This document shows, in pieces, positions 1 through 64,000 of a stretch of DNA of 64,000 nt (its first letter is position 1; each line of letters begins with the position of its first letter). Under the pieces are notes generated by a model. It did not search any database. It was not told the origin of the DNA and saw only the letters and a program-made list of their open reading frames with translations. The DNA is from Pseudotevenvirus miller (Duplodnaviria; Heunggongvirae; Uroviricota; Caudoviricetes; Straboviridae): IMG/VR virus record IMGVR_UViG_2706796139_000001, positions 50,895 to 114,894 of that record; one strand, 5' to 3'. A program made the position numbers and the translations under genes.

Positions 1-335
1 TGAAAGTAAAAGCATCTTTTGAATACGTGATTATCGAAGCAACTGCTCGACCGCAGGGTTCCGAAATCGTATCATCAACTGGCATTGTAGTAGGTGTGCG
101 TCAACACGGGGAACAACCGTATTTTGGTAAAGTTGTTTCTGTAGGGCCGGAAGTACCGGAAGAAAACGCAAAAGCCCTGTTGGGTAAAATGGTTCCGCTT
201 CCACATGCTCAAATGGCGAATGTTCCAGATCCAGACCTGGTTGCTGGCTACATTTCCGAAAAAGAAGCAAAAGAGAAAGAAAAGAAATACGTTTCTGCAC
301 ATTACAAAGCTGTTCAAGCAATTTACGAGATCTAA
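1..335 (+). CDS. 31: co-chaperonin gp31 (GroES-like), 5' end outside window
   Basis: Open frame from position 3 with no upstream stop in the window. The C-terminal segment (...KYVSAHYKAVQAIYEI) and glycine-rich mobile-loop region resemble T4 gp31. It is followed by an rIII-like gene and ligase 30, as in T4. Confidence 0.6.
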   Translation, partial: KVKASFEYVIIEATARPQGSEIVSSTGIVVGVRQHGEQPYFGKVVSVGPEVPEENAKALLGKMVPLPHAQMANVPDPDLVAGYISEKEAKEKEKKYVSAHYKAVQAIYEI

Positions 336-337
336 TC

Positions 338-589
338 ATGGCTAAATCAATTCAAAGCATTATCGCTGATACCGTCAGCAAGTCCAAAAAACTGTTCGAC
401 AAAGGCGATATCCTGGAAGCTCCGGCACGTATCGACGTGATGACAGCAATGATCATCGATGCGCATCAGGGTAAACTGAAATCTCGTGCCGATGAAGTCA
501 TGGCATATGTTGTCCAGTTTGAAGACGTATGCAAATACGCGAAGGGTGTAGACCCGCTGGTACAAGAGATCTACCGTAAGCAATTCTAA
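338..589 (+). CDS. rIII: rIII-like lysis-inhibition accessory protein
   Basis: 83 aa ORF immediately 3' of gene 31. Size and position match T4 rIII. The sequence-level match is weak and taken from memory. Confidence 0.4.
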   Translation: MAKSIQSIIADTVSKSKKLFDKGDILEAPARIDVMTAMIIDAHQGKLKSRADEVMAYVVQFEDVCKYAKGVDPLVQEIYRKQF

Positions 590-595
590 AAATTT

Positions 596-673
596 GGCCC
601 CTTAGCTCAATTGGTTAGAGCGAACCCCTCATAAGGGTGTGGTTTCCGGTTCGAGTCACGGAAGGGGCCACCA
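596..673 (+). tRNA. tRNA-Met (anticodon CAU; could be elongator Met or lysidine-Ile)
   Basis: Cloverleaf readable by eye. Acceptor stem GGCCCCT/AGGGGCC, D-stem GCTC/GAGC, anticodon loop CTCATAA (CAT), T-loop TTCGAGT, and an encoded CCA. The T-stem has one bulge or mismatch, and there is an A27-G43 mismatch. Confidence 0.6.
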
Positions 674-691
674 AACAAACGAAGCGTAATT

Positions 692-931
692 ATGAAATTT
701 GAAAAAATCAAATGTACCTATGCTTTTTATGATAATTACTGTGATACAATTTTTTACGCATTTGACACAGTACCCGTAATCGGACATGGTGAATGGGCAA
801 TATCGCGTGGTGGTGATGTTGCATATGATTTACAAACTGATAGGATTACACAAACTGGATTTCCGAATGAATTAATGAGTGTACTTAATTATATTACGGA
901 TGACATTGAAATTGATGGTTTAGAAGAATAA
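692..931 (+). CDS. hypothetical protein (79 aa)
   Basis: ORF in a + strand early cluster. No recognisable domain. Confidence 0.4.
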   Translation: MKFEKIKCTYAFYDNYCDTIFYAFDTVPVIGHGEWAISRGGDVAYDLQTDRITQTGFPNELMSVLNYITDDIEIDGLEE

Positions 932-1103
932 ACATCGTTATAAAAATTAGGGTGCTGGCGCAATGCCGTTAAATGGTTCCGAATATGCAACCGTATCTTA
1001 TGGGATCGGCTCTGTTGGTATCGGGTAATAGGTTCCCTGGAATGCAGGGTGAAGTAAAGAAACTCCCAGCCCACAAATTAAATTAAACTTAAAGAGAAAT
1101 GAA

Positions 1104-1532
1104 ATGAATACATCTGGTCTGATTACCCTGTTTAAACTGGCTCCGAAAATGCGTGATATTCTTGCGCATCCTCATGGACACTATAACGAAGAACTCATGC
1201 GACTATTTCAAGAAGAAATTCCTGATTTTGAACGCGTGTTTGGTGATGCGCTTACCGCATATTCTACACAGGGTTATCTTGCAGCACCGTTAGTAAACAA
1301 CCCCGAAGAATATCGACGGACTTATTTCAACTGGCAGATTATTACACTGATTAAGCGTAGCGGCATTACCCCGACAAACTACCAGCTTTTAACAGTTGAC
1401 GCGTCGAAATTTTTGATCCAATATATGATCACGGGTGGATTCAAAAACGAACTCGTACCAGTTGATAATGATGCGTTGCTGGAAGAATTCGACGACGCAA
1501 AACATTTAATCGATGCAATGAAATCTATGTGA
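1104..1532 (+). CDS. hypothetical protein (142 aa)
   Basis: ORF with an upstream AG-rich RBS (aaagagaaatgaaATG). No recognisable domain. Confidence 0.5.
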   Translation: MNTSGLITLFKLAPKMRDILAHPHGHYNEELMRLFQEEIPDFERVFGDALTAYSTQGYLAAPLVNNPEEYRRTYFNWQIITLIKRSGITPTNYQLLTVDASKFLIQYMITGGFKNELVPVDNDALLEEFDDAKHLIDAMKSM

Positions 1533-1539
1533 GGTTTAT

Positions 1540-1704
1540 ATGCAGTTTCGTGAAAAGATGCTATATCATCCAGACGGACATTTTGAGCAAGTATTTGTTC
1601 CGATGTCTCCGGTTAAATTCAAAGAACGCTACGGCGTTACTTTTAAAGAGTGGAAATCAAACCTCCATAAAGACGACTACCGGAAGAACTTTACGAATCT
1701 GTAA
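1540..1704 (+). CDS. small hypothetical protein (54 aa)
   Basis: ATG preceded by GAGG, 54 codons, ending just before a terminator hairpin. It is absent from the ORF track because it is under 60 aa. Confidence 0.35.
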   Translation: MQFREKMLYHPDGHFEQVFVPMSPVKFKERYGVTFKEWKSNLHKDDYRKNFTNL

Positions 1705-1732
1705 TAACCGCAGCATACGAAATTTAATCAAC

Positions 1733-1760
1733 AGGCTATCTTCGGATAGCCTTTTTTCTG
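1733..1760 (+). terminator. rho-independent terminator
   Basis: aggctatcTTCGgatagcct hairpin followed by a T-run. Confidence 0.55.
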
Positions 1761-1768
1761 GAGAAACT

Positions 1769-2335
1769 ATGCGCTATTTAAAATACGCAAGCTGGATCTT
1801 ACTGGTTCCGGTAGACATTATCACAGGTGTTCTTGCTATCCTGTTAGCCCCCTTTGTGGTTCCGTTCTATGATGAAAAAGTAGGACATCTGCCTAAAGGG
1901 TTCCGATGGATGGAAACCTATGATAACCCGATTGATGGTGACGGTGGACACATCGAACGCTGGAAAGATATTCGCAAATGGGGCGCTGTCGGTGTCTATG
2001 CTCAACGTGTGGCGTGGCTATGGCGTAACAAGGCGTATAACTTCGCGTATCATGTGCTGGGGCGTGAGTCTATATCACACACCTACTGGAAAGGAAACAA
2101 ACTGGTAGACAGCAGTTCAAGCGATCCTAAACATCATGGCTTCCTGGTGATGTGGAACGAATCTGCGTGGGGTGTATTCGGTTTCGTGCCGTGGCTACGT
2201 ATCCATAACATTCAATTCTGTCTGCGTGTCTATTGCGGGTGGAAACTGAAATCGGAAGTAAACAACCCAGACAATAAAGACCGTGTGATGCTGGCATTCC
2301 ACATCAACCCGTTCCGGTTCTATAAAATCAAGTAA
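1769..2335 (+). CDS. hypothetical protein, hydrophobic N-terminus (about 189 aa)
   Basis: Starts at M of MRYLKYASWILLVPVDIITGVLAILLAPFVV. The listed 1529..2335 ORF is an upstream read-through in the same frame. Confidence 0.5.
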   Translation: MRYLKYASWILLVPVDIITGVLAILLAPFVVPFYDEKVGHLPKGFRWMETYDNPIDGDGGHIERWKDIRKWGAVGVYAQRVAWLWRNKAYNFAYHVLGRESISHTYWKGNKLVDSSSSDPKHHGFLVMWNESAWGVFGFVPWLRIHNIQFCLRVYCGWKLKSEVNNPDNKDRVMLAFHINPFRFYKIK

Positions 2336-2344
2336 AGGTAATAT

Positions 2345-2707
2345 ATGAAAGCGTATCAAATTTTAGAAGGTTTACATACTGGTACTATCTATCTGGAAGA
2401 AGGAAACGATGTTCGGATCGTAGTATCAAAAACTCTCGAAATGGATTCAGTGATCGGAAAAGCTCGCGTTGTACCATTCGCAAAACGTGAAGTTGATATT
2501 GAGTTTCAACCGACTGTTAAAGTTGAAGGTGGACAGCACCTAAACGTGAATGTGCTACGTCGCGAAACCCTGGAAGATGCTGTGAAACATCCTGAGAAGT
2601 ACCCACAGTTAACGATCCGCGTTTCAGGTTATGCAGTTCGCTTTAATGCACTGACTCCAGAACAACAGCGCGACGTTATCGCCAGAACCTTTACGGAAAG
2701 CATGTAA
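2345..2707 (+). CDS. grcA: autonomous glycyl radical cofactor (GrcA/YfiD-like; T4 Y06I-like)
   Basis: The C-terminus [29 protein letters not shown] is the glycyl-radical motif of PflB/GrcA (RVSGY). Confidence 0.85.
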
Positions 2708-2988
2708 TGTCTATTGAAGATATCAAGGGGTATAAACCCCATACTGATGAAAAAATTACGATCGTGAATCGTATCAAAGCAGCAGAAAATGAACTGGGTG
2801 CTATCCTGGATGATCTTGATAAACGATATTCAGGTGATTACGCCTGTTCAGATCTGGAATCACACACAGAAAAAGAACTTGATGAAATGCTCGAACGTAC
2901 ACATCAAATTCAATTGGCAAAAGACCGACTGAAAGAAGCCTCTATGTGGGCGTGTCGTGCGGTGTTCCAGCCAGAAGAAAACTATTAA
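2707..2988 (+). CDS. hypothetical protein (93 aa)
   Basis: ORF translationally coupled to the grcA-like gene (ATGTAATG overlap). Confidence 0.5.
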   Translation: MSIEDIKGYKPHTDEKITIVNRIKAAENELGAILDDLDKRYSGDYACSDLESHTEKELDEMLERTHQIQLAKDRLKEASMWACRAVFQPEENY

Positions 2989-2994
2989 AATCAA

Positions 2995-3024
2995 GCCGTT
3001 GCCGAAAGGTGACGGCTTTTTTCG
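2995..3024 (+). terminator. rho-independent terminator
   Basis: agccgttgccGAAAggtgacggct hairpin followed by a T-run. Confidence 0.5.
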
Positions 3025-3113
3025 TTTATATCGAAAATAATGCTTGCGTTGAATCCGGCTTTCTTGTATCTTTAACCACGTAGGCAAGACAACTTAACTT
3101 TGAGGATGACATT

Positions 3114-3404
3114 ATGAAAACTTACAACATGAAAGACCTGGTTTGCTTCAAAACTCGTCGTGAAGCCCGTGCGTATGTTCTGGCGGCTGGTAAAAATACC
3201 TCTGCTGTAATCGACCTGGGTACTGATAAAGAGGTTGGTGCTCGTTGGGCCGCTGTTGTGGTTATCGCTGTCCCTGTTACCCCTGCTAAAACTCTGGTTC
3301 TGGGTGCTCGCAATAGCGAAACTTTGAACACCAGCACTTGCAATAACAGAGGCGTTCATAGTGTCAAAGTGTTCAAACGTCGCAGCATTGGTGCGAGGGC
3401 TTAA
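3114..3404 (+). CDS. hypothetical protein (96 aa)
   Basis: ORF with GAGG RBS. Ala/Val-rich. No recognised domain. Confidence 0.4.
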   Translation: MKTYNMKDLVCFKTRREARAYVLAAGKNTSAVIDLGTDKEVGARWAAVVVIAVPVTPAKTLVLGARNSETLNTSTCNNRGVHSVKVFKRRSIGARA

Positions 3405-3613
3405 TGATGGTAAATTTCAAAGCAGGTGATCTTATTTCACCAAAGAACCGAGAATGCATTAAAGAGTTCCCATATTGGGAAAATCTGGAGATTGTATCTT
3501 TCTGCTCTGATTTGTGTGAAGCGGTAGTACGTCAAAAGGATGGTTGGATGTGTAATCATTTTAACCTCGACCCAGAATTTGGTGAAGAGTTCGAAGTTGT
3601 TGGGAGTGTATGA
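3404..3613 (+). CDS. hypothetical protein (69 aa), Cys-containing
   Basis: ORF in a tight early-gene array. Confidence 0.35.
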   Translation: MMVNFKAGDLISPKNRECIKEFPYWENLEIVSFCSDLCEAVVRQKDGWMCNHFNLDPEFGEEFEVVGSV

Positions 3614-3615
3614 AA

Positions 3616-3821
3616 TGAGCAAAACCAAAGAATTAGAACAGAAAGTATTGGGGTTCATGAGTAACAGCGAAGATCGCTATGCGAAACACCTCATTGTTGA
3701 ACTGATCACCGAGTTACGCCGCCGTGACAAAGAGATTAAAGATCTGAAAGATGAAAAGCGTGTGGTTCGCGAGGTTGTTGTAGAACCAGTTGAATACAAC
3801 TTTGGCCCTGGTGGTGCATGA
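3616..3821 (+). CDS. hypothetical protein (68 aa)
   Basis: Starts MSKTKELEQK. The listed 3540..3821 ORF is an upstream extension. Confidence 0.4.
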
Positions 3822-4048
3822 TGCGATATGGTAAAAAAGACTATGTTCTTATAGTCGGTCAGCAATACGTAAAGCGTGATTTCTTCGGTGAACTGTTCCT
3901 TTCGAACAATCCTGAATTGATGTACTCATTCGAAACGGAAGAAGACGCGTATATTGCTAAGAACAACAGCAGAAATGCAGATATTCGTAACTTTGCTCGC
4001 GTATACGAGCGCAACACTTTAATAACTTACGAGGCATGTGATCAATGA
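3818..4048 (+). CDS. hypothetical protein (76 aa)
   Basis: ATGA overlap with the upstream gene. Confidence 0.4.
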   Translation: MMRYGKKDYVLIVGQQYVKRDFFGELFLSNNPELMYSFETEEDAYIAKNNSRNADIRNFARVYERNTLITYEACDQ

Positions 4049-4212
4049 AAAAATTTATCAACGCAGCATTACAAGAAATCTTCGACGCGCTGGAAGCCTG
4101 GAAGACACGCACAGACGTTTCTATCACTTCGGCATCCAATGGTACTACATACGACCGTTACGATCCTTCTCGTGGCTTACACAAGCCGTATGAGACTAAG
4201 GAATCAAAATGA
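4045..4212 (+). CDS. small hypothetical protein (55 aa)
   Basis: ATGA-coupled small ORF, not in the ORF track because it is under 60 aa. Confidence 0.3.
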   Translation: MKKFINAALQEIFDALEAWKTRTDVSITSASNGTTYDRYDPSRGLHKPYETKESK

Positions 4213-4361
4213 AGTATTACGGGTTTAAAACAAGTCATTACGGTAAAGCGTACCGCACTGACAACATCGATCGCAAACGTCCGTATTACGATTCTCTGGT
4301 ACGTGCAGGTCGTAAACGTGCTCGCCAGGAAGGGAAGAAGGAAGGAGAAGACCGTGGTTGA
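4209..4361 (+). CDS. small basic hypothetical protein (50 aa)
   Basis: ATGA-coupled ORF MKYYGFKTSHYGKAYRTDNIDRKRPYYDSLVRAGRKRARQEGKKEGEDRG. Confidence 0.3.
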   Translation: MKYYGFKTSHYGKAYRTDNIDRKRPYYDSLVRAGRKRARQEGKKEGEDRG

Positions 4362-4493
4362 TAATTCAGATCTGAATGAAGCACTTCGTTCTATTACTGC
4401 GAATACTAAACCGAAAAAGAGAACAGGAGAAATCATCTTTTTATGTGTATGGTATTTTGTGTTTAGCTTTGTTGTTGGCGCTGCATTTGCGAA

Positions 4494-4946
4494 ATGGTTC
4501 TTATAATGGATATCGGATCAGGTAGTCAATACCCATCATGCGCATTGAGCAACTTTGCTCCGCATCCGTTTACATTTGACGGGGTAGAATGTGCATCGAT
4601 GGAGGGCTTTTTACAAAGTCTGAAATTTAGCAATCCAGATATGCAAGCACATGTGTGTACTCTGGTCGGTAAGGCTGCAAAGTTCAAAGGCAAAAAGAAA
4701 AAATGGTGGACAACCCAAACCCTGTATTGGAAGGGTATTCCGATCCATCGTGAATCAGAAGCCTATCAGATCCTTATCGAAAACGCGTACAATGCGTTGT
4801 TCCTGAATGAAGGGTTTCGCCGTGCGTTGAAAGCAACCGGAAAAAGTACCTTGACTCATTCAATGGGAAAGAATAAGATGAATGAAACGGTGCTCACTGA
4901 ACGTGAGTTTGTGCGAAATTTAACCCGACTAAGGGATCTGCTATGA
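4494..4946 (+). CDS. NADAR / YbiA-like (DUF1768) domain protein
   Basis: SNFAPHPF...DG...S.E..FQ..KF pattern typical of the NADAR fold, 150 aa. Confidence 0.7.
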   Translation: MVLIMDIGSGSQYPSCALSNFAPHPFTFDGVECASMEGFLQSLKFSNPDMQAHVCTLVGKAAKFKGKKKKWWTTQTLYWKGIPIHRESEAYQILIENAYNALFLNEGFRRALKATGKSTLTHSMGKNKMNETVLTEREFVRNLTRLRDLL

Positions 4947-5161
4947 TTGGTTATTCAGTAGTTCAGATGTCTAACGGGAAATGGCGACTGTTTTATTATT
5001 TTCGTTGGTTTCCGTGGTATAAATGGACTCCGACCTTTGGTGATGGTTGCGGGAACGATACGGGTATTCCGGTTGAATACAAACAAAAGATTGATGTTAT
5101 TGATTGGCATCTTAAGAACGAACAATTAAAAGAAAGGTTGAAATTATTACAATGCTTATGA
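4943..5161 (+). CDS. hypothetical protein (72 aa), Trp-rich
   Basis: ATGA-coupled ORF. Confidence 0.35.
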   Translation: MIGYSVVQMSNGKWRLFYYFRWFPWYKWTPTFGDGCGNDTGIPVEYKQKIDVIDWHLKNEQLKERLKLLQCL

Positions 5162-5364
5162 TTTATTTCGCAATCGTAGTTGGTGTCTTGATATACCTTG
5201 CTATTGGTGTATACTGTGCAGCACGGTTTTCCTGGTGTTTTGGTGTAAGTCATAACGGCTACCATACATTCTGGGGTACTGTGTTACAATATACCATTTT
5301 CCCGTTGATTGTGTTGTTTTGGCCTTTCTTCGCGTTGTGGTTCATCTTTGCATTATTTGTCTGA
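5152..5364 (+). CDS. small membrane protein (70 aa)
   Basis: Two predicted TM helices (IYFAIVVGVLIYLAIGVY...FPLIVLFWPFFALWFIFALF). Confidence 0.4.
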   Translation: MLMIYFAIVVGVLIYLAIGVYCAARFSWCFGVSHNGYHTFWGTVLQYTIFPLIVLFWPFFALWFIFALFV

Positions 5365-5370
5365 GGTTAT

Positions 5371-5638
5371 TATGAGTGAAAATGAAAGAGTAGAATGCGC
5401 GTTCCTGTTCAAAGGCGCGATCAACCCATTGGCATTACTCCACGCACAAGGTGCATTGAGTTCTACAATAATCATGAGTGTTATCTACAAAGCTGGTGTG
5501 TATTACGTTACGATCGGCGCAAACAATATGCGCGTGATGGAAAGCTACGTTGAAAAATGCGGACACAGAGGTATTGTATTTAACCGTATTGATATGGATA
5601 TTCCACCATACGACGCAATTTATATGTACAGGGGTTGA
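5371..5638 (+). CDS. hypothetical protein (89 aa)
   Basis: Starts MSENERVECAF. The listed 5309 ORF is an upstream extension. Confidence 0.4.
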
Positions 5639-5862
5639 TGATGGAATATTGGATTTATTTTGATTGCTCTGACCTCGATCCTGGGGTGTTGAGTCTTGCA
5701 GCAGCATATCACCAGACTATAACGGGGATCTCCGTGACTAACGATGATATGCTGTGTATTGAGTTTTCTGGGTATCGTCGATTTGAACGTGATATGTTCC
5801 TTGCATATTTGAACGCGCACAAATCAGATGTGTTCTACGATCGTTATGAGGTTAAATCTTGA
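5635..5862 (+). CDS. hypothetical protein (75 aa)
   Basis: ATGA-coupled ORF. Confidence 0.4.
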   Translation: MMMEYWIYFDCSDLDPGVLSLAAAYHQTITGISVTNDDMLCIEFSGYRRFERDMFLAYLNAHKSDVFYDRYEVKS

Positions 5863-6476
5863 AACCAGTTATTCTTACCGATATTGACGGGATCGCCGTA
5901 AAATGGCAAAGCGGCCTCCCGTTCTTTTTGTCTAAACACAATATGCCTACTGATATTGCTCTGGACATGGTCACCGATGAAAGATTTCGTGATATGACCG
6001 AAATATTCGGGTGTGATCACCAACTGGCTAAAATCCTGATGGAAGAATATAACAACAGTTCGTTTATTCGCTATCTAAGCGCGTATGACGATGCGTTAGT
6101 TGTGATCAACCGTCTGAAAGCCAAATATGATTTCGTCGCTGTCACGGCGCTGGGAACCACTCCTACGGCAAGTCTGAACCGTATTGCAAACCTGAACACA
6201 TTGTTCCCGTCTGCATTCAAAGAAGTGATGGTCGTCGGACATGGTGAAACAAAAACACATCGTTACCTGGAAGCAAAAGCCAAATACGGATCGCGGTTGG
6301 TTTGCTTTGTTGATGACCTTGCGGTAAACTTAAACGAGTGTCATAACGTTATCAGTCAGTTGCCGTTATTTCACATGTTGCGTGGTGAACGTGAACAACC
6401 AAATGTTCCGCACAGTATCGTAAAATCATGGTTTGAAATTGAAGAGAAATTAGATGATCTTATCAATATTGAATGA
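5859..6476 (+). CDS. HAD-superfamily phosphatase, 5'(3')-deoxyribonucleotidase-like
   Basis: N-terminal ILTDIDGI (DxDx[TV] motif I), a later conserved K and a (F)VDD motif. 205 aa. Confidence 0.6.
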   Translation: MKPVILTDIDGIAVKWQSGLPFFLSKHNMPTDIALDMVTDERFRDMTEIFGCDHQLAKILMEEYNNSSFIRYLSAYDDALVVINRLKAKYDFVAVTALGTTPTASLNRIANLNTLFPSAFKEVMVVGHGETKTHRYLEAKAKYGSRLVCFVDDLAVNLNECHNVISQLPLFHMLRGEREQPNVPHSIVKSWFEIEEKLDDLINIE

Positions 6477-7977
6477 ACTTGCATCGACTCTGAAAACCTC
6501 AGAGAAGGAAGCAATTTTAAAACGTAATGCAAACAACCTATTGTTGAAAGAGATTTTCCGAATTACGTACACAAAACAGATTATGTTCTATGTGCGTAAA
6601 TTTCCCCAAATCCTGTACAATGATATGAACCCTCGCGATCTTGCGTGGGCTGTTGATGCTCTGGGTGTATTGTCTCGACGTGAAAAGACGGGCAACGATG
6701 CGAAAGAATATCTTCGTCGGGTTGTATCATCAGTAAACGAGAACGATCGCGAAGTGTTGCGCCGTATCATTAACCGCGATCTTGAATGTGGTGCGGGTAC
6801 AACTCTGCCAAACCGCGTATGGAAGAAACTTATTCCAGAACAGCCTCAATGCCTCGCTACGCCGTTTAGTGAAAAAGCCTTAAAACGTATTCGCTTCCCT
6901 GCTTACTCTCAGCTTAAAGCCGATGGTGCGCGTTGTATGTCGGATCTGTTAGAAGACCAGATTCGCAAAGCAACCCGCGCGGGAAATGAGTATACAGGTT
7001 TGGTTGATCTGGATAAGGACTTGAAAAAGATCCGCGAATATCTGGGTTATGATGTTGTGCTGGATGGAGAATTGATTTATGTCCCTACTGAAAAAGCTGT
7101 TATCGAACCTGCAAGCGGGATTCCTTTTAGTCTTGCTGGGTTTATGGATGATGACGACGATGATATTTCTGGTCTTGTGGCAGATGTTCGACGGGAAACT
7201 ACCGAGAACGAAACACTGGAAGAAGCGAAACGCGAAGAGGGCAACGGGATTGTAAACAAATCCCTGAAAGGCACTATTAGCGACGAAGAACAGCGCAACA
7301 TTGTATATGTTGTCTGGGACATCATACCGTATGAAGTTTATTATGGCGATGCTCCGAGTGTTCAACCGTATTGCGATCGTTTGTCTATCCTGGATGGTGC
7401 TCTGGCTGGTTCTGGGGTATCGTGTGTTAAGTTAATCCCTTCTCGCGTTGTGTATAACATTGCAGAAGCAAAACTGGATTACAACAACTATCGAAATGAC
7501 GGTAAAGAGGGTTCTATCCTGAAAAATACCGATTTCGTCTGGAAGGATTCACGCGTTGCTGATCAGGTTAAGTTGAAGAACAAAACCCCGATTGAACTAC
7601 GGATCATCGACGTATACGCACATACCAAAGAACCCCATAAAGTCGGGGGTTTTGTGGTTGAAGACTTATCAGGTGAAGCCAGGACAAACACAGGTTCCGG
7701 TCTGACTGATACAGACTACCGCTATGATGAAGATGGTATTACGCGTGTGTATATCCCGTTAGAAGAACGCGGAGAACTGGATCGCGAGTACATCATGGCG
7801 AACAAAGATGACTATATCGGCGCTATCGTCGAAATGGAAGTTGACGGACTCCAGAAGTCTAAGACGCGTAAGAAAGGGGAACCTGAATACAGTTTCTTCT
7901 TGCCAATCATCAAAAAGATTCGACGCGATAAGACGGAACCTGATGATATTCATGTGGTTTTTGCTGATCTGTTTTAA
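6454..7977 (+). CDS. 30: ATP-dependent DNA ligase (T4 gp30)
   Basis: Strong similarity to the T4 ligase, with N-terminal MILSILNELAS and the KADGARC adenylation motif. 507 aa, with an acidic insertion (FMDDDDDDISG). Confidence 0.95.
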   Translation: MILSILNELASTLKTSEKEAILKRNANNLLLKEIFRITYTKQIMFYVRKFPQILYNDMNPRDLAWAVDALGVLSRREKTGNDAKEYLRRVVSSVNENDREVLRRIINRDLECGAGTTLPNRVWKKLIPEQPQCLATPFSEKALKRIRFPAYSQLKADGARCMSDLLEDQIRKATRAGNEYTGLVDLDKDLKKIREYLGYDVVLDGELIYVPTEKAVIEPASGIPFSLAGFMDDDDDDISGLVADVRRETTENETLEEAKREEGNGIVNKSLKGTISDEEQRNIVYVVWDIIPYEVYYGDAPSVQPYCDRLSILDGALAGSGVSCVKLIPSRVVYNIAEAKLDYNNYRNDGKEGSILKNTDFVWKDSRVADQVKLKNKTPIELRIIDVYAHTKEPHKVGGFVVEDLSGEARTNTGSGLTDTDYRYDEDGITRVYIPLEERGELDREYIMANKDDYIGAIVEMEVDGLQKSKTRKKGEPEYSFFLPIIKKIRRDKTEPDDIHVVFADLF

Positions 7978-7993
7978 ATAGCACTTTTTGTTT

Positions 7994-8071
7994 AAAAAGC
8001 CCCTTGCGTAAGTGAGGGGCTTTTGTTATTGTACACACATCGAAACGAAACAGACAAAAGGAACTACGAAA
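7994..8071 (+). promoter_or_regulatory. PeSL-like cassette: terminator hairpin carrying a -35 (TTGCGT), a -10 (TATTGT) and a conserved leader
   Basis: aaaaagccccTTGCGTaagtgaggggcttttgtTATTGTacacacatcgaaacgaaacagacaaaaggaac...ATG. Unit repeated 10 or more times in the window. Confidence 0.55.
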
Positions 8072-8326
8072 ATGGCTAGAACAATCAAAGATTTCCACGA
8101 TGACCAGATTATTTCTCATGTGATGAATGGTCGTATGATTCTGGTTCAGGATGGTGAAGATACCACTCTGATTGTCGAAAACGTAGTTCACTACAGCAAC
8201 AGCAGTTTAGAAGGCATGTTCAAATGGTTGTTGCGCCAGCACAAAGCAGAGAAAAGCAGTCTCCCAGCACAGTGCAAAGCCCACGCAAAAAACCTGGTTG
8301 TCGTTACTAAAATGAGAATGCGTTAA
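8072..8326 (+). CDS. hypothetical protein (84 aa)
   Basis: ATG 8072 downstream of the conserved leader. The listed 8012 ORF is an upstream extension through the promoter. Confidence 0.5.
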   Translation: MARTIKDFHDDQIISHVMNGRMILVQDGEDTTLIVENVVHYSNSSLEGMFKWLLRQHKAEKSSLPAQCKAHAKNLVVVTKMRMR

Positions 8327-8418
8327 AAATTGCCCCTTCGGGGGCAAATAATAGTTGCATTAAATCCTGGTTGTGATACATTACACACATCGAAACGAAA
8401 CAGAGAAAGGAACATACC
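8326..8418 (+). promoter_or_regulatory. PeSL-like cassette (hairpin, early promoter, conserved leader)
   Basis: ttgccccttcgggggcaa hairpin, then ...cattacacacatcgaaacgaaacagagaaaggaacataccATG. Confidence 0.5.
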
Positions 8419-8688
8419 ATGAACATCGATAAAGAACTCGAAGGAAAAGTAATCAACCTGGCAGACCGTGCGCGTTTTGAAAAGCTGGCTAATGGTGGTG
8501 AATCTCTGGGTGATGCAGTAGCATTATTCGAAAGACTTCGTGTTAAACGTGTTGTAGATGGCTGGGTTATTGCTCTCCCTGTCGCAGATGAAGACAAAGC
8601 GGTATATGACCCAGTTGCCGATTCATGGGATATCGCAATCTGTCTGGTTAACATTGAAGTAGAACTTTGCTTCGAGGAAGAAAAATAA
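8419..8688 (+). CDS. hypothetical protein (89 aa)
   Basis: ORF behind a PeSL leader. Confidence 0.5.
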   Translation: MNIDKELEGKVINLADRARFEKLANGGESLGDAVALFERLRVKRVVDGWVIALPVADEDKAVYDPVADSWDIAICLVNIEVELCFEEEK

Positions 8689-8692
8689 TTGA

Positions 8693-8759
8693 TTAAACCC
8701 CTTGCACATCGCGAGGGGTTTTGATACAGTACACACATCGAAACGAAAGGAGAAACATC
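8693..8759 (+). promoter_or_regulatory. PeSL-like cassette
   Basis: aaaccccTTGCACatcgcgaggggttttgatacagtacacacatcgaaacgaaaggagaaacatcATG. Confidence 0.5.
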
Positions 8760-9083
8760 ATGAAAGTTATGCACACTGCGAATCAACTTCAAAACGGCAA
8801 CTACGCGATCCACGATGCTATCGGTGCGCTGGTTGGGGTTTATCTTCCTGGTAGCAAATACCTCGAAGTTAGTGGGAATACCTTTACTGATGTTGAAAAC
8901 ATCGAAGCAGCAATGGAAATCATCGGTGAAGATCCGAATCTTCGTTGGTGTTGTGCGAAAACTGGTTTTGATGCTGCATGGGGTGCTACTCCAGAACAGG
9001 CGCGAGAAAACTGGGAACATCAGCAAATGTTCTTTGCGCATAAAACCCCATTCAATTATGACGGGAGTCACATAGCAGCATGA
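8760..9083 (+). CDS. hypothetical protein (about 107 aa)
   Basis: Starts MKVMHTANQLQNG behind a PeSL leader. Confidence 0.5.
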   Translation: MKVMHTANQLQNGNYAIHDAIGALVGVYLPGSKYLEVSGNTFTDVENIEAAMEIIGEDPNLRWCCAKTGFDAAWGATPEQARENWEHQQMFFAHKTPFNYDGSHIAA

Positions 9084-9388
9084 AAGAGCTAAATCTATCA
9101 AAAGAAGAAGTTGAAAAGCGGATTACCGAAGGACTTGAAGTTATCAAGTCTATCGACTGGGGAAAGGTGATTGATTCAATGCCTGATATCCCTGATACGA
9201 TTTGCCTTAATTGTGGGCGATCCGTAATGGTTGGAAAGTGCTGTGATAATCAGAATATCGTTATCATGGACAGGAAAGAAGTTTCACCGGAAGTGTGGGA
9301 TCAGATTCAAGAAATCATCAAAAACCCACCGGAACCGACGAAACGTTTACGCGAACTTATGAGCAGGACACCACGTTATGAAAAATGA
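9080..9388 (+). CDS. hypothetical protein (102 aa) with CxxC...CC motif
   Basis: ATGA-coupled ORF containing ICLNCGRSVMVGKCCDN. Confidence 0.5.
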   Translation: MKELNLSKEEVEKRITEGLEVIKSIDWGKVIDSMPDIPDTICLNCGRSVMVGKCCDNQNIVIMDRKEVSPEVWDQIQEIIKNPPEPTKRLRELMSRTPRYEK

Positions 9389-9755
9389 ACCAAGTAAGAC
9401 TGTGCGCCTTATCCGTTGGGAAGGTAACGAACTCCGTTATGAAGACGGCGATCGTGAATTCGTTCATGAAATGCTGGCGCACAATCTGGGATTGAAAAAC
9501 GCTAACCTTGTGCAGATGCAGCAGACAGCAGATCCCGACACATGGCAATGCGTCATTGTTGAACTGAACCCTAACAAGGAATACACAGAAGATGAACTCT
9601 TTGTGCTTGTTCAGGACGTTCCAGCGCGTCAGAAATGCTTTATGATCGACATGCCACGGGAAAACTATGAGAACATCAAGAAAGCCCGTCAGAAGCCCAT
9701 ACACAACGTATTTGATTTGTTTATGGGCTATCATGAGGAACCGGAAACGGCCTAA
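9378..9755 (+). CDS. hypothetical protein (125 aa)
   Basis: Overlaps the upstream gene's stop. No recognised domain. Confidence 0.5.
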   Translation: MKNEPSKTVRLIRWEGNELRYEDGDREFVHEMLAHNLGLKNANLVQMQQTADPDTWQCVIVELNPNKEYTEDELFVLVQDVPARQKCFMIDMPRENYENIKKARQKPIHNVFDLFMGYHEEPETA

Positions 9756-10855
9756 GCCTCGCTTGTTTTGCTGTCGTCGTTAGTCGATGCCGCCACCTGT
9801 ACACATTCTAATGTTTGCAGGTGGAAATCTTTTGATACGTCACGAATACATTCAACAATAAGATACTTACCCGCATATTCATCACCCAATACTTCAATTA
9901 ATGCCCCCACTTTTACATCCATTCGACCTTGATTAATATCAAACTTAATCCGTTTTTCATAGCTGGACAGCAACTGACATTTAACCGCCTGGAATGGCTG
10001 GCCTTGTTTGTCTGGGTTCTGAAAGTTGGTATCATATACCGCGTTTCGGTTCATGGTGATCCACGCGTTCTCTATGTCTGTACTTGCGAGGATATCGCTA
10101 TACAGCTTTTTATCTGTCATTGAGAAGCTAAAGAAACTTGCATCACCTAATAATGTGGTGTTATCCTTATACGTAATGTATTCCGCTTTCGTGAATACCA
10201 AAGAATCACCTAAAAACGGGTTGCTGACGTTATACTTGTAAGCCTTGATCGGGGTTTGTGCGAGGATCTCCGTATTGCTTTTCATAAAGATACCGGAACC
10301 ATCTTCCCACAAATAACAGAAGTCGGACGAATCAACACTCTGACCGTTATCCCTGATGTAATCAAAAACGGTTTCATACGTCCCGCTAAGACATGCAGGA
10401 GGTATACGCACGTTTGATGCGTCTATGGTTGGCGTGATTAGTTTCTTATCATTGTATAGTGCCGTCATGCACTCTGTAATCGTCTGTACGGCGTTATTAC
10501 TGAACGAACGGGAAAACTTACGACGAAACACCGTATGCACCGGAGAAAGGTTTAGGCGCAATATAGAACGGTTCATATCATCCGTTTCTACGTTCGAATA
10601 CAACACACCATAGTAATGCTGTTCTAACGTCTGATTATACTGGAAGGATACCTGTATGATCGGTTTCTCTGTCAACTGATAGATTAACTGATTATCATAG
10701 ATCTGCATCAATGTTTCGGAAGTTCCATTGATTATGGTCTTCTCACTCATTGAGACAAGGGCAGGTAACAATTCAAGATAGACGTTATCAGCAAACTTTT
10801 CATATGTTGGATATAATTTAACCGATACGACGCGGTTTATAACTTTATTGGACAT
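9752..10855 (-). CDS. 27: baseplate hub protein gp27-like
   Basis: 367 aa. The N-terminus ...VSVKLYPTYEKFADNVYLEL resembles my recollection of the T4 gp27 N-terminus (recalled, not checked). Divergently transcribed from gp28 and gp29. Confidence 0.5.
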   Translation of the reverse strand: MSNKVINRVVSVKLYPTYEKFADNVYLELLPALVSMSEKTIINGTSETLMQIYDNQLIYQLTEKPIIQVSFQYNQTLEQHYYGVLYSNVETDDMNRSILRLNLSPVHTVFRRKFSRSFSNNAVQTITECMTALYNDKKLITPTIDASNVRIPPACLSGTYETVFDYIRDNGQSVDSSDFCYLWEDGSGIFMKSNTEILAQTPIKAYKYNVSNPFLGDSLVFTKAEYITYKDNTTLLGDASFFSFSMTDKKLYSDILASTDIENAWITMNRNAVYDTNFQNPDKQGQPFQAVKCQLLSSYEKRIKFDINQGRMDVKVGALIEVLGDEYAGKYLIVECIRDVSKDFHLQTLECVQVAASTNDDSKTSEA

Positions 10856-10915
10856 TAGACATCCTCCCTTTATTCTATTTACTAAATAGTAAATATCGGG
10901 ATACTTGAGGCGATT
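10856..10915. promoter_or_regulatory. divergent late-promoter-like region (TAAATA boxes in an imperfect palindrome)
   Basis: tatttactAAATAgTAAATAtcggg between divergent gp27 and gp28. Resembles the T4 late promoter TATAAATA. Confidence 0.35.
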
Positions 10916-11491
10916 ATGAAAAGAAAGAACACACTTGATAAATTTATGGTTACTCGTTTAAACATCAAGAACAGCAAGAACAAAGTTGTTACCTTGCCTA
11001 CTGGTGAAGAAGTCACGATCCCGCGTCTGGGTTATCGTCATTTCACCCAGATTAAAGCAATGAAAGACCCTATGCAATTACTTGATTATATCATCAACGA
11101 GATCAAACCGCGTGATTTGACAGCAGCAGAAACCGAATTTCTTCTGATTCATTTGCACTATCATAACGATGATAAAGCGATGGAAGCATTGAAAGAGATC
11201 GGGATTAACCTGGATGATATGAAAATCAGTGAGGCTAAGTATGAATACACTTTTGATAACATCAAATTGGTATTCAATAAACCGACCCTGATGCTGGATG
11301 AACTTTCATTACTGATTAAAGAAGCATACGACAACGGGAAACCGATCGAGCTTACGGACGAAAACCGGATTCAATTAATTAACAGCCTGTATCGTTATGA
11401 ATATGACGAGGTAAAACGTGGCGTACTCCAGGAAGTATATATTGTGCATGAGGGGAAAACCATCAAAGGGCTTAACATCATCGGTGAATGA
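10916..11491 (+). CDS. 28: baseplate hub distal subunit gp28-like
   Basis: 191 aa (T4 gp28 is 177 aa). Assigned from position between gp27-like and gp29-like genes. Confidence 0.4.
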   Translation: MKRKNTLDKFMVTRLNIKNSKNKVVTLPTGEEVTIPRLGYRHFTQIKAMKDPMQLLDYIINEIKPRDLTAAETEFLLIHLHYHNDDKAMEALKEIGINLDDMKISEAKYEYTFDNIKLVFNKPTLMLDELSLLIKEAYDNGKPIELTDENRIQLINSLYRYEYDEVKRGVLQEVYIVHEGKTIKGLNIIGE

Positions 11492-13221
11492 TAATGGCTA
11501 AAAATCCATATTACAGCGACGAACAACGTCGCAGGATGCAAAATCCACAACAGCCACAACCCACCGTTCGTAAGATTAACGCAACGTTGGATAAGGCTTC
11601 AATGAATGAATTGAAGGACATCAACAATAACACTCTTGAAACCGCGTTGAATACGCTGGATATCAAGGATGGTATGAAGTCCTTCGAAGACCGCTTTAAA
11701 GATAAATTTGCTGGGTTTAAAGAGCAATTCGAACAGGATCAGGAACCGCTTGCAGAACAGCTACCTGATTTTGTTGACCCCGCTCGACCATCATTAACCG
11801 ATAACAGCACAACCAGTGTTGATAACTCCGTTAGTGTATCAAACAACCCGTTTAGCAAGCTGGAAGAACATACAGGCACTATTGCAGAAGCAATAACCTC
11901 GTTCATTGCGCTGGCAAGCAAAAAGCCGGAACCCGCGCCAGAACCGGAACCCGTACCGGAAGAAGAACCAGAAGTTGATAAGAAGAAAAAGAAAATTCGG
12001 GATAAAGACAAAGACGAGAAGAAATTCAGTAAACGTGTGTTAGCATTGCTTGATTCAATCAAAAACAATACATCAGGTATACTGTCTCGCTTTATTGGTT
12101 ATTCTCTGGAAGCACTCGCCAAATTTGCTAAGTGGACATTGATTATCGGTAGTATCGTATTTGCGATCGACGTTCTGGCTAAGGTTGTTCAGAAATGGTT
12201 CCAGGACATTCTAAGCGAGGGTGAAGCCTCGAAAGAGTTGTTCGGTTCTTACTTCAAAAACATCAAAGCGCTGGCAGAGAAAATAAACGAAGGTTTGGAA
12301 AACTTCGATATGAGTAATCTGGGCGAATCGCTGAAAAATCTTTTCATGGAACCGTTTAAAGTTCTGGGTGATACGATTAAAACTGCTATCACTGAGGGTA
12401 TCGGTAATTTAATCTATGCTCTGGGTGAATATACTGGTTCAGAAACGATTACTGATGCAGGTCGCGGAATGAAAGTATCTGCGTTGCGCGACAAACAGAA
12501 ATACGGTTTGGAGATTGATCAGGATGACCTGATTATGCTCAAAGAGCAAGAAATCCAGGATCAGAAAGATAAAATCGTCGAAGCCCGTTCTAAATTGGTG
12601 GATCAGGTTAAAGCAACACAGGGCGCGTTCTCCTATGGATTCGGGCAGCAGACAGACGCACAAAAGGCGTTATCTAAACAACTCGAAGAAATGCGTAATC
12701 AAGTTGATCTCGAAGAACAGATTACGAAAGAAAAGGAAAAAGAACTACAGGCGTTGAAAGACAATCCTAATCTGCTTAAAGAACAGGTACAGAAGGAGAA
12801 CACCGAAAACCGCAAACGTGTTGATGATACCAAACAGATTGAAGCAGCACAAAAGCAAGCCAAACCAAAAGCAGAAAGTGAATTCGATCGTGGTGATGAA
12901 ATCCTGAATAAAGATGATATCACCGGAAAAGACAAAGAGTTGATGGAAAAGATTCTGGAATCTCTGGAAGAGAAGAACAATTCACAGAAACTCGATGAAG
13001 ATGATAAGGATCGTTATCGCTCGATGCTCGACCAGTGGCAAAACAAAATTGCGGTAGTTCCAGAAAGCAGCGCACCGATTGATAAACAACCCGAACCTGT
13101 AAGAGCACCAGTTGATGCGGTTGCTTCTAACAACGTCCAGGTAAACCAAAAAACAGTTAACAACATGGTACAACATTCAGTACAAAGAACTGAACGTAAG
13201 CCGTTGATTGCATTAGCATAA
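11488..13221 (+). CDS. 29: tail tube tape-measure / hub protein gp29-like
   Basis: 577 aa (T4 gp29 is 590 aa). Coiled-coil-rich with one TM-like helix (WTLIIGSIVFAIDVLAKVV) and a PEP/K-rich low-complexity stretch. Position is upstream of the gp48-like and gp54-like genes. Confidence 0.55.
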   Translation: MIMAKNPYYSDEQRRRMQNPQQPQPTVRKINATLDKASMNELKDINNNTLETALNTLDIKDGMKSFEDRFKDKFAGFKEQFEQDQEPLAEQLPDFVDPARPSLTDNSTTSVDNSVSVSNNPFSKLEEHTGTIAEAITSFIALASKKPEPAPEPEPVPEEEPEVDKKKKKIRDKDKDEKKFSKRVLALLDSIKNNTSGILSRFIGYSLEALAKFAKWTLIIGSIVFAIDVLAKVVQKWFQDILSEGEASKELFGSYFKNIKALAEKINEGLENFDMSNLGESLKNLFMEPFKVLGDTIKTAITEGIGNLIYALGEYTGSETITDAGRGMKVSALRDKQKYGLEIDQDDLIMLKEQEIQDQKDKIVEARSKLVDQVKATQGAFSYGFGQQTDAQKALSKQLEEMRNQVDLEEQITKEKEKELQALKDNPNLLKEQVQKENTENRKRVDDTKQIEAAQKQAKPKAESEFDRGDEILNKDDITGKDKELMEKILESLEEKNNSQKLDEDDKDRYRSMLDQWQNKIAVVPESSAPIDKQPEPVRAPVDAVASNNVQVNQKTVNNMVQHSVQRTERKPLIALA

Positions 13222-13232
13222 GGGAAATTTAT

Positions 13233-14318
13233 ATGAAAATCAAAGTATTACAAGACACTGTGCAATCATTTGCTGAAATAAAAAATGCGGGCATCCCCTC
13301 TGGGGGTGCTACAACCACAAAGAACGCATTAAGCCAGCCTATCGTAACAGCGGAATTTCCTTCCCAACGTGCAGCAGGTATTGATAACGCATATAACGCA
13401 TCAAGCCTGTATAATAACGGTTTGCTGTTTACTGCGTATGATTTCACAGGTGGACTTGCGCCAGGCAGTAAAGATAACTATCGTTCACTGCGTCAAGCAG
13501 CACAGAACGCAAAACAGATATTGAGCGCCAACACTGGGAACGTTCGATACAAACAGGTTTTGAATACCCGTACTATGGGTACATTGAACCCGATTTGTCA
13601 AATACTTTTACCACGAAGCCTGAACGATAACGAGGTCAACAGTCACCGTTACCAGGATGCAACCGATAGTATTGTTACTAAAGGTTTGTCCCGTGCGGTA
13701 TCTAACGTTATCTGGGGTGCGGTAGAATCCGTTTCTGGTGGTATTCTGGCAGACCGTAGGGAAGCAATAGACATTGGTACAAAAGCAGCGTTTCAAGGCT
13801 CCGATAAACGTACAAAGATGTATTACAATACATTCGTAATCGAAAGCCGTTATGACCTGCTTGAACTGATTAAAATCTATTACCTGTTCACTGTTCTGGG
13901 GTATGGTACAACGTCAGGCGGTACACCTGCTGAATTAGCCGGATTGGTTAAACAAGCATATAACAACACAGCGTCGAAAGTGGCAAACGTGTTTGCACCA
14001 TCCAGTAACCAGACAACAGCAAGCGATTTCAACGATAGCATCGGGGATCAGATTGTTGACTTCGTATCAAACGTTGAAGTTATCAAATCGCCTCCTGTGT
14101 GGTTTATTCGTGATTTCCAGACAGGTGATAGTCTACGCTTCCCGCATTCGACTTTCGGGCCAGCAGGTATTACCAGCGTTCGTTTTGGGCGTACTATGGA
14201 TAATATCGTAAATACATTAAGAGAGTCACCCAATACACCAATATCCGTTGAAATCGAAATTCAGTTTATGGAATTGATCGACATGCGTCAAGATTCTATT
14301 TTCGATGTTCAATACTAG
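13233..14318 (+). CDS. 48: baseplate tail-tube junction protein gp48-like
   Basis: 361 aa (T4 gp48 is 364 aa). Lies between the gp29-like and gp54-like genes, as in T4. Confidence 0.5.
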   Translation: MKIKVLQDTVQSFAEIKNAGIPSGGATTTKNALSQPIVTAEFPSQRAAGIDNAYNASSLYNNGLLFTAYDFTGGLAPGSKDNYRSLRQAAQNAKQILSANTGNVRYKQVLNTRTMGTLNPICQILLPRSLNDNEVNSHRYQDATDSIVTKGLSRAVSNVIWGAVESVSGGILADRREAIDIGTKAAFQGSDKRTKMYYNTFVIESRYDLLELIKIYYLFTVLGYGTTSGGTPAELAGLVKQAYNNTASKVANVFAPSSNQTTASDFNDSIGDQIVDFVSNVEVIKSPPVWFIRDFQTGDSLRFPHSTFGPAGITSVRFGRTMDNIVNTLRESPNTPISVEIEIQFMELIDMRQDSIFDVQY

Positions 14319-14326
14319 GGGGAATA

Positions 14327-15190
14327 ATGTTTTATAGCGTAGATGAATTCTTATCTGGAATGGCTAACAATGATTTTCAACGCAGCAACTTGTTTAGCGT
14401 TGTATTTGCCACGAGTCCAGCATCACGCATTCTTGATAGCACGATCGGGAGTATTCGAGATACGTTAATTGATGGTACAATGAGTTCCATTAACGCGAAC
14501 AACCCGAACGAGTTCATGAACGCTATCACGGGGGGTGTAAGCAAATTATTCAGCTATACAGTTGATAAAGCGATTATGTCCCTTAACAAAACAGGATTCA
14601 GTAAAATTATGGGGGCGTTAAGCCCTCGCCTTGTTACTTCCCTGTTTGGTGATAGCGTTTACGGACAACTGTTGACAGAATTCCGTGATAAAATGATGTA
14701 CAATATGGGGTTGAGTATCGTCGGTGTTCAGTTGCCCGGTAAAACACTGGGATATGAATATGTTTACAACGGCGGTGTACCCCAGATCCGATTTACCCGA
14801 CCGGAGAATGGAGAGCTATCTCTTACATTCCGTGTTGATTCAGAAGCACGTAACCTGAAAGTGTTTAACGAATGGATATCCGCTATTCGTGATGACATTA
14901 CAGGGCAGTTTGCTTTCATTGATGAAGTATCCAGCGCGATCCAGGTTAACTTACATAACCGTGATGGTGTTCCGCATAGCACATACGTATTCCAGAAGTG
15001 TTTACCTGTTAAGGTCAGCAGCCCTGAATTGAGCTATGAAACAAACAACGAAATCTGGACATTTACGGTTGACTTCGCATATAAAACGGCGTGGATCGTA
15101 GAAGCAGACAAAGAAGGTTGGGACGGATTCAAACAATCAATGATTGAAGGTGCAGCGGTTGCCCTTCGTGGTGTTGTATCAGGACAATAA
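14327..15190 (+). CDS. 54: baseplate tail-tube initiator gp54-like (gp19 tube family)
   Basis: N-terminal ...NDFQRSNLFSVVF matches the gp19/gp54 tube-family motif (FARPNLFQV). 287 aa. Confidence 0.65.
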   Translation: MFYSVDEFLSGMANNDFQRSNLFSVVFATSPASRILDSTIGSIRDTLIDGTMSSINANNPNEFMNAITGGVSKLFSYTVDKAIMSLNKTGFSKIMGALSPRLVTSLFGDSVYGQLLTEFRDKMMYNMGLSIVGVQLPGKTLGYEYVYNGGVPQIRFTRPENGELSLTFRVDSEARNLKVFNEWISAIRDDITGQFAFIDEVSSAIQVNLHNRDGVPHSTYVFQKCLPVKVSSPELSYETNNEIWTFTVDFAYKTAWIVEADKEGWDGFKQSMIEGAAVALRGVVSGQ

Positions 15191-15210
15191 GGGGCGTAAG
15201 CCCCTTTTGA
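15189..15210 (+). terminator. rho-independent terminator
   Basis: aaggggcGTAAgcccctttt. Confidence 0.5.
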
Positions 15211-15217
15211 GGTTAAT

Positions 15218-15961
15218 ATGATTGATGTAATTCGCGTCAAACTCCCTTGTGGGGTAAAACGTTTTCCTATGTTCACTGTACGCGATCAGTTGAGTTTCTT
15301 GCTCACCAGCGCGGATATGGAAGGGAAAACATTAACAGAACAGCAGCAGATCCTTGATGAAATTTTAGATATTCTTTATCCTGGGTATTCAAAAACCGAA
15401 CAGGAAAACATATTCACTAAGGTTTATTGTGTATCGTTTGGTAAGAACGTCATTAAGATCCGAATCAAAAACAAAGACAGTTACGCAGAAACATTCATGC
15501 AGGTCAAAGACTATGAATTGCAGAATGAATATGCTCTTGATGATTCTCTGACCCTGGGGTTCCGGTTCCCAAAACACAGAAAGAACAGTGAAGAATTGTT
15601 CCTTGAATGTATCCAGTATGTCAAGCAAAATGATACCCGTTATGAATGGGAAGCACTCGACGAAGACACGAAGAATGCTATACTTGATTTGGTATCTATC
15701 ACCGATATGGAAAACATTGTGAAGATGTTACGTAAATCCTGTCATGTTGTCGTTCGCGACCTTGAATTCAGTGATTTGCTTACCCTTTACAAGATCCTGT
15801 TTAACAAATCAGAATTGAATGAGTTCTTCAAGACAAACTATTTGTTAAATAAGAATGAAGTACATATTGAACCTATCATGAATGCAAGCCCGATGGAACG
15901 GTCAATTTACGTTGCAATACTGGCAGAAGATTTAAAACAGAGACAAAATACAAATGCGTAA
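15218..15961 (+). CDS. hypothetical protein (247 aa), possibly baseplate hub assembly (gp51-like?)
   Basis: Size and position next to gp25. No direct motif match. Confidence 0.3.
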   Translation: MIDVIRVKLPCGVKRFPMFTVRDQLSFLLTSADMEGKTLTEQQQILDEILDILYPGYSKTEQENIFTKVYCVSFGKNVIKIRIKNKDSYAETFMQVKDYELQNEYALDDSLTLGFRFPKHRKNSEELFLECIQYVKQNDTRYEWEALDEDTKNAILDLVSITDMENIVKMLRKSCHVVVRDLEFSDLLTLYKILFNKSELNEFFKTNYLLNKNEVHIEPIMNASPMERSIYVAILAEDLKQRQNTNA

Positions 15962-16511
15962 ACATACTCCAAAGCATATCCAAAAATATAATGTGACTTA
16001 TCGCCCGTTGACTATTGGTGATGTGAATGACACGGATAACTTCATTTTAGAAGGGAAGGTGTTTAAGCATCAACGCGATTATGTGTATCTTATGGCCTTG
16101 TTTGATTCAATCAATAAAGATACTGTCGATCTGCAAATCAAGTGTCCTGATTGCGGTGAACTGATTAAGTTCACGTTAAACCGTCATCATATCATGGTTG
16201 ACGAGTTCGAAGAAAAACTCTTCGGTAATGAAATTAAAATTGCGGTCAGCCCGTATGTTACCGGAAAAGAAGAATTACCGGATCTGATTAAGTTTGTTGT
16301 CATCGACGGCGAACAAATCTTATGGGAAGACTGCAAAGAGTCAGAAAAGGAAGCGGTATTAGATAGCATCGACTATCCGGTCTTTAAATCGATGAATACC
16401 GCGCTGGAAGCCCCAGCAATGGTCGCAAACATTCCGGTCGGGTGTTCGTGTGGCTATAAACACATAGTCTCTCTGCGTGGCTTAGAGGCGTTTTTAAAGG
16501 TGGTTGGATAA
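15954..16511 (+). CDS. hypothetical protein (185 aa), CxxC...CxC zinc-binding, possibly gp26-like
   Basis: CPDCGELIKF...CSCGYKH. Position immediately upstream of gp25. Confidence 0.3.
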   Translation: MRKHTPKHIQKYNVTYRPLTIGDVNDTDNFILEGKVFKHQRDYVYLMALFDSINKDTVDLQIKCPDCGELIKFTLNRHHIMVDEFEEKLFGNEIKIAVSPYVTGKEELPDLIKFVVIDGEQILWEDCKESEKEAVLDSIDYPVFKSMNTALEAPAMVANIPVGCSCGYKHIVSLRGLEAFLKVVG

Positions 16512-16904
16512 ATGGCTGTTAACCTTCGCTTACTATACAGCGATATCGATCCGAACCTTACGAAAGATTGGAATAAAGATGTTGCCGCCTCGAAAGGGGC
16601 GGCAGCAGTAAAGAACAGTCTGATCGGTATCGTTACTACCCAGAAAGGCACACGTCCTTTCGATAGCAATTTTGGATGTGAGATCGGGGAACAGATATTC
16701 GAAAACATGAACCCGCTAACAGCGGAATCAGTACGAACTTCGATTACCTCCGCAATACGAACCTACGAACCCCGCGTTTATAACCTTAATGTTGAAGTGA
16801 TCCCGCAGTATGACGAAAACGCGATTACTGTTACGATTTACTACAGCATCATTGATGAACCGGAAGAAGTAGAAAAAATCAAACTCCAGCTTTCATCCTC
16901 ATAA
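16512..16904 (+). CDS. 25: baseplate wedge protein gp25 (GPW/lysozyme-like fold)
   Basis: Near-collinear with T4 gp25: LYSDIDPNLTKDWNKDV...GTRPFDSNFGCEIGEQIFENMNPLTAESV...EPEEVEKIKLQLSSS. Confidence 0.9.
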   Translation: MAVNLRLLYSDIDPNLTKDWNKDVAASKGAAAVKNSLIGIVTTQKGTRPFDSNFGCEIGEQIFENMNPLTAESVRTSITSAIRTYEPRVYNLNVEVIPQYDENAITVTIYYSIIDEPEEVEKIKLQLSSS

Positions 16905-16941
16905 CAAAAAAGCCCCTTCCTTTCGGTTGGGGCTTTTCTTT
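16905..16941. terminator. bidirectional rho-independent terminator between convergent genes
   Basis: aaaaaagccccttcctttcggttggggcttttcttt. The same hairpin recurs at 55072..55104. Confidence 0.6.
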
Positions 16942-17419
16942 ACGCAAGGACAATGAATCCCATCAACGTTTGATATCTTAATTCAAAGGGGGTAATGAAC
17001 TGTGCGGCTGTTACAACCTTTGTACCCATGTACGTTGTAATTATTTCTTCGGTACGCAAGCGATATTGATACACAGTTTCAGAACCATCATAGACGGCTT
17101 CGGTGATTTCGAAACAGAAATTTGTATCATCAACAGCACCTAAAGCACCAATATAGTTCTTATCTTGAGAACCCTGGCGATCCAGTTCACGGATCGCAAT
17201 TCTGATGAAGATTGCAAGTGCTCGCATGAAATGGTCGCACTCCCATTCATAGCCGTTCATGGTAACAGAGCGGTATTTCTTACCGTCTGAATGGATATAG
17301 CCGATGTTTTCTCCACCGATACGAACGTTCCATACAGTACGACCGTCTTTCTGAGAACCGAAAGTAACCTCTTTCAGCAACATTGACATGATCCCGCACT
17401 TGACATAGTTCATATTCAT
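16940..17419 (-). CDS. hypothetical protein (159 aa)
   Basis: Last gene of the minus-strand early cluster. No recognised domain. Confidence 0.5.
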   Translation of the reverse strand: MNMNYVKCGIMSMLLKEVTFGSQKDGRTVWNVRIGGENIGYIHSDGKKYRSVTMNGYEWECDHFMRALAIFIRIAIRELDRQGSQDKNYIGALGAVDDTNFCFEITEAVYDGSETVYQYRLRTEEIITTYMGTKVVTAAQFITPFELRYQTLMGFIVLA

Positions 17420-17421
17420 AA

Positions 17422-17655
17422 TTAGCCCCTTTTAAGATTAACCAGCCATGAAGTTTGTGTTTCTAAGCCAACAGCTTTCCAATCATAGGCAACACTATAC
17501 CCTGAATAGGTTTGACACACAACAGCATTTTCGTTCAGAAACTTAACTTTGTGTTTCGCTTCCTCTTCGTTCAAAGCAGCGCACACGAAGTTCTTTTCAT
17601 ACACACCGCCATTAGGCTGGATAATGGTTTCTTCAATCAGATATACACAGTTCAT
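17422..17655 (-). CDS. hypothetical protein (77 aa)
   Basis: Tightly packed ORF. Confidence 0.45.
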   Translation of the reverse strand: MNCVYLIEETIIQPNGGVYEKNFVCAALNEEEAKHKVKFLNENAVVCQTYSGYSVAYDWKAVGLETQTSWLVNLKRG

Positions 17656-17864
17656 TTCATTTCCTTTTCGATTGCGTCGATGATATGGAGAACATAACCA
17701 TTCAATCTTTCGGCTTGTTCAGCGGCTTCGATCATACCGTAACGAGGAACTTCTAAAACGTCGAAACCTTCGATCGGGTTGCTTTCGATATCAACGATGA
17801 TATAGCTTTCACCGATTACCGCACCTTTTCTCCAGTCTTTTACGAATTTCATTTTAGCGTTCAT
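17652..17864 (-). CDS. hypothetical protein (70 aa)
   Basis: First ORF behind the PeSL at 17865..17944. Confidence 0.45.
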   Translation of the reverse strand: MNAKMKFVKDWRKGAVIGESYIIVDIESNPIEGFDVLEVPRYGMIEAAEQAERLNGYVLHIIDAIEKEMK

Positions 17865-17944
17865 TTTCTCGTTCCTTTTGTCTGTTCCGTTTCAACACCC
17901 CCAATATACAAAAACCCCTCGCGTTATGCAAGGGGTTTTTTCGA
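17865..17944 (-). promoter_or_regulatory. PeSL-like cassette (minus strand)
   Basis: Reverse complement reads aaaaaccccTTGCATaacgcgaggggtttttgTATATTgggggtgttgaaacggaacagacaaaaggaacgagaaaATG. Confidence 0.55.
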
Positions 17945-18595
17945 TTAACTGAATTTATTGTATAGGGTGAACTTAATACCCATATTATTCAGTGCTTTAC
18001 ATGTTGCTTCCAGGTCGCTAGGTGCAATCTCGACAACATACATTGCTTGTTTTAGCACAGGAACCGTTTCTGATTCTTCAAAAGATGTAAGGGTAGGTTT
18101 CACAACTTCCGGTTCCTTGACTACCTTTTTCTTCTGGTCGAACGATTCTTTGAACTTGTTGATGCGCACCAACATATCATCGATCAGTTCTGTATTCGCA
18201 CATTCAAACCGTTTGGTCTGTTCAAGCATACTTGTAATCTTTCCGTATGTTGTGCGTCTGGTAGTTTCCGTATACTTTGGATCTTCATAGCGATTGATAT
18301 TTTCGATAATCGCGTAAACATGCCCCAGGTTAGCACGGTCAAAATATGCGATAAGATGACCTCGCTTGAACACAAACATATACGGAACGTTGCCTACAAT
18401 ATAATGCGTTGCAGTTAACGCGCAATCCGAATCAAGCAGAAGATTAACCGCGTCGAAGTAAGGATAGATCTTGATATGAGTCTCAGGGATGCGAAAAACT
18501 TCTTCTTTGAAGTTCTTCGCACTTCTGTTGATCTCGTCCAGAGTCTTACCCATCATGGATGCAATGATTTCGATTTTTTTAGATACATAAGCCAT
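17945..18595 (-). CDS. hypothetical protein (216 aa)
   Basis: ORF with no recognised domain. Confidence 0.5.
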   Translation of the reverse strand: MAYVSKKIEIIASMMGKTLDEINRSAKNFKEEVFRIPETHIKIYPYFDAVNLLLDSDCALTATHYIVGNVPYMFVFKRGHLIAYFDRANLGHVYAIIENINRYEDPKYTETTRRTTYGKITSMLEQTKRFECANTELIDDMLVRINKFKESFDQKKKVVKEPEVVKPTLTSFEESETVPVLKQAMYVVEIAPSDLEATCKALNNMGIKFTLYNKFS

Positions 18596-18610
18596 ATTTC
18601 AAATTCTCTT

Positions 18611-18901
18611 TTAGTGCATGAAAGATTTTACGTACTTCAATATTTCTTCACGACATGTGTCAACGCTTGTGTTTTCGGCAATCATAGCATGACAAAGTAT
18701 CTCACCGTCAAGCCAAAACGTAAGCATGTATTGAATATCACGACCTTCTGTTGCTTCCTGATGATACTTGATTTTCGCGAAAGCAGTTTCGATACTTTCG
18801 GTTACTGTCAACATTTCGGAATCACCATCTACAGCAGCCATTTCTGCTGCATCGTCGTTATACGCGCTTTCCAGTTCTTCCCAGTATACTATCGTTATCA
18901 T
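18611..18901 (-). CDS. hypothetical protein (96 aa)
   Basis: ORF. Confidence 0.45.
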   Translation of the reverse strand: MITIVYWEELESAYNDDAAEMAAVDGDSEMLTVTESIETAFAKIKYHQEATEGRDIQYMLTFWLDGEILCHAMIAENTSVDTCREEILKYVKSFMH

Positions 18902-19034
18902 TGATTACCCCAAACATACTTTACATTTGCATAAAGGGCATTCAGCCTCTTTGATGCGTAGACGTTTCGTTGTTGTCTTCTTCGCCGTATTGTGATCATA
19001 TACATGAAGACAACGGAAGCAGATCACCCAACGT

Positions 19035-19502
19035 TTATCCGTCATAACCGCCACCGCACTTAACCTCACCTTCAATGAACAGTTCGCGGTTGTCTCTCAA
19101 AAGATTGTATTTCTTTTCGAGTTCCGGCCCGAATGCGTCAGCGTCTTCATAATAGCTATAATTATAACAACCGCATTCATCATCCCATTCAGGTTCATCA
19201 CCGCGTTCGTTGAAGTGTACGACTTTGAGATCGTCAACTCCAGACTCTTTCATTTTATCCCAGATATACCGGATGTCAACGCTATGGTAACTGAATGCTT
19301 CAAGGGTGATGTTATCACCATCGATTTGAGGGATACCCCATTTAGGACGTTGGTCATCGGTGATGATATCAAGCAAAGATTCTACGTTTTCGTGTCCGTA
19401 AATCTTCGCGACCTCTTCCTCTTTACCAGGACGAACAAGCCCGATCCCGATAATAAAGCTACTGCTTGAACTGTTACTTACAAAACCAGAACGGATCTTC
19501 AT
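19035..19502 (-). CDS. hypothetical acidic Cys-containing protein, paralog A with N-terminus MKIRSGFVSNSSSSSF
   Basis: 155 aa. The first 16 aa are identical to the 22913..23425 product, but encoded with different synonymous codons. Confidence 0.55.
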   Translation of the reverse strand: MKIRSGFVSNSSSSSFIIGIGLVRPGKEEEVAKIYGHENVESLLDIITDDQRPKWGIPQIDGDNITLEAFSYHSVDIRYIWDKMKESGVDDLKVVHFNERGDEPEWDDECGCYNYSYYEDADAFGPELEKKYNLLRDNRELFIEGEVKCGGGYDG

Positions 19503-19690
19503 CGTCTTGCCTCATATTTCGCGTTCTCAGCGATTTTTTCTTGATATATGTTATATGACATTACCAGAGGCGCAACCGCCACGATAAGCCCTATAAAGCA
19601 CACAGAGAACTCACGTTTATTGAAAGCCAGGAACGCAATTGCGCTCCCGACCACGAACACACCCAGTGCCAGTAAGAAGAATAACGTCAT
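19499..19690 (-). CDS. small membrane protein (63 aa)
   Basis: Two hydrophobic helices. Confidence 0.4.
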   Translation of the reverse strand: MTLFFLLALGVFVVGSAIAFLAFNKREFSVCFIGLIVAVAPLVMSYNIYQEKIAENAKYEARR

Positions 19691-20304
19691 TTCGGCAACG
19701 TGTCCATTTTGCGTGATTTTTCCAACAGGGTTTTGATTACCGTATCCATCGCCTGTTCTGTATCACCATCATGATAGATGATCGCGGTTTGATGCAAACC
19801 TTTCACCAGACGATTGATAATGTACGCCATTTCGGTCGGTAACAGTTTACCCGTTTTGTTGAATTTTTCAAACAGATTGAACAGTTCTTCGTTATTCCCT
19901 TTCTTACGGAAATTGAAGTTGTGCATCCCAGACAGAAGACTATCCAGATACAGAACTGTTTTGTTATCAGAGCGGAGGTGTCCACCGATTTTGTAGTAGT
20001 TGCTGAAAACGTATGGTGCTTCACGAACATCATCGATGTCGAAACCAGCATCATCGATATTGCCTACGTGGGAGAAGAAATCCGCATCGTTATCGAACAG
20101 ATTGATCGCGCCTTTCTTGTATGGGAATCCAGCCAGGTTAATGACTCCCTTTTCATACGCATCATCGTTATCAACGACAACGTATTCAGGAAGCATAGGG
20201 GCATATGGTTTGTTTTTGTCGTGGTTTTCGCGATACGCTAAAGGTTCAGCCAGATAGAGGATATCGCCTTGTTTGACTTCATCCCAAAAGATATTACGTG
20301 ACAT
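19687..20304 (-). CDS. hypothetical protein (about 205 aa) downstream of the vWA gene
   Basis: Starts MSRNIFWDEVKQGD with a GAGG RBS and an upstream gcccccTTTCgggggc hairpin. The listed 261 aa ORF is an extension into the vWA gene. Confidence 0.5.
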   Translation of the reverse strand: MSRNIFWDEVKQGDILYLAEPLAYRENHDKNKPYAPMLPEYVVVDNDDAYEKGVINLAGFPYKKGAINLFDNDADFFSHVGNIDDAGFDIDDVREAPYVFSNYYKIGGHLRSDNKTVLYLDSLLSGMHNFNFRKKGNNEELFNLFEKFNKTGKLLPTEMAYIINRLVKGLHQTAIIYHDGDTEQAMDTVIKTLLEKSRKMDTLPK

Positions 20305-20344
20305 ATTAAATTCCTCAACATGCCCCCTTTCGGGGGCTATATCA

Positions 20345-22564
20345 TTACAGTTTAACTTCTTTTTCTTCCAGGACGATTTCGCAATCGAATGTTGCACCTT
20401 CCCAGAACTTATGCGGGATAATGTCAGTCGCTTTAACCGATACTTTGGTTTCTTCGAAATCCATATCCGCAAACCATGCGTGGCCTACAACGATACCGTA
20501 CATTACACGGCTCAGGCGCTTGTTCAGTGCGCGTACTTCGTTGATGGTTGCCTTTGTTTCTTTATCAAGGTACTCGATTACCTTATCCTTGTCAAGCGCT
20601 GCGAGTTCAGCTTTAACAGCATCGTAAGCCCACAGGATGATCAGGTCGCCGTTGTTCAGTTTCTTCTTACCTTCGGCACGTTTCGCAACGGTTGCCGCTA
20701 CAGCAGGAAGGGAGGAAACACCCTTGATTTTCAGATTCAGTTCTTTCGACATATAAACATCAGTCGAATCGGTACGGGTTACTTTCGGGGAGAATCCATA
20801 ATCACGAATACCCTGTTCAGATAACCATTCACCAGCGGCTTCACCGTATTTCTGTTTCAGACCTTCGGCATTACGTAAACCGATCGCATCGTCACGGAAG
20901 AACTTCATCACCTTCTGGCGACCTTTCAGGATTTCCAGACGGATAGAGTCGTTTACATACTCTTTACCGGAGATCCCGCGAGTCATCGCACGGTTAACCA
21001 GAGGCAGACTTGTAAAGTCAACCAGAACCGACATACGGTCTTCACCGATTTTTGCCAGCGGCTTGATGGTCAAACCAGAAGCGCGGAGGTTTTTCAGTGT
21101 CGGAATATCAGTTTCCAGAGGCAGAACCTTAACGTTTACGATACCGTCTTTAACGATGGTAAAGTTACGCACCTGCTTAGTTTCGATCTGTTCAGGCAGT
21201 CCGAATTCTTTCTGCTTACTTTCTGGGATAGTTACGTAACCAGCCAGATCCGTGTTAATGGAAATGTTCGGACGTGAACTGTTACCGACCAGATGCTTAA
21301 CCGATACTTTGGTTGTAGTCTGGGTAAATTTCGGTGTCCAGATTTCGTGCGTTACCATTTGCGCGGCTAATGCTTTGCGTTCTTCCGGTGTTTTCGCATT
21401 TGCGATCTGTTCTGACAGTTGATCCAGAGTATCATCTTCTTTCTGTACTGTCTGACGGCCTGTACGGTTGTACGCCCAGTGTTCAGAAGACAGGTCGATC
21501 ACTGTGTCAGTTTCTGCCAACAGTTCGAGAGCATCAACCAGAGTGAATGCGTTTTCGTCTGGAACCATGTTGTAATCAACACCCTCAATCAGACGTTTAC
21601 CCGCATCAACTACCGCTTCCGCGATCAGGTCTTTGGCGTTGGAATAATCCTGCTTAGTAAAGCAGTTATCGTATGCCTTAATCAGACGAACGTCACCGAC
21701 TTTTTTCAGCACTTTCCATGCCAGATCAGGGTTCATGGTGTGCAGTGCATGATACAGCACCACGTACAGAACCTGTTCACCTTCCATCGTAGCCGGATCG
21801 AATCCGTCGATGTCGTTGATTGCGTTTTCACCCAGCGCCCAGATGTTTTTGATATGCTCAGGAACCAGCACAACACCGTTTGCAGCGTTAAGGACATACA
21901 CGCGCCCTTCGTCAATGTAGATCGCATGGGTAGCATCACCTACTTTAACTTCAACACGCGCTGATGTTTGAGCGGTAATGATTTCAGCAAATGCTGGCTC
22001 GTATGCGTCGAAACCTTCAACGAATTTATGCAATGCGTTGGTTGCTTCTGCCATTTTTTCCAGCAGAGGACGGTTAACATAGTAACCATATTCCAGGAAC
22101 GCAATGCTGTTAAACGTCAGCGGGAGAACCGCACACGCTTTCAGGATGTCATCGGTACGCCAGCAGTTATCATAACCATCCGTCAGGAAGATCAGGCTGT
22201 TCAGGTTTCCGTTTTCGGATTGCAGGTCAGTTGCAATCTCAGCAGCCAGATTCAGAGGTTCGACGAAACCAGTACAACCAGTAGGTTTCAGATAACGGTC
22301 GATCGCGGTGCAGATATTGGTCAGATCCGATACGTTGCTAACCTTCTCACCACGGAACACAGTACCGTAATCGCCTTTGCTGGAGAAGTACAGGATCGAA
22401 ACAGTATCATCCTGTTTAACCAGGCTTGCCAGATTCGCTTTCAGGTGCTTACGAATTTTCGGCAATTCACTGTACATTGAACCGGAAACGTCGCAAACGA
22501 AAACGTGGTTGGTCGGAGTCGGTTTAGATACTGCATTTTTGAATTCGATATTTGTAATTGACAT
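20345..22564 (-). CDS. von Willebrand factor A (vWA) domain protein, 739 aa
   Basis: N-terminal MIDAS motif VFVCDVSGSMYS ... LFLTDGYDN. The long C-terminal region has no recognisable domain. Not Alt-like or RIIA-like. Confidence 0.8.
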   Translation of the reverse strand: MSITNIEFKNAVSKPTPTNHVFVCDVSGSMYSELPKIRKHLKANLASLVKQDDTVSILYFSSKGDYGTVFRGEKVSNVSDLTNICTAIDRYLKPTGCTGFVEPLNLAAEIATDLQSENGNLNSLIFLTDGYDNCWRTDDILKACAVLPLTFNSIAFLEYGYYVNRPLLEKMAEATNALHKFVEGFDAYEPAFAEIITAQTSARVEVKVGDATHAIYIDEGRVYVLNAANGVVLVPEHIKNIWALGENAINDIDGFDPATMEGEQVLYVVLYHALHTMNPDLAWKVLKKVGDVRLIKAYDNCFTKQDYSNAKDLIAEAVVDAGKRLIEGVDYNMVPDENAFTLVDALELLAETDTVIDLSSEHWAYNRTGRQTVQKEDDTLDQLSEQIANAKTPEERKALAAQMVTHEIWTPKFTQTTTKVSVKHLVGNSSRPNISINTDLAGYVTIPESKQKEFGLPEQIETKQVRNFTIVKDGIVNVKVLPLETDIPTLKNLRASGLTIKPLAKIGEDRMSVLVDFTSLPLVNRAMTRGISGKEYVNDSIRLEILKGRQKVMKFFRDDAIGLRNAEGLKQKYGEAAGEWLSEQGIRDYGFSPKVTRTDSTDVYMSKELNLKIKGVSSLPAVAATVAKRAEGKKKLNNGDLIILWAYDAVKAELAALDKDKVIEYLDKETKATINEVRALNKRLSRVMYGIVVGHAWFADMDFEETKVSVKATDIIPHKFWEGATFDCEIVLEEKEVKL

Positions 22565-22574
22565 TTAAATTTTC

Positions 22575-22913
22575 TCAGTATTTGGTTGTTTTATGTGCGT
22601 TTAAAATGCTTTGGATTTTTTCGGAAATCGTTTGCTGGTCTGGTTCACATTCCAACTTACCGCCAATCGCCTTATAAAAATCTTCAACAGAGTTTACGTT
22701 AAAATCCTGCATATTGAAACCTAAAGAGTACATGTGTGGATTTTTGAATTCGTAAACATCTACATCATACTCGTTAAGGTCGAAACGTTCAATATATTTC
22801 TTCAAAGAAAATAAATCGAACGGTAGCGGGAGGTGCTGTTCAATCGTTACAGGTTCCCCCAGCTTATGCGCTTTTAGTGTTGCCGCTTTCGTATACGTCA
22901 TTTCTTCTTTCAT
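22575..22913 (-). CDS. hypothetical protein (112 aa)
   Basis: ORF between paralog B and the vWA gene. Confidence 0.45.
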   Translation of the reverse strand: MKEEMTYTKAATLKAHKLGEPVTIEQHLPLPFDLFSLKKYIERFDLNEYDVDVYEFKNPHMYSLGFNMQDFNVNSVEDFYKAIGGKLECEPDQQTISEKIQSILNAHKTTKY

Positions 22914-23425
22914 CAGTGGTGACTCTTTGATGTATGTTCAAGGTTGCGGAAAATGTTACCATGTTCCAGTTGGGTTCCGATAGGACCGCATTCATCGGAG
23001 TATGTGAACTCGTAGATAAACACGCCGCCCTGGTTCCCGTACTTCATGTTGTATTCTTCATACAACCACATCTTGATCAGAGCGTCTTTCTCTTCGGTTT
23101 CTAAATCGTACCAATCCCGACCATCATATGCAAGCGCAATTTTAGGATTTGAACGATAACGGGTTTCGGCGCTGTCTTCGGTTTCCCAATCATAACGCTT
23201 ATCATCATAAAACGATTCAAAGCTGTTACCCATATGACCGCCCAAATCACGGTGTACATGGTTGACCACTTCTTCGGATGTCAGCGACGGGGTATAGTAA
23301 CCGCACGTAGGATGACAGTCACCCATCATTTCGCGGAGGTTGTCGATATCAGTCGGATCTTTCGGGAACCGGACAATGAAACTACTTGATGAACTATTGC
23401 TAACAAAACCAGAACGAATTTTCAT
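22913..23425 (-). CDS. hypothetical acidic Cys-containing protein, paralog B with N-terminus MKIRSGFVSNSSSSSF
   Basis: 170 aa. N-terminal 16 aa identical to paralog A. Confidence 0.55.
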   Translation of the reverse strand: MKIRSGFVSNSSSSSFIVRFPKDPTDIDNLREMMGDCHPTCGYYTPSLTSEEVVNHVHRDLGGHMGNSFESFYDDKRYDWETEDSAETRYRSNPKIALAYDGRDWYDLETEEKDALIKMWLYEEYNMKYGNQGGVFIYEFTYSDECGPIGTQLEHGNIFRNLEHTSKSHH

Positions 23426-23670
23426 TTTATTTTCCTGAATTTAATTTCAGTGATACCACGATTAACCGTATAGCAAGACAAGCTGGTACGTTCTAATATA
23501 GTACCAGTGAATCCGTCAAAGACGCATACTGTATATGAGAAACATGCATCATCCAGCGGGTTATTGTTAATGTACGCGATAACAGTGTTTAAGTCCACAG
23601 TCGCGCATACACATGTACACGATTGGTCATAGTTGTCATCAAACTCTTTTTCAATAGTATAAATTTTCAC
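23422..23670 (-). CDS. hypothetical protein (82 aa), Cys-rich
   Basis: ORF. Confidence 0.4.
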   Translation of the reverse strand: MKIYTIEKEFDDNYDQSCTCVCATVDLNTVIAYINNNPLDDACFSYTVCVFDGFTGTILERTSLSCYTVNRGITEIKFRKIK

Positions 23671-23909
23671 GATGCTTTACCTTTTCTTTCAGATTTCAGG
23701 ACAATGTTACTGTAAGGATCTTTTGCTACCAGTTCCCACAGGTCGCCAGGATGTTCCCCGCTACGGTAAACTGACGAACGCATGATCTCATTAAACTTGC
23801 TTAGGGCTTCGTCGATATCGTCATACCCGCGTTTAAGGGGCTTACGGTTGCGACGTATGAAGAACATTTCTTTGGTCTTCTCCCAGCGTTCGGAGTTTTT
23901 AACCTTCAT
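23667..23909 (-). CDS. hypothetical protein (80 aa)
   Basis: ORF. Confidence 0.4.
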   Translation of the reverse strand: MKVKNSERWEKTKEMFFIRRNRKPLKRGYDDIDEALSKFNEIMRSSVYRSGEHPGDLWELVAKDPYSNIVLKSERKGKAS

Positions 23910-24180
23910 TAATTTGCACCATATTAGACATAATCTCTTCGAATGTCACGAGTTTTTCTTCATAAAAGTCTAAATCGTCGCTCCATTCTTCGCGGTTGCC
24001 TTTAATTTTGCTAACCGCGACCTTTTTATCGTTTTCCCACACGGTTACTTCAATGCGGTCGCCAATATAAGGAAAGCTGGGATGTTTGTTGATTACATCA
24101 ACACAGGTTAGCAGGGATTCGGATACGTGAACAACTTCACCGAAATCATAATCCCCATGACGTGCTAGAACATAGATCAT
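23899..24180 (-). CDS. hypothetical protein (93 aa)
   Basis: ORF. Confidence 0.4.
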   Translation of the reverse strand: MIYVLARHGDYDFGEVVHVSESLLTCVDVINKHPSFPYIGDRIEVTVWENDKKVAVSKIKGNREEWSDDLDFYEEKLVTFEEIMSNMVQINEG

Positions 24181-24365
24181 AGAACCCCCAAAGCGTGTCC
24201 CATTTTGCGCATAATATCAGCAAATAATGCTAAGTTGACAACAAACACAACGACAATGGAAACAATATATGTTACGTGATGTCCTCTTTTGGCGCACTTC
24301 ATAGAAAGAAACAACAATAGAAAAGAACAAGCTAGTATTAACCATATCATAATATAAACCCTCAC
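24177..24365 (-). CDS. small membrane protein (62 aa)
   Basis: Two TM helices. Confidence 0.4.
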   Translation of the reverse strand: MRVYIMIWLILACSFLLLFLSMKCAKRGHHVTYIVSIVVVFVVNLALFADIMRKMGHALGVL

Positions 24366-24391
24366 AAAAGCCCCTTTCGGGGCTTGATTAA

Positions 24392-24670
24392 TCAGTGTCC
24401 AAACACACCACGAATTGATTCAGCGAAAGCGTAAAATGCTGGGTTGTTTTCTTTCAGCATCGCTTCTGATTTCAGAAGATAATCGCTTTTGAACTTAGTA
24501 CCGAACAGGCAGTAAGAGAAAGAGCGATCCCACATGAAGCAATTGTAATACTCACCACAACGAACTTCTACCCAAACAGAGGCAGGATTAGAACCTTCGG
24601 CATACTCTTTCAGGAGGTTGTATTTCGCATCAGCACCAGGAAAACCAGCCAGCAAATCGTTGTAAGTCAT
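24392..24670 (-). CDS. hypothetical protein (92 aa)
   Basis: ORF behind a PeSL-variant leader (24671..24741). Confidence 0.45.
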   Translation of the reverse strand: MTYNDLLAGFPGADAKYNLLKEYAEGSNPASVWVEVRCGEYYNCFMWDRSFSYCLFGTKFKSDYLLKSEAMLKENNPAFYAFAESIRGVFGH

Positions 24671-24741
24671 GATGTGTTCCTTTTCGGTTTCGTTTCAACA
24701 AGGACACTGTATTATAATTCAATCATCATTGCAAGCACTTT
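24671..24741 (-). promoter_or_regulatory. PeSL-variant early promoter and leader (minus strand)
   Basis: Reverse complement: ...gaatTATAATacagtgtccttgttgaaacgaaaccgaaaaggaacacatcATG. Confidence 0.4.
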
Positions 24742-24996
24742 TTAAAAAAGATGCGTTAAATGCCCTGCATTGCTGGGATATTCTACGTAATCACCACGGA
24801 AGATGTTCAAATCTTTGTCAAATTTAAACCCTTGACCTTGAACATCTTCATGGCGCGACACATAAGAAACTCCATATTTTTCAAGGTCTTCCATATACAT
24901 TTCAGTGATTCTCTTCGCCTTATCCATCCCGCGCCCCTCGAATCGAGAACGTCGATAATGTGTAAGAAGAAACGCGTATAATTTTTCGTATGTCAT
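24742..24996 (-). CDS. hypothetical protein (84 aa)
   Basis: ORF. Confidence 0.4.
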   Translation of the reverse strand: MTYEKLYAFLLTHYRRSRFEGRGMDKAKRITEMYMEDLEKYGVSYVSRHEDVQGQGFKFDKDLNIFRGDYVEYPSNAGHLTHLF

Positions 24997-25904
24997 TTCA
25001 ACACCTTTCTGATTTGTTTTGCTATCGCTTCGATCACCGGAACCGATACAGAGTTACCAGCTTGTTTGTATGCCTGTTTCTTGCTTGTGGGGATCTGGAA
25101 TGTATCGGGGAATCCCTGCAAGCGAAAACATTCACGCGGGGTTAATCGTCGTGGGTTCTTCCCGTCCTGCAACACCAGACACTGAACACCATCCTTATAA
25201 TATTGCGCTGTGATGGTTCCTGTGTGCGTAGAATCGCTTGTGACGGCCTGATAACCAAACCCCTTACCATTCGCCTTGTTTCGTTCCTTACGCTCTCTAA
25301 AGCCTTTCCATGCGTTATCTGATAGGGTGTATGAATCATCAGCATCTTCGAGGATGTCGCCCACTCTCGTAGGGGTACGCGGGGGAACCGGAAACGAAAA
25401 GAATACATCTTCCAGGAAACAAACAATAAACACACGTTCACGTCGCTGGGGCAATCCGAAATCTTTTGTATTCAGTCGTTGATAGAATACGTTGTATCCT
25501 TCGGCCTCCAGAAGCCCGTAAATCGTTTTAAACGTCTTTCCCTTGTCATGGGTTAGTAGTTCAGGCACGTTCTCAAAGAACAGCACACGGGGCTTTTTAG
25601 CGCGTATGATGCGGAGTATTTCGAAGAACACCGTACCGCGAACATCATCGAACCCCAGTTTTAATCCTGCTTTACTGAATGCCTGACACGGGAACCCAGC
25701 CAACAGGATATCGTGATCAGGTACTTTGTTTTCGTCGATAGCGAACAAGTCACCTTCGAGATTATCACCGCCCCAGTTAGCGGCATATGTTTGTTGCGCG
25801 TATTTGTCAATCTCAGCAGTCAACGCACATTCAATACCATTGAACGCACGATCGAAGCCCAGACGAACACCGCCCACGCCAGCGCATAAATCAATTACTT
25901 TCAT
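24993..25904 (-). CDS. DNA (cytosine-5)-methyltransferase (Dcm-like)
   Basis: All canonical C5-MTase motifs present: I DLCAGVGG, IV GFPCQAFS, VI ENV, VIII QRRERVFIV, X GNSVSVPV. 303 aa. Confidence 0.9.
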   Translation of the reverse strand: MKVIDLCAGVGGVRLGFDRAFNGIECALTAEIDKYAQQTYAANWGGDNLEGDLFAIDENKVPDHDILLAGFPCQAFSKAGLKLGFDDVRGTVFFEILRIIRAKKPRVLFFENVPELLTHDKGKTFKTIYGLLEAEGYNVFYQRLNTKDFGLPQRRERVFIVCFLEDVFFSFPVPPRTPTRVGDILEDADDSYTLSDNAWKGFRERKERNKANGKGFGYQAVTSDSTHTGTITAQYYKDGVQCLVLQDGKNPRRLTPRECFRLQGFPDTFQIPTSKKQAYKQAGNSVSVPVIEAIAKQIRKVLK

Positions 25905-25931
25905 AAATATACCTAAAAAGAGGGATTTATT

Positions 25932-26633
25932 ATGCTAATATCAGCAGACAGTGTAGACGAACTCAATCAGAAGGTCAACCAACTATTAGATCAAGGTATG
26001 TATCTATGGGGTAGCCCTTTTGTTGTACCCAACAGCTATCACAACCAGACACGATTCTTCCAGCAGGTTTCAAACGTGAATCCATCAGGAGGCGGCGTTG
26101 ATGGTAAAAGCGCGTATCAGCTTTGGCTTGAACAACCAGGGAATGCAGGGAAACCAATAACAGATTTCTTTGCAGCGACTGCTGGCGTTCGTAAAAAATC
26201 AGAGGTGTTCTGGACGGGGTTAACTTTGGTCGTTCCAGAAGATACACCAACAAACTTAATCAACCTGCTTAAAACGATCGTACCAACAACGGGAACTCTT
26301 GAACCATTCTTTAAGATCACCGATAACAAATTGCATCCATTCAATGAAGATGCAACAGTTCAATTCAAGTTGAACCTGAAAGGTACTTTCACTGGTGCGG
26401 CAACAGCCCCACGAAGCGTAACACTGGATTTTGTCGGTACACAGGGAAATACCCTTGTATTGAACAGAAGCCAATCAGTAACAACCAGCACCCTTTCATT
26501 CGTCACTTTCTTTAGTGTCGATAAAAACGGTAATATGGCAACCAACGGAACCGCGATCAATATCTTCGCAAGCGGTAGTCCGTTCACATTGTCAGAAGTT
26601 TTACTGGTTGCAGAACAGCGCACCACTCAATAA
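25932..26633 (+). CDS. putative fiber-like or surface protein, 233 aa, Thr/Gly-rich
   Basis: The only + strand gene in the minus-strand region. Contains GKSAYQLWLEQPGNAG, a motif common in phage tail-fiber proteins. Preceded by cATAAATAta (late-promoter-like). Divergent from the MTase gene. Confidence 0.5.
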   Translation: MLISADSVDELNQKVNQLLDQGMYLWGSPFVVPNSYHNQTRFFQQVSNVNPSGGGVDGKSAYQLWLEQPGNAGKPITDFFAATAGVRKKSEVFWTGLTLVVPEDTPTNLINLLKTIVPTTGTLEPFFKITDNKLHPFNEDATVQFKLNLKGTFTGAATAPRSVTLDFVGTQGNTLVLNRSQSVTTSTLSFVTFFSVDKNGNMATNGTAINIFASGSPFTLSEVLLVAEQRTTQ

Positions 26634-26658
26634 AAAGCCCCTTTCGGGGCTTTTCTTT
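26632..26658. terminator. bidirectional rho-independent terminator
   Basis: aaaaagccccTTTCggggcttttcttt between convergent genes. Confidence 0.6.
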
Positions 26659-26920
26659 ATGCTTCAAAATCGATTTCGTCGATCTTGTAAGACTGTTCAT
26701 CAATGTCAGCCCACAGAGTGACTTTAATCGATTTACGATCTTCGTACAGCGGCTGTCCGTTGAGTCCACCAGTGTATTCACTGTGTGTATTTTCATCAAC
26801 TTCCAAACGCAGACTTTCACGAAGGATGTTAACAACGGCTTCCTGCAACGTTACCGCGCCGGACTCTTTACCTGTATTATCCAGGCACACATCTTTGATG
26901 CTCAAAATTAAATCAGACAT
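26657..26920 (-). CDS. hypothetical acidic protein (87 aa)
   Basis: ORF. Confidence 0.4.
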   Translation of the reverse strand: MSDLILSIKDVCLDNTGKESGAVTLQEAVVNILRESLRLEVDENTHSEYTGGLNGQPLYEDRKSIKVTLWADIDEQSYKIDEIDFEA

Positions 26921-27201
26921 CAGTAACTACCCCATGTATAAAAATCAAACTTTTCGGTTTCCGCTTCTTCAACACGAATTCTATAATCGCAACCTTCTTC
27001 TATGCGGTTAACGTGTTCGAAATCAACGTTATATATGCGATTAAACACAGAATATAAAGCATCACGGATCTTTTCTGCGATTACCTTATCTTCTTTTCCG
27101 ATATGCAAAGTAAGCATATCACGAATTGTATCTTCAATACGGCGAACATCGCGTTCATCGATGTATCCAGTATATAAATTGATTTCTTTCATTAGTGCCA
27201 C
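26920..27201 (-). CDS. hypothetical protein (93 aa)
   Basis: ORF. Confidence 0.4.
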   Translation of the reverse strand: MALMKEINLYTGYIDERDVRRIEDTIRDMLTLHIGKEDKVIAEKIRDALYSVFNRIYNVDFEHVNRIEEGCDYRIRVEEAETEKFDFYTWGSY

Positions 27202-27437
27202 TCCGTTTCAATACCGTGTTTGTATGCGTCAATACCCAGAGGGGTGATCAGAAGACACATATCAGTATTTTCTGTTGGTGATTTAAACGCCGTCATTGCG
27301 TACCCTTTTTCAATCAGGGCATTACGCCCTGCTTTACTGGGTACATCATTGAAGTCCAGATCCAGCACTTTTGATGCGTAGCTGTACAATTTGTAAAGCA
27401 CATCAATTTCAGCACCGGACAATTTAGGAAAACTCAT
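27192..27437 (-). CDS. hypothetical protein (81 aa)
   Basis: ORF. Confidence 0.4.
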   Translation of the reverse strand: MSFPKLSGAEIDVLYKLYSYASKVLDLDFNDVPSKAGRNALIEKGYAMTAFKSPTENTDMCLLITPLGIDAYKHGIETEWH

Positions 27438-28444
27438 TTGTAGTACCCCACAACATGATCACGATATACACGTTCAATAAAGTCGTCCCAGAACTCGCGA
27501 TCAACCTCTTTCGGATAGGTTGATACTGCTGCAAGTCGTTCGACTTCGCCCATAACTTCTTCCAGTTTTTCCTGAACAAAACTGAACGGTTTCGTTCCGG
27601 CTTTGACTTCTTTTAAAAGCTGGCTCTCTTCCAGAGGATATACGATATCACCATGTTTGTAAATGCTGATAAGCTGTAAGCCCCCGCGCAATGCGTGAGA
27701 AAGCGCTTTCCAGTCGATACCGTTGTTGGCTTCTGCCTGTCTTGCTCTTTCACCGTATTCATCCCAGAGTTTATACACGGATTTTTTCATTTCCGCAACT
27801 GTGATTGTCGATTGGAACTTACGCCCCAACACTTCGTAGAAGTCCTGACAACCCGCTTTCTGTGTTGTGTCGGTAACGAATCGACAGAACTCGTTGGTCG
27901 GGAACTTGTCTGACACTTCGCCAACTTTAACGCGGAATTCAGTTAATTGCGCCGCACGTCCAGAAGGATGACTAACCCACTCTTTACGAGTATCTTCAAG
28001 CCCCTGCAACACATCATAGATTTCACGCAGTGCAGCCAGGCGAGAACCTTTAACGCCATACTTCGCGGCTTGCTTACGAACATAACCGAACAGACCAGTT
28101 AATTCTGTAGTGTAGAAACGCCAACGGTTAGCGCGGATATACTGCCAGATTTCGGAGTTAGCGATCAGCTTACTATCTTCAGCATGAAGCATATCGAGCG
28201 CTACGGTATCACCATCACACGCAAGGCTAATGAACTTAGGCAGACTATACAACTGACGGTCAATGTCGTCTACGGTGTTTTTAGAGCTTTTATCGCCCGT
28301 GCTCGTGTCGATAGTCTTAGGGGCTTTACCCAGCAGAATATCGCGTGGATGCGGGAGAAAGATCCCTTTATAGTCTTTGTCGCTTGTCGGTGTGTTCAGT
28401 CCATACAGGTGAGAACCGAACACAGTTTCCATTACAATTTTCAT
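27434..28444 (-). CDS. pol-beta superfamily nucleotidyltransferase (YcgL/RlaP-like predicted NTase)
   Basis: ETVFGSHLYGLNTPTSDKDYKGIF matches the minimal NTase signature GS-x10-DxD. A third acidic cluster DGDTVALD follows, then a helical C-terminal domain. 336 aa. Confidence 0.65.
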   Translation of the reverse strand: MKIVMETVFGSHLYGLNTPTSDKDYKGIFLPHPRDILLGKAPKTIDTSTGDKSSKNTVDDIDRQLYSLPKFISLACDGDTVALDMLHAEDSKLIANSEIWQYIRANRWRFYTTELTGLFGYVRKQAAKYGVKGSRLAALREIYDVLQGLEDTRKEWVSHPSGRAAQLTEFRVKVGEVSDKFPTNEFCRFVTDTTQKAGCQDFYEVLGRKFQSTITVAEMKKSVYKLWDEYGERARQAEANNGIDWKALSHALRGGLQLISIYKHGDIVYPLEESQLLKEVKAGTKPFSFVQEKLEEVMGEVERLAAVSTYPKEVDREFWDDFIERVYRDHVVGYYK

Positions 28445-28869
28445 TCTTCACTCTCCGATGTATCAATACCTAACATCTTTGCAATATCTTTCAGTTGAAA
28501 AGTCGCGATTTCGGGAACACGAACACTATGAGAACCGAACTCTTTTCGAATTTTCTCAGACAGCATAACACGATATTGAATTTCATCATATACTGTTTTG
28601 CTGCGATACATGTAGAATCCACCCCATCCACCGCCAGTACCAGAAGTTAACCCGCACTTACGATCGACTTTCTCAACGTTCCAATCTTTTAAATCAGCAT
28701 TCTTATTCGGGGATGCGTACAAGTATTGACGAGCAACCTTGATTACATGGAACACGCGAGGATTCGCAGTTTTTCGATTGTTGTATTGACTTACGCCAGG
28801 ATCGTACAGGGTATCACCCACTTTCACATCAGACAAATCTCTTAAATCAGTCATTTCATTTTCCAACAC
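28441..28869 (-). CDS. hypothetical protein (142 aa)
   Basis: ORF immediately upstream of the NTase gene. Confidence 0.45.
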   Translation of the reverse strand: MLENEMTDLRDLSDVKVGDTLYDPGVSQYNNRKTANPRVFHVIKVARQYLYASPNKNADLKDWNVEKVDRKCGLTSGTGGGWGGFYMYRSKTVYDEIQYRVMLSEKIRKEFGSHSVRVPEIATFQLKDIAKMLGIDTSESEE

Positions 28870-29102
28870 TTTTTCTTTTCACAATAAAACACAGGGAGTT
28901 TAGACAATACCGGAGTAGTGACATTCTCACCAGTTTTCGTATTATGCACCAGTTCGATAGTAAGTGATTTACCCATCGCAGATTTCACAATATCCAGTTC
29001 CAGGATCTCACGATTACCCTTTGTGTTGATTTCCGCAACGTAGTAATCATTCCCGTTGATGTTAATAACATCACCCATCAAAACGCTTCTGGCATGTTTC
29101 AT
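28851..29102 (-). CDS. hypothetical protein (83 aa)
   Basis: ORF. Confidence 0.4.
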   Translation of the reverse strand: MKHARSVLMGDVININGNDYYVAEINTKGNREILELDIVKSAMGKSLTIELVHNTKTGENVTTPVLSKLPVFYCEKKKCWKMK

Positions 29103-29680
29103 TTAAACGTCACCTTCGTATACAGTGCAGACATCAGAGAACGGTCAACACCGTCAATAATAGCCATACCCTGATAAGAATCTTTATCTTTGCGGGAGTA
29201 CATACGACACACTAAAGAACCATCTTTCGCGATGTATTCAACCTGGTATGTACGACGTTCTGTTTTCAGAATATCACCAACAGAAACCGGACGTTCTACC
29301 TTTTCGCGAGTATTGAGCGCGAACGATAATACATGATCCCCATCAACAACGACCGTTGTATCTTTTGCAGAGACTTCGCGGCTATCAATGCTATGGATAT
29401 TCACAGAATACACACTATCGGAAATTAACATGTGTTCATCACCAGAACCGATTTTAGCGATGATAGTCGATCCCTTAGTACGTGTGTCAGAAGCAAACAC
29501 ATACACAGTAATCGGTGCGCCGCCTTGAGTGTCTTTCGCAACAGATTGAACAGTGAACGGTTCTTTGAGTCCGCGAGATTTCGAGTGATTGATATAGACG
29601 CTATCACCTGGGATCAGAGCGCGACGGACAACTTTCGATTCTTCTGTTTTGATAAATGCAGTTTTGTTCATTTTGTTCAT
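29099..29680 (-). CDS. hypothetical protein (193 aa)
   Basis: ORF. Confidence 0.45.
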   Translation of the reverse strand: MNKMNKTAFIKTEESKVVRRALIPGDSVYINHSKSRGLKEPFTVQSVAKDTQGGAPITVYVFASDTRTKGSTIIAKIGSGDEHMLISDSVYSVNIHSIDSREVSAKDTTVVVDGDHVLSFALNTREKVERPVSVGDILKTERRTYQVEYIAKDGSLVCRMYSRKDKDSYQGMAIIDGVDRSLMSALYTKVTFK

Positions 29681-29946
29681 AATGATTTCCTCTCAAATTC
29701 TTCATCAGATTTCCAATACACGTTAAAGTTACGGCAATCATGATCAGAAGTCAACGTATATTTTTCACTTGTTTTTTCATCGGTGATAACCATCGTTTCG
29801 TTTTCGATAGAGTCAACACCATACACAAACACTTTATCACCGCGCTTATTCAGGAACGCGTCACCTTTTTCAATCAACTGCCAACAGTTAACAGGTAAGC
29901 CACCCGCACAAATCGGACGACTTACCAAACAGTAAGGATGTTTCAT
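29677..29946 (-). CDS. hypothetical protein (89 aa), CxxG Cys-containing
   Basis: ORF. Confidence 0.4.
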   Translation of the reverse strand: MKHPYCLVSRPICAGGLPVNCWQLIEKGDAFLNKRGDKVFVYGVDSIENETMVITDEKTSEKYTLTSDHDCRNFNVYWKSDEEFERKSL

Positions 29947-30131
29947 TAATCAGCCAGCCTTATATTGTTTGGATCAGGAACGAATGTATCTTTCTGGGTA
30001 ATCATGAACACCAGGAAAGCAGCGACTTCGGGATCTTCAATCACATTGAATTTGCGATTACCTTTCCAACGTACCGCGATTTTACCATCATCGAGTTTTT
30101 TGATTTCGGCTACTTCTGATTTCTTGCTCAT
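29946..30131 (-). CDS. hypothetical protein (about 61 aa)
   Basis: Starts MSKKSEVAEIKK after the PeSL leader. The listed 92 aa ORF reads through the promoter cassette. Confidence 0.4.
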   Translation of the reverse strand: MSKKSEVAEIKKLDDGKIAVRWKGNRKFNVIEDPEVAAFLVFMITQKDTFVPDPNNIRLAD

Positions 30132-30200
30132 AATTACCTCCTTCGTTTCGATGTCCCTAATATAGCAAAAGCCCTCACGCGAACGCAAGGGCTTTTTAAT
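30120..30200 (-). promoter_or_regulatory. PeSL-like cassette (minus strand)
   Basis: Reverse complement: aaaaagcccTTGCGTtcgcgtgagggcttttgcTATATTagggacatcgaaacgaaggaggtaattATG. Confidence 0.55.
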
Positions 30201-30299
30201 CTTTTTTATCGGCAGAACGGACAACTAAACTTATCGCCGCTTCCACCATGACGAGGACAGCAAATTTTTTCGATTGGTGTCATTGTTAAAATTTTCATC

Positions 30300-31358
30300 T
30301 TAAATTCCCGTAAACGCTACGATAATCTGATAGTGGTCATCGAAGAACTCACCACGTTTCTGTTTGACTTCGTGCATTGGCATCCAGAAAGCCTCTGCTG
30401 CATCGTCAGCGCCTCCCATGATGCGGGGCAGACTTCCATCATTGTTAGGTTCTAACTTGATGTACTGCGCCACAGTCGGTTTTGAGAAGTGTACAGAACG
30501 CTTCGGATGGTCGAACAACATCGAATTGCGGATTGAACCACGAATAACCTTTTCAGGAACCTTGATCCGAACCTCTTCGAGCAATTCACGGATCGCACAA
30601 TCCAGGAATGATTCATTTGCGTTTTTGTGTCCACCTGGCAGGGCCAACGCGCCTTTACCTGGTGCAAACTTACGACGAATTACCAGAAGGTGATTGTTAC
30701 ACACAACCACGCTATCACCCGTACAGCAGTTTAACGCGTCTGGGTATGGGTAGTTTTTGAACTTCTCCAGTTCGTCTTCCCATTTTTCGAACTCGTAATA
30801 CAAACGCCAGAATGTATCGGTCATCATCCATGAATCAATATAATTCACCGTAGATTGCGGTGCGTATTGTGCGATTTTTTCATCCCATCCGTTTTTATGC
30901 AAAAAGATGGTCGGACGCAGATCGGTAGCAGACAAATCTTTACCATCAACTTTAACCGGATCTACAGGAACATGAGTCCATCCGAACGCTTTAAGCCAGT
31001 ACGAATCAGCATCCTTTTCGTAACCATAGATCGCGATGTTATCGCCTTTGGTTTCGTCGATTGCTGTACGAACAGAGGTTTTCCATTTTTCTTCATTGTA
31101 AAGGTAATCTGGAATAGGTTTGAATTGCACACGGGATACATCTTCGTATTTGAACTCAGACAGTAACCAGCTAGTGATCATGCGTTCCCGTTCGGTTGCC
31201 GTCAGCGGGTTTAAAACGTTAGGGTAAGCGTAAGCTGAACCCAGAAGGATGTAAACGGTCTTCGACTCTTCAAGTGCTTTACGCACCATCGCTGCATGAC
31301 CATTATGGAAGGGTTGGAATCTGCCAATTACGACAGCTTTATCAAATTTGAATTTCAT
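30300..31358 (-). CDS. natV: bifunctional NMN adenylyltransferase / Nudix ADP-ribose pyrophosphatase (NatV/NadM-like)
   Basis: N-terminal GRFQPFHNGH is the (H/T)xGH nucleotidyltransferase motif. The C-terminal Nudix box is GGHKNANESFLDCAIRELLEEV. Likely start at MKFKFDKAVV. Confidence 0.85.
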   Translation of the reverse strand: MKFKFDKAVVIGRFQPFHNGHAAMVRKALEESKTVYILLGSAYAYPNVLNPLTATERERMITSWLLSEFKYEDVSRVQFKPIPDYLYNEEKWKTSVRTAIDETKGDNIAIYGYEKDADSYWLKAFGWTHVPVDPVKVDGKDLSATDLRPTIFLHKNGWDEKIAQYAPQSTVNYIDSWMMTDTFWRLYYEFEKWEDELEKFKNYPYPDALNCCTGDSVVVCNNHLLVIRRKFAPGKGALALPGGHKNANESFLDCAIRELLEEVRIKVPEKVIRGSIRNSMLFDHPKRSVHFSKPTVAQYIKLEPNNDGSLPRIMGGADDAAEAFWMPMHEVKQKRGEFFDDHYQIIVAFTGI

Positions 31359-31386
31359 AACGTGCTCCACGTTTAAAGGGTAATCA

Positions 31387-31482
31387 TAAAACAGACGCAA
31401 TAATCAATACACCAAGCAAACCGCCAATAAAGCCGAAGAATGACGAAATGAAGATAGTTAGTATAGCCTGTTTTATGTTCAT
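31387..31482 (-). CDS. 32 aa hydrophobic peptide (MNIKQAILTIFISSFFGFIGGLLGVLIIASVL)
   Basis: Unlisted small ORF between the SPFH and natV genes. Single TM helix with a weak RBS. Speculative. Confidence 0.3.
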
Positions 31483-31535
31483 TATAGTATTCTCGTTTTA
31501 AGAATCAAGCCCCCAGGAGAGGGGGCTTTAAACCC

Positions 31536-32462
31536 TTATTTACGAGAATCGAAAATCACTTTGCCAGCGTAATCCGAACCCATGACAGTCTGAGGTACAC
31601 CACCTTTATAGCGGGTAGAGTAGTTCATCTGTACATCCAGTTCTTTCCAGCGGATCATTTCTGGGGTAATTGTGCGTTGCAGTACGGCGTTAGCCTCTGC
31701 TTCTTTCTTCGCCGCGTACAGTTTAGCATCAGCATCACGTTCGTTGGCGATTGCTTCGTTTTCACGCGCCTGACGATTTGCTTCCGCTTGTTTTACTGCT
31801 TGCTGTGAAGTCTGTTCGACTTTTGCCAGTTCCGCACGAGCGGCGTTAACCTGTTCTTCGCGGATCTTCGTGTTCGTTACCTGTTCCATGATAACATCAG
31901 GCAGGGTAATATCCTGCAAGAATACCTGTTTCACGGTGTAACCGTAAGGACGTGCATACTCTTCAACTTCCTGTTGAATCGCGGTCTGCAACTGGTTCTG
32001 GATCTTAGCATCGAACAGATCCTGTGCTTTCGGAACTGATTTACCGAACTCACGAACGGTAGACAGCAGTTTTTCGGTTACATATTTATCCAGCGCTTGT
32101 TCCTGATCTCCCGCGTTAATACGGTTGATCGGCGCTTTGTTACCGTCAAATTGCAGCATAACAGTCATATCCACGGTGGATTTAAACTTATCCTGTGAAG
32201 GAACCTGCAATTTATCGAATTTCTTCGCGATGTCTTTCGTGCTGAAAGTATCGAAATCAGCCAGCGGGTTTACGATATGGAAACCAGGCATTACAGGTTT
32301 CGGAGAAACCTTACCCATGAAGGTCTGGGTTTTGACCGTACCGTCCTGTACTACTGTAAAGGAGTTCGGGATCAGCCACAGTGCGGCTACTACGCCCAGA
32401 GCGATCAGAGTGGTTTTCTTCGGGTTGTTCAGGATAGCATTCATATTCATAGTATTTCTCAT
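31536..32462 (-). CDS. SPFH / band-7 (prohibitin/HflKC/stomatin-like) domain protein
   Basis: N-terminal TM anchor (LIALGVVAALWLI), an SPFH core, and a C-terminal Ala/Glu-rich coiled coil (ARAELAKVEQTSQQAVKQAEANRQARENEAIANE). 308 aa. Confidence 0.8.
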   Translation of the reverse strand: MRNTMNMNAILNNPKKTTLIALGVVAALWLIPNSFTVVQDGTVKTQTFMGKVSPKPVMPGFHIVNPLADFDTFSTKDIAKKFDKLQVPSQDKFKSTVDMTVMLQFDGNKAPINRINAGDQEQALDKYVTEKLLSTVREFGKSVPKAQDLFDAKIQNQLQTAIQQEVEEYARPYGYTVKQVFLQDITLPDVIMEQVTNTKIREEQVNAARAELAKVEQTSQQAVKQAEANRQARENEAIANERDADAKLYAAKKEAEANAVLQRTITPEMIRWKELDVQMNYSTRYKGGVPQTVMGSDYAGKVIFDSRK

Positions 32463-32524
32463 TTAAGGTTATGTTTCAATTCGATAGTTATTCTATCATC
32501 ACTTTTTCGCTTGTCAAACTCTTT

Positions 32525-32908
32525 TTAAGAAAGTTTTGTCAGCTTGTAAATCGTTTGATAGCACAAGCCTTTGATCTCGTCCAGGATGTTCTTCAATGAA
32601 CTGTCTACTGAATCATAGATTTCTTCGGCTTCGGTGACTATTTTACGGAGATACGCTACCGTGTCAAGCATATTTTCAACTTTTAATACGGGTTTATAAC
32701 GTCCTGTAATGCCTATATGGATCTCGGTGAATTTATCAACTAAATCCTGCATATCTTCGTAAAAACCCTCGTATGCCTTGTGTTGCGAATATGAACCAGT
32801 AGCAAAATGTGCGCTGTGCATATACGTAACGGACATCAGGCATCTGCCAATAAAGGCATCTATTTTACTTGCATTATCGCGATCGACAACTTCGTTAAAC
32901 GTTTGCAT
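32525..32908 (-). CDS. hypothetical protein (127 aa)
   Basis: ORF downstream of the rI-like gene. Confidence 0.45.
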   Translation of the reverse strand: MQTFNEVVDRDNASKIDAFIGRCLMSVTYMHSAHFATGSYSQHKAYEGFYEDMQDLVDKFTEIHIGITGRYKPVLKVENMLDTVAYLRKIVTEAEEIYDSVDSSLKNILDEIKGLCYQTIYKLTKLS

Positions 32909-32918
32909 CTTTCATCCC

Positions 32919-33203
32919 TTATGAACGGTGAATAGAAGCAAATTCAGTTGCTACCCTAAGCCCTAAACGTTTGCATTCAGGTTCGGATTTACACTGTTTC
33001 TGCTGCCATTTTCGTTCCATATAATTATAGAAAAGTTCACTGGTATTTACGCTGGGAGGGATGGTGTCTAGATACACCTGTAGCGCTGCATTGATGTAGT
33101 AGTCGAATTCTTTCGCGACAACAGAACGGTCGTCGGCTTGCGATGCTGGAGACAAGATTAACAAACCAAACATCAGCGCTTTTGATATGCGTTTAATGTT
33201 CAT
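32919..33203 (-). CDS. rI: antiholin RI-like (lysis inhibition), secreted
   Basis: Signal/SAR-like N-terminus. The C-terminal FYNYMERKWQQKQCKSEPECKRLG pattern resembles T4 RI (FYSFMRTTYKNDPCSSDFECIERG). An exact TATAAATA late promoter lies upstream at about 33238. Adjacent to tk as in T4. Confidence 0.6.
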   Translation of the reverse strand: MNIKRISKALMFGLLILSPASQADDRSVVAKEFDYYINAALQVYLDTIPPSVNTSELFYNYMERKWQQKQCKSEPECKRLGLRVATEFASIHRS

Positions 33204-33262
33204 AGCAATTCTCTAAGTGCTTACGGATCAACAATAGATCCATTCCTGTATATATTTATAGC

Positions 33263-33285
33263 AAAAAAGGGGCTAAAAGCCCCTT
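33263..33285 (-). terminator. rho-independent terminator (minus strand)
   Basis: Reverse complement aaggggcTTTTagcccctttttt, downstream of 33309..33701. Confidence 0.5.
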
Positions 33286-33308
33286 ATGTCAAATTAGTCT
33301 AAAAATAC

Positions 33309-33701
33309 TTACGTTATGTCATACCAGCATAAACCGCGTTCATAAGCGCGGATCTTGTTGGCGTTTTCGACATTTTCATCCCAACCAATCACACCAGCTT
33401 TCATCCGGCGCAATTCCTGACGCATTTTAGAACGTACTTTTGATTCAATACGTTTCTTTGCGATGTTGAGCATAGCGGAAATATCACCATGCGCCTTGTT
33501 ACCGTCACGATTCAAATTATTATCGAACCGGATATAATCACAACCTGATTTGTGTTTCCAGTTGGTTGAATACCAACGAAGACCATCAGGATCGCGACCG
33601 TTTTGCGCGTAATACTCAGAATACGCTTTTGTCTCTTCAATCTGTTCAATGGAAGAAAGGCCACGGACAGGAACATATTTGTTACGGTAAGTACGGCTCA
33701 T
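33309..33701 (-). CDS. hypothetical protein (130 aa), basic
   Basis: ORF between tk and rI (rI.1-like position). Confidence 0.45.
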   Translation of the reverse strand: MSRTYRNKYVPVRGLSSIEQIEETKAYSEYYAQNGRDPDGLRWYSTNWKHKSGCDYIRFDNNLNRDGNKAHGDISAMLNIAKKRIESKVRSKMRQELRRMKAGVIGWDENVENANKIRAYERGLCWYDIT

Positions 33702-33730
33702 AGATATCTCCTTTGTTGTCTGATTACACC

Positions 33731-34315
33731 TTAACAGTCTACGCCAACTTTATCAAGCACTTTTTCATGATAATGCTTACGACACAGCGAAACGTATTTG
33801 TCTTCGGCTCCGATTTCGACTTGCTCCCCTTCGGTTACGAAATTGCCTTGTGCGTCGATACGTGCGACCGTAGTTGCTTTACGCCCACAATGACACATTC
33901 CCCGAAGTTCTCGGATCTCGTCAGCCCAGGCAAGCAACCAGTAAGAACCCTCGAACAGATTCAACTGAAAGTCTGTGCGCAACCCGTAGCACATAACAGG
34001 AATTTCGAGTTCATCGACAACACGACAGAGGTCGAAAACGTTTCTCTTTGAAAGAAACTGTGCTTCATCAACAAAGATGCACGAAATGTTATTCCGGCGC
34101 TGGATATCCCAAAACAGATCCATATTAGGTGCAATCAATTCGCATGTTGCGCTTAACCCGACACGAGAAGCAACAGTGTGTGATGTGCGAGTATCAAGCA
34201 TAGGCTTGTAGATCACAACGTTCATACCGCGTTCTTTGTAGTTGTATGCGTCTGTAAGTAGTCGCGCACTTTTACCAGCGTTCATTGATGCGTAGTGATA
34301 ATACAGTTTAGCCAT
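33731..34315 (-). CDS. tk: thymidine kinase
   Basis: MAKLYYHYASMNAGKS Walker A. The C-terminal zinc ribbon CHCGRKATTVARID...VSLCRKHY is close to E. coli Tdk. Confidence 0.9.
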   Translation of the reverse strand: MAKLYYHYASMNAGKSARLLTDAYNYKERGMNVVIYKPMLDTRTSHTVASRVGLSATCELIAPNMDLFWDIQRRNNISCIFVDEAQFLSKRNVFDLCRVVDELEIPVMCYGLRTDFQLNLFEGSYWLLAWADEIRELRGMCHCGRKATTVARIDAQGNFVTEGEQVEIGAEDKYVSLCRKHYHEKVLDKVGVDC

Positions 34316-34520
34316 GTTTAGAACGTTCCTCTGCAATAGCATCTTCTACCGCGTCTTCAACTTCCTTTTCAACGAACGCGATAATGTCATCAACCATGTT
34401 ATTGATATATGTCATGTTCAGGTTGCGTGAATCTGGATCGTCTTCTGCTGCATAGTCCTGGTAAAGTTCTCCCAGTTCTTTCAGCTTATGTTTTAACACT
34501 TTTTCTTCTTGATGTCTCAT
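34308..34520 (-). CDS. hypothetical acidic protein (70 aa)
   Basis: ORF. Confidence 0.4.
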   Translation of the reverse strand: MRHQEEKVLKHKLKELGELYQDYAAEDDPDSRNLNMTYINNMVDDIIAFVEKEVEDAVEDAIAEERSKHG

Positions 34521-35005
34521 AATTCCACCTTGCGCATATCAACCGAAGGATCGAAGTGTACCACGATGATCGGATAGTCACCTGTACATTCATCAATGAT
34601 GCGTTTAATGTGTTCCCAATCTCCCCCAGCAAGTCCCGCGCCGATAAGAGGGGTAACTATAGGAAATTGTTTAGGACACGCCCTAGCGCTTTCCACTGCA
34701 CTTTCAAAGCAAGTTTTAATCGCATCGTAATCAACTTGCGGACCAGCACCCCAGAATTTAAACTGGGTATAGGCATTGAATACCATACGACCATCCTCTT
34801 GAACATAAACAGAGTTACGGCCCAACTTGTTCTGATTGCCTTTCATCGTCATTGCATCAGCTTTGAACGCATTAGGAATTTTATGTTTTACTTCTTTTGC
34901 GATACCCGCACCCATGTTACAGAAGCAGTTGCACCCGTGGATCAGGTGTACGTCACGACGAAGGAACAATTCAACCGCGTTCCCTTTAATCTCTTTGATA
35001 ATCAT
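34517..35005 (-). CDS. macro domain protein (ADP-ribose binding/processing, YmdB-like)
   Basis: HGCNCFCNMGAGIAKE ... TPLIGAGLAGGDWE motifs, 162 aa. Confidence 0.8.
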   Translation of the reverse strand: MIIKEIKGNAVELFLRRDVHLIHGCNCFCNMGAGIAKEVKHKIPNAFKADAMTMKGNQNKLGRNSVYVQEDGRMVFNAYTQFKFWGAGPQVDYDAIKTCFESAVESARACPKQFPIVTPLIGAGLAGGDWEHIKRIIDECTGDYPIIVVHFDPSVDMRKVEL

Positions 35006-35239
35006 TCTTTATTACCCATTTTATAGCCGATCCCTATGACCAGCCCCATCAAAATAACCGCGCCTATCAAAAGCGCGAATTGTAGACCTATGCTCATTTA
35101 AATTGATCATCCCATAGTTGCCATGCTTCCAGTTCATCATTGTATTCAGGAAGTGAACGTTCCCCTGGTTTCTTGACGTAGTACCAGATAATGATAGCAA
35201 CAGCGATAACAGTACCGTAAAAGATAATTAATCCCAACA

Positions 35240-35569
35240 TCAGTATAATCCTATTCCGGCGTTATATTCATCCACCAGATAAGTACGCAGTTTTTCACAA
35301 CGTTCCTTGTTTGGTGCGCGGGTACAGAGGTTCATCATTGGTTCAGACTGCAAAAACTCACGCTGTTTAGCCAGCTTTTGACGTTTGACTAAGTGCGCGT
35401 TTTCTTCTCCCCAGACATAAGCAGCGTCCAGTTGTTCCGCGATCACCTGGTAACATACCGAAGTATCTTTAATGTCGCGATGGTCGCAAAGTTCAGAAAG
35501 GCGGTTGTCTGAAATATCCGCATACGCGAAACCAGAAACTAAAGTCAACAGCAGCGCAAGTTTTTTCAT
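35240..35569 (-). CDS. secreted periplasmic Cys-containing protein (109 aa)
   Basis: Signal peptide MKKLALLLTLVSGFAYA plus 4 Cys. Confidence 0.45.
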   Translation of the reverse strand: MKKLALLLTLVSGFAYADISDNRLSELCDHRDIKDTSVCYQVIAEQLDAAYVWGEENAHLVKRQKLAKQREFLQSEPMMNLCTRAPNKERCEKLRTYLVDEYNAGIGLY

Positions 35570-35571
35570 GA

Positions 35572-35973
35572 TTACTCTCCCAACACGTAAACAAAGCGGT
35601 CTTCGATTGCATCGTTAACACATTCGTAAATTCCCCCAGCACGTACCGCTTTACGAATGCCAGATTTTACGATGTTCATGATCTCTATGTGGCTACCCCA
35701 TACATTCAGATTGAAGTATAGGTCACATTCGATCGGATAGTCGTCTACATCGCGATACACATCATCGCTTTCATACACAAACAGTTTGCGCTTTTCTTCA
35801 CCGTATTCGAAATAAATGTTAAATGCTTTCATACTGTCTTTATCAACAGTGATTTGGAGAATTTTAACATTAGGTTGATTTTTGAGTTCGGATAGAACTG
35901 ATTGGATAACACTCAATGCGTTTCGTTTAATGAGTCCGCATTTTCCGACAATAACTCGATGTGATGTACTCAT
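35572..35973 (-). CDS. hypothetical protein (133 aa)
   Basis: ORF. Confidence 0.45.
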   Translation of the reverse strand: MSTSHRVIVGKCGLIKRNALSVIQSVLSELKNQPNVKILQITVDKDSMKAFNIYFEYGEEKRKLFVYESDDVYRDVDDYPIECDLYFNLNVWGSHIEIMNIVKSGIRKAVRAGGIYECVNDAIEDRFVYVLGE

Positions 35974-36006
35974 GATTTAATCCTCAATAGTTGGTATACC
36001 CATAAT

Positions 36007-36040
36007 AAAAAAGCCCCTGCAAAAATGCAAGGGCTTTTGA
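36007..36040 (-). terminator. rho-independent terminator (minus strand)
   Basis: aaaaaagcccctgcaaaaatgcaagggctttt hairpin downstream of 36041..36688. Confidence 0.5.
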
Positions 36041-36688
36041 TCAAATAATTTGCTTTTCTTCTAACAGTTTCGCGGTATGGTTAACCATGCGAGCATACTC
36101 ACGGGCTTCTTTCTTAGTATACTTGAAGCCAGCATTGTAACTCGCGAGCGCCTTTTTCAAGTCGCCTTTGTGGTAATCAAGCCAGTATTCCAGTTCATGA
36201 ATGGCAAACTTAGAACCTCCCCGAAGGGATTCGAGCTTATTGATTACTACGCGTTTGGAATATGATTTATCCATCCGTGCGGAAGCACTGTTTACAGTGA
36301 CTTGCCAACAGCCATAAGCATGATGACCTTTTTTGCCCTTTCCGGTGTTCTCACATGCGCGAGACTCGATCCAGGCAATAGCCGCTAAATGATATCCCAA
36401 ACGTTTCGATTTTTCCGTTTCAACAGGCTTTGCAGTTTTTAGATCATAGTCGTTTCCAACTCTGAAAGCATACTCCAAAACCTTTTTCTGCTTTGGTGTA
36501 ATTTCATCCAATTCCTTGACATATGCAGGGGCATTGGCTGGCGCTTTCTTGATCACTGTTGCTTGTTGTAGCGGTAGTGTTGACTTTACAGCAGGAAGTT
36601 CTTCAATAAATTTTCCAAGCGGATCAGTCGTTGCGTGACCAGAAAAAGAGCATAAGAAAATGCTGGTCGCTAAAATAATTTTCTTCAT
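36041..36688 (-). CDS. secreted lytic transglycosylase (SLT/lysozyme-like domain)
   Basis: Signal peptide MKKIILATSIFLCSFSGHA. The catalytic Glu motif is HLAAIAWIESRACENTG. 215 aa. Confidence 0.55.
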   Translation of the reverse strand: MKKIILATSIFLCSFSGHATTDPLGKFIEELPAVKSTLPLQQATVIKKAPANAPAYVKELDEITPKQKKVLEYAFRVGNDYDLKTAKPVETEKSKRLGYHLAAIAWIESRACENTGKGKKGHHAYGCWQVTVNSASARMDKSYSKRVVINKLESLRGGSKFAIHELEYWLDYHKGDLKKALASYNAGFKYTKKEAREYARMVNHTAKLLEEKQII

Positions 36689-36748
36689 TGTTTAATACCT
36701 TTTGTAACAAGAGAGGGCAATGATACCCTCACCTTATTATTTATGCAA

Positions 36749-37312
36749 CTAAAATTCTGGTTCTTCCGACTCACCCAGTTTATTGATGATGAATTCAGCA
36801 ACGTTATAATTTGAAATAGACTTATTGGAATCGTACAGGGAAACAAGTTCTTCGAACGATACTTGTACTACTTTCTTAAAGTGAACACCCCAGTTAGTAA
36901 ACAGGATCTCGTTACTGTCAAAACCGCAATCAGGGCTGGACAAAGCGCGATACTTGTACCCGCTATAACCTTTCAGTCGGCTACCATGATGCGCGTTACT
37001 GGTGAGAAGGAAACGCCCATGATGCGTTTCGACGACATAAAAGAAACTAAATCGTTCTTTATCATCAAATATCGCATTGAATTTACGATGCTTTTCCTCT
37101 CGGTCAACACGAGTTTCAATAGCTTTCCATGTTGGTTCGTATTCAGGCCAATCATGCTCAACAACAACAGCCGCGAATTCGTCTTTGCCTTGTTCTTTAC
37201 GATAGCGTTCAACTTTGCTCAGGATCGCAGAGAGAAGCAATTTATCGCTATCAGACAGTGCTGAATCAATATCTGTATGTTTCATCACAACATACATATT
37301 TTTACGTTCCAT
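36749..37312 (-). CDS. hypothetical protein (187 aa)
   Basis: ORF. Confidence 0.45.
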   Translation of the reverse strand: MERKNMYVVMKHTDIDSALSDSDKLLLSAILSKVERYRKEQGKDEFAAVVVEHDWPEYEPTWKAIETRVDREEKHRKFNAIFDDKERFSFFYVVETHHGRFLLTSNAHHGSRLKGYSGYKYRALSSPDCGFDSNEILFTNWGVHFKKVVQVSFEELVSLYDSNKSISNYNVAEFIINKLGESEEPEF

Positions 37313-37319
37313 AATAACC

Positions 37320-37517
37320 TCAGTTCAGATTTAAATTTACTTTACTACCACATTTCGGGCAAGTAATGAACTTCTTCACGATATAGTCAGCAGGAGTATA
37401 AAACCCTTTATAGATGGTTTTTGTTTTGCGCTGAATGTCGTCGAGTTCGTATGCTAACCCAGTTCGACAAGATTCGCAAACAGTAATCAGCTTTGGCGAA
37501 ACAATAATATTGATCAT
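37320..37517 (-). CDS. zinc-ribbon protein (65 aa)
   Basis: CESCRTG...CPKCGSK. Confidence 0.4.
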   Translation of the reverse strand: MINIIVSPKLITVCESCRTGLAYELDDIQRKTKTIYKGFYTPADYIVKKFITCPKCGSKVNLNLN

Positions 37518-37526
37518 ATAAACCTC

Positions 37527-37551
37527 ACAAAAAAGGGGCCGAAGCCCCTTA
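37527..37551 (-). terminator. rho-independent terminator (minus strand)
   Basis: aaaaaaggggccGAAGcccctt hairpin downstream of the PhoH-like gene. Confidence 0.5.
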
Positions 37552-37553
37552 GA

Positions 37554-38897
37554 TTAAAAGTTGTCTTCGACGAATGCAGCCAGGCGTCCACGATACACAG
37601 TATTCAGGATTATGTGACTAGCATGGTCATATTCTTTAAGTTTTTCAACAGCATACACAAAGCCGTTGTTAACCGCAGTGTTTCGCGGGTTGTCAATCTG
37701 CTTAATGTTCCCGCATAGTATCAGAAGTGTGTTCTCACCGCAACGGGAAATAATGGATTTTATTTCATGGTTGCTCAAGTTTTGACATTCGTCAACAATC
37801 AGCACGGAACCTTTGCCTGGATCTGGATGTCCGATTGAACGCCCACGGAAGTAATACAGGCTAGGGAACTGCACCACACCTTTTTCCAGAAGTCCTTCAA
37901 CGTACTTGTCAACTTCCGGTTGATCCTTAAACAGAATGTTCAGGCTCGTGATACAAGGCTCAACAGACGGTCGGAGTTTTTCGCCCAGAGTGCCAGGCAA
38001 GAAACCGATTTCACCAGACAGCGGACTATCAGCCTTGACATACATCAGGTTTGCGAAGTGTCCCGCGTTTACCATGTGCATCGCACCAGCAACCGCCAGC
38101 ATTGTTTTACCGGAACCAGCCGCACCCATGATGGTCACAACGTCATTGTTTTTGTCCAGAATAGCATCAACGAATGACGCTTGCAGAGCATCGCGAGGCT
38201 GAATTGTTTTCATCAGCTTACGCTTTAATGCTTGCTCGTGCTTAATAGGCAATACTTCAAGCTGAAACTCTCCAGCAGCAACCACACGCCCCACAATCTC
38301 ACCATGTGACAGAATGTATTGGTTTGGGTAGAAATCTGCGTCAGGAAGCGATGAATACGTTATAATGGCATATGGCCCGACATACTCCAGAACTTCGACG
38401 GTTTCCCAGAACAAAGGCAGTTCGATATAGCCAGAATACAACACATCACTATCTTTCAGCGAGTCATCGCCAGTGTATTGCAGAACCGGACAGCCTTTAG
38501 ACATCGCAATCAACAGCATGTTAATATCGCGAGTCACCAGCGTTGCGCCCTGTTGAATACAAGTTGCAATGATCCGAGCATCTTGTTTATCAAGCGGGAA
38601 TTCTTCTTCACCGACATAATCGACGATTTTAAGCGTTACGCTTTCCGGTACTGCTGGGTTTGACAGGTTTAACGAAACCCCTGTTTGGGTAATTGCTTCA
38701 TAATTTTGTCCCAGGATTGCTTTGGACAATAACCGGATCGCCAGTCTTGCTTCATGAGCGGTTCGCTCTTTGCTTTTCAGGTGATCCAGTTCTTCCATCG
38801 TCGCAGCAGCGATAATGATTTCACTACCCGATTCGATGTAAGAATAGATTGAATATGGGTTCGAGATTAAAACGTTGGTATCTAGAACATATTTCAT
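37554..38897 (-). CDS. phoH: PIN-domain / PhoH-like ATPase fusion (PhoH2/YlaK-like)
   Basis: N-terminal PIN (MKYVLDTNVLISNP...), then Walker A IMGAAGSGKT and Walker B LIVDECQN. About 448 aa from the MKYV start. Confidence 0.8.
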   Translation of the reverse strand: MKYVLDTNVLISNPYSIYSYIESGSEIIIAAATMEELDHLKSKERTAHEARLAIRLLSKAILGQNYEAITQTGVSLNLSNPAVPESVTLKIVDYVGEEEFPLDKQDARIIATCIQQGATLVTRDINMLLIAMSKGCPVLQYTGDDSLKDSDVLYSGYIELPLFWETVEVLEYVGPYAIITYSSLPDADFYPNQYILSHGEIVGRVVAAGEFQLEVLPIKHEQALKRKLMKTIQPRDALQASFVDAILDKNNDVVTIMGAAGSGKTMLAVAGAMHMVNAGHFANLMYVKADSPLSGEIGFLPGTLGEKLRPSVEPCITSLNILFKDQPEVDKYVEGLLEKGVVQFPSLYYFRGRSIGHPDPGKGSVLIVDECQNLSNHEIKSIISRCGENTLLILCGNIKQIDNPRNTAVNNGFVYAVEKLKEYDHASHIILNTVYRGRLAAFVEDNF

Positions 38898-38951
38898 AGA
38901 AGTTTTCCTGTTAATTGCGGGGTACGCGGATTCGCACCCCGCGCACTGCAA

Positions 38952-39419
38952 TTACATACCCAAACGGATAATATGAATGTATGGGAACGGATGTAAATGA
39001 CTGCTACGCATACACAGAGTAAGTGTGCGCACCAGTTCGTAACGTTCGTCCCTTGTTGTATCACATTCATCAAAAATCAGGTTGATCGCCTGATACTCAA
39101 TTGTACGTCCTCGAAATATCGAACGTAGATCTTGTTTAGCAGACAACAGGATCACGTTATCGCCATTTTTGAGTTCGTTTTGTGTAGCGTTGTCAATTGC
39201 AGCGCACTTATTCTGTGCAATGTAGATATTCAACACGCCTTGTGATTGCTTGATGATATCAAACGCCGCTTTTGTTTTCCCACTCATACGACCCATATCC
39301 AGAGCGGTTTCAAAAATTGATACTGCTCCGCATTGTTCGCCCCATCGACCCTCAATGATGCGTGACAGGTGCATATTGCGTGACTGCTTTACAGCGTCAA
39401 CATAAAATTGTGAAATCAT
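38952..39419 (-). CDS. hypothetical protein (155 aa) with a degenerate P-loop-like GRMSGKT and LIFDECD
   Basis: ORF immediately upstream of phoH. The motifs are weak. Confidence 0.4.
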   Translation of the reverse strand: MISQFYVDAVKQSRNMHLSRIIEGRWGEQCGAVSIFETALDMGRMSGKTKAAFDIIKQSQGVLNIYIAQNKCAAIDNATQNELKNGDNVILLSAKQDLRSIFRGRTIEYQAINLIFDECDTTRDERYELVRTLTLCMRSSHLHPFPYIHIIRLGM

Positions 39420-39428
39420 GTTATCGCC

Positions 39429-39824
39429 TTATGCAAGTTCAATATGCGGTGCATCGATGAATTTAGTTTCAATTGGAAGGTTTGGATCATTCTTCCAGTT
39501 GATACCGAAACGCAGTTTCACGCCCAGTTCATCGCCAGCTTTTTTCATTGCTTCCAGGACAGGCAACCACACTTTCGGGTTTTTCTGCCAGCCATCAGGC
39601 AGTTTGCTAGGATACAGATCCACAGCATCACCAGTGATATGCTTTGATGCCATTGTCTGAGAAACACCCTGTCGCACATATTCGCGCTGTTGCTCTACAG
39701 TACGCAGACCTTCACGCACACCGAAATCAACGGTTGAGAGTTCCAGAGCACGGTTTACAACTTTAACCAGTTCAGGCTTAACACCTTTCAGGTTATTGAT
39801 ACTCTTTTGACTAAATTTAAACAT
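39429..39824 (-). CDS. peptidase M15 (L-alanyl-D-glutamate peptidase / VanY-like), candidate endolysin
   Basis: Zn-binding motifs SKHITGDAVD and DAPHIEL. 131 aa. It sits where T4 carries lysozyme e, relative to nudE/tk. Confidence 0.7.
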   Translation of the reverse strand: MFKFSQKSINNLKGVKPELVKVVNRALELSTVDFGVREGLRTVEQQREYVRQGVSQTMASKHITGDAVDLYPSKLPDGWQKNPKVWLPVLEAMKKAGDELGVKLRFGINWKNDPNLPIETKFIDAPHIELA

Positions 39825-39891
39825 ATGTACCTCTATTATGAAAATACCCTATGGGCTACACAGGGTATTTACGGTTTAAGAGGCGCAACAG

Positions 39892-40287
39892 TTACATTCC
39901 CCAGAGAGCATCTTCCGCTCTACGGACGATCCATTCTCTGTGCATTTTACGACTTTCTTCTCTGAGTTCAGGAGGCAGATTATCGTTGTTGATTTGGTCA
40001 ACATATTCCTTTGCATCTTTCTCGCTAAGGAAAAACGCATGGAAGTTATAACCGTTACGCCCCACTACATTTCGATCCATCAATGAAAAATGACTATGGT
40101 TTTCCCAGTCATTGTAAATGGTAATGCCGTTAACAAACAACCCGATTCCACGATGGTTGTACGGGAACCCAGTGATGATATGTTTACGACCCATTTCAGC
40201 TTTAACCCCGTTGATGCTAAACACTTCATACAGAACAGCACCAGGTTTAATGTCTTTCAGTTGAGCACGTTTTTCGAAAGCATTCAT
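39892..40287 (-). CDS. hypothetical protein (about 131 aa)
   Basis: Starts MNAFEKRAQ. Confidence 0.45.
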   Translation of the reverse strand: MNAFEKRAQLKDIKPGAVLYEVFSINGVKAEMGRKHIITGFPYNHRGIGLFVNGITIYNDWENHSHFSLMDRNVVGRNGYNFHAFFLSEKDAKEYVDQINNDNLPPELREESRKMHREWIVRRAEDALWGM

Positions 40288-40342
40288 AATATATTCCTCA
40301 CAATTAGTTTTCATATACAGATTATCATAATCTGTTTTAGTG

Positions 40343-40663
40343 TCAACAAGGTTTATCGTTTTTTGATGGAAAAGTTAACTGGAACAGGCGATCATGTAGT
40401 GCGTCGATGCGTTCACATGCCTGTTTCAGTATGACTTTATCACCCGCGCTTGTTGTCTCAATGCAGCCTAATTCGTCTGCGTCGATCGCTATAACGTCAT
40501 CCATCAGTGAAGCGAATATGTTCACGTCAGGGTGTGTCAACTCCTTTATCTCCGCTTGCATCCCGTCATGTTGGGATAACAGTTCAATGATATCTCTTTG
40601 CAGATCTCCCTGGTATGGGAAGCCTGTTTGAAGATGGTTAATGATTCTTTCCGCTTTGGTCAT
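40343..40663 (-). CDS. hypothetical protein (106 aa)
   Basis: ORF. Confidence 0.4.
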   Translation of the reverse strand: MTKAERIINHLQTGFPYQGDLQRDIIELLSQHDGMQAEIKELTHPDVNIFASLMDDVIAIDADELGCIETTSAGDKVILKQACERIDALHDRLFQLTFPSKNDKPC

Positions 40664-40674
40664 ATTTCACCTAC

Positions 40675-40695
40675 AAAAAAGCCCCTTTCGGGGCT
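40675..40695 (-). terminator. rho-independent terminator (minus strand)
   Basis: aaaaaagccccTTTCggggct. Confidence 0.5.
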
Positions 40696-40700
40696 GGGAA

Positions 40701-40964
40701 TTAAAGGTCTTTACACTGACAAACACCGTATTTGCTGAAAGGTTCTTCACCGCTCAAGTAAGACCAGAAGTCGCAAGCCTGTTCAGCAGTTTCGAAGATT
40801 GCAGCATCATAGAAGCCGTGTTCTTCGTTGCCCTGTTCATTGAGGAACACAGGAAGCCAGCTTTGCGGTTTGAAGCAGTCAGTAACAACTACCCAACCTT
40901 CTTTCGCTTTCATTGCTTCTTTGTTCGCTTCAACCATTTCCAGCATTTCGTTCAGTAAGTTCAT
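40701..40964 (-). CDS. hypothetical acidic protein (87 aa)
   Basis: ORF. Confidence 0.4.
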   Translation of the reverse strand: MNLLNEMLEMVEANKEAMKAKEGWVVVTDCFKPQSWLPVFLNEQGNEEHGFYDAAIFETAEQACDFWSYLSGEEPFSKYGVCQCKDL

Positions 40965-41036
40965 TTTAATCCCCTTGTTTATCCGTTTCGTTGTCTACGA
41001 GAGAGATATTATCACAATGGGGATTAGTGTCAACAC

Positions 41037-41300
41037 TTATTCGAAACGAATTGTGCTATTTTTGAAAAACATTCCAGAACACACAGCACCAGCGATCGGT
41101 TTACCGTTTACACCCGTAGCCGTAAATCCGGTTGCGTATGTGTCTTTTTCGGAACATGAGAACCAGCTATAGCCAGTGAATTCAATGTTCTCATACCCTT
41201 GTGCTTCCAGGATACGTTGCGCTTCTCGTTCGTCGGTACAACTCGATTGCAGGAATACACAGACGACGACCAACAGGATACATCCAATTACTTTTAACAT
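41037..41300 (-). CDS. secreted/lipoprotein-like small protein (87 aa)
   Basis: Signal peptide MLKVIGCILLVVVCVFLQSSC. Confidence 0.45.
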   Translation of the reverse strand: MLKVIGCILLVVVCVFLQSSCTDEREAQRILEAQGYENIEFTGYSWFSCSEKDTYATGFTATGVNGKPIAGAVCSGMFFKNSTIRFE

Positions 41301-41301
41301 G

Positions 41302-41736
41302 TTACACTCTTTTTAAGTTAGTTTTGCTTGCTTTGACCCAGCTAACGCCAGGATATGCGTTAACATTACCAAGACACACAGTTGTGTGACTGAAAGTGTT
41401 AGGCAAATCGATTTTATGATCTGGACTGATACCCAAATCATGTACGCTTACGTCAGTTGCATACAGATAACCACCGGACATATACAAAGAATTAATAGAT
41501 CCAAAAGCATCGTTAGGCCATTTGAAACGGTATTTTTCTCCCCACAATTCGACTTCATACACATCGTATTCATCGAAAAGCGGATCGTTACCCTTCGTTG
41601 CTTTATACAAAGCACTTCGCCATTCATACAGCTTTGCTTCAATGTCGCTAACATTGATTTCTTTACCAGCGCTCAAATCATCAAGCACCTGTTCAATGGT
41701 GCGGATCGCACCGCTTAACTCACGTTCAAGATTCAT
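41302..41736 (-). CDS. hypothetical protein (144 aa)
   Basis: ORF. Confidence 0.45.
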   Translation of the reverse strand: MNLERELSGAIRTIEQVLDDLSAGKEINVSDIEAKLYEWRSALYKATKGNDPLFDEYDVYEVELWGEKYRFKWPNDAFGSINSLYMSGGYLYATDVSVHDLGISPDHKIDLPNTFSHTTVCLGNVNAYPGVSWVKASKTNLKRV

Positions 41737-42080
41737 TCTATACCTTCCTCTTTTAACACTTCCCAGATCAGCTTATCCATGTGCATGAGATTCCACATAA
41801 CGGAATCATGAGAACCCAGAGATCGAGAGTAGATCACTCCCCATGAACGATACGCCTTTTGGAATTCTGCTGCATTGGTTGCATCATACGGCATATCATC
41901 ACCAGAAGCAATCAACAGTTTAAGAATCATTAAACTATTCAACAATTTTGCGCTGGCATCTTGTGCCTGTATTTTCGAGCAATAATTTTCAATAATTGCC
42001 CTTACCTTTGGTTCAGTAATGCGAGCATTTTCACAACGTTCCCGATATACGTACATGAGTTCATCGATTATTTCTTGCAT
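41733..42080 (-). CDS. hypothetical protein (115 aa)
   Basis: ORF. Confidence 0.45.
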   Translation of the reverse strand: MQEIIDELMYVYRERCENARITEPKVRAIIENYCSKIQAQDASAKLLNSLMILKLLIASGDDMPYDATNAAEFQKAYRSWGVIYSRSLGSHDSVMWNLMHMDKLIWEVLKEEGIE

Positions 42081-42405
42081 ACATTTCCTCTCTTTCTTCC
42101 ATTGACAATCCGCGAATATAGTTCTGTGATTGTCTTTCTGCTTTAGAAACCTCTTGTGCCGTTCGCTGTGAAGAAAGAATATGCGTCACAACTTCATTAC
42201 GAATATGCCACAGATAATCCATCATTGCAAGGTCTTCTTGCGTATGAAAACCTTTAGCATCGCATTCATAACAGATAGCCTCTCTTTCAGCTAATGCCAG
42301 TTGTGCAGATTGCGCGTTGATTGGCATCATACTGTACTTGTCGATCAAACTATCGAGAGTTCGAGGTTTTGCAATATCTATCACTATAGGAACTGGACGT
42401 ATCAT
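42061..42405 (-). CDS. hypothetical protein (114 aa)
   Basis: ORF. Confidence 0.4.
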   Translation of the reverse strand: MIRPVPIVIDIAKPRTLDSLIDKYSMMPINAQSAQLALAEREAICYECDAKGFHTQEDLAMMDYLWHIRNEVVTHILSSQRTAQEVSKAERQSQNYIRGLSMEEREEMYARNNR

Positions 42406-42698
42406 AAGTGACTAATCTCAGCAGATTTCATTTTCATCTGGATAGCCTGAACAGCAAGGTCGCGCTGTTCTTCGGTTTCGTATCCAGCCCACGTTACAGA
42501 ATCTTTATGAACGAAGTGAAACACAATAGCAGGTTTCCACACGTTACCAGGACACGGAACAGTAGCATCAGTTTGTATCCAAGAAACGTGGTCTGTGTTT
42601 ACCGGATAATTGGTACATTCAACACTACCACTATCAACAAACATTGTATGCGGTGCGTACAAACGTGTATATTTTTTGATTCTGGATATAATCAACAT
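42402..42698 (-). CDS. hypothetical protein (98 aa)
   Basis: ORF immediately downstream of the radical SAM gene. Confidence 0.4.
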   Translation of the reverse strand: MLIISRIKKYTRLYAPHTMFVDSGSVECTNYPVNTDHVSWIQTDATVPCPGNVWKPAIVFHFVHKDSVTWAGYETEEQRDLAVQAIQMKMKSAEISHL

Positions 42699-43852
42699 TA
42701 TTTCAACTCCACCGCGTATACATCAGTTTCGGGGGCTTTGTGTACGCGCATATCTTTACCGCATACTGCATAAGCCGGACAGTTACGACAACCGTTATGA
42801 TCCTTATTACCGATCAGTTCATTACGGAACTGTTTGGTTTTCGGATGTTCCCAGATATCCTTAATGAAATCGTTCGCTTCCAGGACATTCAAACCTTCTT
42901 CCCAACCACCTTCAACCCAGCGTTCGGTAAACGAACAAGGGAAGAACTCGCCTTTCTCGTTGATGTACGAGCTAAACATGGTTGCTTCACAATCTTCGGC
43001 ATACTGTTTGTACTGTTCGAAGTTTGGGTGTCCTTCCATCGCTTCAACGAAAGCGGGGGCTGAACAGCTATCGAAACCAAATCCTACACCAGAATCAAGG
43101 CAGTATTCAACAAGTTTTTTGTATTGTTCGCGGGTAACAGTATCCCAGTTCTTACCGCGTCCCTTTTGTTTCAGCCCCAGGAACACAATCGCATTGACTT
43201 GTTTCAGGCGCGGATCATTCTTCACAGCGTCAACCACGTTAAACGCGTCATCATAGGTTTTAGAGCTAACCATGAAATGAAGGTTGATCTGCTGTTGTCC
43301 TGCTTCTGACAGGTTCGCTACCGAGTCGAAAGCGACATCGAAGCCAGCATGTTTATAAACCGATACCGCAACAGCCCCAGCAACCGCAGCCAAACGCGCT
43401 GCAACGTCTTTTGATACATCGGCAATGGTAAGGTTCGGCACAATGCCTTTAGAACGCGCATAGGCCATCATATCGAACATATCAGGGTTTGTTTGTCCCT
43501 GTGCATCAGCACCGAGGGCGCATTGAGTCAACCAGGGCATTTTATCAATGATAGATTTGAACGATTTCAGATCCATATTGTAGCCGTTAGGGTTGTTAGA
43601 CTTGTAACAGAAACCGCATAGCTTACCAGCGGGGCCATTACATTTCGTGGTGATCTCAATATCGAGAATTTCAGGGAAAGGCGCGTATGTCGGATCGCTT
43701 GCAAAGGTTGTACCCCAACGAGCGAATTCGCCAGTGTCAACATTGAAATTGTAGTTGTACCACTTAGAGCGAGCAAAGCGCATATTACCCTGCTGGTAAA
43801 TCATCAGCGAAGGGGCTTTCATTACAGTTTGTGCGCGGTCAATAATATCCAT
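42698..43852 (-). CDS. radical SAM-like enzyme with C-terminal Cys-rich (SPASM/twitch-like) domain
   Basis: DIEITTKCNGPAGKLCGFCY resembles the radical SAM core (T..CN..C.YC) but with Cx7Cx2C spacing. The C-terminal half has 7 Cys, including GCRNCPAYAVCG. Start uncertain (MDIIDRAQ or upstream). Confidence 0.55.
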   Translation of the reverse strand: MDIIDRAQTVMKAPSLMIYQQGNMRFARSKWYNYNFNVDTGEFARWGTTFASDPTYAPFPEILDIEITTKCNGPAGKLCGFCYKSNNPNGYNMDLKSFKSIIDKMPWLTQCALGADAQGQTNPDMFDMMAYARSKGIVPNLTIADVSKDVAARLAAVAGAVAVSVYKHAGFDVAFDSVANLSEAGQQQINLHFMVSSKTYDDAFNVVDAVKNDPRLKQVNAIVFLGLKQKGRGKNWDTVTREQYKKLVEYCLDSGVGFGFDSCSAPAFVEAMEGHPNFEQYKQYAEDCEATMFSSYINEKGEFFPCSFTERWVEGGWEEGLNVLEANDFIKDIWEHPKTKQFRNELIGNKDHNGCRNCPAYAVCGKDMRVHKAPETDVYAVELK

Positions 43853-43862
43853 GATATAGTTC

Positions 43863-44069
43863 TCAAAATTTAACGTGGGATTGGAAAACAGCACGAGCAA
43901 GGTTTTCGCTATCGAACGGGATTGATGTTCCATGGTCTTTGCTGTCAATGTTAACGCGCCAGAACTCACTAGACCCGTTTTTGGTGGAGTAATGCATCAG
44001 CGTTACCGTCTTATTCTTTTCCAGGAAGGTGCGTTTATCAATCTCTGTTTTTATTTCGTGCTGCATCAT
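43863..44069 (-). CDS. hypothetical protein (68 aa)
   Basis: ORF upstream of the radical SAM gene. Confidence 0.35.
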   Translation of the reverse strand: MMQHEIKTEIDKRTFLEKNKTVTLMHYSTKNGSSEFWRVNIDSKDHGTSIPFDSENLARAVFQSHVKF

Positions 44070-44326
44070 TTTACACTCCGTTTCAGTTTACGTTCGTCAG
44101 CCAGTTCTTTTTTGTACGTTTTGATGTACTTCCCGTTAAGGATTCGAAGCTGTTGGAAAACTTTGTTGCACAAAGCACGTTTCGCTTTGTATTCCGGCGT
44201 ATTGCGGATTGATTCGATCGTCATACCCATTTCGTTTTTAGGGTAAGCGCTCAACTCCCTGCCGATCTCTCTATGCCAGTTGCTTAACTGGTCACGCTTT
44301 GCTTTGTACTCTTCAAAAGTTAACAT
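44066..44326 (-). CDS. hypothetical basic protein (86 aa)
   Basis: ORF. Confidence 0.4.
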   Translation of the reverse strand: MLTFEEYKAKRDQLSNWHREIGRELSAYPKNEMGMTIESIRNTPEYKAKRALCNKVFQQLRILNGKYIKTYKKELADERKLKRSVK

Positions 44327-44391
44327 AACAATCTCCGGTTTCGTTTCTATGGGTGTAAGATAACATCATCCCACACCCAGCGCAAGCGATT

Positions 44392-44592
44392 TTATTTTCC
44401 GTAAAGAACACAATATTCTTTATATTTTTCACGGGCTTTTTCTTCATTACTAAAGGAAACTCCCATTCCAAAATCAGAACCTTCGAACGTAACATCCCAC
44501 GATTCACACCCATCTTCCGAATAATAGGAAAGTGTTATTTTACGATCTTCAAGAACAAGTTGTTCAACAACAATATCAATTTCAGTAGTCAT
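44392..44592 (-). CDS. hypothetical protein (66 aa)
   Basis: ORF. Confidence 0.35.
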   Translation of the reverse strand: MTTEIDIVVEQLVLEDRKITLSYYSEDGCESWDVTFEGSDFGMGVSFSNEEKAREKYKEYCVLYGK

Positions 44593-44731
44593 AGTTCATT
44601 TCCATAATCTTTCGCTGCATCTTCGGGGGTTGCGTCCAGTCGATAAAGCTCAACGGCTAACGGACTGGGTTTGATTTCGCGGTTCAGGATCTCACTGATA
44701 CCGCGAAGGAATTCGATATAAGGACGGAATC

Positions 44732-44983
44732 TCATTTGATACGTACCGCGTTAAAAGCCTGGTTGCGCAGTTCATAAGCCTGTTCAAGCTGTTCAGTAGT
44801 GAACAGAGGACTATCGGTGTTAGTGGTGAAACTGCAAATGGTTTTGTTGTCGGCGTTGACTTCTTCGACAACGATTTCATAACCCCAGATCCCGCTATAT
44901 TCACATTTCACGTTCCGGTACTTGATGTAAACTGCTGCAACATCTTCTTTTTTGTAGTTCCGGCTTTTGTAGATGATTTCCAT
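44732..44983 (-). CDS. hypothetical protein (83 aa)
   Basis: ORF behind a PeSL-type leader at 44984..45054. Confidence 0.4.
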   Translation of the reverse strand: MEIIYKSRNYKKEDVAAVYIKYRNVKCEYSGIWGYEIVVEEVNADNKTICSFTTNTDSPLFTTEQLEQAYELRNQAFNAVRIK

Positions 44984-45054
44984 GATATCCTCCTTCGTTT
45001 CGATGTGTGTACAATAACAGATCAGGGTTATCGAGTTTTAGCAATTCGTGCTAA
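44984..45054 (-). promoter_or_regulatory. PeSL-type promoter/leader (no obvious hairpin)
   Basis: Reverse complement: ...tgttATTGTAcacacatcgaaacgaaggaggatatcATG. Confidence 0.4.
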
Positions 45055-45333
45055 TTATGACATTTTCTTAGCGATTTTCCAGGCGGCTTTGAACGCCGGA
45101 ACATCTTCAATATCAACCCAGAAACCAGAACCGAAACCATCATTGTAGCAAGGGCAACCGTCGCAGTAGTTTTCCCAGGTCATCACTTTACCACCAACAG
45201 AAGCACCAGTTTCCATCGCACGTAATGCATCTTCAACCTTTTCCAGTTTTTCTGCGTTGTCGTCATAAATGATGAAGTACCATTTGCCGTTGTATTCGTT
45301 ACCAAGTTTGATTGCTTCGCGAACAAGTTTCAT
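45055..45333 (-). CDS. hypothetical protein (about 92 aa)
   Basis: Starts MKLVREAIKLGNEY behind a PeSL leader. The listed 119 aa ORF reads through the promoter cassette. Confidence 0.45.
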   Translation of the reverse strand: MKLVREAIKLGNEYNGKWYFIIYDDNAEKLEKVEDALRAMETGASVGGKVMTWENYCDGCPCYNDGFGSGFWVDIEDVPAFKAAWKIAKKMS

Positions 45334-45424
45334 GATGATTTCCTTTCTCTGTTTCGTTTCGATGTGTGTAATATAACAAAAGCCCTCACCATAGGCAAGG
45401 GGTTTCTTTAACAAAAAGTGCTAT
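45334..45424 (-). promoter_or_regulatory. PeSL-like cassette (minus strand)
   Basis: Reverse complement: aaagaaaccccTTGCCTatggtgagggcttttgTTATATTacacacatcgaaacgaaacagagaaaggaaatcatcATG. Confidence 0.55.
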
Positions 45425-46027
45425 TTAATAGTATCCAGGATCTTTGAAGTGTGCTTTCACATATCGCAGAATTTCATGCAACATCTGCGTTTGCTCATGC
45501 CCTCGTTGTGAAGCCATATCGATCATGACGCGAGTCATTTCGACGTTCTCCAGGCTGGCTATACGATGTTTTAAGGCTTCGTTTTCCTTTTCCAACTCAA
45601 CCATACGGTCATATGCTTTGATGCGCTCCAGAGGCATATCAGGGCGCTGTTTGAGGACACGGGCGCGTGACACTTCGCATTCGTGATTTGCTTTCCAGTG
45701 ATCACGTTCACCAGCAATTTTATCGTTCTCCTGGTGTAGACGTACAATCTCTTTAAGGAGGCGTTCAGTGGTATCGGGATCAAACGAAACCATGTATTGC
45801 ATCAGGGATTGCAGCCACAGATCCTCTTGTACCGCCTGTAACGCTTTAGGCCCAATAATGGTAAACGCGCGTTTCTTCATGTTGCTACCGCAACCGTAGT
45901 TAACGTTACCCGTAATCGAACCTGGTTGATTCGTACCATCCCATTTGTCACCGATAACAGGTTTTACTTGCTGAATAGCACGATTCAGCATTTCGAATTC
46001 TTCATCTAAAATCATTTCATATCCCAT
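45425..46027 (-). CDS. hypothetical protein (200 aa), coiled-coil C-terminus
   Basis: ORF. Confidence 0.45.
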   Translation of the reverse strand: MGYEMILDEEFEMLNRAIQQVKPVIGDKWDGTNQPGSITGNVNYGCGSNMKKRAFTIIGPKALQAVQEDLWLQSLMQYMVSFDPDTTERLLKEIVRLHQENDKIAGERDHWKANHECEVSRARVLKQRPDMPLERIKAYDRMVELEKENEALKHRIASLENVEMTRVMIDMASQRGHEQTQMLHEILRYVKAHFKDPGYY

Positions 46028-46416
46028 AATTCATATTGTGAGCGAAGGATAGCGTAAAGACTACCGATATGGATTGTATCTACCGGACACTGGAACAGAT
46101 CCCCGCGCATCATGTTAAACTCGATATCGTTACGTTCAACATAGTTACCGATCATCGATGTCCATCCCATCACCAGGTTGTAACCATCTTCCGATAACCC
46201 ATAAGCCAGCTTAACAAGAATGCAACGCTTATCAGCCAGTTCTACGCGCATATGGGTACTGGTATGAGTGACCTTGTTCGGGAATCTGCGAAACATTTTA
46301 GTAAGGAGTTTGGCGGTTTCAATATTGAACGCCAGTTCTTGATCCTTACTGGTCTGGTTATCATGACGACGATCCAGATATTTCTTCATTTTCGGATTCA
46401 GATTCACATGTTGCAT
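46012..46416 (-). CDS. hypothetical protein (134 aa)
   Basis: ORF. Confidence 0.45.
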   Translation of the reverse strand: MQHVNLNPKMKKYLDRRHDNQTSKDQELAFNIETAKLLTKMFRRFPNKVTHTSTHMRVELADKRCILVKLAYGLSEDGYNLVMGWTSMIGNYVERNDIEFNMMRGDLFQCPVDTIHIGSLYAILRSQYELWDMK

Positions 46417-46598
46417 AATATATCCCTCACAGGTTTATAACGTTCTTTTCCAGTGCCGTTGCATGAACTGCATTTTGGCGATCCGTGGTTATCATATCGC
46501 CCAGACCCATTACATGCAACACATTTCCGTAATTTCCAGCCATACACGAACCGCATGTAATAATCGGTTCGTGCTGCCTTGCGTTCGTGGAAGTTCAT
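46404..46598 (-). CDS. zinc-ribbon protein (64 aa)
   Basis: CVACNGSG...CSSCNGTG. Confidence 0.4.
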   Translation of the reverse strand: MNFHERKAARTDYYMRFVYGWKLRKCVACNGSGRYDNHGSPKCSSCNGTGKERYKPVRDILCNM

Positions 46599-46819
46599 CA
46601 GTTTGCTTCTTTGTAAACAGCAACCATCCAGTAACCCATAGATTCAGTGTAGTACACGTCAACCCGTGGCATGTTACGATAAACGTAAGCGGCTTTGTAC
46701 GCTTCCAGTTCAGTTTTCACACCGAAAGAGAACCCAGTGAGATAGCTGGAATATTCCAGGACTTCACAACCAACAACTTTAGACAGACGTTTAGAAGCAA
46801 CCGCGCTTGAAATACCCAT
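46598..46819 (-). CDS. hypothetical protein (73 aa)
   Basis: ORF behind a PeSL leader. Confidence 0.4.
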   Translation of the reverse strand: MGISSAVASKRLSKVVGCEVLEYSSYLTGFSFGVKTELEAYKAAYVYRNMPRVDVYYTESMGYWMVAVYKEAN

Positions 46820-46899
46820 TTTTGAATCCCCTTTCTGTGTTTCGTTTCGATGTGTGTAATATACAAAAAAGCCCCCTGCATTGCAAGAGGCTTTTTGAA
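46820..46899 (-). promoter_or_regulatory. PeSL-like cassette (minus strand)
   Basis: Reverse complement: aaaaagcctctTGCAATgcagggggcttttttgTATATTacacacatcgaaacgaaacacagaaagggg...ATG. Confidence 0.55.
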
Positions 46900-47859
46900 T
46901 TATTTTGGTAATTTTTTGATTAATGCTTGTAAGTCGTTGATTTTAGAAAACAGTTCATCGCTATATCGCATCAATTCCTGTCTGCGTTTTGCAGCCCATG
47001 AAACCAATGTTTTTGCATCATCAACACCATAAGTGTATCCATCAGCGGATAGACGAATGATCGCACGAGAACCGTAGTCAACATTTGCATGTTCGATTAA
47101 AAACTTCACCGCTTCGAGAAGTTCGGAATCTTCCTTACTGACTAGAACACCGTTATCATCAGGAAATTCGTTTTCATCATGAACACTCGCAAAATCAAGG
47201 TCGATATAATCATCCTGATTCACCTGGCGGCGCGTGTTGTCTTCGAGACTTTCAATCTGTGAAACCATAGTTTCTACCGGATCTCTTTCAATTGGTTCTC
47301 TGTCGGTTCCTACTTCTTCCAGGAACATCAACAACCAACCAGGGATCAACGAATCAAAAGAACGCTGAATAGGGCTTGCATGGTCACTACCCAGTATTTT
47401 CAACGCACAACCGTCTTTAGTAGCGGTGTGGATATAAATGACGTTACGGTCACGCATACGGCGGCTACCATGAGAAAGGAAGCGACGTAACGAGGTGTTA
47501 TGTCCATAGCGACTCAGATCCAGATTACACAGAGAATCGATAGCCCCACGGTTAGCAATCCGGTAGCGCTTGAATGTTTCAAATCGCAGATTTTCGGTAG
47601 TTACTGGCTTAAATTCTTCGTAAAGAATATAATATTCTTTCGGAATCTCGCGATGGAGAACTCGCAATTCACCATTTTCCGAAGGAGTGAGCACAGAACG
47701 AACATTACCGTTCGCATCACAATGTACCTGCATGACTTGAGGATAATAGAACCCATTAGCCTTTATGGTGTAGTCGGGTACGCGACTCAGGCGCTTTCTG
47801 TAGTACCATTTACCAGTAACAAACGGGGTTGCAGATCCTGCTAAACTAATTGGTTTCAT
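46900..47859 (-). CDS. hypothetical protein (319 aa) downstream of the DUF262 gene
   Basis: ORF overlapping the DUF262 gene by 4 nt (operon). No confident domain. Contains HCDANGN. Confidence 0.5.
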   Translation of the reverse strand: MKPISLAGSATPFVTGKWYYRKRLSRVPDYTIKANGFYYPQVMQVHCDANGNVRSVLTPSENGELRVLHREIPKEYYILYEEFKPVTTENLRFETFKRYRIANRGAIDSLCNLDLSRYGHNTSLRRFLSHGSRRMRDRNVIYIHTATKDGCALKILGSDHASPIQRSFDSLIPGWLLMFLEEVGTDREPIERDPVETMVSQIESLEDNTRRQVNQDDYIDLDFASVHDENEFPDDNGVLVSKEDSELLEAVKFLIEHANVDYGSRAIIRLSADGYTYGVDDAKTLVSWAAKRRQELMRYSDELFSKINDLQALIKKLPK

Positions 47860-48386
47860 TTTGTGGCCTTATACATTTCAATTACGCGTTTCATGTGCTC
47901 TTGTGATTGAGGCACACCAGCGAAGTTCAATTTAATGAAGAATTCAAGACGATCCTTTTTATTACATTCATCCAGCCCCAGGGCAGGTAATGACAGGTTT
48001 TCAAAGGCTCGTTGTTCATGTCGTTGCATATCATCCCAGAACAGACGGGAACCATCCGGCATAGGAATCCCAATCTCACCCTCATAGACTTTGATGATAG
48101 TCGTCAGGCGTTGTTTCCCGTCGATTACTTCTACCCAATGGGATTCGTTGAATTCACTATCAACAGCAATCGCGATAATACCACACGGGAAACCAGTGAT
48201 CAACGTAGTCAGGAATTCATCTTGTTCTTTCTGCGTCCACACATAGGGGCGCTGATAGGATGGATTCAGATCCAGATCTTTGTTTTTCCACCAGTGGATA
48301 TAACTTCCAACCATGATCGCATGTTCGCGACTTCTGAAAGTTATCCGTTCACGAATCCGGTTACGGACTACGATTTCATCAGCCAT
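47856..48386 (-). CDS. DUF262 (ParB/Srx-like, GmrS N-domain-like) protein
   Basis: YQRPYVW and DGKQRLTT (the DGQQR motif). 176 aa. Confidence 0.7.
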   Translation of the reverse strand: MADEIVVRNRIRERITFRSREHAIMVGSYIHWWKNKDLDLNPSYQRPYVWTQKEQDEFLTTLITGFPCGIIAIAVDSEFNESHWVEVIDGKQRLTTIIKVYEGEIGIPMPDGSRLFWDDMQRHEQRAFENLSLPALGLDECNKKDRLEFFIKLNFAGVPQSQEHMKRVIEMYKATK

Positions 48387-48708
48387 GATAAACCACCATC
48401 CAGATCAAACCAGTTACAACAACCGCAACAGTGAAACACATAGCAGCATACACACGCGCATTATGAACCTGCGTTTTCATTTCTGCGATCTCTTGATCCT
48501 TTTCGCTTTCGAATTCGTCGCGGGTTCCGTAGTAGCCAGGATCAGCAGGGGTAGCGATACGCACCGCATCTTTTTCTACAATAGTCGCATAACCATTGTT
48601 TACATTTGTTGCGCCGTACCAATCACCACGATCGTTGTTAATGATCAGGTGTTGCCCCTTTTCATTGTGCTTTGATTCACCAATGACAACTACACGTTTA
48701 CCATTCAT
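48379..48708 (-). CDS. C-terminally membrane-anchored protein (109 aa)
   Basis: C-terminal TM helix AAMCFTVAVVVTGLIWMVVY. Confidence 0.4.
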   Translation of the reverse strand: MNGKRVVVIGESKHNEKGQHLIINNDRGDWYGATNVNNGYATIVEKDAVRIATPADPGYYGTRDEFESEKDQEIAEMKTQVHNARVYAAMCFTVAVVVTGLIWMVVYHG

Positions 48709-48711
48709 AAT

Positions 48712-48969
48712 TTAATCCTTCACATGTTGTAACAGGAATTCTAACAGCTTTCCTTCGGCTTGCATAGCATAAACTTTATTAAGTTTTGCGATGTTTTGAA
48801 AATCAGAGGTTTCTGGATATTCCCAAGCACCATCATCAGAAACAACTGCACCTACTGATATACCAGAAGGATCGCGGGTTAACGCCAGCCCCAGCGGGTG
48901 CAATATTTCTTTGTTGATTTTCCAGATCAGCCCCATATCGGACAGAGTATTGAAATCAACGATTTTCAT
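48712..48969 (-). CDS. hypothetical protein (about 85 aa)
   Basis: Starts MKIVDFNTLSD. Confidence 0.4.
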   Translation of the reverse strand: MKIVDFNTLSDMGLIWKINKEILHPLGLALTRDPSGISVGAVVSDDGAWEYPETSDFQNIAKLNKVYAMQAEGKLLEFLLQHVKD

Positions 48970-48970
48970 G

Positions 48971-49357
48971 TTATGCCTTTGGGACAACACCGAATGCCAG
49001 AAGACCCATACGATGATCGTTATCTGCACCGTCACGGAAGAAGTAGTATTGATTGTCGGAAATATCGGTTACGGTGATACCCTCTTTCAGATACGGCAAC
49101 AGATATAACGGGATCAGCATCAAATCAGATTCACTGCTCCACTTACGGAAACCCAGATTTTTCATTTCTTCCAGTGTCAACTCGTTAGGATCGACGGGAG
49201 AAAAATCAGGTGACCCGATCAGGCGATTAGGAAGGTCGCGAATATGCTTGATTGCGAATTCAGAATCCCACGAACTGTAAGCGATAGGTTCAGCGGCACG
49301 GGTTGCTGTAGCCAGCATAATCATTTGACAGATTTGAAAAGTTGTTGATTTGCTCAT
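48971..49357 (-). CDS. hypothetical protein (128 aa)
   Basis: ORF. Confidence 0.4.
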   Translation of the reverse strand: MSKSTTFQICQMIMLATATRAAEPIAYSSWDSEFAIKHIRDLPNRLIGSPDFSPVDPNELTLEEMKNLGFRKWSSESDLMLIPLYLLPYLKEGITVTDISDNQYYFFRDGADNDHRMGLLAFGVVPKA

Positions 49358-49767
49358 GATGTATATCCCACAATTTTAGTCAGAAGGTGTCCCATAGTTT
49401 TACGCGCATGATCGCGGATTTCGCTATAAGGAACATATTTGAAACCATCCATTTCTGTAATGGTTCGACCATTCTTAACGAAGGTTGACGCACAGAAACA
49501 TTTTTCGGCTTCGGGGTAAGTATCGCCTTTATAGACAAACAATGCAAGTTTTTTCTTGCTTGTATAGTCCAAAACACCCAGGCTGATCAGTTGGTCTGGG
49601 AACACTTCAAAACCAGTTTCTTCGAAGCATTCACGAATAGCAGCATCAATATGGGCTTCGCCTTTTTCAACATGCCCCTTTGGGATATCCCAGTGGGGCG
49701 TTTCGGTAGCGTGACCCATTAGAATGCTGCCGTTATTCAGAAAGAGAATACCAGCAGACAATTCCAT
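49354..49767 (-). CDS. nudE: Nudix hydrolase (NudE-like)
   Basis: Nudix box GHVEKGEAHIDAAIRECFEETG. About 137 aa from MELSAGILF. Confidence 0.75.
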   Translation of the reverse strand: MELSAGILFLNNGSILMGHATETPHWDIPKGHVEKGEAHIDAAIRECFEETGFEVFPDQLISLGVLDYTSKKKLALFVYKGDTYPEAEKCFCASTFVKNGRTITEMDGFKYVPYSEIRDHARKTMGHLLTKIVGYTS

Positions 49768-49768
49768 A

Positions 49769-49996
49769 TTATACCCCTTTAGAGGTAAACTGTTCGTCAT
49801 ATGCGGCAAGCGCATTATCTGCACGTTTTTTCGCTTCGGTATGTCCACGACTATCATTGATAGCGCGACGATACATTTCGACCCAGAACACGCGACGTGT
49901 ATCTTCGTTCGCTTCAAACAGTTTAATATCGCGGTATACGTTTTGCTCGTTGATCATTTGAGCAAGTTGCAGGTCATGTTCAGATTGGAAAGTCAT
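49769..49996 (-). CDS. hypothetical protein (75 aa)
   Basis: ORF. Confidence 0.4.
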   Translation of the reverse strand: MTFQSEHDLQLAQMINEQNVYRDIKLFEANEDTRRVFWVEMYRRAINDSRGHTEAKKRADNALAAYDEQFTSKGV

Positions 49997-50256
49997 AATT
50001 CACCTATTTCTTTCAGTTCAGTTTTGAGTTTATCGAGGGTCGATTGGTATTGTATCATATTTGTTCCGTCAGCGAAACGGTAATAATACAGTGTACGGGT
50101 TTCGTTGATGTCTGCCAGCACTTGCTGATCAAGCGTTGCAGGGTCAATCCCGAACGCCATTTTGAACATCATTTCGGCGCTGTCGGCAAAACCGTGCGCG
50201 TAGAAAGCGAAACCCAGCTTAGGATCGAACTGCAACAAGGATACTTTAGCCATAAT
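49993..50256 (-). CDS. hypothetical protein (about 87 aa)
   Basis: Starts MAKVSLLQFDPK. Confidence 0.4.
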   Translation of the reverse strand: MMAKVSLLQFDPKLGFAFYAHGFADSAEMMFKMAFGIDPATLDQQVLADINETRTLYYYRFADGTNMIQYQSTLDKLKTELKEIGEL

Positions 50257-50539
50257 ATTCTTCGTAGTCCTCGCAGTCTGGGAGATACGTTTCACAGAAC
50301 ATGCACAGCGTGAAGAAAGTAGGCTGGCGAATCCCTGGGTTATCCGGTAGATACATCCAGAACGTGTTAGCAAACACGATGAAGGTTTTCAGGTTTTCGA
50401 CAGTGATTTCGCTGATACCGTCATAACCGGATTGAGCAATTGCACGTTCCAGGGGAACAGGGTATTGCTCGCAATATTCGGCGTAATGTTCACTCAATAA
50501 CATTGAGTTAGCCGCTTTTACAAGATCGATGATTTTCAT
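50246..50539 (-). CDS. hypothetical protein (97 aa)
   Basis: ORF. Confidence 0.4.
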   Translation of the reverse strand: MKIIDLVKAANSMLLSEHYAEYCEQYPVPLERAIAQSGYDGISEITVENLKTFIVFANTFWMYLPDNPGIRQPTFFTLCMFCETYLPDCEDYEEYYG

Positions 50540-51006
50540 GCTTTGACATATTCCACTTTAACAGGTTTGGCGATAAGGTGATCTTTGGTGTAACCTTGTC
50601 CGTCGCAAACATCACAAACGATTTTGAAATCTTCCATTTGGTCGACCCATCCAGAATCAGGCAATCCAGAAGGGTACGTGTTGAAGGTTTTAACACTGTA
50701 TCCTTTTCCATCACACTTAGGGCATTTATACGGGTATTTCGATTTGATCGCACTATACAATTGACCCAGTGTGGTCGAATGATCAAAGTGTATAACAAGT
50801 GCTTCAACGTCAGCAATGCGCAATTCGTTTGGCTTGATCACAGTAAACACATTTGAAGGTATGTTTGGACGCATAATATATTTCTCACTTAAAGAATTTT
50901 TTGATGAAAGAGAGGAACAATCCACCGCCGAACATGATCCAGTATCCCGCGCCGTCACCGTGAAACAGGACGTAAACCGCGACACCATAACAAAAGATTT
51001 CTGCAA
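50536..51006 (-). CDS. protein with two DnaJ-type CxxCxGxG zinc-finger motifs
   Basis: CPKCDGKGY and CDVCDGQGY. Start uncertain. Confidence 0.4.
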   Translation of the reverse strand: MQKSFVMVSRFTSCFTVTARDTGSCSAVDCSSLSSKNSLSEKYIMRPNIPSNVFTVIKPNELRIADVEALVIHFDHSTTLGQLYSAIKSKYPYKCPKCDGKGYSVKTFNTYPSGLPDSGWVDQMEDFKIVCDVCDGQGYTKDHLIAKPVKVEYVKA

Positions 51007-51114
51007 TATTCAGTAAGTTTCTCATAACTCCCTCCTTTGTCTACACCAGGTATTTTACCAGAAAATAGACTACTGTCAACAACAAAGTTTTATCAACCCA
51101 CTTATCACCAGTCA

Positions 51115-51252
51115 TTAGTAATCCCCTACAGGTTGAGAAGATGCAACGCTCAGGATACGGAAAGAGCATTCATTCCACTTGCAATAAGTTTTCGCACAGT
51201 GAACACTACCTTTCATCACAAACCCGTTTGAGAACACCAGCCAGTAAAGTTT
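51115..51252 (-). CDS. small hypothetical protein (about 45 aa)
   Basis: Starts MKLYWLVF behind a PeSL leader. The listed 80 aa ORF reads through the promoter cassette. Confidence 0.3.
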   Translation of the reverse strand, partial: KLYWLVFSNGFVMKGSVHCAKTYCKWNECSFRILSVASSQPVGDY

Positions 51253-51320
51253 CATGATTGTCTCCTTTGTTTCGACACCCCTAATATAACAAAAGCCCCT
51301 GCACGAATGCAAGGGTTTTT
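51253..51320 (-). promoter_or_regulatory. PeSL-like cassette (minus strand)
   Basis: Reverse complement: aaaaacccTTGCATtcgtgcaggggcttttgTTATATTaggggtgtcgaaacaaaggagacaatcATG. Confidence 0.55.
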
Positions 51321-51860
51321 TCAAATATTTTTCAACATACGTAGTTGAGGTGGACAATCAGGAGAAGCAATCAGACGATCCAGACGAGACATAACGCGAC
51401 GGTATCCGTCATACTCAAACTTGATTTTAGGCGGTACGTAGTTCACGTTAATTGCGTTGCGCGTGTTAATGTTTGCTTCGTACTCAGGGATCACAGTTCG
51501 TAAGCGTAGCGCGATCACTGGCTTTTCTTCACCATCAAACAACTGGACGGTACAAACACACGCAAACACCTTACCATTAACGCGACGATAAGCAATAAGC
51601 TCTTGTGCGCCACCACCTTTCGTTTTAACTGCATGGTGTAGAACGTTACACGAATAATGTTTCGCAAGGCTAATCAAGATATCTCGATACAGTTCGAAAT
51701 CTTTCTTGATAGAAGAAGAACGGTCAATAAAACGATCTGCAATATGATCTCGTGTTGCAGATACCTTGACAGTATAGAAATCACCAAGAACAATATTAAA
51801 CAAGTCGTTTATTTCTTTCCGTACATCATTGATACGAGACATCAATCGTGTTCTGTTCAT
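51321..51860 (-). CDS. hypothetical protein (179 aa)
   Basis: ORF. Confidence 0.45.
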   Translation of the reverse strand: MNRTRLMSRINDVRKEINDLFNIVLGDFYTVKVSATRDHIADRFIDRSSSIKKDFELYRDILISLAKHYSCNVLHHAVKTKGGGAQELIAYRRVNGKVFACVCTVQLFDGEEKPVIALRLRTVIPEYEANINTRNAINVNYVPPKIKFEYDGYRRVMSRLDRLIASPDCPPQLRMLKNI

Positions 51861-51863
51861 AAA

Positions 51864-52487
51864 TCACCCATTACGCTTAAAGTATTCGATCTGGCGTAAG
51901 CGTTTTTCCGCAGCCTCTTTCGAATCATATTCACCAAGTTCTTTCGTGCGGTCTTGATTCAGGATAACCCATTTATCGCCGCGATGTTCGATGTGCTCCG
52001 TGATATCTTCAACAGTTTTATCAAGATCCAGCGGTTCAGCATCTTCCTCGATAATAGTCAAATCTACGGGCAGTGTCAACAGTCTTTTCACTCCGCTGAT
52101 ATCTTCTATACGGGAATCATATGCAAGCGTAACATGCGGTTTGTAATCGTCGTAATCATAGGTTGCTCCGGCATCCATCGCATCTTTAAACCGACTATGA
52201 AGATAATCCGATTCCAGAACACCGACGATTGTATTGCCATACTTCGTTTCCCACTTTTCAACATCAACCAAACGGGCAGGTTCAGAGATACCGGAAGCAG
52301 GGAACAGATCAACAGTTTTACGACTATACACAATCGTTGTATGCAGTTTTTCAGCAGAAACAGGATTCTCTACACCCAGAAGTTTTTGCACTTGAGCAAG
52401 CGCTTCACAGGAAGCCTGGTCGAACTTCGCACACATATAGATCCCTGGATCTTTCACAGGTTTCGCAATTTCAATAAAACTTTTCAT
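51864..52487 (-). CDS. 2H phosphoesterase superfamily protein (LigT-like); candidate Acb1/gp57B-like cyclic-nucleotide phosphodiesterase
   Basis: Two H-x-T/S motifs (HTTIVYS and HVTLAY). Sits 57B-like, after gene 1 and a 57A-like coiled-coil ORF. Confidence 0.6.
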   Translation of the reverse strand: MKSFIEIAKPVKDPGIYMCAKFDQASCEALAQVQKLLGVENPVSAEKLHTTIVYSRKTVDLFPASGISEPARLVDVEKWETKYGNTIVGVLESDYLHSRFKDAMDAGATYDYDDYKPHVTLAYDSRIEDISGVKRLLTLPVDLTIIEEDAEPLDLDKTVEDITEHIEHRGDKWVILNQDRTKELGEYDSKEAAEKRLRQIEYFKRNG

Positions 52488-52502
52488 GTGTACTCCAAAT
52501 GA

Positions 52503-52521
52503 AAAAGGGGCTTTCGCCCCC
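52503..52521 (-). terminator. rho-independent terminator (minus strand)
   Basis: Reverse complement gggggcGAAAgccccttttt. Confidence 0.45.
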
Positions 52522-52539
52522 AGGTTAAACGCCTAAGCG

Positions 52540-52794
52540 TTATTCTTTTTCGGTTGATTCTGCTTCATCAGGTTCCGGCAGGAGGGCGCGGATTGCACCC
52601 AAGAGGGCATCAGGAGATACACCTTGAGAACCGTCGATTTCCAGCAGTTGGCAAATCTGGCCTACGAGTTGACGATGGCTAGTCAGTTCGTTTTCTTTAC
52701 CTTGAAGGATTTCATTCAGGTCGAAAACACGGGCTTTCAGGATCAGTACATCGTTTTGCAGTTGCTGGGTTTGGTTTTGGGTTTGTTCAGTCAT
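52540..52794 (-). CDS. small coiled-coil protein, gp57A-like by position
   Basis: 84 aa, Gln/Leu-rich coiled coil, immediately downstream of gene 1, as T4 57A is. Confidence 0.35.
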   Translation of the reverse strand: MTEQTQNQTQQLQNDVLILKARVFDLNEILQGKENELTSHRQLVGQICQLLEIDGSQGVSPDALLGAIRALLPEPDEAESTEKE

Positions 52795-52805
52795 TGTTTA
52801 CACTC

Positions 52806-53468
52806 TTAAAAGTTAAATACATTCAGCACGTCAGCTTTCAATTCACTAAGCGTACCATTATTTAGGATGATAATATCATTGGGTTGAGGTTTCAAGCCTT
52901 TCTCAGTTGAATGGCTATCATCTTCACCAGTTTCACGTTCGATGAATACAAATTTAGCTCCGAACTTGCTCAGATATTTATATTCATGTTTTTGTCGAAC
53001 ATCCGTAATGATAAAGTTATCTTTGTCGGATTTCAACATTTTCTTCAATACAATATCAGTCCATACAGAATCGTTATTATTACACACGATATCCGTACCG
53101 AAAACCTGCATCAGACGGCGTATTGTCCAGGGCTGTTTGTTGTTTCTGCAAATCTCAAAAGCAGCAATATCAGCATTTCTGAGAGAATAACCTTGTTTGG
53201 TCAACGCTTTAACACCAAAGCTAAACAATACTCGCGCATCCTCGTTAGACATCAACAAGGGGGCTTCACGATCGCCTGAATAGAATGGGTTTGTTTTAGA
53301 AAGTTCACACAGATAGCGATTGTCTACTGATGACTCCATTCCGTTTCTCAGGATACGTTTAATTTCATCAGCAAGCGCCAGCGTTTCAACGTTCTCGTAG
53401 TTCATCGTAACGAATTGCGCAACAGTATCTTTGCCCGTTCGTTTTTTACCACAAATGCAATAAATCAT
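52806..53468 (-). CDS. 1: deoxynucleoside monophosphate kinase (T4 gp1)
   Basis: P-loop CGKKRTGKDT. WTIRRLMQVFGTDIVCNNND, TDVRQKHE and HSTEKGL match the T4 gp1 blocks. Confidence 0.9.
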   Translation of the reverse strand: MIYCICGKKRTGKDTVAQFVTMNYENVETLALADEIKRILRNGMESSVDNRYLCELSKTNPFYSGDREAPLLMSNEDARVLFSFGVKALTKQGYSLRNADIAAFEICRNNKQPWTIRRLMQVFGTDIVCNNNDSVWTDIVLKKMLKSDKDNFIITDVRQKHEYKYLSKFGAKFVFIERETGEDDSHSTEKGLKPQPNDIIILNNGTLSELKADVLNVFNF

Positions 53469-54004
53469 GATTCTTTTTTCCGTGGAGTCGGCACGATCAC
53501 CCGTCCATCAATTTCAATCTCCATGTGAGTGAAGTTGAACATAGCCATACAGGAAACGGCTTCATCCGAATCGTTTGTATACATAAGCTCAAGCTCTCCG
53601 AGGTTGGAGGGCCAAGCACCATAAAAGCGAAACGTCGCTACAGTTTTTGATTGCGAGTTATCGAGGATATGCAAAGCCATAGCTTGCTGTGATTCACTCC
53701 ATCGAACTGATTCAAAGGTGTTGTAATCAACAGTCCCAAGCATCCACAGGTAAACACCAAGATAAGATCGCAATTCTTCATCAACAGCAAATCGAATGGT
53801 TAACGGATCGAACTCCATTGCTGAACCAGGGATCTTACTTCGGATCATTGGGTTCAGAGGTACATCCGTAATCGGTATGTTGATAGAAGGTAGTGTAACA
53901 CCCTGAACTTGTAGTTTCAACCCTTTCATGTAGTCATTATCAGGAATATCCAATAGAAAGTTGGTTGGTGAAATTTGGTTCAGGATCATAGCAGTAGTGT
54001 TCAT
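53465..54004 (-). CDS. hypothetical structural protein, gp3 (tail completion)-like by size and position
   Basis: 179 aa (T4 gp3 is 176 aa), adjacent to gene 1. Late-promoter-like ATAAATA lies upstream. No motif confirmation. Confidence 0.3.
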   Translation of the reverse strand: MNTTAMILNQISPTNFLLDIPDNDYMKGLKLQVQGVTLPSINIPITDVPLNPMIRSKIPGSAMEFDPLTIRFAVDEELRSYLGVYLWMLGTVDYNTFESVRWSESQQAMALHILDNSQSKTVATFRFYGAWPSNLGELELMYTNDSDEAVSCMAMFNFTHMEIEIDGRVIVPTPRKKES

Positions 54005-54276
54005 TTATGATCTCCATTTTATAGATATTTATGTAGACCGTGAGCGAAGCGAACACACGAACGAAGTGAGTGTTTTTGACTCAACTACATAATTATATAT
54101 TTATATTTTATATATAGAGAAAAATGTAGTTTTTGGTATGGTTTTTAACCAGATGTAAACTATCCGTCTTCGCTTCGCTTGACGGAACTCGCTTCGCTCG
54201 TAACCTTGAATAATTTACTTGATCCTTTCAATAAATAGGTATATCATACCCATACTTTCAAAAGAGATTGAAAACA
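54005..54276. repeat. AT-rich divergent-promoter region with nested inverted repeats
   Basis: The outer repeat gagcgaagcgaa ... ttcgcttcgctc and the inner repeat aactacat ... atgtagtt flank the core aattatatatttatattttatatatagagaaaa. ATAAATA late-promoter-like boxes face both ways. Confidence 0.5.
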
Positions 54277-55067
54277 TGAAATCATTCAAAGAACTACTTT
54301 CTGAATCCACTCAGAACAAAAAATTTGCAAAGACCGTTGAACTGGTTGACCGTAATGGTGTTGCTCCATCAAAAGGCCAGATAGGTTTCCTTCATTTTGC
54401 ACACGGTGCTGATTACGATGTGTATGCGCCGGATTCTCATGACCTGGCTTACTTCGGTAAAGGCGTTGTTCGTCTGAAAGGGAAAACCACTGGTAAAACT
54501 CAGGCTGCATACGTTGACTGGGCTAAGGGTACGGTTTCCTTCTACAGCGGTGATCCTGCTGATGACCTGAAATTCGACAAACCGTTAAAATTCAAAGGTG
54601 CTTCCCTGTACAAAGAAGCCGAAGAAAATCTGGATCTGTACAATCAGTTAGCGGAAGATTTCGAAATCGAACTTCCGTTAGATGAATCACTGGTTAAGGG
54701 TGCTATTTACAAATTGCCAAGCAATGATATGCGCCTGATGTACACTGGGCGTTCAAAGACAAAAGCAACTGGTGAATACGCTGTCTTTACCGTTGTAGAT
54801 GCTTCTGGTAAGCCTCGTCTGGTTTCTGGTAAACGTTTTACCCAAGAATATAAAGGCGATATTCTGTCTAAGCTGGTTCTCGCTGAATCGGAAGACCTGA
54901 ATGAAGCGGCTAAAGACATTCGCGAAAAAGTTATTGCGGTGTTGGTGAAACGCGGGTTTAACGAAAAAGATGCAGAAAAGATGGTTGACAAAAACCTGAA
55001 AGATGCGATGAAAGTTAGACCTGGTGCGACCCCTGGCAAACTTGCAGAAATCGTGAGTACCCTGTAA
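54277..55067 (+). CDS. internal head protein (IP) with a T4-type capsid targeting sequence
   Basis: N-terminal MKSFKELLSE|STQ matches the T4 IP CTS MKTYQEFIAE, cleaved after LxE by the prohead protease. Lys-rich, 263 aa. Lies in the ipI-like neighbourhood (near genes 1, 2 and 3). AATAAATA lies upstream. Confidence 0.55.
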
Positions 55068-55071
55068 AAAT

Positions 55072-55104
55072 AAAGCCCCTTCCTTTCGGTTGGGGCTTTT
55101 TGTT
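55072..55104. terminator. bidirectional rho-independent terminator
   Basis: aaagccccttcctttcggttggggctttttgtt, the same hairpin as at 16911..16934. Confidence 0.6.
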
Positions 55105-55957
55105 AATATCTGTTCCAGACTTTTTTCGCAGAGAAAGGTTTCCCTTTCGATACAAACGCCTGTGTAGGCAACCAGACAGCTTTCGCCCAATCTTTCGGGG
55201 CAATTTCTGCAAGTGGTGATCGCAAATGGGCTGGTAGGTAGGCTTTGATCATTTGATCCGCACCTCGCATCCCTTTTACGTTGTTCCAGTTGATTTTCAA
55301 TCTGGTTTTGTTTGAAAGTCGATCCGTTGATCCGTAACCACGTTTCAAAAGTTCTTCTAAAAACTCCTGTCGTGCTTTCGGTGGCGCATAGTGCAAGTTC
55401 AGCCCATACAGAACCACGTTACCCGCTTTAGAACGTCCTGAACCCAGGAAGATGATTAGCGGGAACCGATCCCAGTATGGTAAGGTGTCTTTGTACTTCG
55501 CATCATACACGAACGTATACAGACGACCTGTTGCTGGTTTTGCTACTCTGTGCGTTTTAATACTGGTTTTGATGAAATCACCAAACCATTCAGTAGATTC
55601 TTTCTGACGTTTCGCAGCGGGAACACCAACTGTAATTTTCCGTAAACTATTTCGGAAATCGTTGATTATATCAACCGTGTGTTTTTTGCGATAGTCATTA
55701 CGCTTTCGTCGGGCTTCGGTTTCTGCTGTACGTCTTGCGATCTCGTCGTCGATCTGTTGCTTGTAACGGTGCATAGACTTCGTGAACGTCGCGTATGCAA
55801 TTCCGTTTTCGTCTGCGAATTTTTTGGCAGTCATGCCTTTTAATTTTGCGCGTCGGAATTTAATACCAAGTTCTACCCATTCACCCAACTTTCGCTTCGG
55901 TGGCGGTTTTGGCTTGTCTTCTTCTGCGATGATCTCGAACTCAAATATAAAACTCAT
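55103..55957 (-). CDS. 2: gp2-like DNA end-protector protein
   Basis: 284 aa basic protein (T4 gp2 is 274 aa), downstream of the gp4-like gene on the minus strand, as in T4. Confidence 0.45.
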   Translation of the reverse strand: MSFIFEFEIIAEEDKPKPPPKRKLGEWVELGIKFRRAKLKGMTAKKFADENGIAYATFTKSMHRYKQQIDDEIARRTAETEARRKRNDYRKKHTVDIINDFRNSLRKITVGVPAAKRQKESTEWFGDFIKTSIKTHRVAKPATGRLYTFVYDAKYKDTLPYWDRFPLIIFLGSGRSKAGNVVLYGLNLHYAPPKARQEFLEELLKRGYGSTDRLSNKTRLKINWNNVKGMRGADQMIKAYLPAHLRSPLAEIAPKDWAKAVWLPTQAFVSKGKPFSAKKVWNRY

Positions 55958-55978
55958 AATTCCCTCCGTTTAGGGTAT

Positions 55979-56446
55979 TTATTGCCCTTTCCATCCGAAT
56001 ACACGTTTCAACGTATCTTCTGTGATGATCTTGAACTCCCAGCCTTTTTGTTTTGCTGCTGCATTCGCGGCTTTCCATTTGTCTATGTTTACTGCATAAG
56101 TATACAGTGCATCAACAAATTTCTTTTTGTTGTGAACGTTGTTGTTCGCTGGCTTAGGTGGGGGCAATGTTTCTTTCATCGGTTTGACTTCCCATAGGTA
56201 GGTCACACCGTTATCCATCTCAACATAAAAATCCATGAAGTAACGCCGTCTTTTACCGTCTGCGTTGCTGAAATAAGGTATCACAACCTCTTCACTGTTC
56301 CAGCGTTTCACATGCGGATTCCTGTCAAGCCAGTTCATTATATATTTTTCCCAGCTTGACCGATACGTTATCTTTCGAGGATCGCCTTTATATTTTGTTA
56401 TGTTCTGGGGCATAAAAGACCCCTTGTACGTCTGTCTTCCAGCCAT
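55979..56446 (-). CDS. 4: head completion protein gp4-like
   Basis: 155 aa (T4 gp4 is 150 aa). Position adjacent to gp2 and gp53. Confidence 0.45.
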   Translation of the reverse strand: MAGRQTYKGSFMPQNITKYKGDPRKITYRSSWEKYIMNWLDRNPHVKRWNSEEVVIPYFSNADGKRRRYFMDFYVEMDNGVTYLWEVKPMKETLPPPKPANNNVHNKKKFVDALYTYAVNIDKWKAANAAAKQKGWEFKIITEDTLKRVFGWKGQ

Positions 56447-56490
56447 TATAGATCCTAAATATAGTAAACATTAGATAGGGGAAATTACAA

Positions 56491-57045
56491 ATGTTATTCT
56501 CGTTCTTTCCACCAGTTGATTACAAAGGCACACCGACTACTGATATTTTTCGGGATTATCGTTTTTACTTTAATCGCGTTATCAGAAATTATAAGCCACG
56601 TACTTATCAACTGACCGGATCACTAAGACCCGAACAATTAGCTGAAACGCTATACGGAAACCAACAATATTATTGGGTTATCCTGATGCTCAATGATAAC
56701 TATGACCCGTTTTACGGATGGATTACAGATCAGGAAACCGCTTATCAATGCGCGGTGCAGCGTTATTCAAAAGTAGGTGGTGAACAGGTTCTTTATCATA
56801 TGGATGGGAAAAACAACCGATATTACAATCTGGTTGAAGATCCTAACAACCCTGGTCATTGGTATGACAAAGGTGATAAAGATATGCGGTATTTGCAATA
56901 TCAAGGAACATTAGTCCCTATTGATATTTATGAAGATGCAGTGTTGAAAAATGAATCAATGCGAACCATCAAAATTATTAACCCTTCGGATATTCAATCG
57001 TTTGTAAGCGATTATATCAAGGAAATGGAAAAGGCAAACACATGA
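56491..57045 (+). CDS. 53: baseplate wedge protein gp53
   Basis: N-terminal MLFSFFPPVDYKG matches T4 gp53 MLFTFFDPIEY. 184 aa, upstream of gp5. Confidence 0.7.
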   Translation: MLFSFFPPVDYKGTPTTDIFRDYRFYFNRVIRNYKPRTYQLTGSLRPEQLAETLYGNQQYYWVILMLNDNYDPFYGWITDQETAYQCAVQRYSKVGGEQVLYHMDGKNNRYYNLVEDPNNPGHWYDKGDKDMRYLQYQGTLVPIDIYEDAVLKNESMRTIKIINPSDIQSFVSDYIKEMEKANT

Positions 57046-58802
57046 GATACGGTGGAAACCCATATTCCCCTTACTTCGAAGGGGTGGTCGAAAACGTCGA
57101 TGATCCTCGTTATCTGGGGCGCGTACAGGTACGTGTGTTCGGTGAACATCCGGCGCAAAAACAAAAATCTGAAACTATCGGTATTCCTGTTGAAGAATTG
57201 CCGTGGATGATCCCTATCCAGGACATCACTAGCGCTGCTGTATCGGGTGTGGGTTTCTCTCCTACTGGTATTGTAAGGGGTTCATTCGTATTCGGCGTAT
57301 GGCGCGATAAATGGCATCAGGACGGGCTTATACTGGGAACCTTTGCAGGACAGTACACCGAAAAACCAGACACACAGAAAGGCTTCTGTGACCCTCTGGG
57401 TGAATATCCTCGCTATGTGGGTAATGATGTCAACGTTCTGGCTCGCGGTGGTTTAGAGGGTAAAGGTTCGTCAAGCGTTATCATTCGTAACACAAACAGT
57501 TCAATTGCAGTAAATCCAGACGATCGACCTCTTGACGATATACCGGAAGATAACCGACCGGATACTGGGGGCTTTACAATTGAAACAATGCTCAAACAGG
57601 ATGAAGGTATTCGCACACGCTGGTATATTGACAGTGAAGGATATCCGACTATCGGGATCGGACATTTGCTTATCATGGAGAAAACCCGTGATACGGCTAA
57701 GATTAACGCAGCAATCAGTAATGCGGTTGGTCGAGAAGTAACCAATGGAACAATAACAGCAGAAGAAGTATCAACTCTGTTTGCTCAGGATCTGGCGAAA
57801 GTTCGTCAGGGTATTTCGAATACACCAAGTGTTCGTGAAGTCTATGTTGATTTAAACCGTCCTCGTCAAATGGCTATTGAAAATATGTGCTTTCAGATGG
57901 GCGTTGGCGGTGTTGCCAAATTCCGTAATGCTCTTGCAGCAATGAAAGCGAAAGATTGGCAAACCGCGTATAATGAATTGCGTAATTCAACATGGGCTAA
58001 TCAAACTCCTGGGCGTTCTTCTCGTGTGTCTAAAATTGTTCTGGTGGGTAACTTAGAATCATATGGTGTTCAGGTTCCAGATCCAGAAGGGCGTAGTTTA
58101 AGTGCTGCATATAATCCGGTATTACTCGCAGCAAGCAACCCAGAAGATCCTTTTGTTCCTGGTGATACCCGCGTTATGTTTGAAGAACCAAAGTCTTCGT
58201 ATAATGCTGAATATCCTTACAACATGGTATTTGAATCACGTTCAGGCCATATTCAGGAATTCGACGATACGCCAGGCTATGAACGATATAACCGAGTACA
58301 TCCAGCAGGGTCATACGAAGAAATTCGTCCTGATGGAACCCGTGTTGTTAAAATCGTTGGTGATGATTATCTGATTGTTCAACAGGGAAGAAAGGTAAAC
58401 ATCAAAGGTAATTTGCAAGTAGTGATCGAAGGTGACGCGTTCATTTACAATATGGGTAACGTCCAACAAACTGTTGATGGTAATGTGACCGAGTTCGTGC
58501 GCGGGAACGTAAACCAGACTGTTGAGGGTGAATATGTGGGGCGCATTAAAGGCAACGCAGAATTAACTGTCGAAAAAGATGCTACCGTAAACGTTGATCA
58601 AAATTTAATGGCTAACGTGAAACAAAACGCAACTGTTAATGTCACCGAAGATGCACTCGTTACTGCGAAAAATGCAATGATGGATATAGAGCAAGATTTC
58701 GATGTTAACGCAGAAAATATCACGATGATTGCGCGACAAAATACACTAATCGATTCCGGTTCTCTGACTAAGATTACTGGCGGGACAGTCCAGGTAGGTT
58801 AA
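57042..58802 (+). CDS. 5: baseplate central hub / tail lysozyme gp5
   Basis: An N-terminal OB-like region, a T4 lysozyme-family domain (EGYPTIGIGHLL...NMCFQMGVGGVAKF...WANQTPGRSSRV) and a C-terminal VxVxxN beta-helix repeat. 586 aa. Confidence 0.9.
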   Translation: MRYGGNPYSPYFEGVVENVDDPRYLGRVQVRVFGEHPAQKQKSETIGIPVEELPWMIPIQDITSAAVSGVGFSPTGIVRGSFVFGVWRDKWHQDGLILGTFAGQYTEKPDTQKGFCDPLGEYPRYVGNDVNVLARGGLEGKGSSSVIIRNTNSSIAVNPDDRPLDDIPEDNRPDTGGFTIETMLKQDEGIRTRWYIDSEGYPTIGIGHLLIMEKTRDTAKINAAISNAVGREVTNGTITAEEVSTLFAQDLAKVRQGISNTPSVREVYVDLNRPRQMAIENMCFQMGVGGVAKFRNALAAMKAKDWQTAYNELRNSTWANQTPGRSSRVSKIVLVGNLESYGVQVPDPEGRSLSAAYNPVLLAASNPEDPFVPGDTRVMFEEPKSSYNAEYPYNMVFESRSGHIQEFDDTPGYERYNRVHPAGSYEEIRPDGTRVVKIVGDDYLIVQQGRKVNIKGNLQVVIEGDAFIYNMGNVQQTVDGNVTEFVRGNVNQTVEGEYVGRIKGNAELTVEKDATVNVDQNLMANVKQNATVNVTEDALVTAKNAMMDIEQDFDVNAENITMIARQNTLIDSGSLTKITGGTVQVG

Positions 58803-58804
58803 TA

Positions 58805-60877
58805 ATGATCATGGATTATGAATCCATCATTGATGGAATTATGCAAGATTTTCAGCATCCGTGTGATGCTGAAATACCTGCTGGATCGTACAGACGTATT
58901 ATCTGGCAGGGACATACAGAAGACTACCCCGCTGTCGGGGTAGAATGGGATACTGAAATAATTCCGATCGGGGCGCATCTTTACACACAATCCCCTTTCG
59001 GACAGAAAAGCGATCCGCTTCCGGTAGTTAACTCCCCTGGAACCGATCCAGGAACTGGGGAAGCAACTGGGATTCTGGTAGAAAAGATAGGTTATTATTT
59101 CGCCACACAACAGGAGATTGATGACTATATCACTTCTATCGGGGCAACAAAACTAACTGGTAATGATTGGTACGGCGCGGATCTGACAAAAGCAAACCTG
59201 TATAAAAACCCTGGGGAACTCGCGATGTATAAGGTCGAGAACTCTGGAGGTTATTTGCTTACTTCTGGCCCACGTTGCGATCAACGCATCAGACAGGCAT
59301 ATAATGAGGACACAGGCGCGTTTACAAGCATTGATTACTATTGGAATGGCAATCGTATTGCCTACATGAAACACGACGACACAGGGGCGCACAATTGCAA
59401 ATACGTGGGTATGGTGGTTAACACCAACGCAGATACAAGCATACCTCCGATCCCTCCGGCTATGCCGTCAATATACGGGGCTTTGCCTAGCGAAATCTCT
59501 ATGATGCGATCCGGTTTGGGTTGTGTTCCTGCAACAGTAGGATTTGCCTATACAAACATCAGCGATGCGATGCTTTCTGCATGGAACGAAACACGCAAAT
59601 CATTCAAACTGGTATTTGATATGTTATCCGGTATCACAAAAACGGGTTCCGGTGGTATATCGACGATGTATGATGGTTTGTGTATTGCTATGGAAGAAAT
59701 CACAGCGGGTGCGCTGGCGCTGTCACAACAGGCATGGCAAGCCGCGATAAAGGTATTCAAAGATATTATGTCTTCTGCGCTGAACATCGTAGGCGGTGCA
59801 TGGAACATGATAATGAGTTTTTTACCGACTGTTACAATTCTGGGTGTTTCTATAAACATCTATGATCTGATTTTCGGTGATAACTCCGTACAGACTTTGA
59901 AGGATTCGTTTCAGGCGATCATTGATGCGGGTACAGAAACCTATGAGAACGTCATAAACGCAATATACAGCGCTATAGGCAGCGCATACAATTATACCGT
60001 GGAATATGTCAAGGCTGGCGCTCGCGACCTTGTAGACGCTTGCAGCACGTTATTTGATTGGTGTATTACGATGTTCCAGAATGGTTGTGTTGCTCTGGTG
60101 GATCTGTACGGACGGATAATGCAAATTTGGGCTATGCCTCCAACGGTTCCAAACCCGTTATGGGCTGCTGTGTTGGCTATCCGTAACATTATGATGCAAA
60201 TTAAACCACTTGATGTAATTCTGGGAGGAAATTTCCCTGGGTTTACGGCAATGGATTTGTACCAAATGGCACAGGAGAAAGTAAAAGAGTTTATTGATCA
60301 GTCATATGCACAGATTCGTGTGTATTATGATCAGGTTAAGGATCTTTATAACACATTGACTTCCCAGACACAAGAAAGGGATTCGATCAAACGTAAGTTC
60401 GAACAGTACCTTAACTGGATGTGGGGCGCTGTTACCGAAGAAGCAACTGCTGCATATCAGGCTGCATTAGATGCGGCAAACGCTGCAATTGATCAGACAA
60501 AAGCAATGATTGCGAGTGTTAAAGCACAGATAGCCTCTCTGCAAGACGCAATGAAAGATACTTACAGCCTGGCGATGGAAGAACTTAAAAAACTTCCTCT
60601 GATGCAACAGATTAATGAATTCTTAGGGTTCTGCGGTATCGCTTTTGATGATCTGCTGAAAACTTATGATAACGCGGTTACTGGTGCAAAATCTTTATAT
60701 AAAAACTTTGTTGATAGTTCCCGTTCGTTCAAGGACACATGCAAAGTCATATATAACCAGATATGCACACTTGCTCTAAGTAAGGTGACTCAATACGTGA
60801 ATAAACTGTTGTCTCTAATCGGACTCGCGATCACTTTTGCATCAATCAATATTTGCGTTCCGATGATCCAACTATAA
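58805..60877 (+). CDS. large unknown protein (690 aa) between gp5 and gp6; Gly/Pro-rich N-terminal domain, Ala-rich helical and hydrophobic C-terminal region
   Basis: Lies in the slot where T4 has the small 5.1/5.3/5.4 (PAAR spike tip) genes. Hydrophobic segments TVTILGVSINIYDLIF and LIGLAITFASINICVPMIQL. No PAAR motif recognised. Confidence 0.6.
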   Translation: MIMDYESIIDGIMQDFQHPCDAEIPAGSYRRIIWQGHTEDYPAVGVEWDTEIIPIGAHLYTQSPFGQKSDPLPVVNSPGTDPGTGEATGILVEKIGYYFATQQEIDDYITSIGATKLTGNDWYGADLTKANLYKNPGELAMYKVENSGGYLLTSGPRCDQRIRQAYNEDTGAFTSIDYYWNGNRIAYMKHDDTGAHNCKYVGMVVNTNADTSIPPIPPAMPSIYGALPSEISMMRSGLGCVPATVGFAYTNISDAMLSAWNETRKSFKLVFDMLSGITKTGSGGISTMYDGLCIAMEEITAGALALSQQAWQAAIKVFKDIMSSALNIVGGAWNMIMSFLPTVTILGVSINIYDLIFGDNSVQTLKDSFQAIIDAGTETYENVINAIYSAIGSAYNYTVEYVKAGARDLVDACSTLFDWCITMFQNGCVALVDLYGRIMQIWAMPPTVPNPLWAAVLAIRNIMMQIKPLDVILGGNFPGFTAMDLYQMAQEKVKEFIDQSYAQIRVYYDQVKDLYNTLTSQTQERDSIKRKFEQYLNWMWGAVTEEATAAYQAALDAANAAIDQTKAMIASVKAQIASLQDAMKDTYSLAMEELKKLPLMQQINEFLGFCGIAFDDLLKTYDNAVTGAKSLYKNFVDSSRSFKDTCKVIYNQICTLALSKVTQYVNKLLSLIGLAITFASINICVPMIQL

Positions 60878-60900
60878 ATACCCGATAAAGAGGGGTAATA

Positions 60901-62814
60901 ATGGCTACCGTAAAGAAACAAATTAATCAGATCCCCGATATTTTTGTCGGGGCTACTTTTGATGAAATCAAATCCGATTTAATTAACTGGCTTCGAGGTC
61001 AGGAAGAATTCAAAGATTATGATTTCTCCGGCTCGCGTATGAACGTTCTTGTTGACCTGTTGTCTTACGCGACTTTGTATATTCAACAAATGGGTAACAG
61101 TGCTCTATTTGAATCGTTTATTCGAACTGCGGCGCTTCGTAGTTCTGTTGTGCAACATGCTCAGGATTTCGGATATATGCCGGATTCCCGAACCGCTGCA
61201 AACACTTCGATCATGATTACTGCAAAGAACCCACTAAACCCGACATCCATTCGTATTCCTCGCGGTACGAAGTTTATCGGTACGGTAAAAGATACAAACA
61301 GCTTCCCGTTCGTCGTGTCTGATGACGTGGTAATCGTCCGTGATACGAACAACAACTATGTGTCGATGCTGAACATCGTTCAAGGTCGTTTGGTTCGTAC
61401 AGAAGTAATCTATGATGGTTCTACCATTTTGATTCGTGATCCGAATATTGACCGTAGTCAGGTTCGTGTTACGATTAACGGCGCACAGTGGGACGATTGG
61501 ACAAACGAGAGTATCGTTAACGCAACGGGCGCAAGTACCATATTCTACATGCGCGAAACTGTAGACGGACACACTGAGGTTTATTTTGGTGAAGGTGAAA
61601 CAAGTCAACAGGTAGCGGGTGGTGCTCTTACTGCTGACTACATCGGGGGCTTAAAACCTGCAAACGGTTCTGTCGTTGTTATTGAATACATTTCAACCAA
61701 CGGCGAAGAAGCAAACGGTGCGGAAAACTTTGTTTACGTGGATACGTTGACAAACATCAGCATTACCAGTATTGTAGAGAACCCGACCAACTCCGCTGAT
61801 TACGTTGGCGCTGATGGTGGTGGTGAACCAGAAAACATTGAACGTATTCGAGAGTTAGCACCGATCATGCGCGAAACGCAGCGTCGTTGTGTTACTGCAT
61901 CGGATTATGAATCATTCCTGTCGCATCGCTTCGGTTCGGTGATTCAGGCGGTTCAGTGCTTTACTGATAGCGAAAAACCTGGATATGCGTTCATTGCGGT
62001 TAAACCGAAGTCAGGGTTGCGCCTAACCTCTGTACAGAAAGAGGATATGCAAAACTATCTGGCTAAGTACAACCTTGCGACGATCACACCGTCGATTCTC
62101 GACCCTAACTATCTGTATATCGTACAAAGTATCAAAGTAACGTATGATATCAGTAAGTTGATTGAGTCTGAGGAATGGCTTCGTGGTCAGGTTATCAATG
62201 AAATCGACAAATACTATACAGATAACGTTGAAATTTTCAACAAATCTTTCAGTAAATCGAAAATGTTGACTTATGTCGATAACGCTGATGTGTCAATCAT
62301 TGGTTCCTCTGCAACAATCAGTCTGTTGCGTGAACTGGACAACTATTACAGTGCGCCGATGTCTGGTATTCACTTCTTAAACCAGGTTGCATCAAGATCT
62401 GTTGTCTCCAACGGGTTCAAGTATACCAATGCGGATAATGATTCATATGATGTTCGATATGCGTCAACCGATATGGATACGACGACCGGACGTGCTAAGA
62501 TTGTAATTGGCCCGTTTAAGGATGGTGATATTTCAATAACTCCGTATGCTGGGGATGATTTTGATAAATACCCAGGGGTGACGGACAGAACGAAATATTA
62601 TGAGGTTGGTTATATTGAACACTATAGCGACTTCATCAGCTTCGATCTGGGTGTTCTTAACGTACCGTCAGAACGCTTTAGCGCTGCATATATCGAACTG
62701 ACTGCTAAACCGTTAGAGGAAACTATCTTTACTCGTGATGGTTCTCTGATTGTGTTTGAAAATGACTTACGTCCTCAGTATACCACTCTGACGATGAATC
62801 CAATCAGTCAATAA
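60901..62814 (+). CDS. 6: baseplate wedge protein gp6
   Basis: Near-collinear with T4 gp6 (IFVGATFDEIK..., CVTASDYESF..., FTRDGSLIVFENDLRPQY). 637 aa. Confidence 0.9.
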   Translation: MATVKKQINQIPDIFVGATFDEIKSDLINWLRGQEEFKDYDFSGSRMNVLVDLLSYATLYIQQMGNSALFESFIRTAALRSSVVQHAQDFGYMPDSRTAANTSIMITAKNPLNPTSIRIPRGTKFIGTVKDTNSFPFVVSDDVVIVRDTNNNYVSMLNIVQGRLVRTEVIYDGSTILIRDPNIDRSQVRVTINGAQWDDWTNESIVNATGASTIFYMRETVDGHTEVYFGEGETSQQVAGGALTADYIGGLKPANGSVVVIEYISTNGEEANGAENFVYVDTLTNISITSIVENPTNSADYVGADGGGEPENIERIRELAPIMRETQRRCVTASDYESFLSHRFGSVIQAVQCFTDSEKPGYAFIAVKPKSGLRLTSVQKEDMQNYLAKYNLATITPSILDPNYLYIVQSIKVTYDISKLIESEEWLRGQVINEIDKYYTDNVEIFNKSFSKSKMLTYVDNADVSIIGSSATISLLRELDNYYSAPMSGIHFLNQVASRSVVSNGFKYTNADNDSYDVRYASTDMDTTTGRAKIVIGPFKDGDISITPYAGDDFDKYPGVTDRTKYYEVGYIEHYSDFISFDLGVLNVPSERFSAAYIELTAKPLEETIFTRDGSLIVFENDLRPQYTTLTMNPISQ

Positions 62815-62818
62815 TTTT

Positions 62819-62847
62819 AAACCCCTGTCTTATGGCAGGGGTTTTTT
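62819..62847 (+). terminator. rho-independent terminator
   Basis: aaacccctgtcTTATggcaggggtttttt. Confidence 0.55.
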
Positions 62848-62893
62848 GTTTGCTAAATATGGGATATAAGTAACGCAAATTTGGAGAAACATA

Positions 62894-64000
62894 ATGATTA
62901 AAGCGCCATCAATTACCAGTTTGCGCGTTGATAAACTGGCTGCTAACTTCGTTTATTTGAAGTGGGATAGCGTCGGCATGGATTTTTACTATGTCGTAGA
63001 AATGGCTGAAACTCGCGGCGCGGGTGGTGCAGTGATTCCAGATGCGGATTTAACATGGTTTCAGTTAGGCTATGCGTATGTGAACGAATGGTTCTCTACG
63101 GATGTGCAGCCTGATAGCTTCTATAAATTCCGTATTAAGGTTACGCATCAGGGCTTTGAACCGTCTGATTGGGTTTACAGTGATGAACTCTGGACGTTCA
63201 ACCTCAACGCCTATACATATTCAACCATGCGCGAATTTACACCAAGTGACGCATTTATAAACGAAAAATTCGCAAAAAATAATCAGAACTATGTGAATTT
63301 TAACAACGATGTTATTATGGCAGCGCTGATGAAAGAAGACTTTGTTTTCTCTCCGCTGTATACGGACGTATCCCAGATCAGTGATAAAATTCTCACACAG
63401 GAAAACTATCACGAGATCCAGGATCATATTGAACACGTTTGTAATGACATTAACAGAACTTTTCTGGTTGCGTCAAACGGTTTGTTATACCTGTTTGAAC
63501 GTTTTCAGAACATGGCTAAGGTATCAAATGATAAGGGGCAAACATGGCATTACTACAAGGCGTTTAACGACCGCGTAGGAAACCCTGTATCGCGTTCTGT
63601 CGCGTACCAAAGCACAAACACAACATATGTACTGGGTTACGACCGGATCTTCTACGGGCGCACCTCAACGGATATTCGCTGGTCTGCTGACGATGTGCGA
63701 TTCTCTGCTGACGATATCACCTTTGCAAAACTGGGGAACCAGACAGGGTTAGATTTTGATGTTGACTCATACAATACCTTTGCAAAACTTCCTGGTGATG
63801 TATCGAAATATGCAGAAGCAATGGCATGTTCCGACGATTGGCTTTATGTTGCAGCGAAAAACATAGTTCGTCGTATTGCTCTGAAACAAACACCGATCGA
63901 CACCGATCCGAGTTCTCCAACTTTTGGGGAAAAGATTTTCGACGAAACAAGCTATACCATTGTTCCAGGCAATGATAAAATTGTTGTTAAGAAAATGGAT
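62894..64000 (+). CDS. 7: baseplate wedge protein gp7-like, 3' end outside window
   Basis: ATG 62894 with a GGAG RBS. The frame stays open to the window end (369 codons). Follows gp6 as in T4. Confidence 0.6.
   Translation, partial: MIKAPSITSLRVDKLAANFVYLKWDSVGMDFYYVVEMAETRGAGGAVIPDADLTWFQLGYAYVNEWFSTDVQPDSFYKFRIKVTHQGFEPSDWVYSDELWTFNLNAYTYSTMREFTPSDAFINEKFAKNNQNYVNFNNDVIMAALMKEDFVFSPLYTDVSQISDKILTQENYHEIQDHIEHVCNDINRTFLVASNGLLYLFERFQNMAKVSNDKGQTWHYYKAFNDRVGNPVSRSVAYQSTNTTYVLGYDRIFYGRTSTDIRWSADDVRFSADDITFAKLGNQTGLDFDVDSYNTFAKLPGDVSKYAEAMACSDDWLYVAAKNIVRRIALKQTPIDTDPSSPTFGEKIFDETSYTIVPGNDKIVVKKMD

Follow-up and report, generated by a model that had tools for sequence, protein, structure and literature searches.

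A 690-residue protein encoded between gp5 and gp6 of Citrobacter phage CfP1 as a putative non-PAAR tip of the central spike

Introduction

What takes the place of the spike-tip genes in a T4-like phage whose gp5 and gp6 genes are separated by a single long ORF? Spike tips govern the breach of the outer membrane by contractile injection machines, and so far they have been PAAR cones or small fused apex domains. Four genes (5.1, segC, 5.3 and 5.4) lie between T4 genes 5 and 6, and in this slot gp5.4 is the PAAR-repeat spike tip (PDB 4KU0). We analyzed a window of 64,000 nucleotides from Citrobacter phage CfP1 (complete genome, 180,219 bp), in which the same slot is filled by an ORF of 690 codons, and we propose that its product is an alternative tip of the spike. 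The idea itself has been anticipated for the orthologous orf205w of phage RB43, which a 2025 preprint based on 17.7 Å cryo-EM proposed as a unique RB43 spike tip (PMC12407873); the exchange of the gene as a cassette with sharp borders is the finding of the present study.

Results

The gp5-gp6 interval

A first-pass annotation of the window had placed a single 690-aa ORF between gp5 and gp6, in the slot of the small T4 tip genes, and the ORF list and the Pfam matches of the neighbors bear this out. The features of the interval are as follows.

57042..58802, + strand: gp5, baseplate hub and tail lysozyme (central spike), putatively coupled in translation to the 690-aa ORF (Pfam, junction sequence)
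58572..58802, + strand: gp5 C-terminal beta-helix tip module, about the last 75-76 codons, ending ...DSGSLTKITGGTVQVG (gp5 alignment, DNA breakpoints)
58805..60877, + strand: 690-aa ORF, ortholog of RB43 orf205w (phrog_5296), putative non-PAAR central-spike tip protein (ORF list, phrog_5296 match, purifying selection, AlphaFold2)
60873..60880, + strand: TATAAATA, T4 late-promoter consensus overlapping the stop codon of the 690-aa ORF, 20 nt 5' of the gp6 ATG (pattern search and sequence)
60901..62814, + strand: gp6 baseplate wedge protein, bordering the tip cassette on the right (Pfam; resumption of homology in WG01 and SP18 versus JS98)

The gp5 product matched Gp5_OB (1.8e-63), Phage_lysozyme and Gp5_C, and gp6 matched five Gp6 domains with E-values down to 4e-42. 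The gp5 stop codon TAA is followed after 2 nt by the ATG of the 690-aa ORF, and 23 nt separate this ORF from gp6; another in-frame ATG is located at 58811, and its equivalent is the start in most homologs. The T4 late-promoter consensus had four matches in the whole window, which is not above chance, and therefore a late-promoter function of TATAAATA can only be presumed. When the CfP1 gene was compared with its RB43 ortholog, 182 synonymous and 24 non-synonymous codon differences were found, and 193 of the 224 nucleotide differences fell in third positions. To judge from this comparison, the ORF is a real coding sequence under purifying selection.

A phage family that adjoins gp5

The 690-aa protein matched phrog_5296 over nearly its whole length (E=0, 1297 bits; residues 3-689 aligned to positions 1-684 of the 685-position profile) and is 96.5% identical over 690 aa to RB43 orf205w (RB43ORF205w, YP_239181), which belongs to the same PHROG, lies at the same gp5-X-gp6 position and shows no substantive difference from the CfP1 copy. 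A full-length copy, that is, one with at least 80% of the query covered, was present in 214 of 217 matching phage records, and a search of 5.8 billion proteins yielded 54 clusters of 664-717 aa and one truncated member of 580 aa. No bacterial or non-phage homolog was found among 1.84 billion representative proteins. The gene order gp53-gp5-X-gp6, where X is the family member, was observed in RB43, EkoM5VN, SP18, PSTCR6 and WG01, and in the two most distant metagenomic members the family gene likewise lies directly 3' of gp5. The hosts of the more than 200 sequenced phages with a family gene are Klebsiella, Enterobacter, Cronobacter, Citrobacter, E. coli, Shigella and Proteus, and many of these phages are candidates for therapy. 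The first-pass annotation had taken a common gp5-adjacent baseplate component in relatives as evidence against its tip reading; the gene is indeed common, which lowers its novelty and leaves the tip reading uncontradicted.

No virion proteomics for the family was found in a literature search. The Jiaodavirus and Karamvirus virion MS sets come from genera in which gp5.4 and not the 690-aa gene was seen (Klebsiella TU02-type and Enterobacter CIP9 matches), even gp5 was undetected in the virion MS set of Morganella MP1, and the papers on KP15/KP27 and vB_EcRAM-01 contain no proteomics.

Absence of the T4-type tip genes

A separate PAAR gene elsewhere would have spoken against the tip reading, and none was found in the complete genome: a six-frame hmmsearch of all 180,219 bp with a gp5.4 profile gave a best E-value of 1.2 (a highly divergent PAAR might be missed by this profile, which was built on five gp5.4 proteins of the T4 type), and tblastn with gp5.4 gave 1.1 or worse. 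Homologs of gp5.1 and gp5.3 were likewise found nowhere in the CfP1 genome. Elsewhere gp5.4 is readily detected, in 1485 phage records.

The 690-aa protein itself also showed no PAAR character. The Pfam scan found no PAAR family in it, and hhalign against a 6-sequence gp5.4 profile gave a probability of 0.1%. Therefore the PAAR relationship that had been suggested for its N-terminal part was abandoned, and the protein is regarded as a PAAR analog and not as a PAAR-effector fusion. A relationship to T4 gp5.1 was tried as well and rejected (hhalign probability 0.09%). Whereas the 97 aa of T4 gp5.4 form a beta cone with PAAR motifs, the 690-aa protein has an alpha/beta domain and a helical domain; no sequence, profile or structural match between the two was found, and the small conical beta fold is absent.

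Exchange as a cassette with the gp5 tip

Phages WG01 and JS98, both of the genus Dhakavirus, share 92% nucleotide identity apart from one exceptional block, which extends from about gp5 codon 520 to 11 nt before gp6. Within this block, the last ~76 gp5 codons and a 690-aa-family gene of WG01 are replaced in JS98 by the last ~61 gp5 codons, 5.1 and 5.4. The breakpoints of SP18 versus JS98 were the same: SP18 gp5 was 88-100% identical to that of JS98 up to alignment column 500 and only 24-38% identical beyond it, and its last 23 columns were 69-81% identical to CfP1 and PSTCR6. Every examined gp5 upstream of a family member, including those of the metagenomic relatives, ends in ...SGSxxxxxxGGxVxVG, whereas the gp5 end paired with gp5.4 carries a different terminal motif, and in six lineages the C-terminal motif tracks the tip gene. 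Moreover, the last 50 aa of CfP1 gp5 matched 203 phage records, far below the number with gp5.4, and the counts of these 203 by host differed little from the counts for the 217 records with the 690-aa gene. On these alignments, the 690-aa gene is exchanged as a single cassette with the gp5 C-terminal tip. Such co-inheritance would also fit a dedicated assembly chaperone for the gp5 tip.

Protein architecture and predicted fold

AlphaFold2, supplied with a curated 38-sequence alignment, gave a model with pLDDT 88.3 and pTM 0.80, whereas the model of orf205w in the preprint was of low confidence (PMC12407873). The parts of the protein are as follows.

58805..59419, + strand: N-terminal alpha/beta domain, aa 1 to about 205, of no known fold
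59420..59512, + strand: Pro-rich linker, aa 206-236, with P214 and P217 invariant (alignment; models without regular secondary structure there)
59513..59539, + strand: beta-strand aa 237-245 with C240 (motif GCxP), predicted partner of the C-terminal strand (AlphaFold2, cysteine covariation)
59687..60817, + strand: helical domain, aa 295-671, with long helices 295-329, 405-442, 482-536 and 545-582 (AlphaFold2 secondary structure)
60248..60550, + strand: two long successive helices (482-536, 545-582), aa 482-582, the fastest-evolving part (AlphaFold2, conservation)
60845..60871, + strand: C-terminal beta-strand aa 681-689 with C684 (motif CxP), after the end of a hydrophobic helix (AlphaFold2, Kyte-Doolittle 2.03, covariation)

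Invariant residues of the N-terminal domain include W122-Y-G-A-D126, E145-N146, G148, C20 and C198. The loss of C240 and C684 was always joint (4 of 57 sequences). In the model, the helix pair at aa 482-582 is read as an antiparallel coiled-coil hairpin; family conservation is 0.44-0.49 there and 0.6-0.74 elsewhere, and 13 of the 24 amino-acid differences between CfP1 and RB43 fall in aa 509-578.

The Gly/Pro-rich N-terminus, Ala-rich helical C-terminal region and hydrophobic segments of the first-pass annotation proved roughly right by composition and Kyte-Doolittle values. Gly makes up 10% and Pro 6.8% of residues 1-220; Pro-rich loops are located near 60-90 and 205-236, and residues 481-600 contain 15.8% Ala. 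Two hydrophobic stretches are present, aa 328-358 (Kyte-Doolittle 1.63, peak aa 339-357) and aa 663-690 (2.03, peak aa 668-686). In the family consensus both have conserved Lys, Asp and Pro inside them, and AlphaFold2 places them as short strands or helix ends folded into the soluble domain; on these two grounds the transmembrane reading of both stretches was downgraded.

No match outside the family was obtained with Foldseek against PDB and BFVD. A sequence search of solved structures returned only noise (E of 0.36 or worse), NCBIfam gave only coiled-coil noise, and no toxin, enzyme or pore-forming domain was found in the family by Pfam or NCBIfam.

Similarity to tape-measure proteins

Up to 29 of 38 family members matched tape-measure PHROGs, with E-values from 1e-14 at best to 1e-3, and the family profile weakly retrieved true tape-measure proteins (TMPs) in return; hhalign against one true TMP gave a probability of 90% over aa 479-671. 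The matched region consists of generic apolipoprotein-like amphipathic helices, and the similarity may be compositional. The resemblance to TMPs of the PhageMin_Tail type would lie in long amphipathic helices, and the weak reciprocal similarity concerns their helical region C-terminal to PF10145; unlike these TMPs, the 690-aa protein lies outside the tube-gene cluster, has a globular N-terminal domain and lacks PhageMin_Tail (PF10145 matched in 0 of 38 family members). The real tape-measure protein is encoded elsewhere in the window.

11488..13221, + strand: homolog of gp29 (577 aa), the actual tape-measure and channel protein of the phage (gp28-gp48 slot, BLASTP)

This protein matched T4 gp29 (BLASTP 5e-7) in the region around its hydrophobic segment, aa 216-234 (Kyte-Doolittle 2.03). 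T4 gp29 is the channel former, and its helical bundle shields a transmembrane helix. Paralogy of the 690-aa protein with CfP1 gp29 or T4 gp29 was rejected (hhalign 1.2% and 0.25%, respectively). The ejected inner-membrane conduit that the first-pass annotation offered as an alternative is unlikely, since CfP1 encodes a gp29 homolog of its own, hydrophobic segment included, and gp29 forms the channel in T4.

Discussion

The reading that we favor, with a probability of roughly 0.65, is that the 690-aa protein caps the central cell-puncturing spike as an alternative tip without PAAR. The present data establish where the gene lies, that PAAR is absent, that the gene is inherited with the gp5 tip, how the protein is predicted to fold and that its cysteines covary; its binding to gp5, the number of copies, the orientation and a possible membrane activity are inferred. 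The spike-tip density of RB43 virions is larger than gp5.4 and was tentatively assigned to orf205w, in a 17.7 Å map with C6 symmetry imposed that resolves no protein identity (PMC12407873). At 77 kDa, or 230 kDa as a trimer, the protein would make a very large tip, which counts against the reading. As for the first-pass proposal of a spike tip with an effector or channel extension, the tip is well supported by the absence of a PAAR gene, the adjacency to gp5, the cassette swap and the RB43 density, while the PAAR kinship did not hold and the extension is unproven: a toxin or enzyme domain is absent, the hydrophobic segments are charged and folded in, and the TMP similarity is confined to amphipathic helices.

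Several other roles have to be weighed against that of a cap. The weak but reciprocal TMP similarity, the apolipoprotein-like helices, the two hydrophobic stretches and the gp29 mode of T4, in which a bundle shields a transmembrane helix, are all consistent with a membrane-active cargo borne on the tip like the PAAR-linked effectors of the T6SS, whose helical domain would unfold in the periplasm and insert into a membrane, aiding DNA entry or perturbing the envelope. We regard this as rather unlikely: conserved Lys, Asp and Pro interrupt the hydrophobic stretches, which the model places inside the domain, no toxin, enzyme or pore-forming domain was recognized, the phage retains its own, unrelated T4-type gp29, and amphipathic repeats may resemble each other by composition. 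If such a cargo did exist, the protein could be a phage counterpart of T6SS tip cargo, a structurally new cap whose helical domain becomes a lipid-inserting or channel-assisting device, and T4-like phages might interchange a minimal PAAR 'drill bit' with 77-kDa membrane-active tip cassettes to fit different envelopes; this picture is a speculative one, with the odds clearly against it. The same tape-measure PHROG matches, and one GenBank record (H118) that labels a homolog 'tail length tape measure', would also suit a second tape-measure-like protein in the tail tube, ejected as an inner-membrane conduit. This is barely credible for a family that is linked to the gp5 tip and not to the tube genes, lacks the PhageMin_Tail domain and has hhalign probabilities of about 1% or less against gp29, while a gp29 homolog already fills the canonical gp28-gp48 slot; the confident globular N-terminal domain (~205 aa) and compact fold (pTM 0.80) are, moreover, unlike an extended ruler.

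Co-inheritance with the gp5 module is, as noted above, also expected of a non-virion assembly factor or chaperone that folds or caps the variant gp5 beta-helix end and is missing from the mature particle, and the literature search found no proteomic detection of the protein. A length of 690 aa and a fast-evolving exposed hairpin are, however, atypical of chaperones. Co-expression and co-purification of orf205w with a gp5 beta-helix fragment, that of T4, failed, which counts against the cap and agrees with a chaperone (PMC12407873). A chaperone would also leave the phage without any tip protein, PAAR being absent, yet the RB43 tip density exceeds gp5.4, and we judge this role improbable. The enlarged RB43 tip might instead be another protein, such as a tail-needle knob, with the 690-aa protein serving an unrelated late function, and one candidate is encoded in the window.

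25932-26633: Sf6-type tail-needle-knob protein, 233 aa (PF16532 match)

The trimeric form of Sf6-type knobs would match the 3-fold symmetry of a spike. The PF16532 match is strong (7e-35), a late-promoter-like CATAAATA lies about 25 nt 5' of the knob start, and the RB43 cryo-EM was unable to separate the knob from the 690-aa protein (PMC12407873). However, full-length knob homologs were found in only about 43 phage records versus 217 for the 690-aa gene, and therefore most of these phages must have a tip other than the knob, which also has no gp5 linkage and lies outside the swapped cassette. The knob was rejected as a general tip for its much narrower distribution, and this explanation is very improbable.

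Returning to the cap, we propose the following course of events. The 690-aa protein would be translated from the late transcript that also encodes gp5, coupled to gp5 translation, and would bind the blunt C-terminal end of the variant gp5 beta-helix, where ...SGSxxxxxxGGxVxVG replaces the ...IDGSRIDIG of T4. The binding part would most likely be a conserved head, made of the N-terminal alpha/beta domain, a conserved helical core and the strand pair aa 237-245 / 681-689, which the covarying C240 and C684 may clasp. The fast-evolving hairpin at aa 482-582, about 80 Å long, would jut from the head as an exposed extremity. On sheath contraction, the protein would be pushed into the outer membrane ahead of all other virion parts and would then exit with gp5-gp27 into the periplasm, leaving gp29 as the inner-membrane conduit as in T4. 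The sharp borders of the cassette (gp5 tip and cap gene) make the tip question directly testable between WG01 and JS98, and they delimit a cognate gp5 fragment for structural studies, in place of the T4 gp5 fragment that failed.

Comparison with known systems

'Evolved' PAAR proteins (Tse6 and Rhs-PAAR, for example) carry extra mass at the T6SS spike tip, and the 690-aa protein shares with these PAAR-effector fusions the idea of a large extra mass at the tip of a contractile-injection spike; it differs from them in having no PAAR, toxin or Rhs domain. The apex domains of P2 gpV and phi92 gp138 likewise sharpen or cap a spike without PAAR, and they are small, are fused to the spike protein and hold an HxH iron site (PMC12407873), whereas the present protein is a separate one of 77 kDa with two conserved Cys pairs. 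By analogy, its conserved cysteines might have a stabilizing role similar to that of the apex metal site. With no fold relatives detected, the 690-aa family would be a third, much larger tip solution beside the PAAR cones and the small fused apex domains.

Locus of the 690-aa gene

The sequence belongs to Citrobacter phage vB_CfrM_CfP1 (KX245890.1, genus Pseudotevenvirus), and CfP1 genome coordinates equal window coordinates plus 50894. The first-pass annotation placed one 690-aa ORF in the slot between gp5 and gp6, and this was confirmed by the ORF list, the Pfam-type domains of the neighbours and the codon substitution pattern. In CfP1, gp53 lies upstream of gp5.

57042-58802: gp5, central spike/tail lysozyme, upstream of the 690-aa ORF (Gp5_OB 1.8e-63, Phage_lysozyme, Gp5_C)
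58805-60877, + strand: 690-aa ORF, ATG start (ORF list)
60873-60880, + strand: TATAAATA, exact T4 late-promoter consensus, spanning the stop of the 690-aa ORF
60901-62814: gp6, baseplate wedge, downstream of the 690-aa ORF

The ATG lies 2 nt after the gp5 stop codon, with a second in-frame ATG at 58811; T4 has 5.1, segC, 5.3 and 5.4 (PAAR) between genes 5 and 6. The protein shares 96.5% identity with RB43ORF205w and falls in phrog_5296, labelled 'unknown function'. Codon changes relative to RB43 (182 synonymous, 24 non-synonymous) indicate strong purifying selection on the + frame. The distance from TATAAATA to the gp6 start is 20 nt, so that a late promoter may serve gp6 separately, as judged from a motif whose four occurrences in the window are not above chance.

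Between gp3 and gp2 lies another ORF (54219-55067, + strand, 282 aa; annotated start 54276, giving 263 aa) alongside a bidirectional terminator and without a Pfam match, which is called 'hypothetical' in CfP1 and RB43 and 'tail completion protein' in Enterobacter phage EkoM5VN. The CfP1 GenBank record also gives 'rIIb protein' to three successive genes (locus L009 1-5398, CfP1 genome 1-5398), 'strutural lysin' to gp5 and 'DNA ligase' to a uvsW.1-sized gene, and its annotation is not to be trusted.

Exchange of the gp5 tip together with the downstream gene

The Dhakavirus phages WG01 and JS98 are 92% identical in DNA on either side of the tip locus. Their identity ends at about gp5 nt 1560 (codon ~520) and returns 11 nt before gene 6, enclosing two different blocks:

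WG01, 2,283 bp: last ~76 gp5 codons and an orf205w-type gene
JS98, 1,005 bp: last ~61 gp5 codons, 5.1 and 5.4

Both breakpoints were the same when SP18 (Gaprivervirus) was compared with JS98, the gp5 proteins being 88-100% identical up to alignment column 500 and 24-38% thereafter, while the last 23 columns of SP18 gp5 were 69% identical to CfP1 gp5 and 81% to PSTCR6 gp5. Indeed, every gp5 examined 5' of a family member (CfP1, RB43, SP18, PSTCR6 and both metagenomic contigs) ends in ...SGSxxxxxxGGxVxVG, and those of T4, JS98 and RB49 end in ...DGSRIDxG. The last 50 aa of CfP1 gp5 matched 203 phage records, far fewer than the 1485 with gp5.4, and their host counts were nearly equal to those of the 690-aa gene (Klebsiella 113/114, Escherichia 27/27, Enterobacter 20/20). 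Such co-inheritance of the extreme gp5 tip and the downstream gene is expected where two parts must fit each other, and no other comparative evidence speaks as strongly for the 690-aa protein as a gp5-tip partner. Dhakavirus contains both tip types (5.1 and 5.4 in JS98, the orf205w-type cassette in WG01, and a matching gp5 end in Bp7, H213); therefore, the exchange is evolutionarily recent.

The family was found in 217 phage records, carried by Pseudotevenvirus, KP27-type Klebsiella phages, Dhakavirus, Gaprivervirus and phages of Pectobacterium, Providencia and Proteus, and accounted for only 54 clusters in a set of 5.8 billion proteins. Against 1.84 billion representatives its profile retrieved 19 proteins at E <=1e-3 (8 full-length members, 5 fragments and 6 weak matches to the coiled-coil region), and this search placed the N-terminal domain in no other protein context. 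The gene stood directly 3' of gp5 in 7/7 cases (RB43, EkoM5VN, SP18, PSTCR6, WG01 and the two most distant metagenomic members). In one of these two metagenomic members the gp5 5' of the orf205w-like gene has 389 aa, with OB domain and beta-helix and without the lysozyme domain (L021 219-1388); another carries a gp25-like gene between the orf205w-like gene and gp6 (L020 2542-2967).

Absence of a PAAR gene

T4 gp5.4 homologs extend to Campylobacter and jumbo phages (1485 phage records). A separate PAAR gene elsewhere, named in the first-pass annotation as evidence against a spike-tip role, was not found in the whole CfP1 genome (180,219 bp, the window and four loci joined through identical overlaps) searched in all six frames. 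Neither a gp5.4 profile of five diverse proteins (T4, RB49, Aeromonas, Acinetobacter, Vibrio; best E 1.2) nor tblastn for gp5.4 (best E 1.1) gave a significant match in it, and T4 and RB49 5.1 and T4 5.3 gave none below E 0.5. The 690-aa protein is itself neither PAAR nor gp5.1, since hhalign of its family against gp5.4 and gp5.1 profiles gave a probability of 0.1% and fold searches returned no relatives outside the family.

Predicted structure

AlphaFold2 modelled the whole chain from a 38-sequence alignment with pLDDT 88.3 and pTM 0.80:

aa 1 to about 205: alpha/beta domain
aa 206-236: Pro-rich linker
aa 237-245: strand
between aa 295 and 671: long helices, the longest 482-536 and 545-582
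aa 681-689: C-terminal strand

Foldseek with this model found nothing in PDB below E 0.1 and only family members in BFVD, so on present evidence the model represents a new fold. C20 and C198 were kept in 56/56 sequences covering both positions; the N-terminally truncated P0050 is without C20. C240 and C684 were both present in 53 sequences, both absent in four (P0017, P0048, P0055, P0056) and never found singly, in agreement with the two predicted strands; this points to a disulfide, or a metal site common to both residues, that would pin the hydrophobic C-terminus to the head. Conservation was lowest at aa 511-600 (0.44-0.49), and 13 of the 24 amino-acid differences between CfP1 and RB43 fell in aa 509-578 and 0 in 294-508. 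Evolution is thus fastest in the helix pair 482-582, which was read from the model as a coiled-coil hairpin roughly 80 Å long, and we infer that this pair forms the exposed extremity.

Role of the protein

We consider the 690-aa protein to be a virion spike-tip component with a probability of about 65%. A membrane-active cargo is unlikely: the family consensus has conserved Lys, Asp and Pro within both hydrophobic stretches of the protein (Kyte-Doolittle 1.63 and 2.03), AlphaFold2 builds these stretches into the domain, and Pfam and NCBIfam searches showed no toxin or enzyme domain. Tape-measure PHROGs matched many of 38 family members (phrog_167 29/38, phrog_1272 26/38; best 1e-14), the family profile weakly retrieved true PhageMin_Tail tape measures, and hhalign to a true tape-measure protein reached 90% probability over aa 479-671. 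The region matched there consists of apolipoprotein-like amphipathic helices C-terminal to the PF10145 domain, and the similarity may be convergent composition. Membrane activity may therefore exist but finds no support in these results, and the effector or channel role is unproven.

These matches could also speak for a second tape measure, which we regard as the most improbable reading. CfP1's real tape measure is the gp29 homolog, a single 577-aa ORF between gp28 and gp48 (11488-13221, + strand) that aligns with T4 gp29 around its own hydrophobic segment; the 690-aa protein is related to neither, and kinship with gp29 was ruled out. In the RB43 record the gp29 homolog (L007 5895-7626) is given as two ORFs, ORF103w (457 aa) and ORF104w (105 aa), pointing to a frameshift in RB43 or an error in its sequence.

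A chaperone that helps the variant gp5 tip assemble is somewhat less probable than a cargo. The literature searched yielded no virion proteomics for the family. It is quite improbable that some different protein forms the RB43 tip; the Sf6-type knob protein would be a candidate, but its narrow distribution (about 43 records versus 217 for the 690-aa gene) speaks against it.

25932-26633, + strand: knob protein, 233 aa, Sf6-type tail-needle-knob domain (PF16532, 7e-35) and N-terminal DUF1737

Its gene stands amid minus-strand early genes with the late-promoter-like CATAAATA about 25 nt upstream, and the full-length homologs come from the RB43 group, Dhakavirus AnYang and Edwardsiella PEi26.

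As a spike-tip component, the 690-aa protein would be a non-PAAR cap whose conserved head (N-domain, helical core and Cys-clasped strand pair) binds the variant gp5 platform through a presumed surface, with the variable hairpin projecting from the head in a putative orientation and copy number. Contraction would drive it into the outer membrane, it would be released with gp5-gp27 into the periplasm, and the conduit would afterwards be made by gp29; T4 gp29 makes the inner-membrane conduit (10.64898/2026.03.06.709160).

Comparison with the T4 and RB43 spikes

The earlier proposal of a PAAR-like spike tip is supported as to the tip and fails as to PAAR. New here are the sharply bounded cassette of gp5 tip and candidate cap gene, the motif at the gp5 end, the lack of PAAR throughout the CfP1 genome, the confident model without fold relatives and the C240/C684 covariation. 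The place of the protein among spike-tip proteins was already flagged, as a tentative assignment, in the preprint 'The spike tip protein of bacteriophage T4' (PMC12407873): gene 5.4 is missing from RB43, RB16 and Lw1, the 5.1-5.4 locus is taken by orf205w (residues 1-220 mixed alpha/beta, the remainder helical), co-expression of orf205w with a T4 gp5 fragment failed, and the RB43 spike has a larger tip in a 17.7 Å, C6-symmetrised reconstruction, 'possibly encoded by' orf205w.
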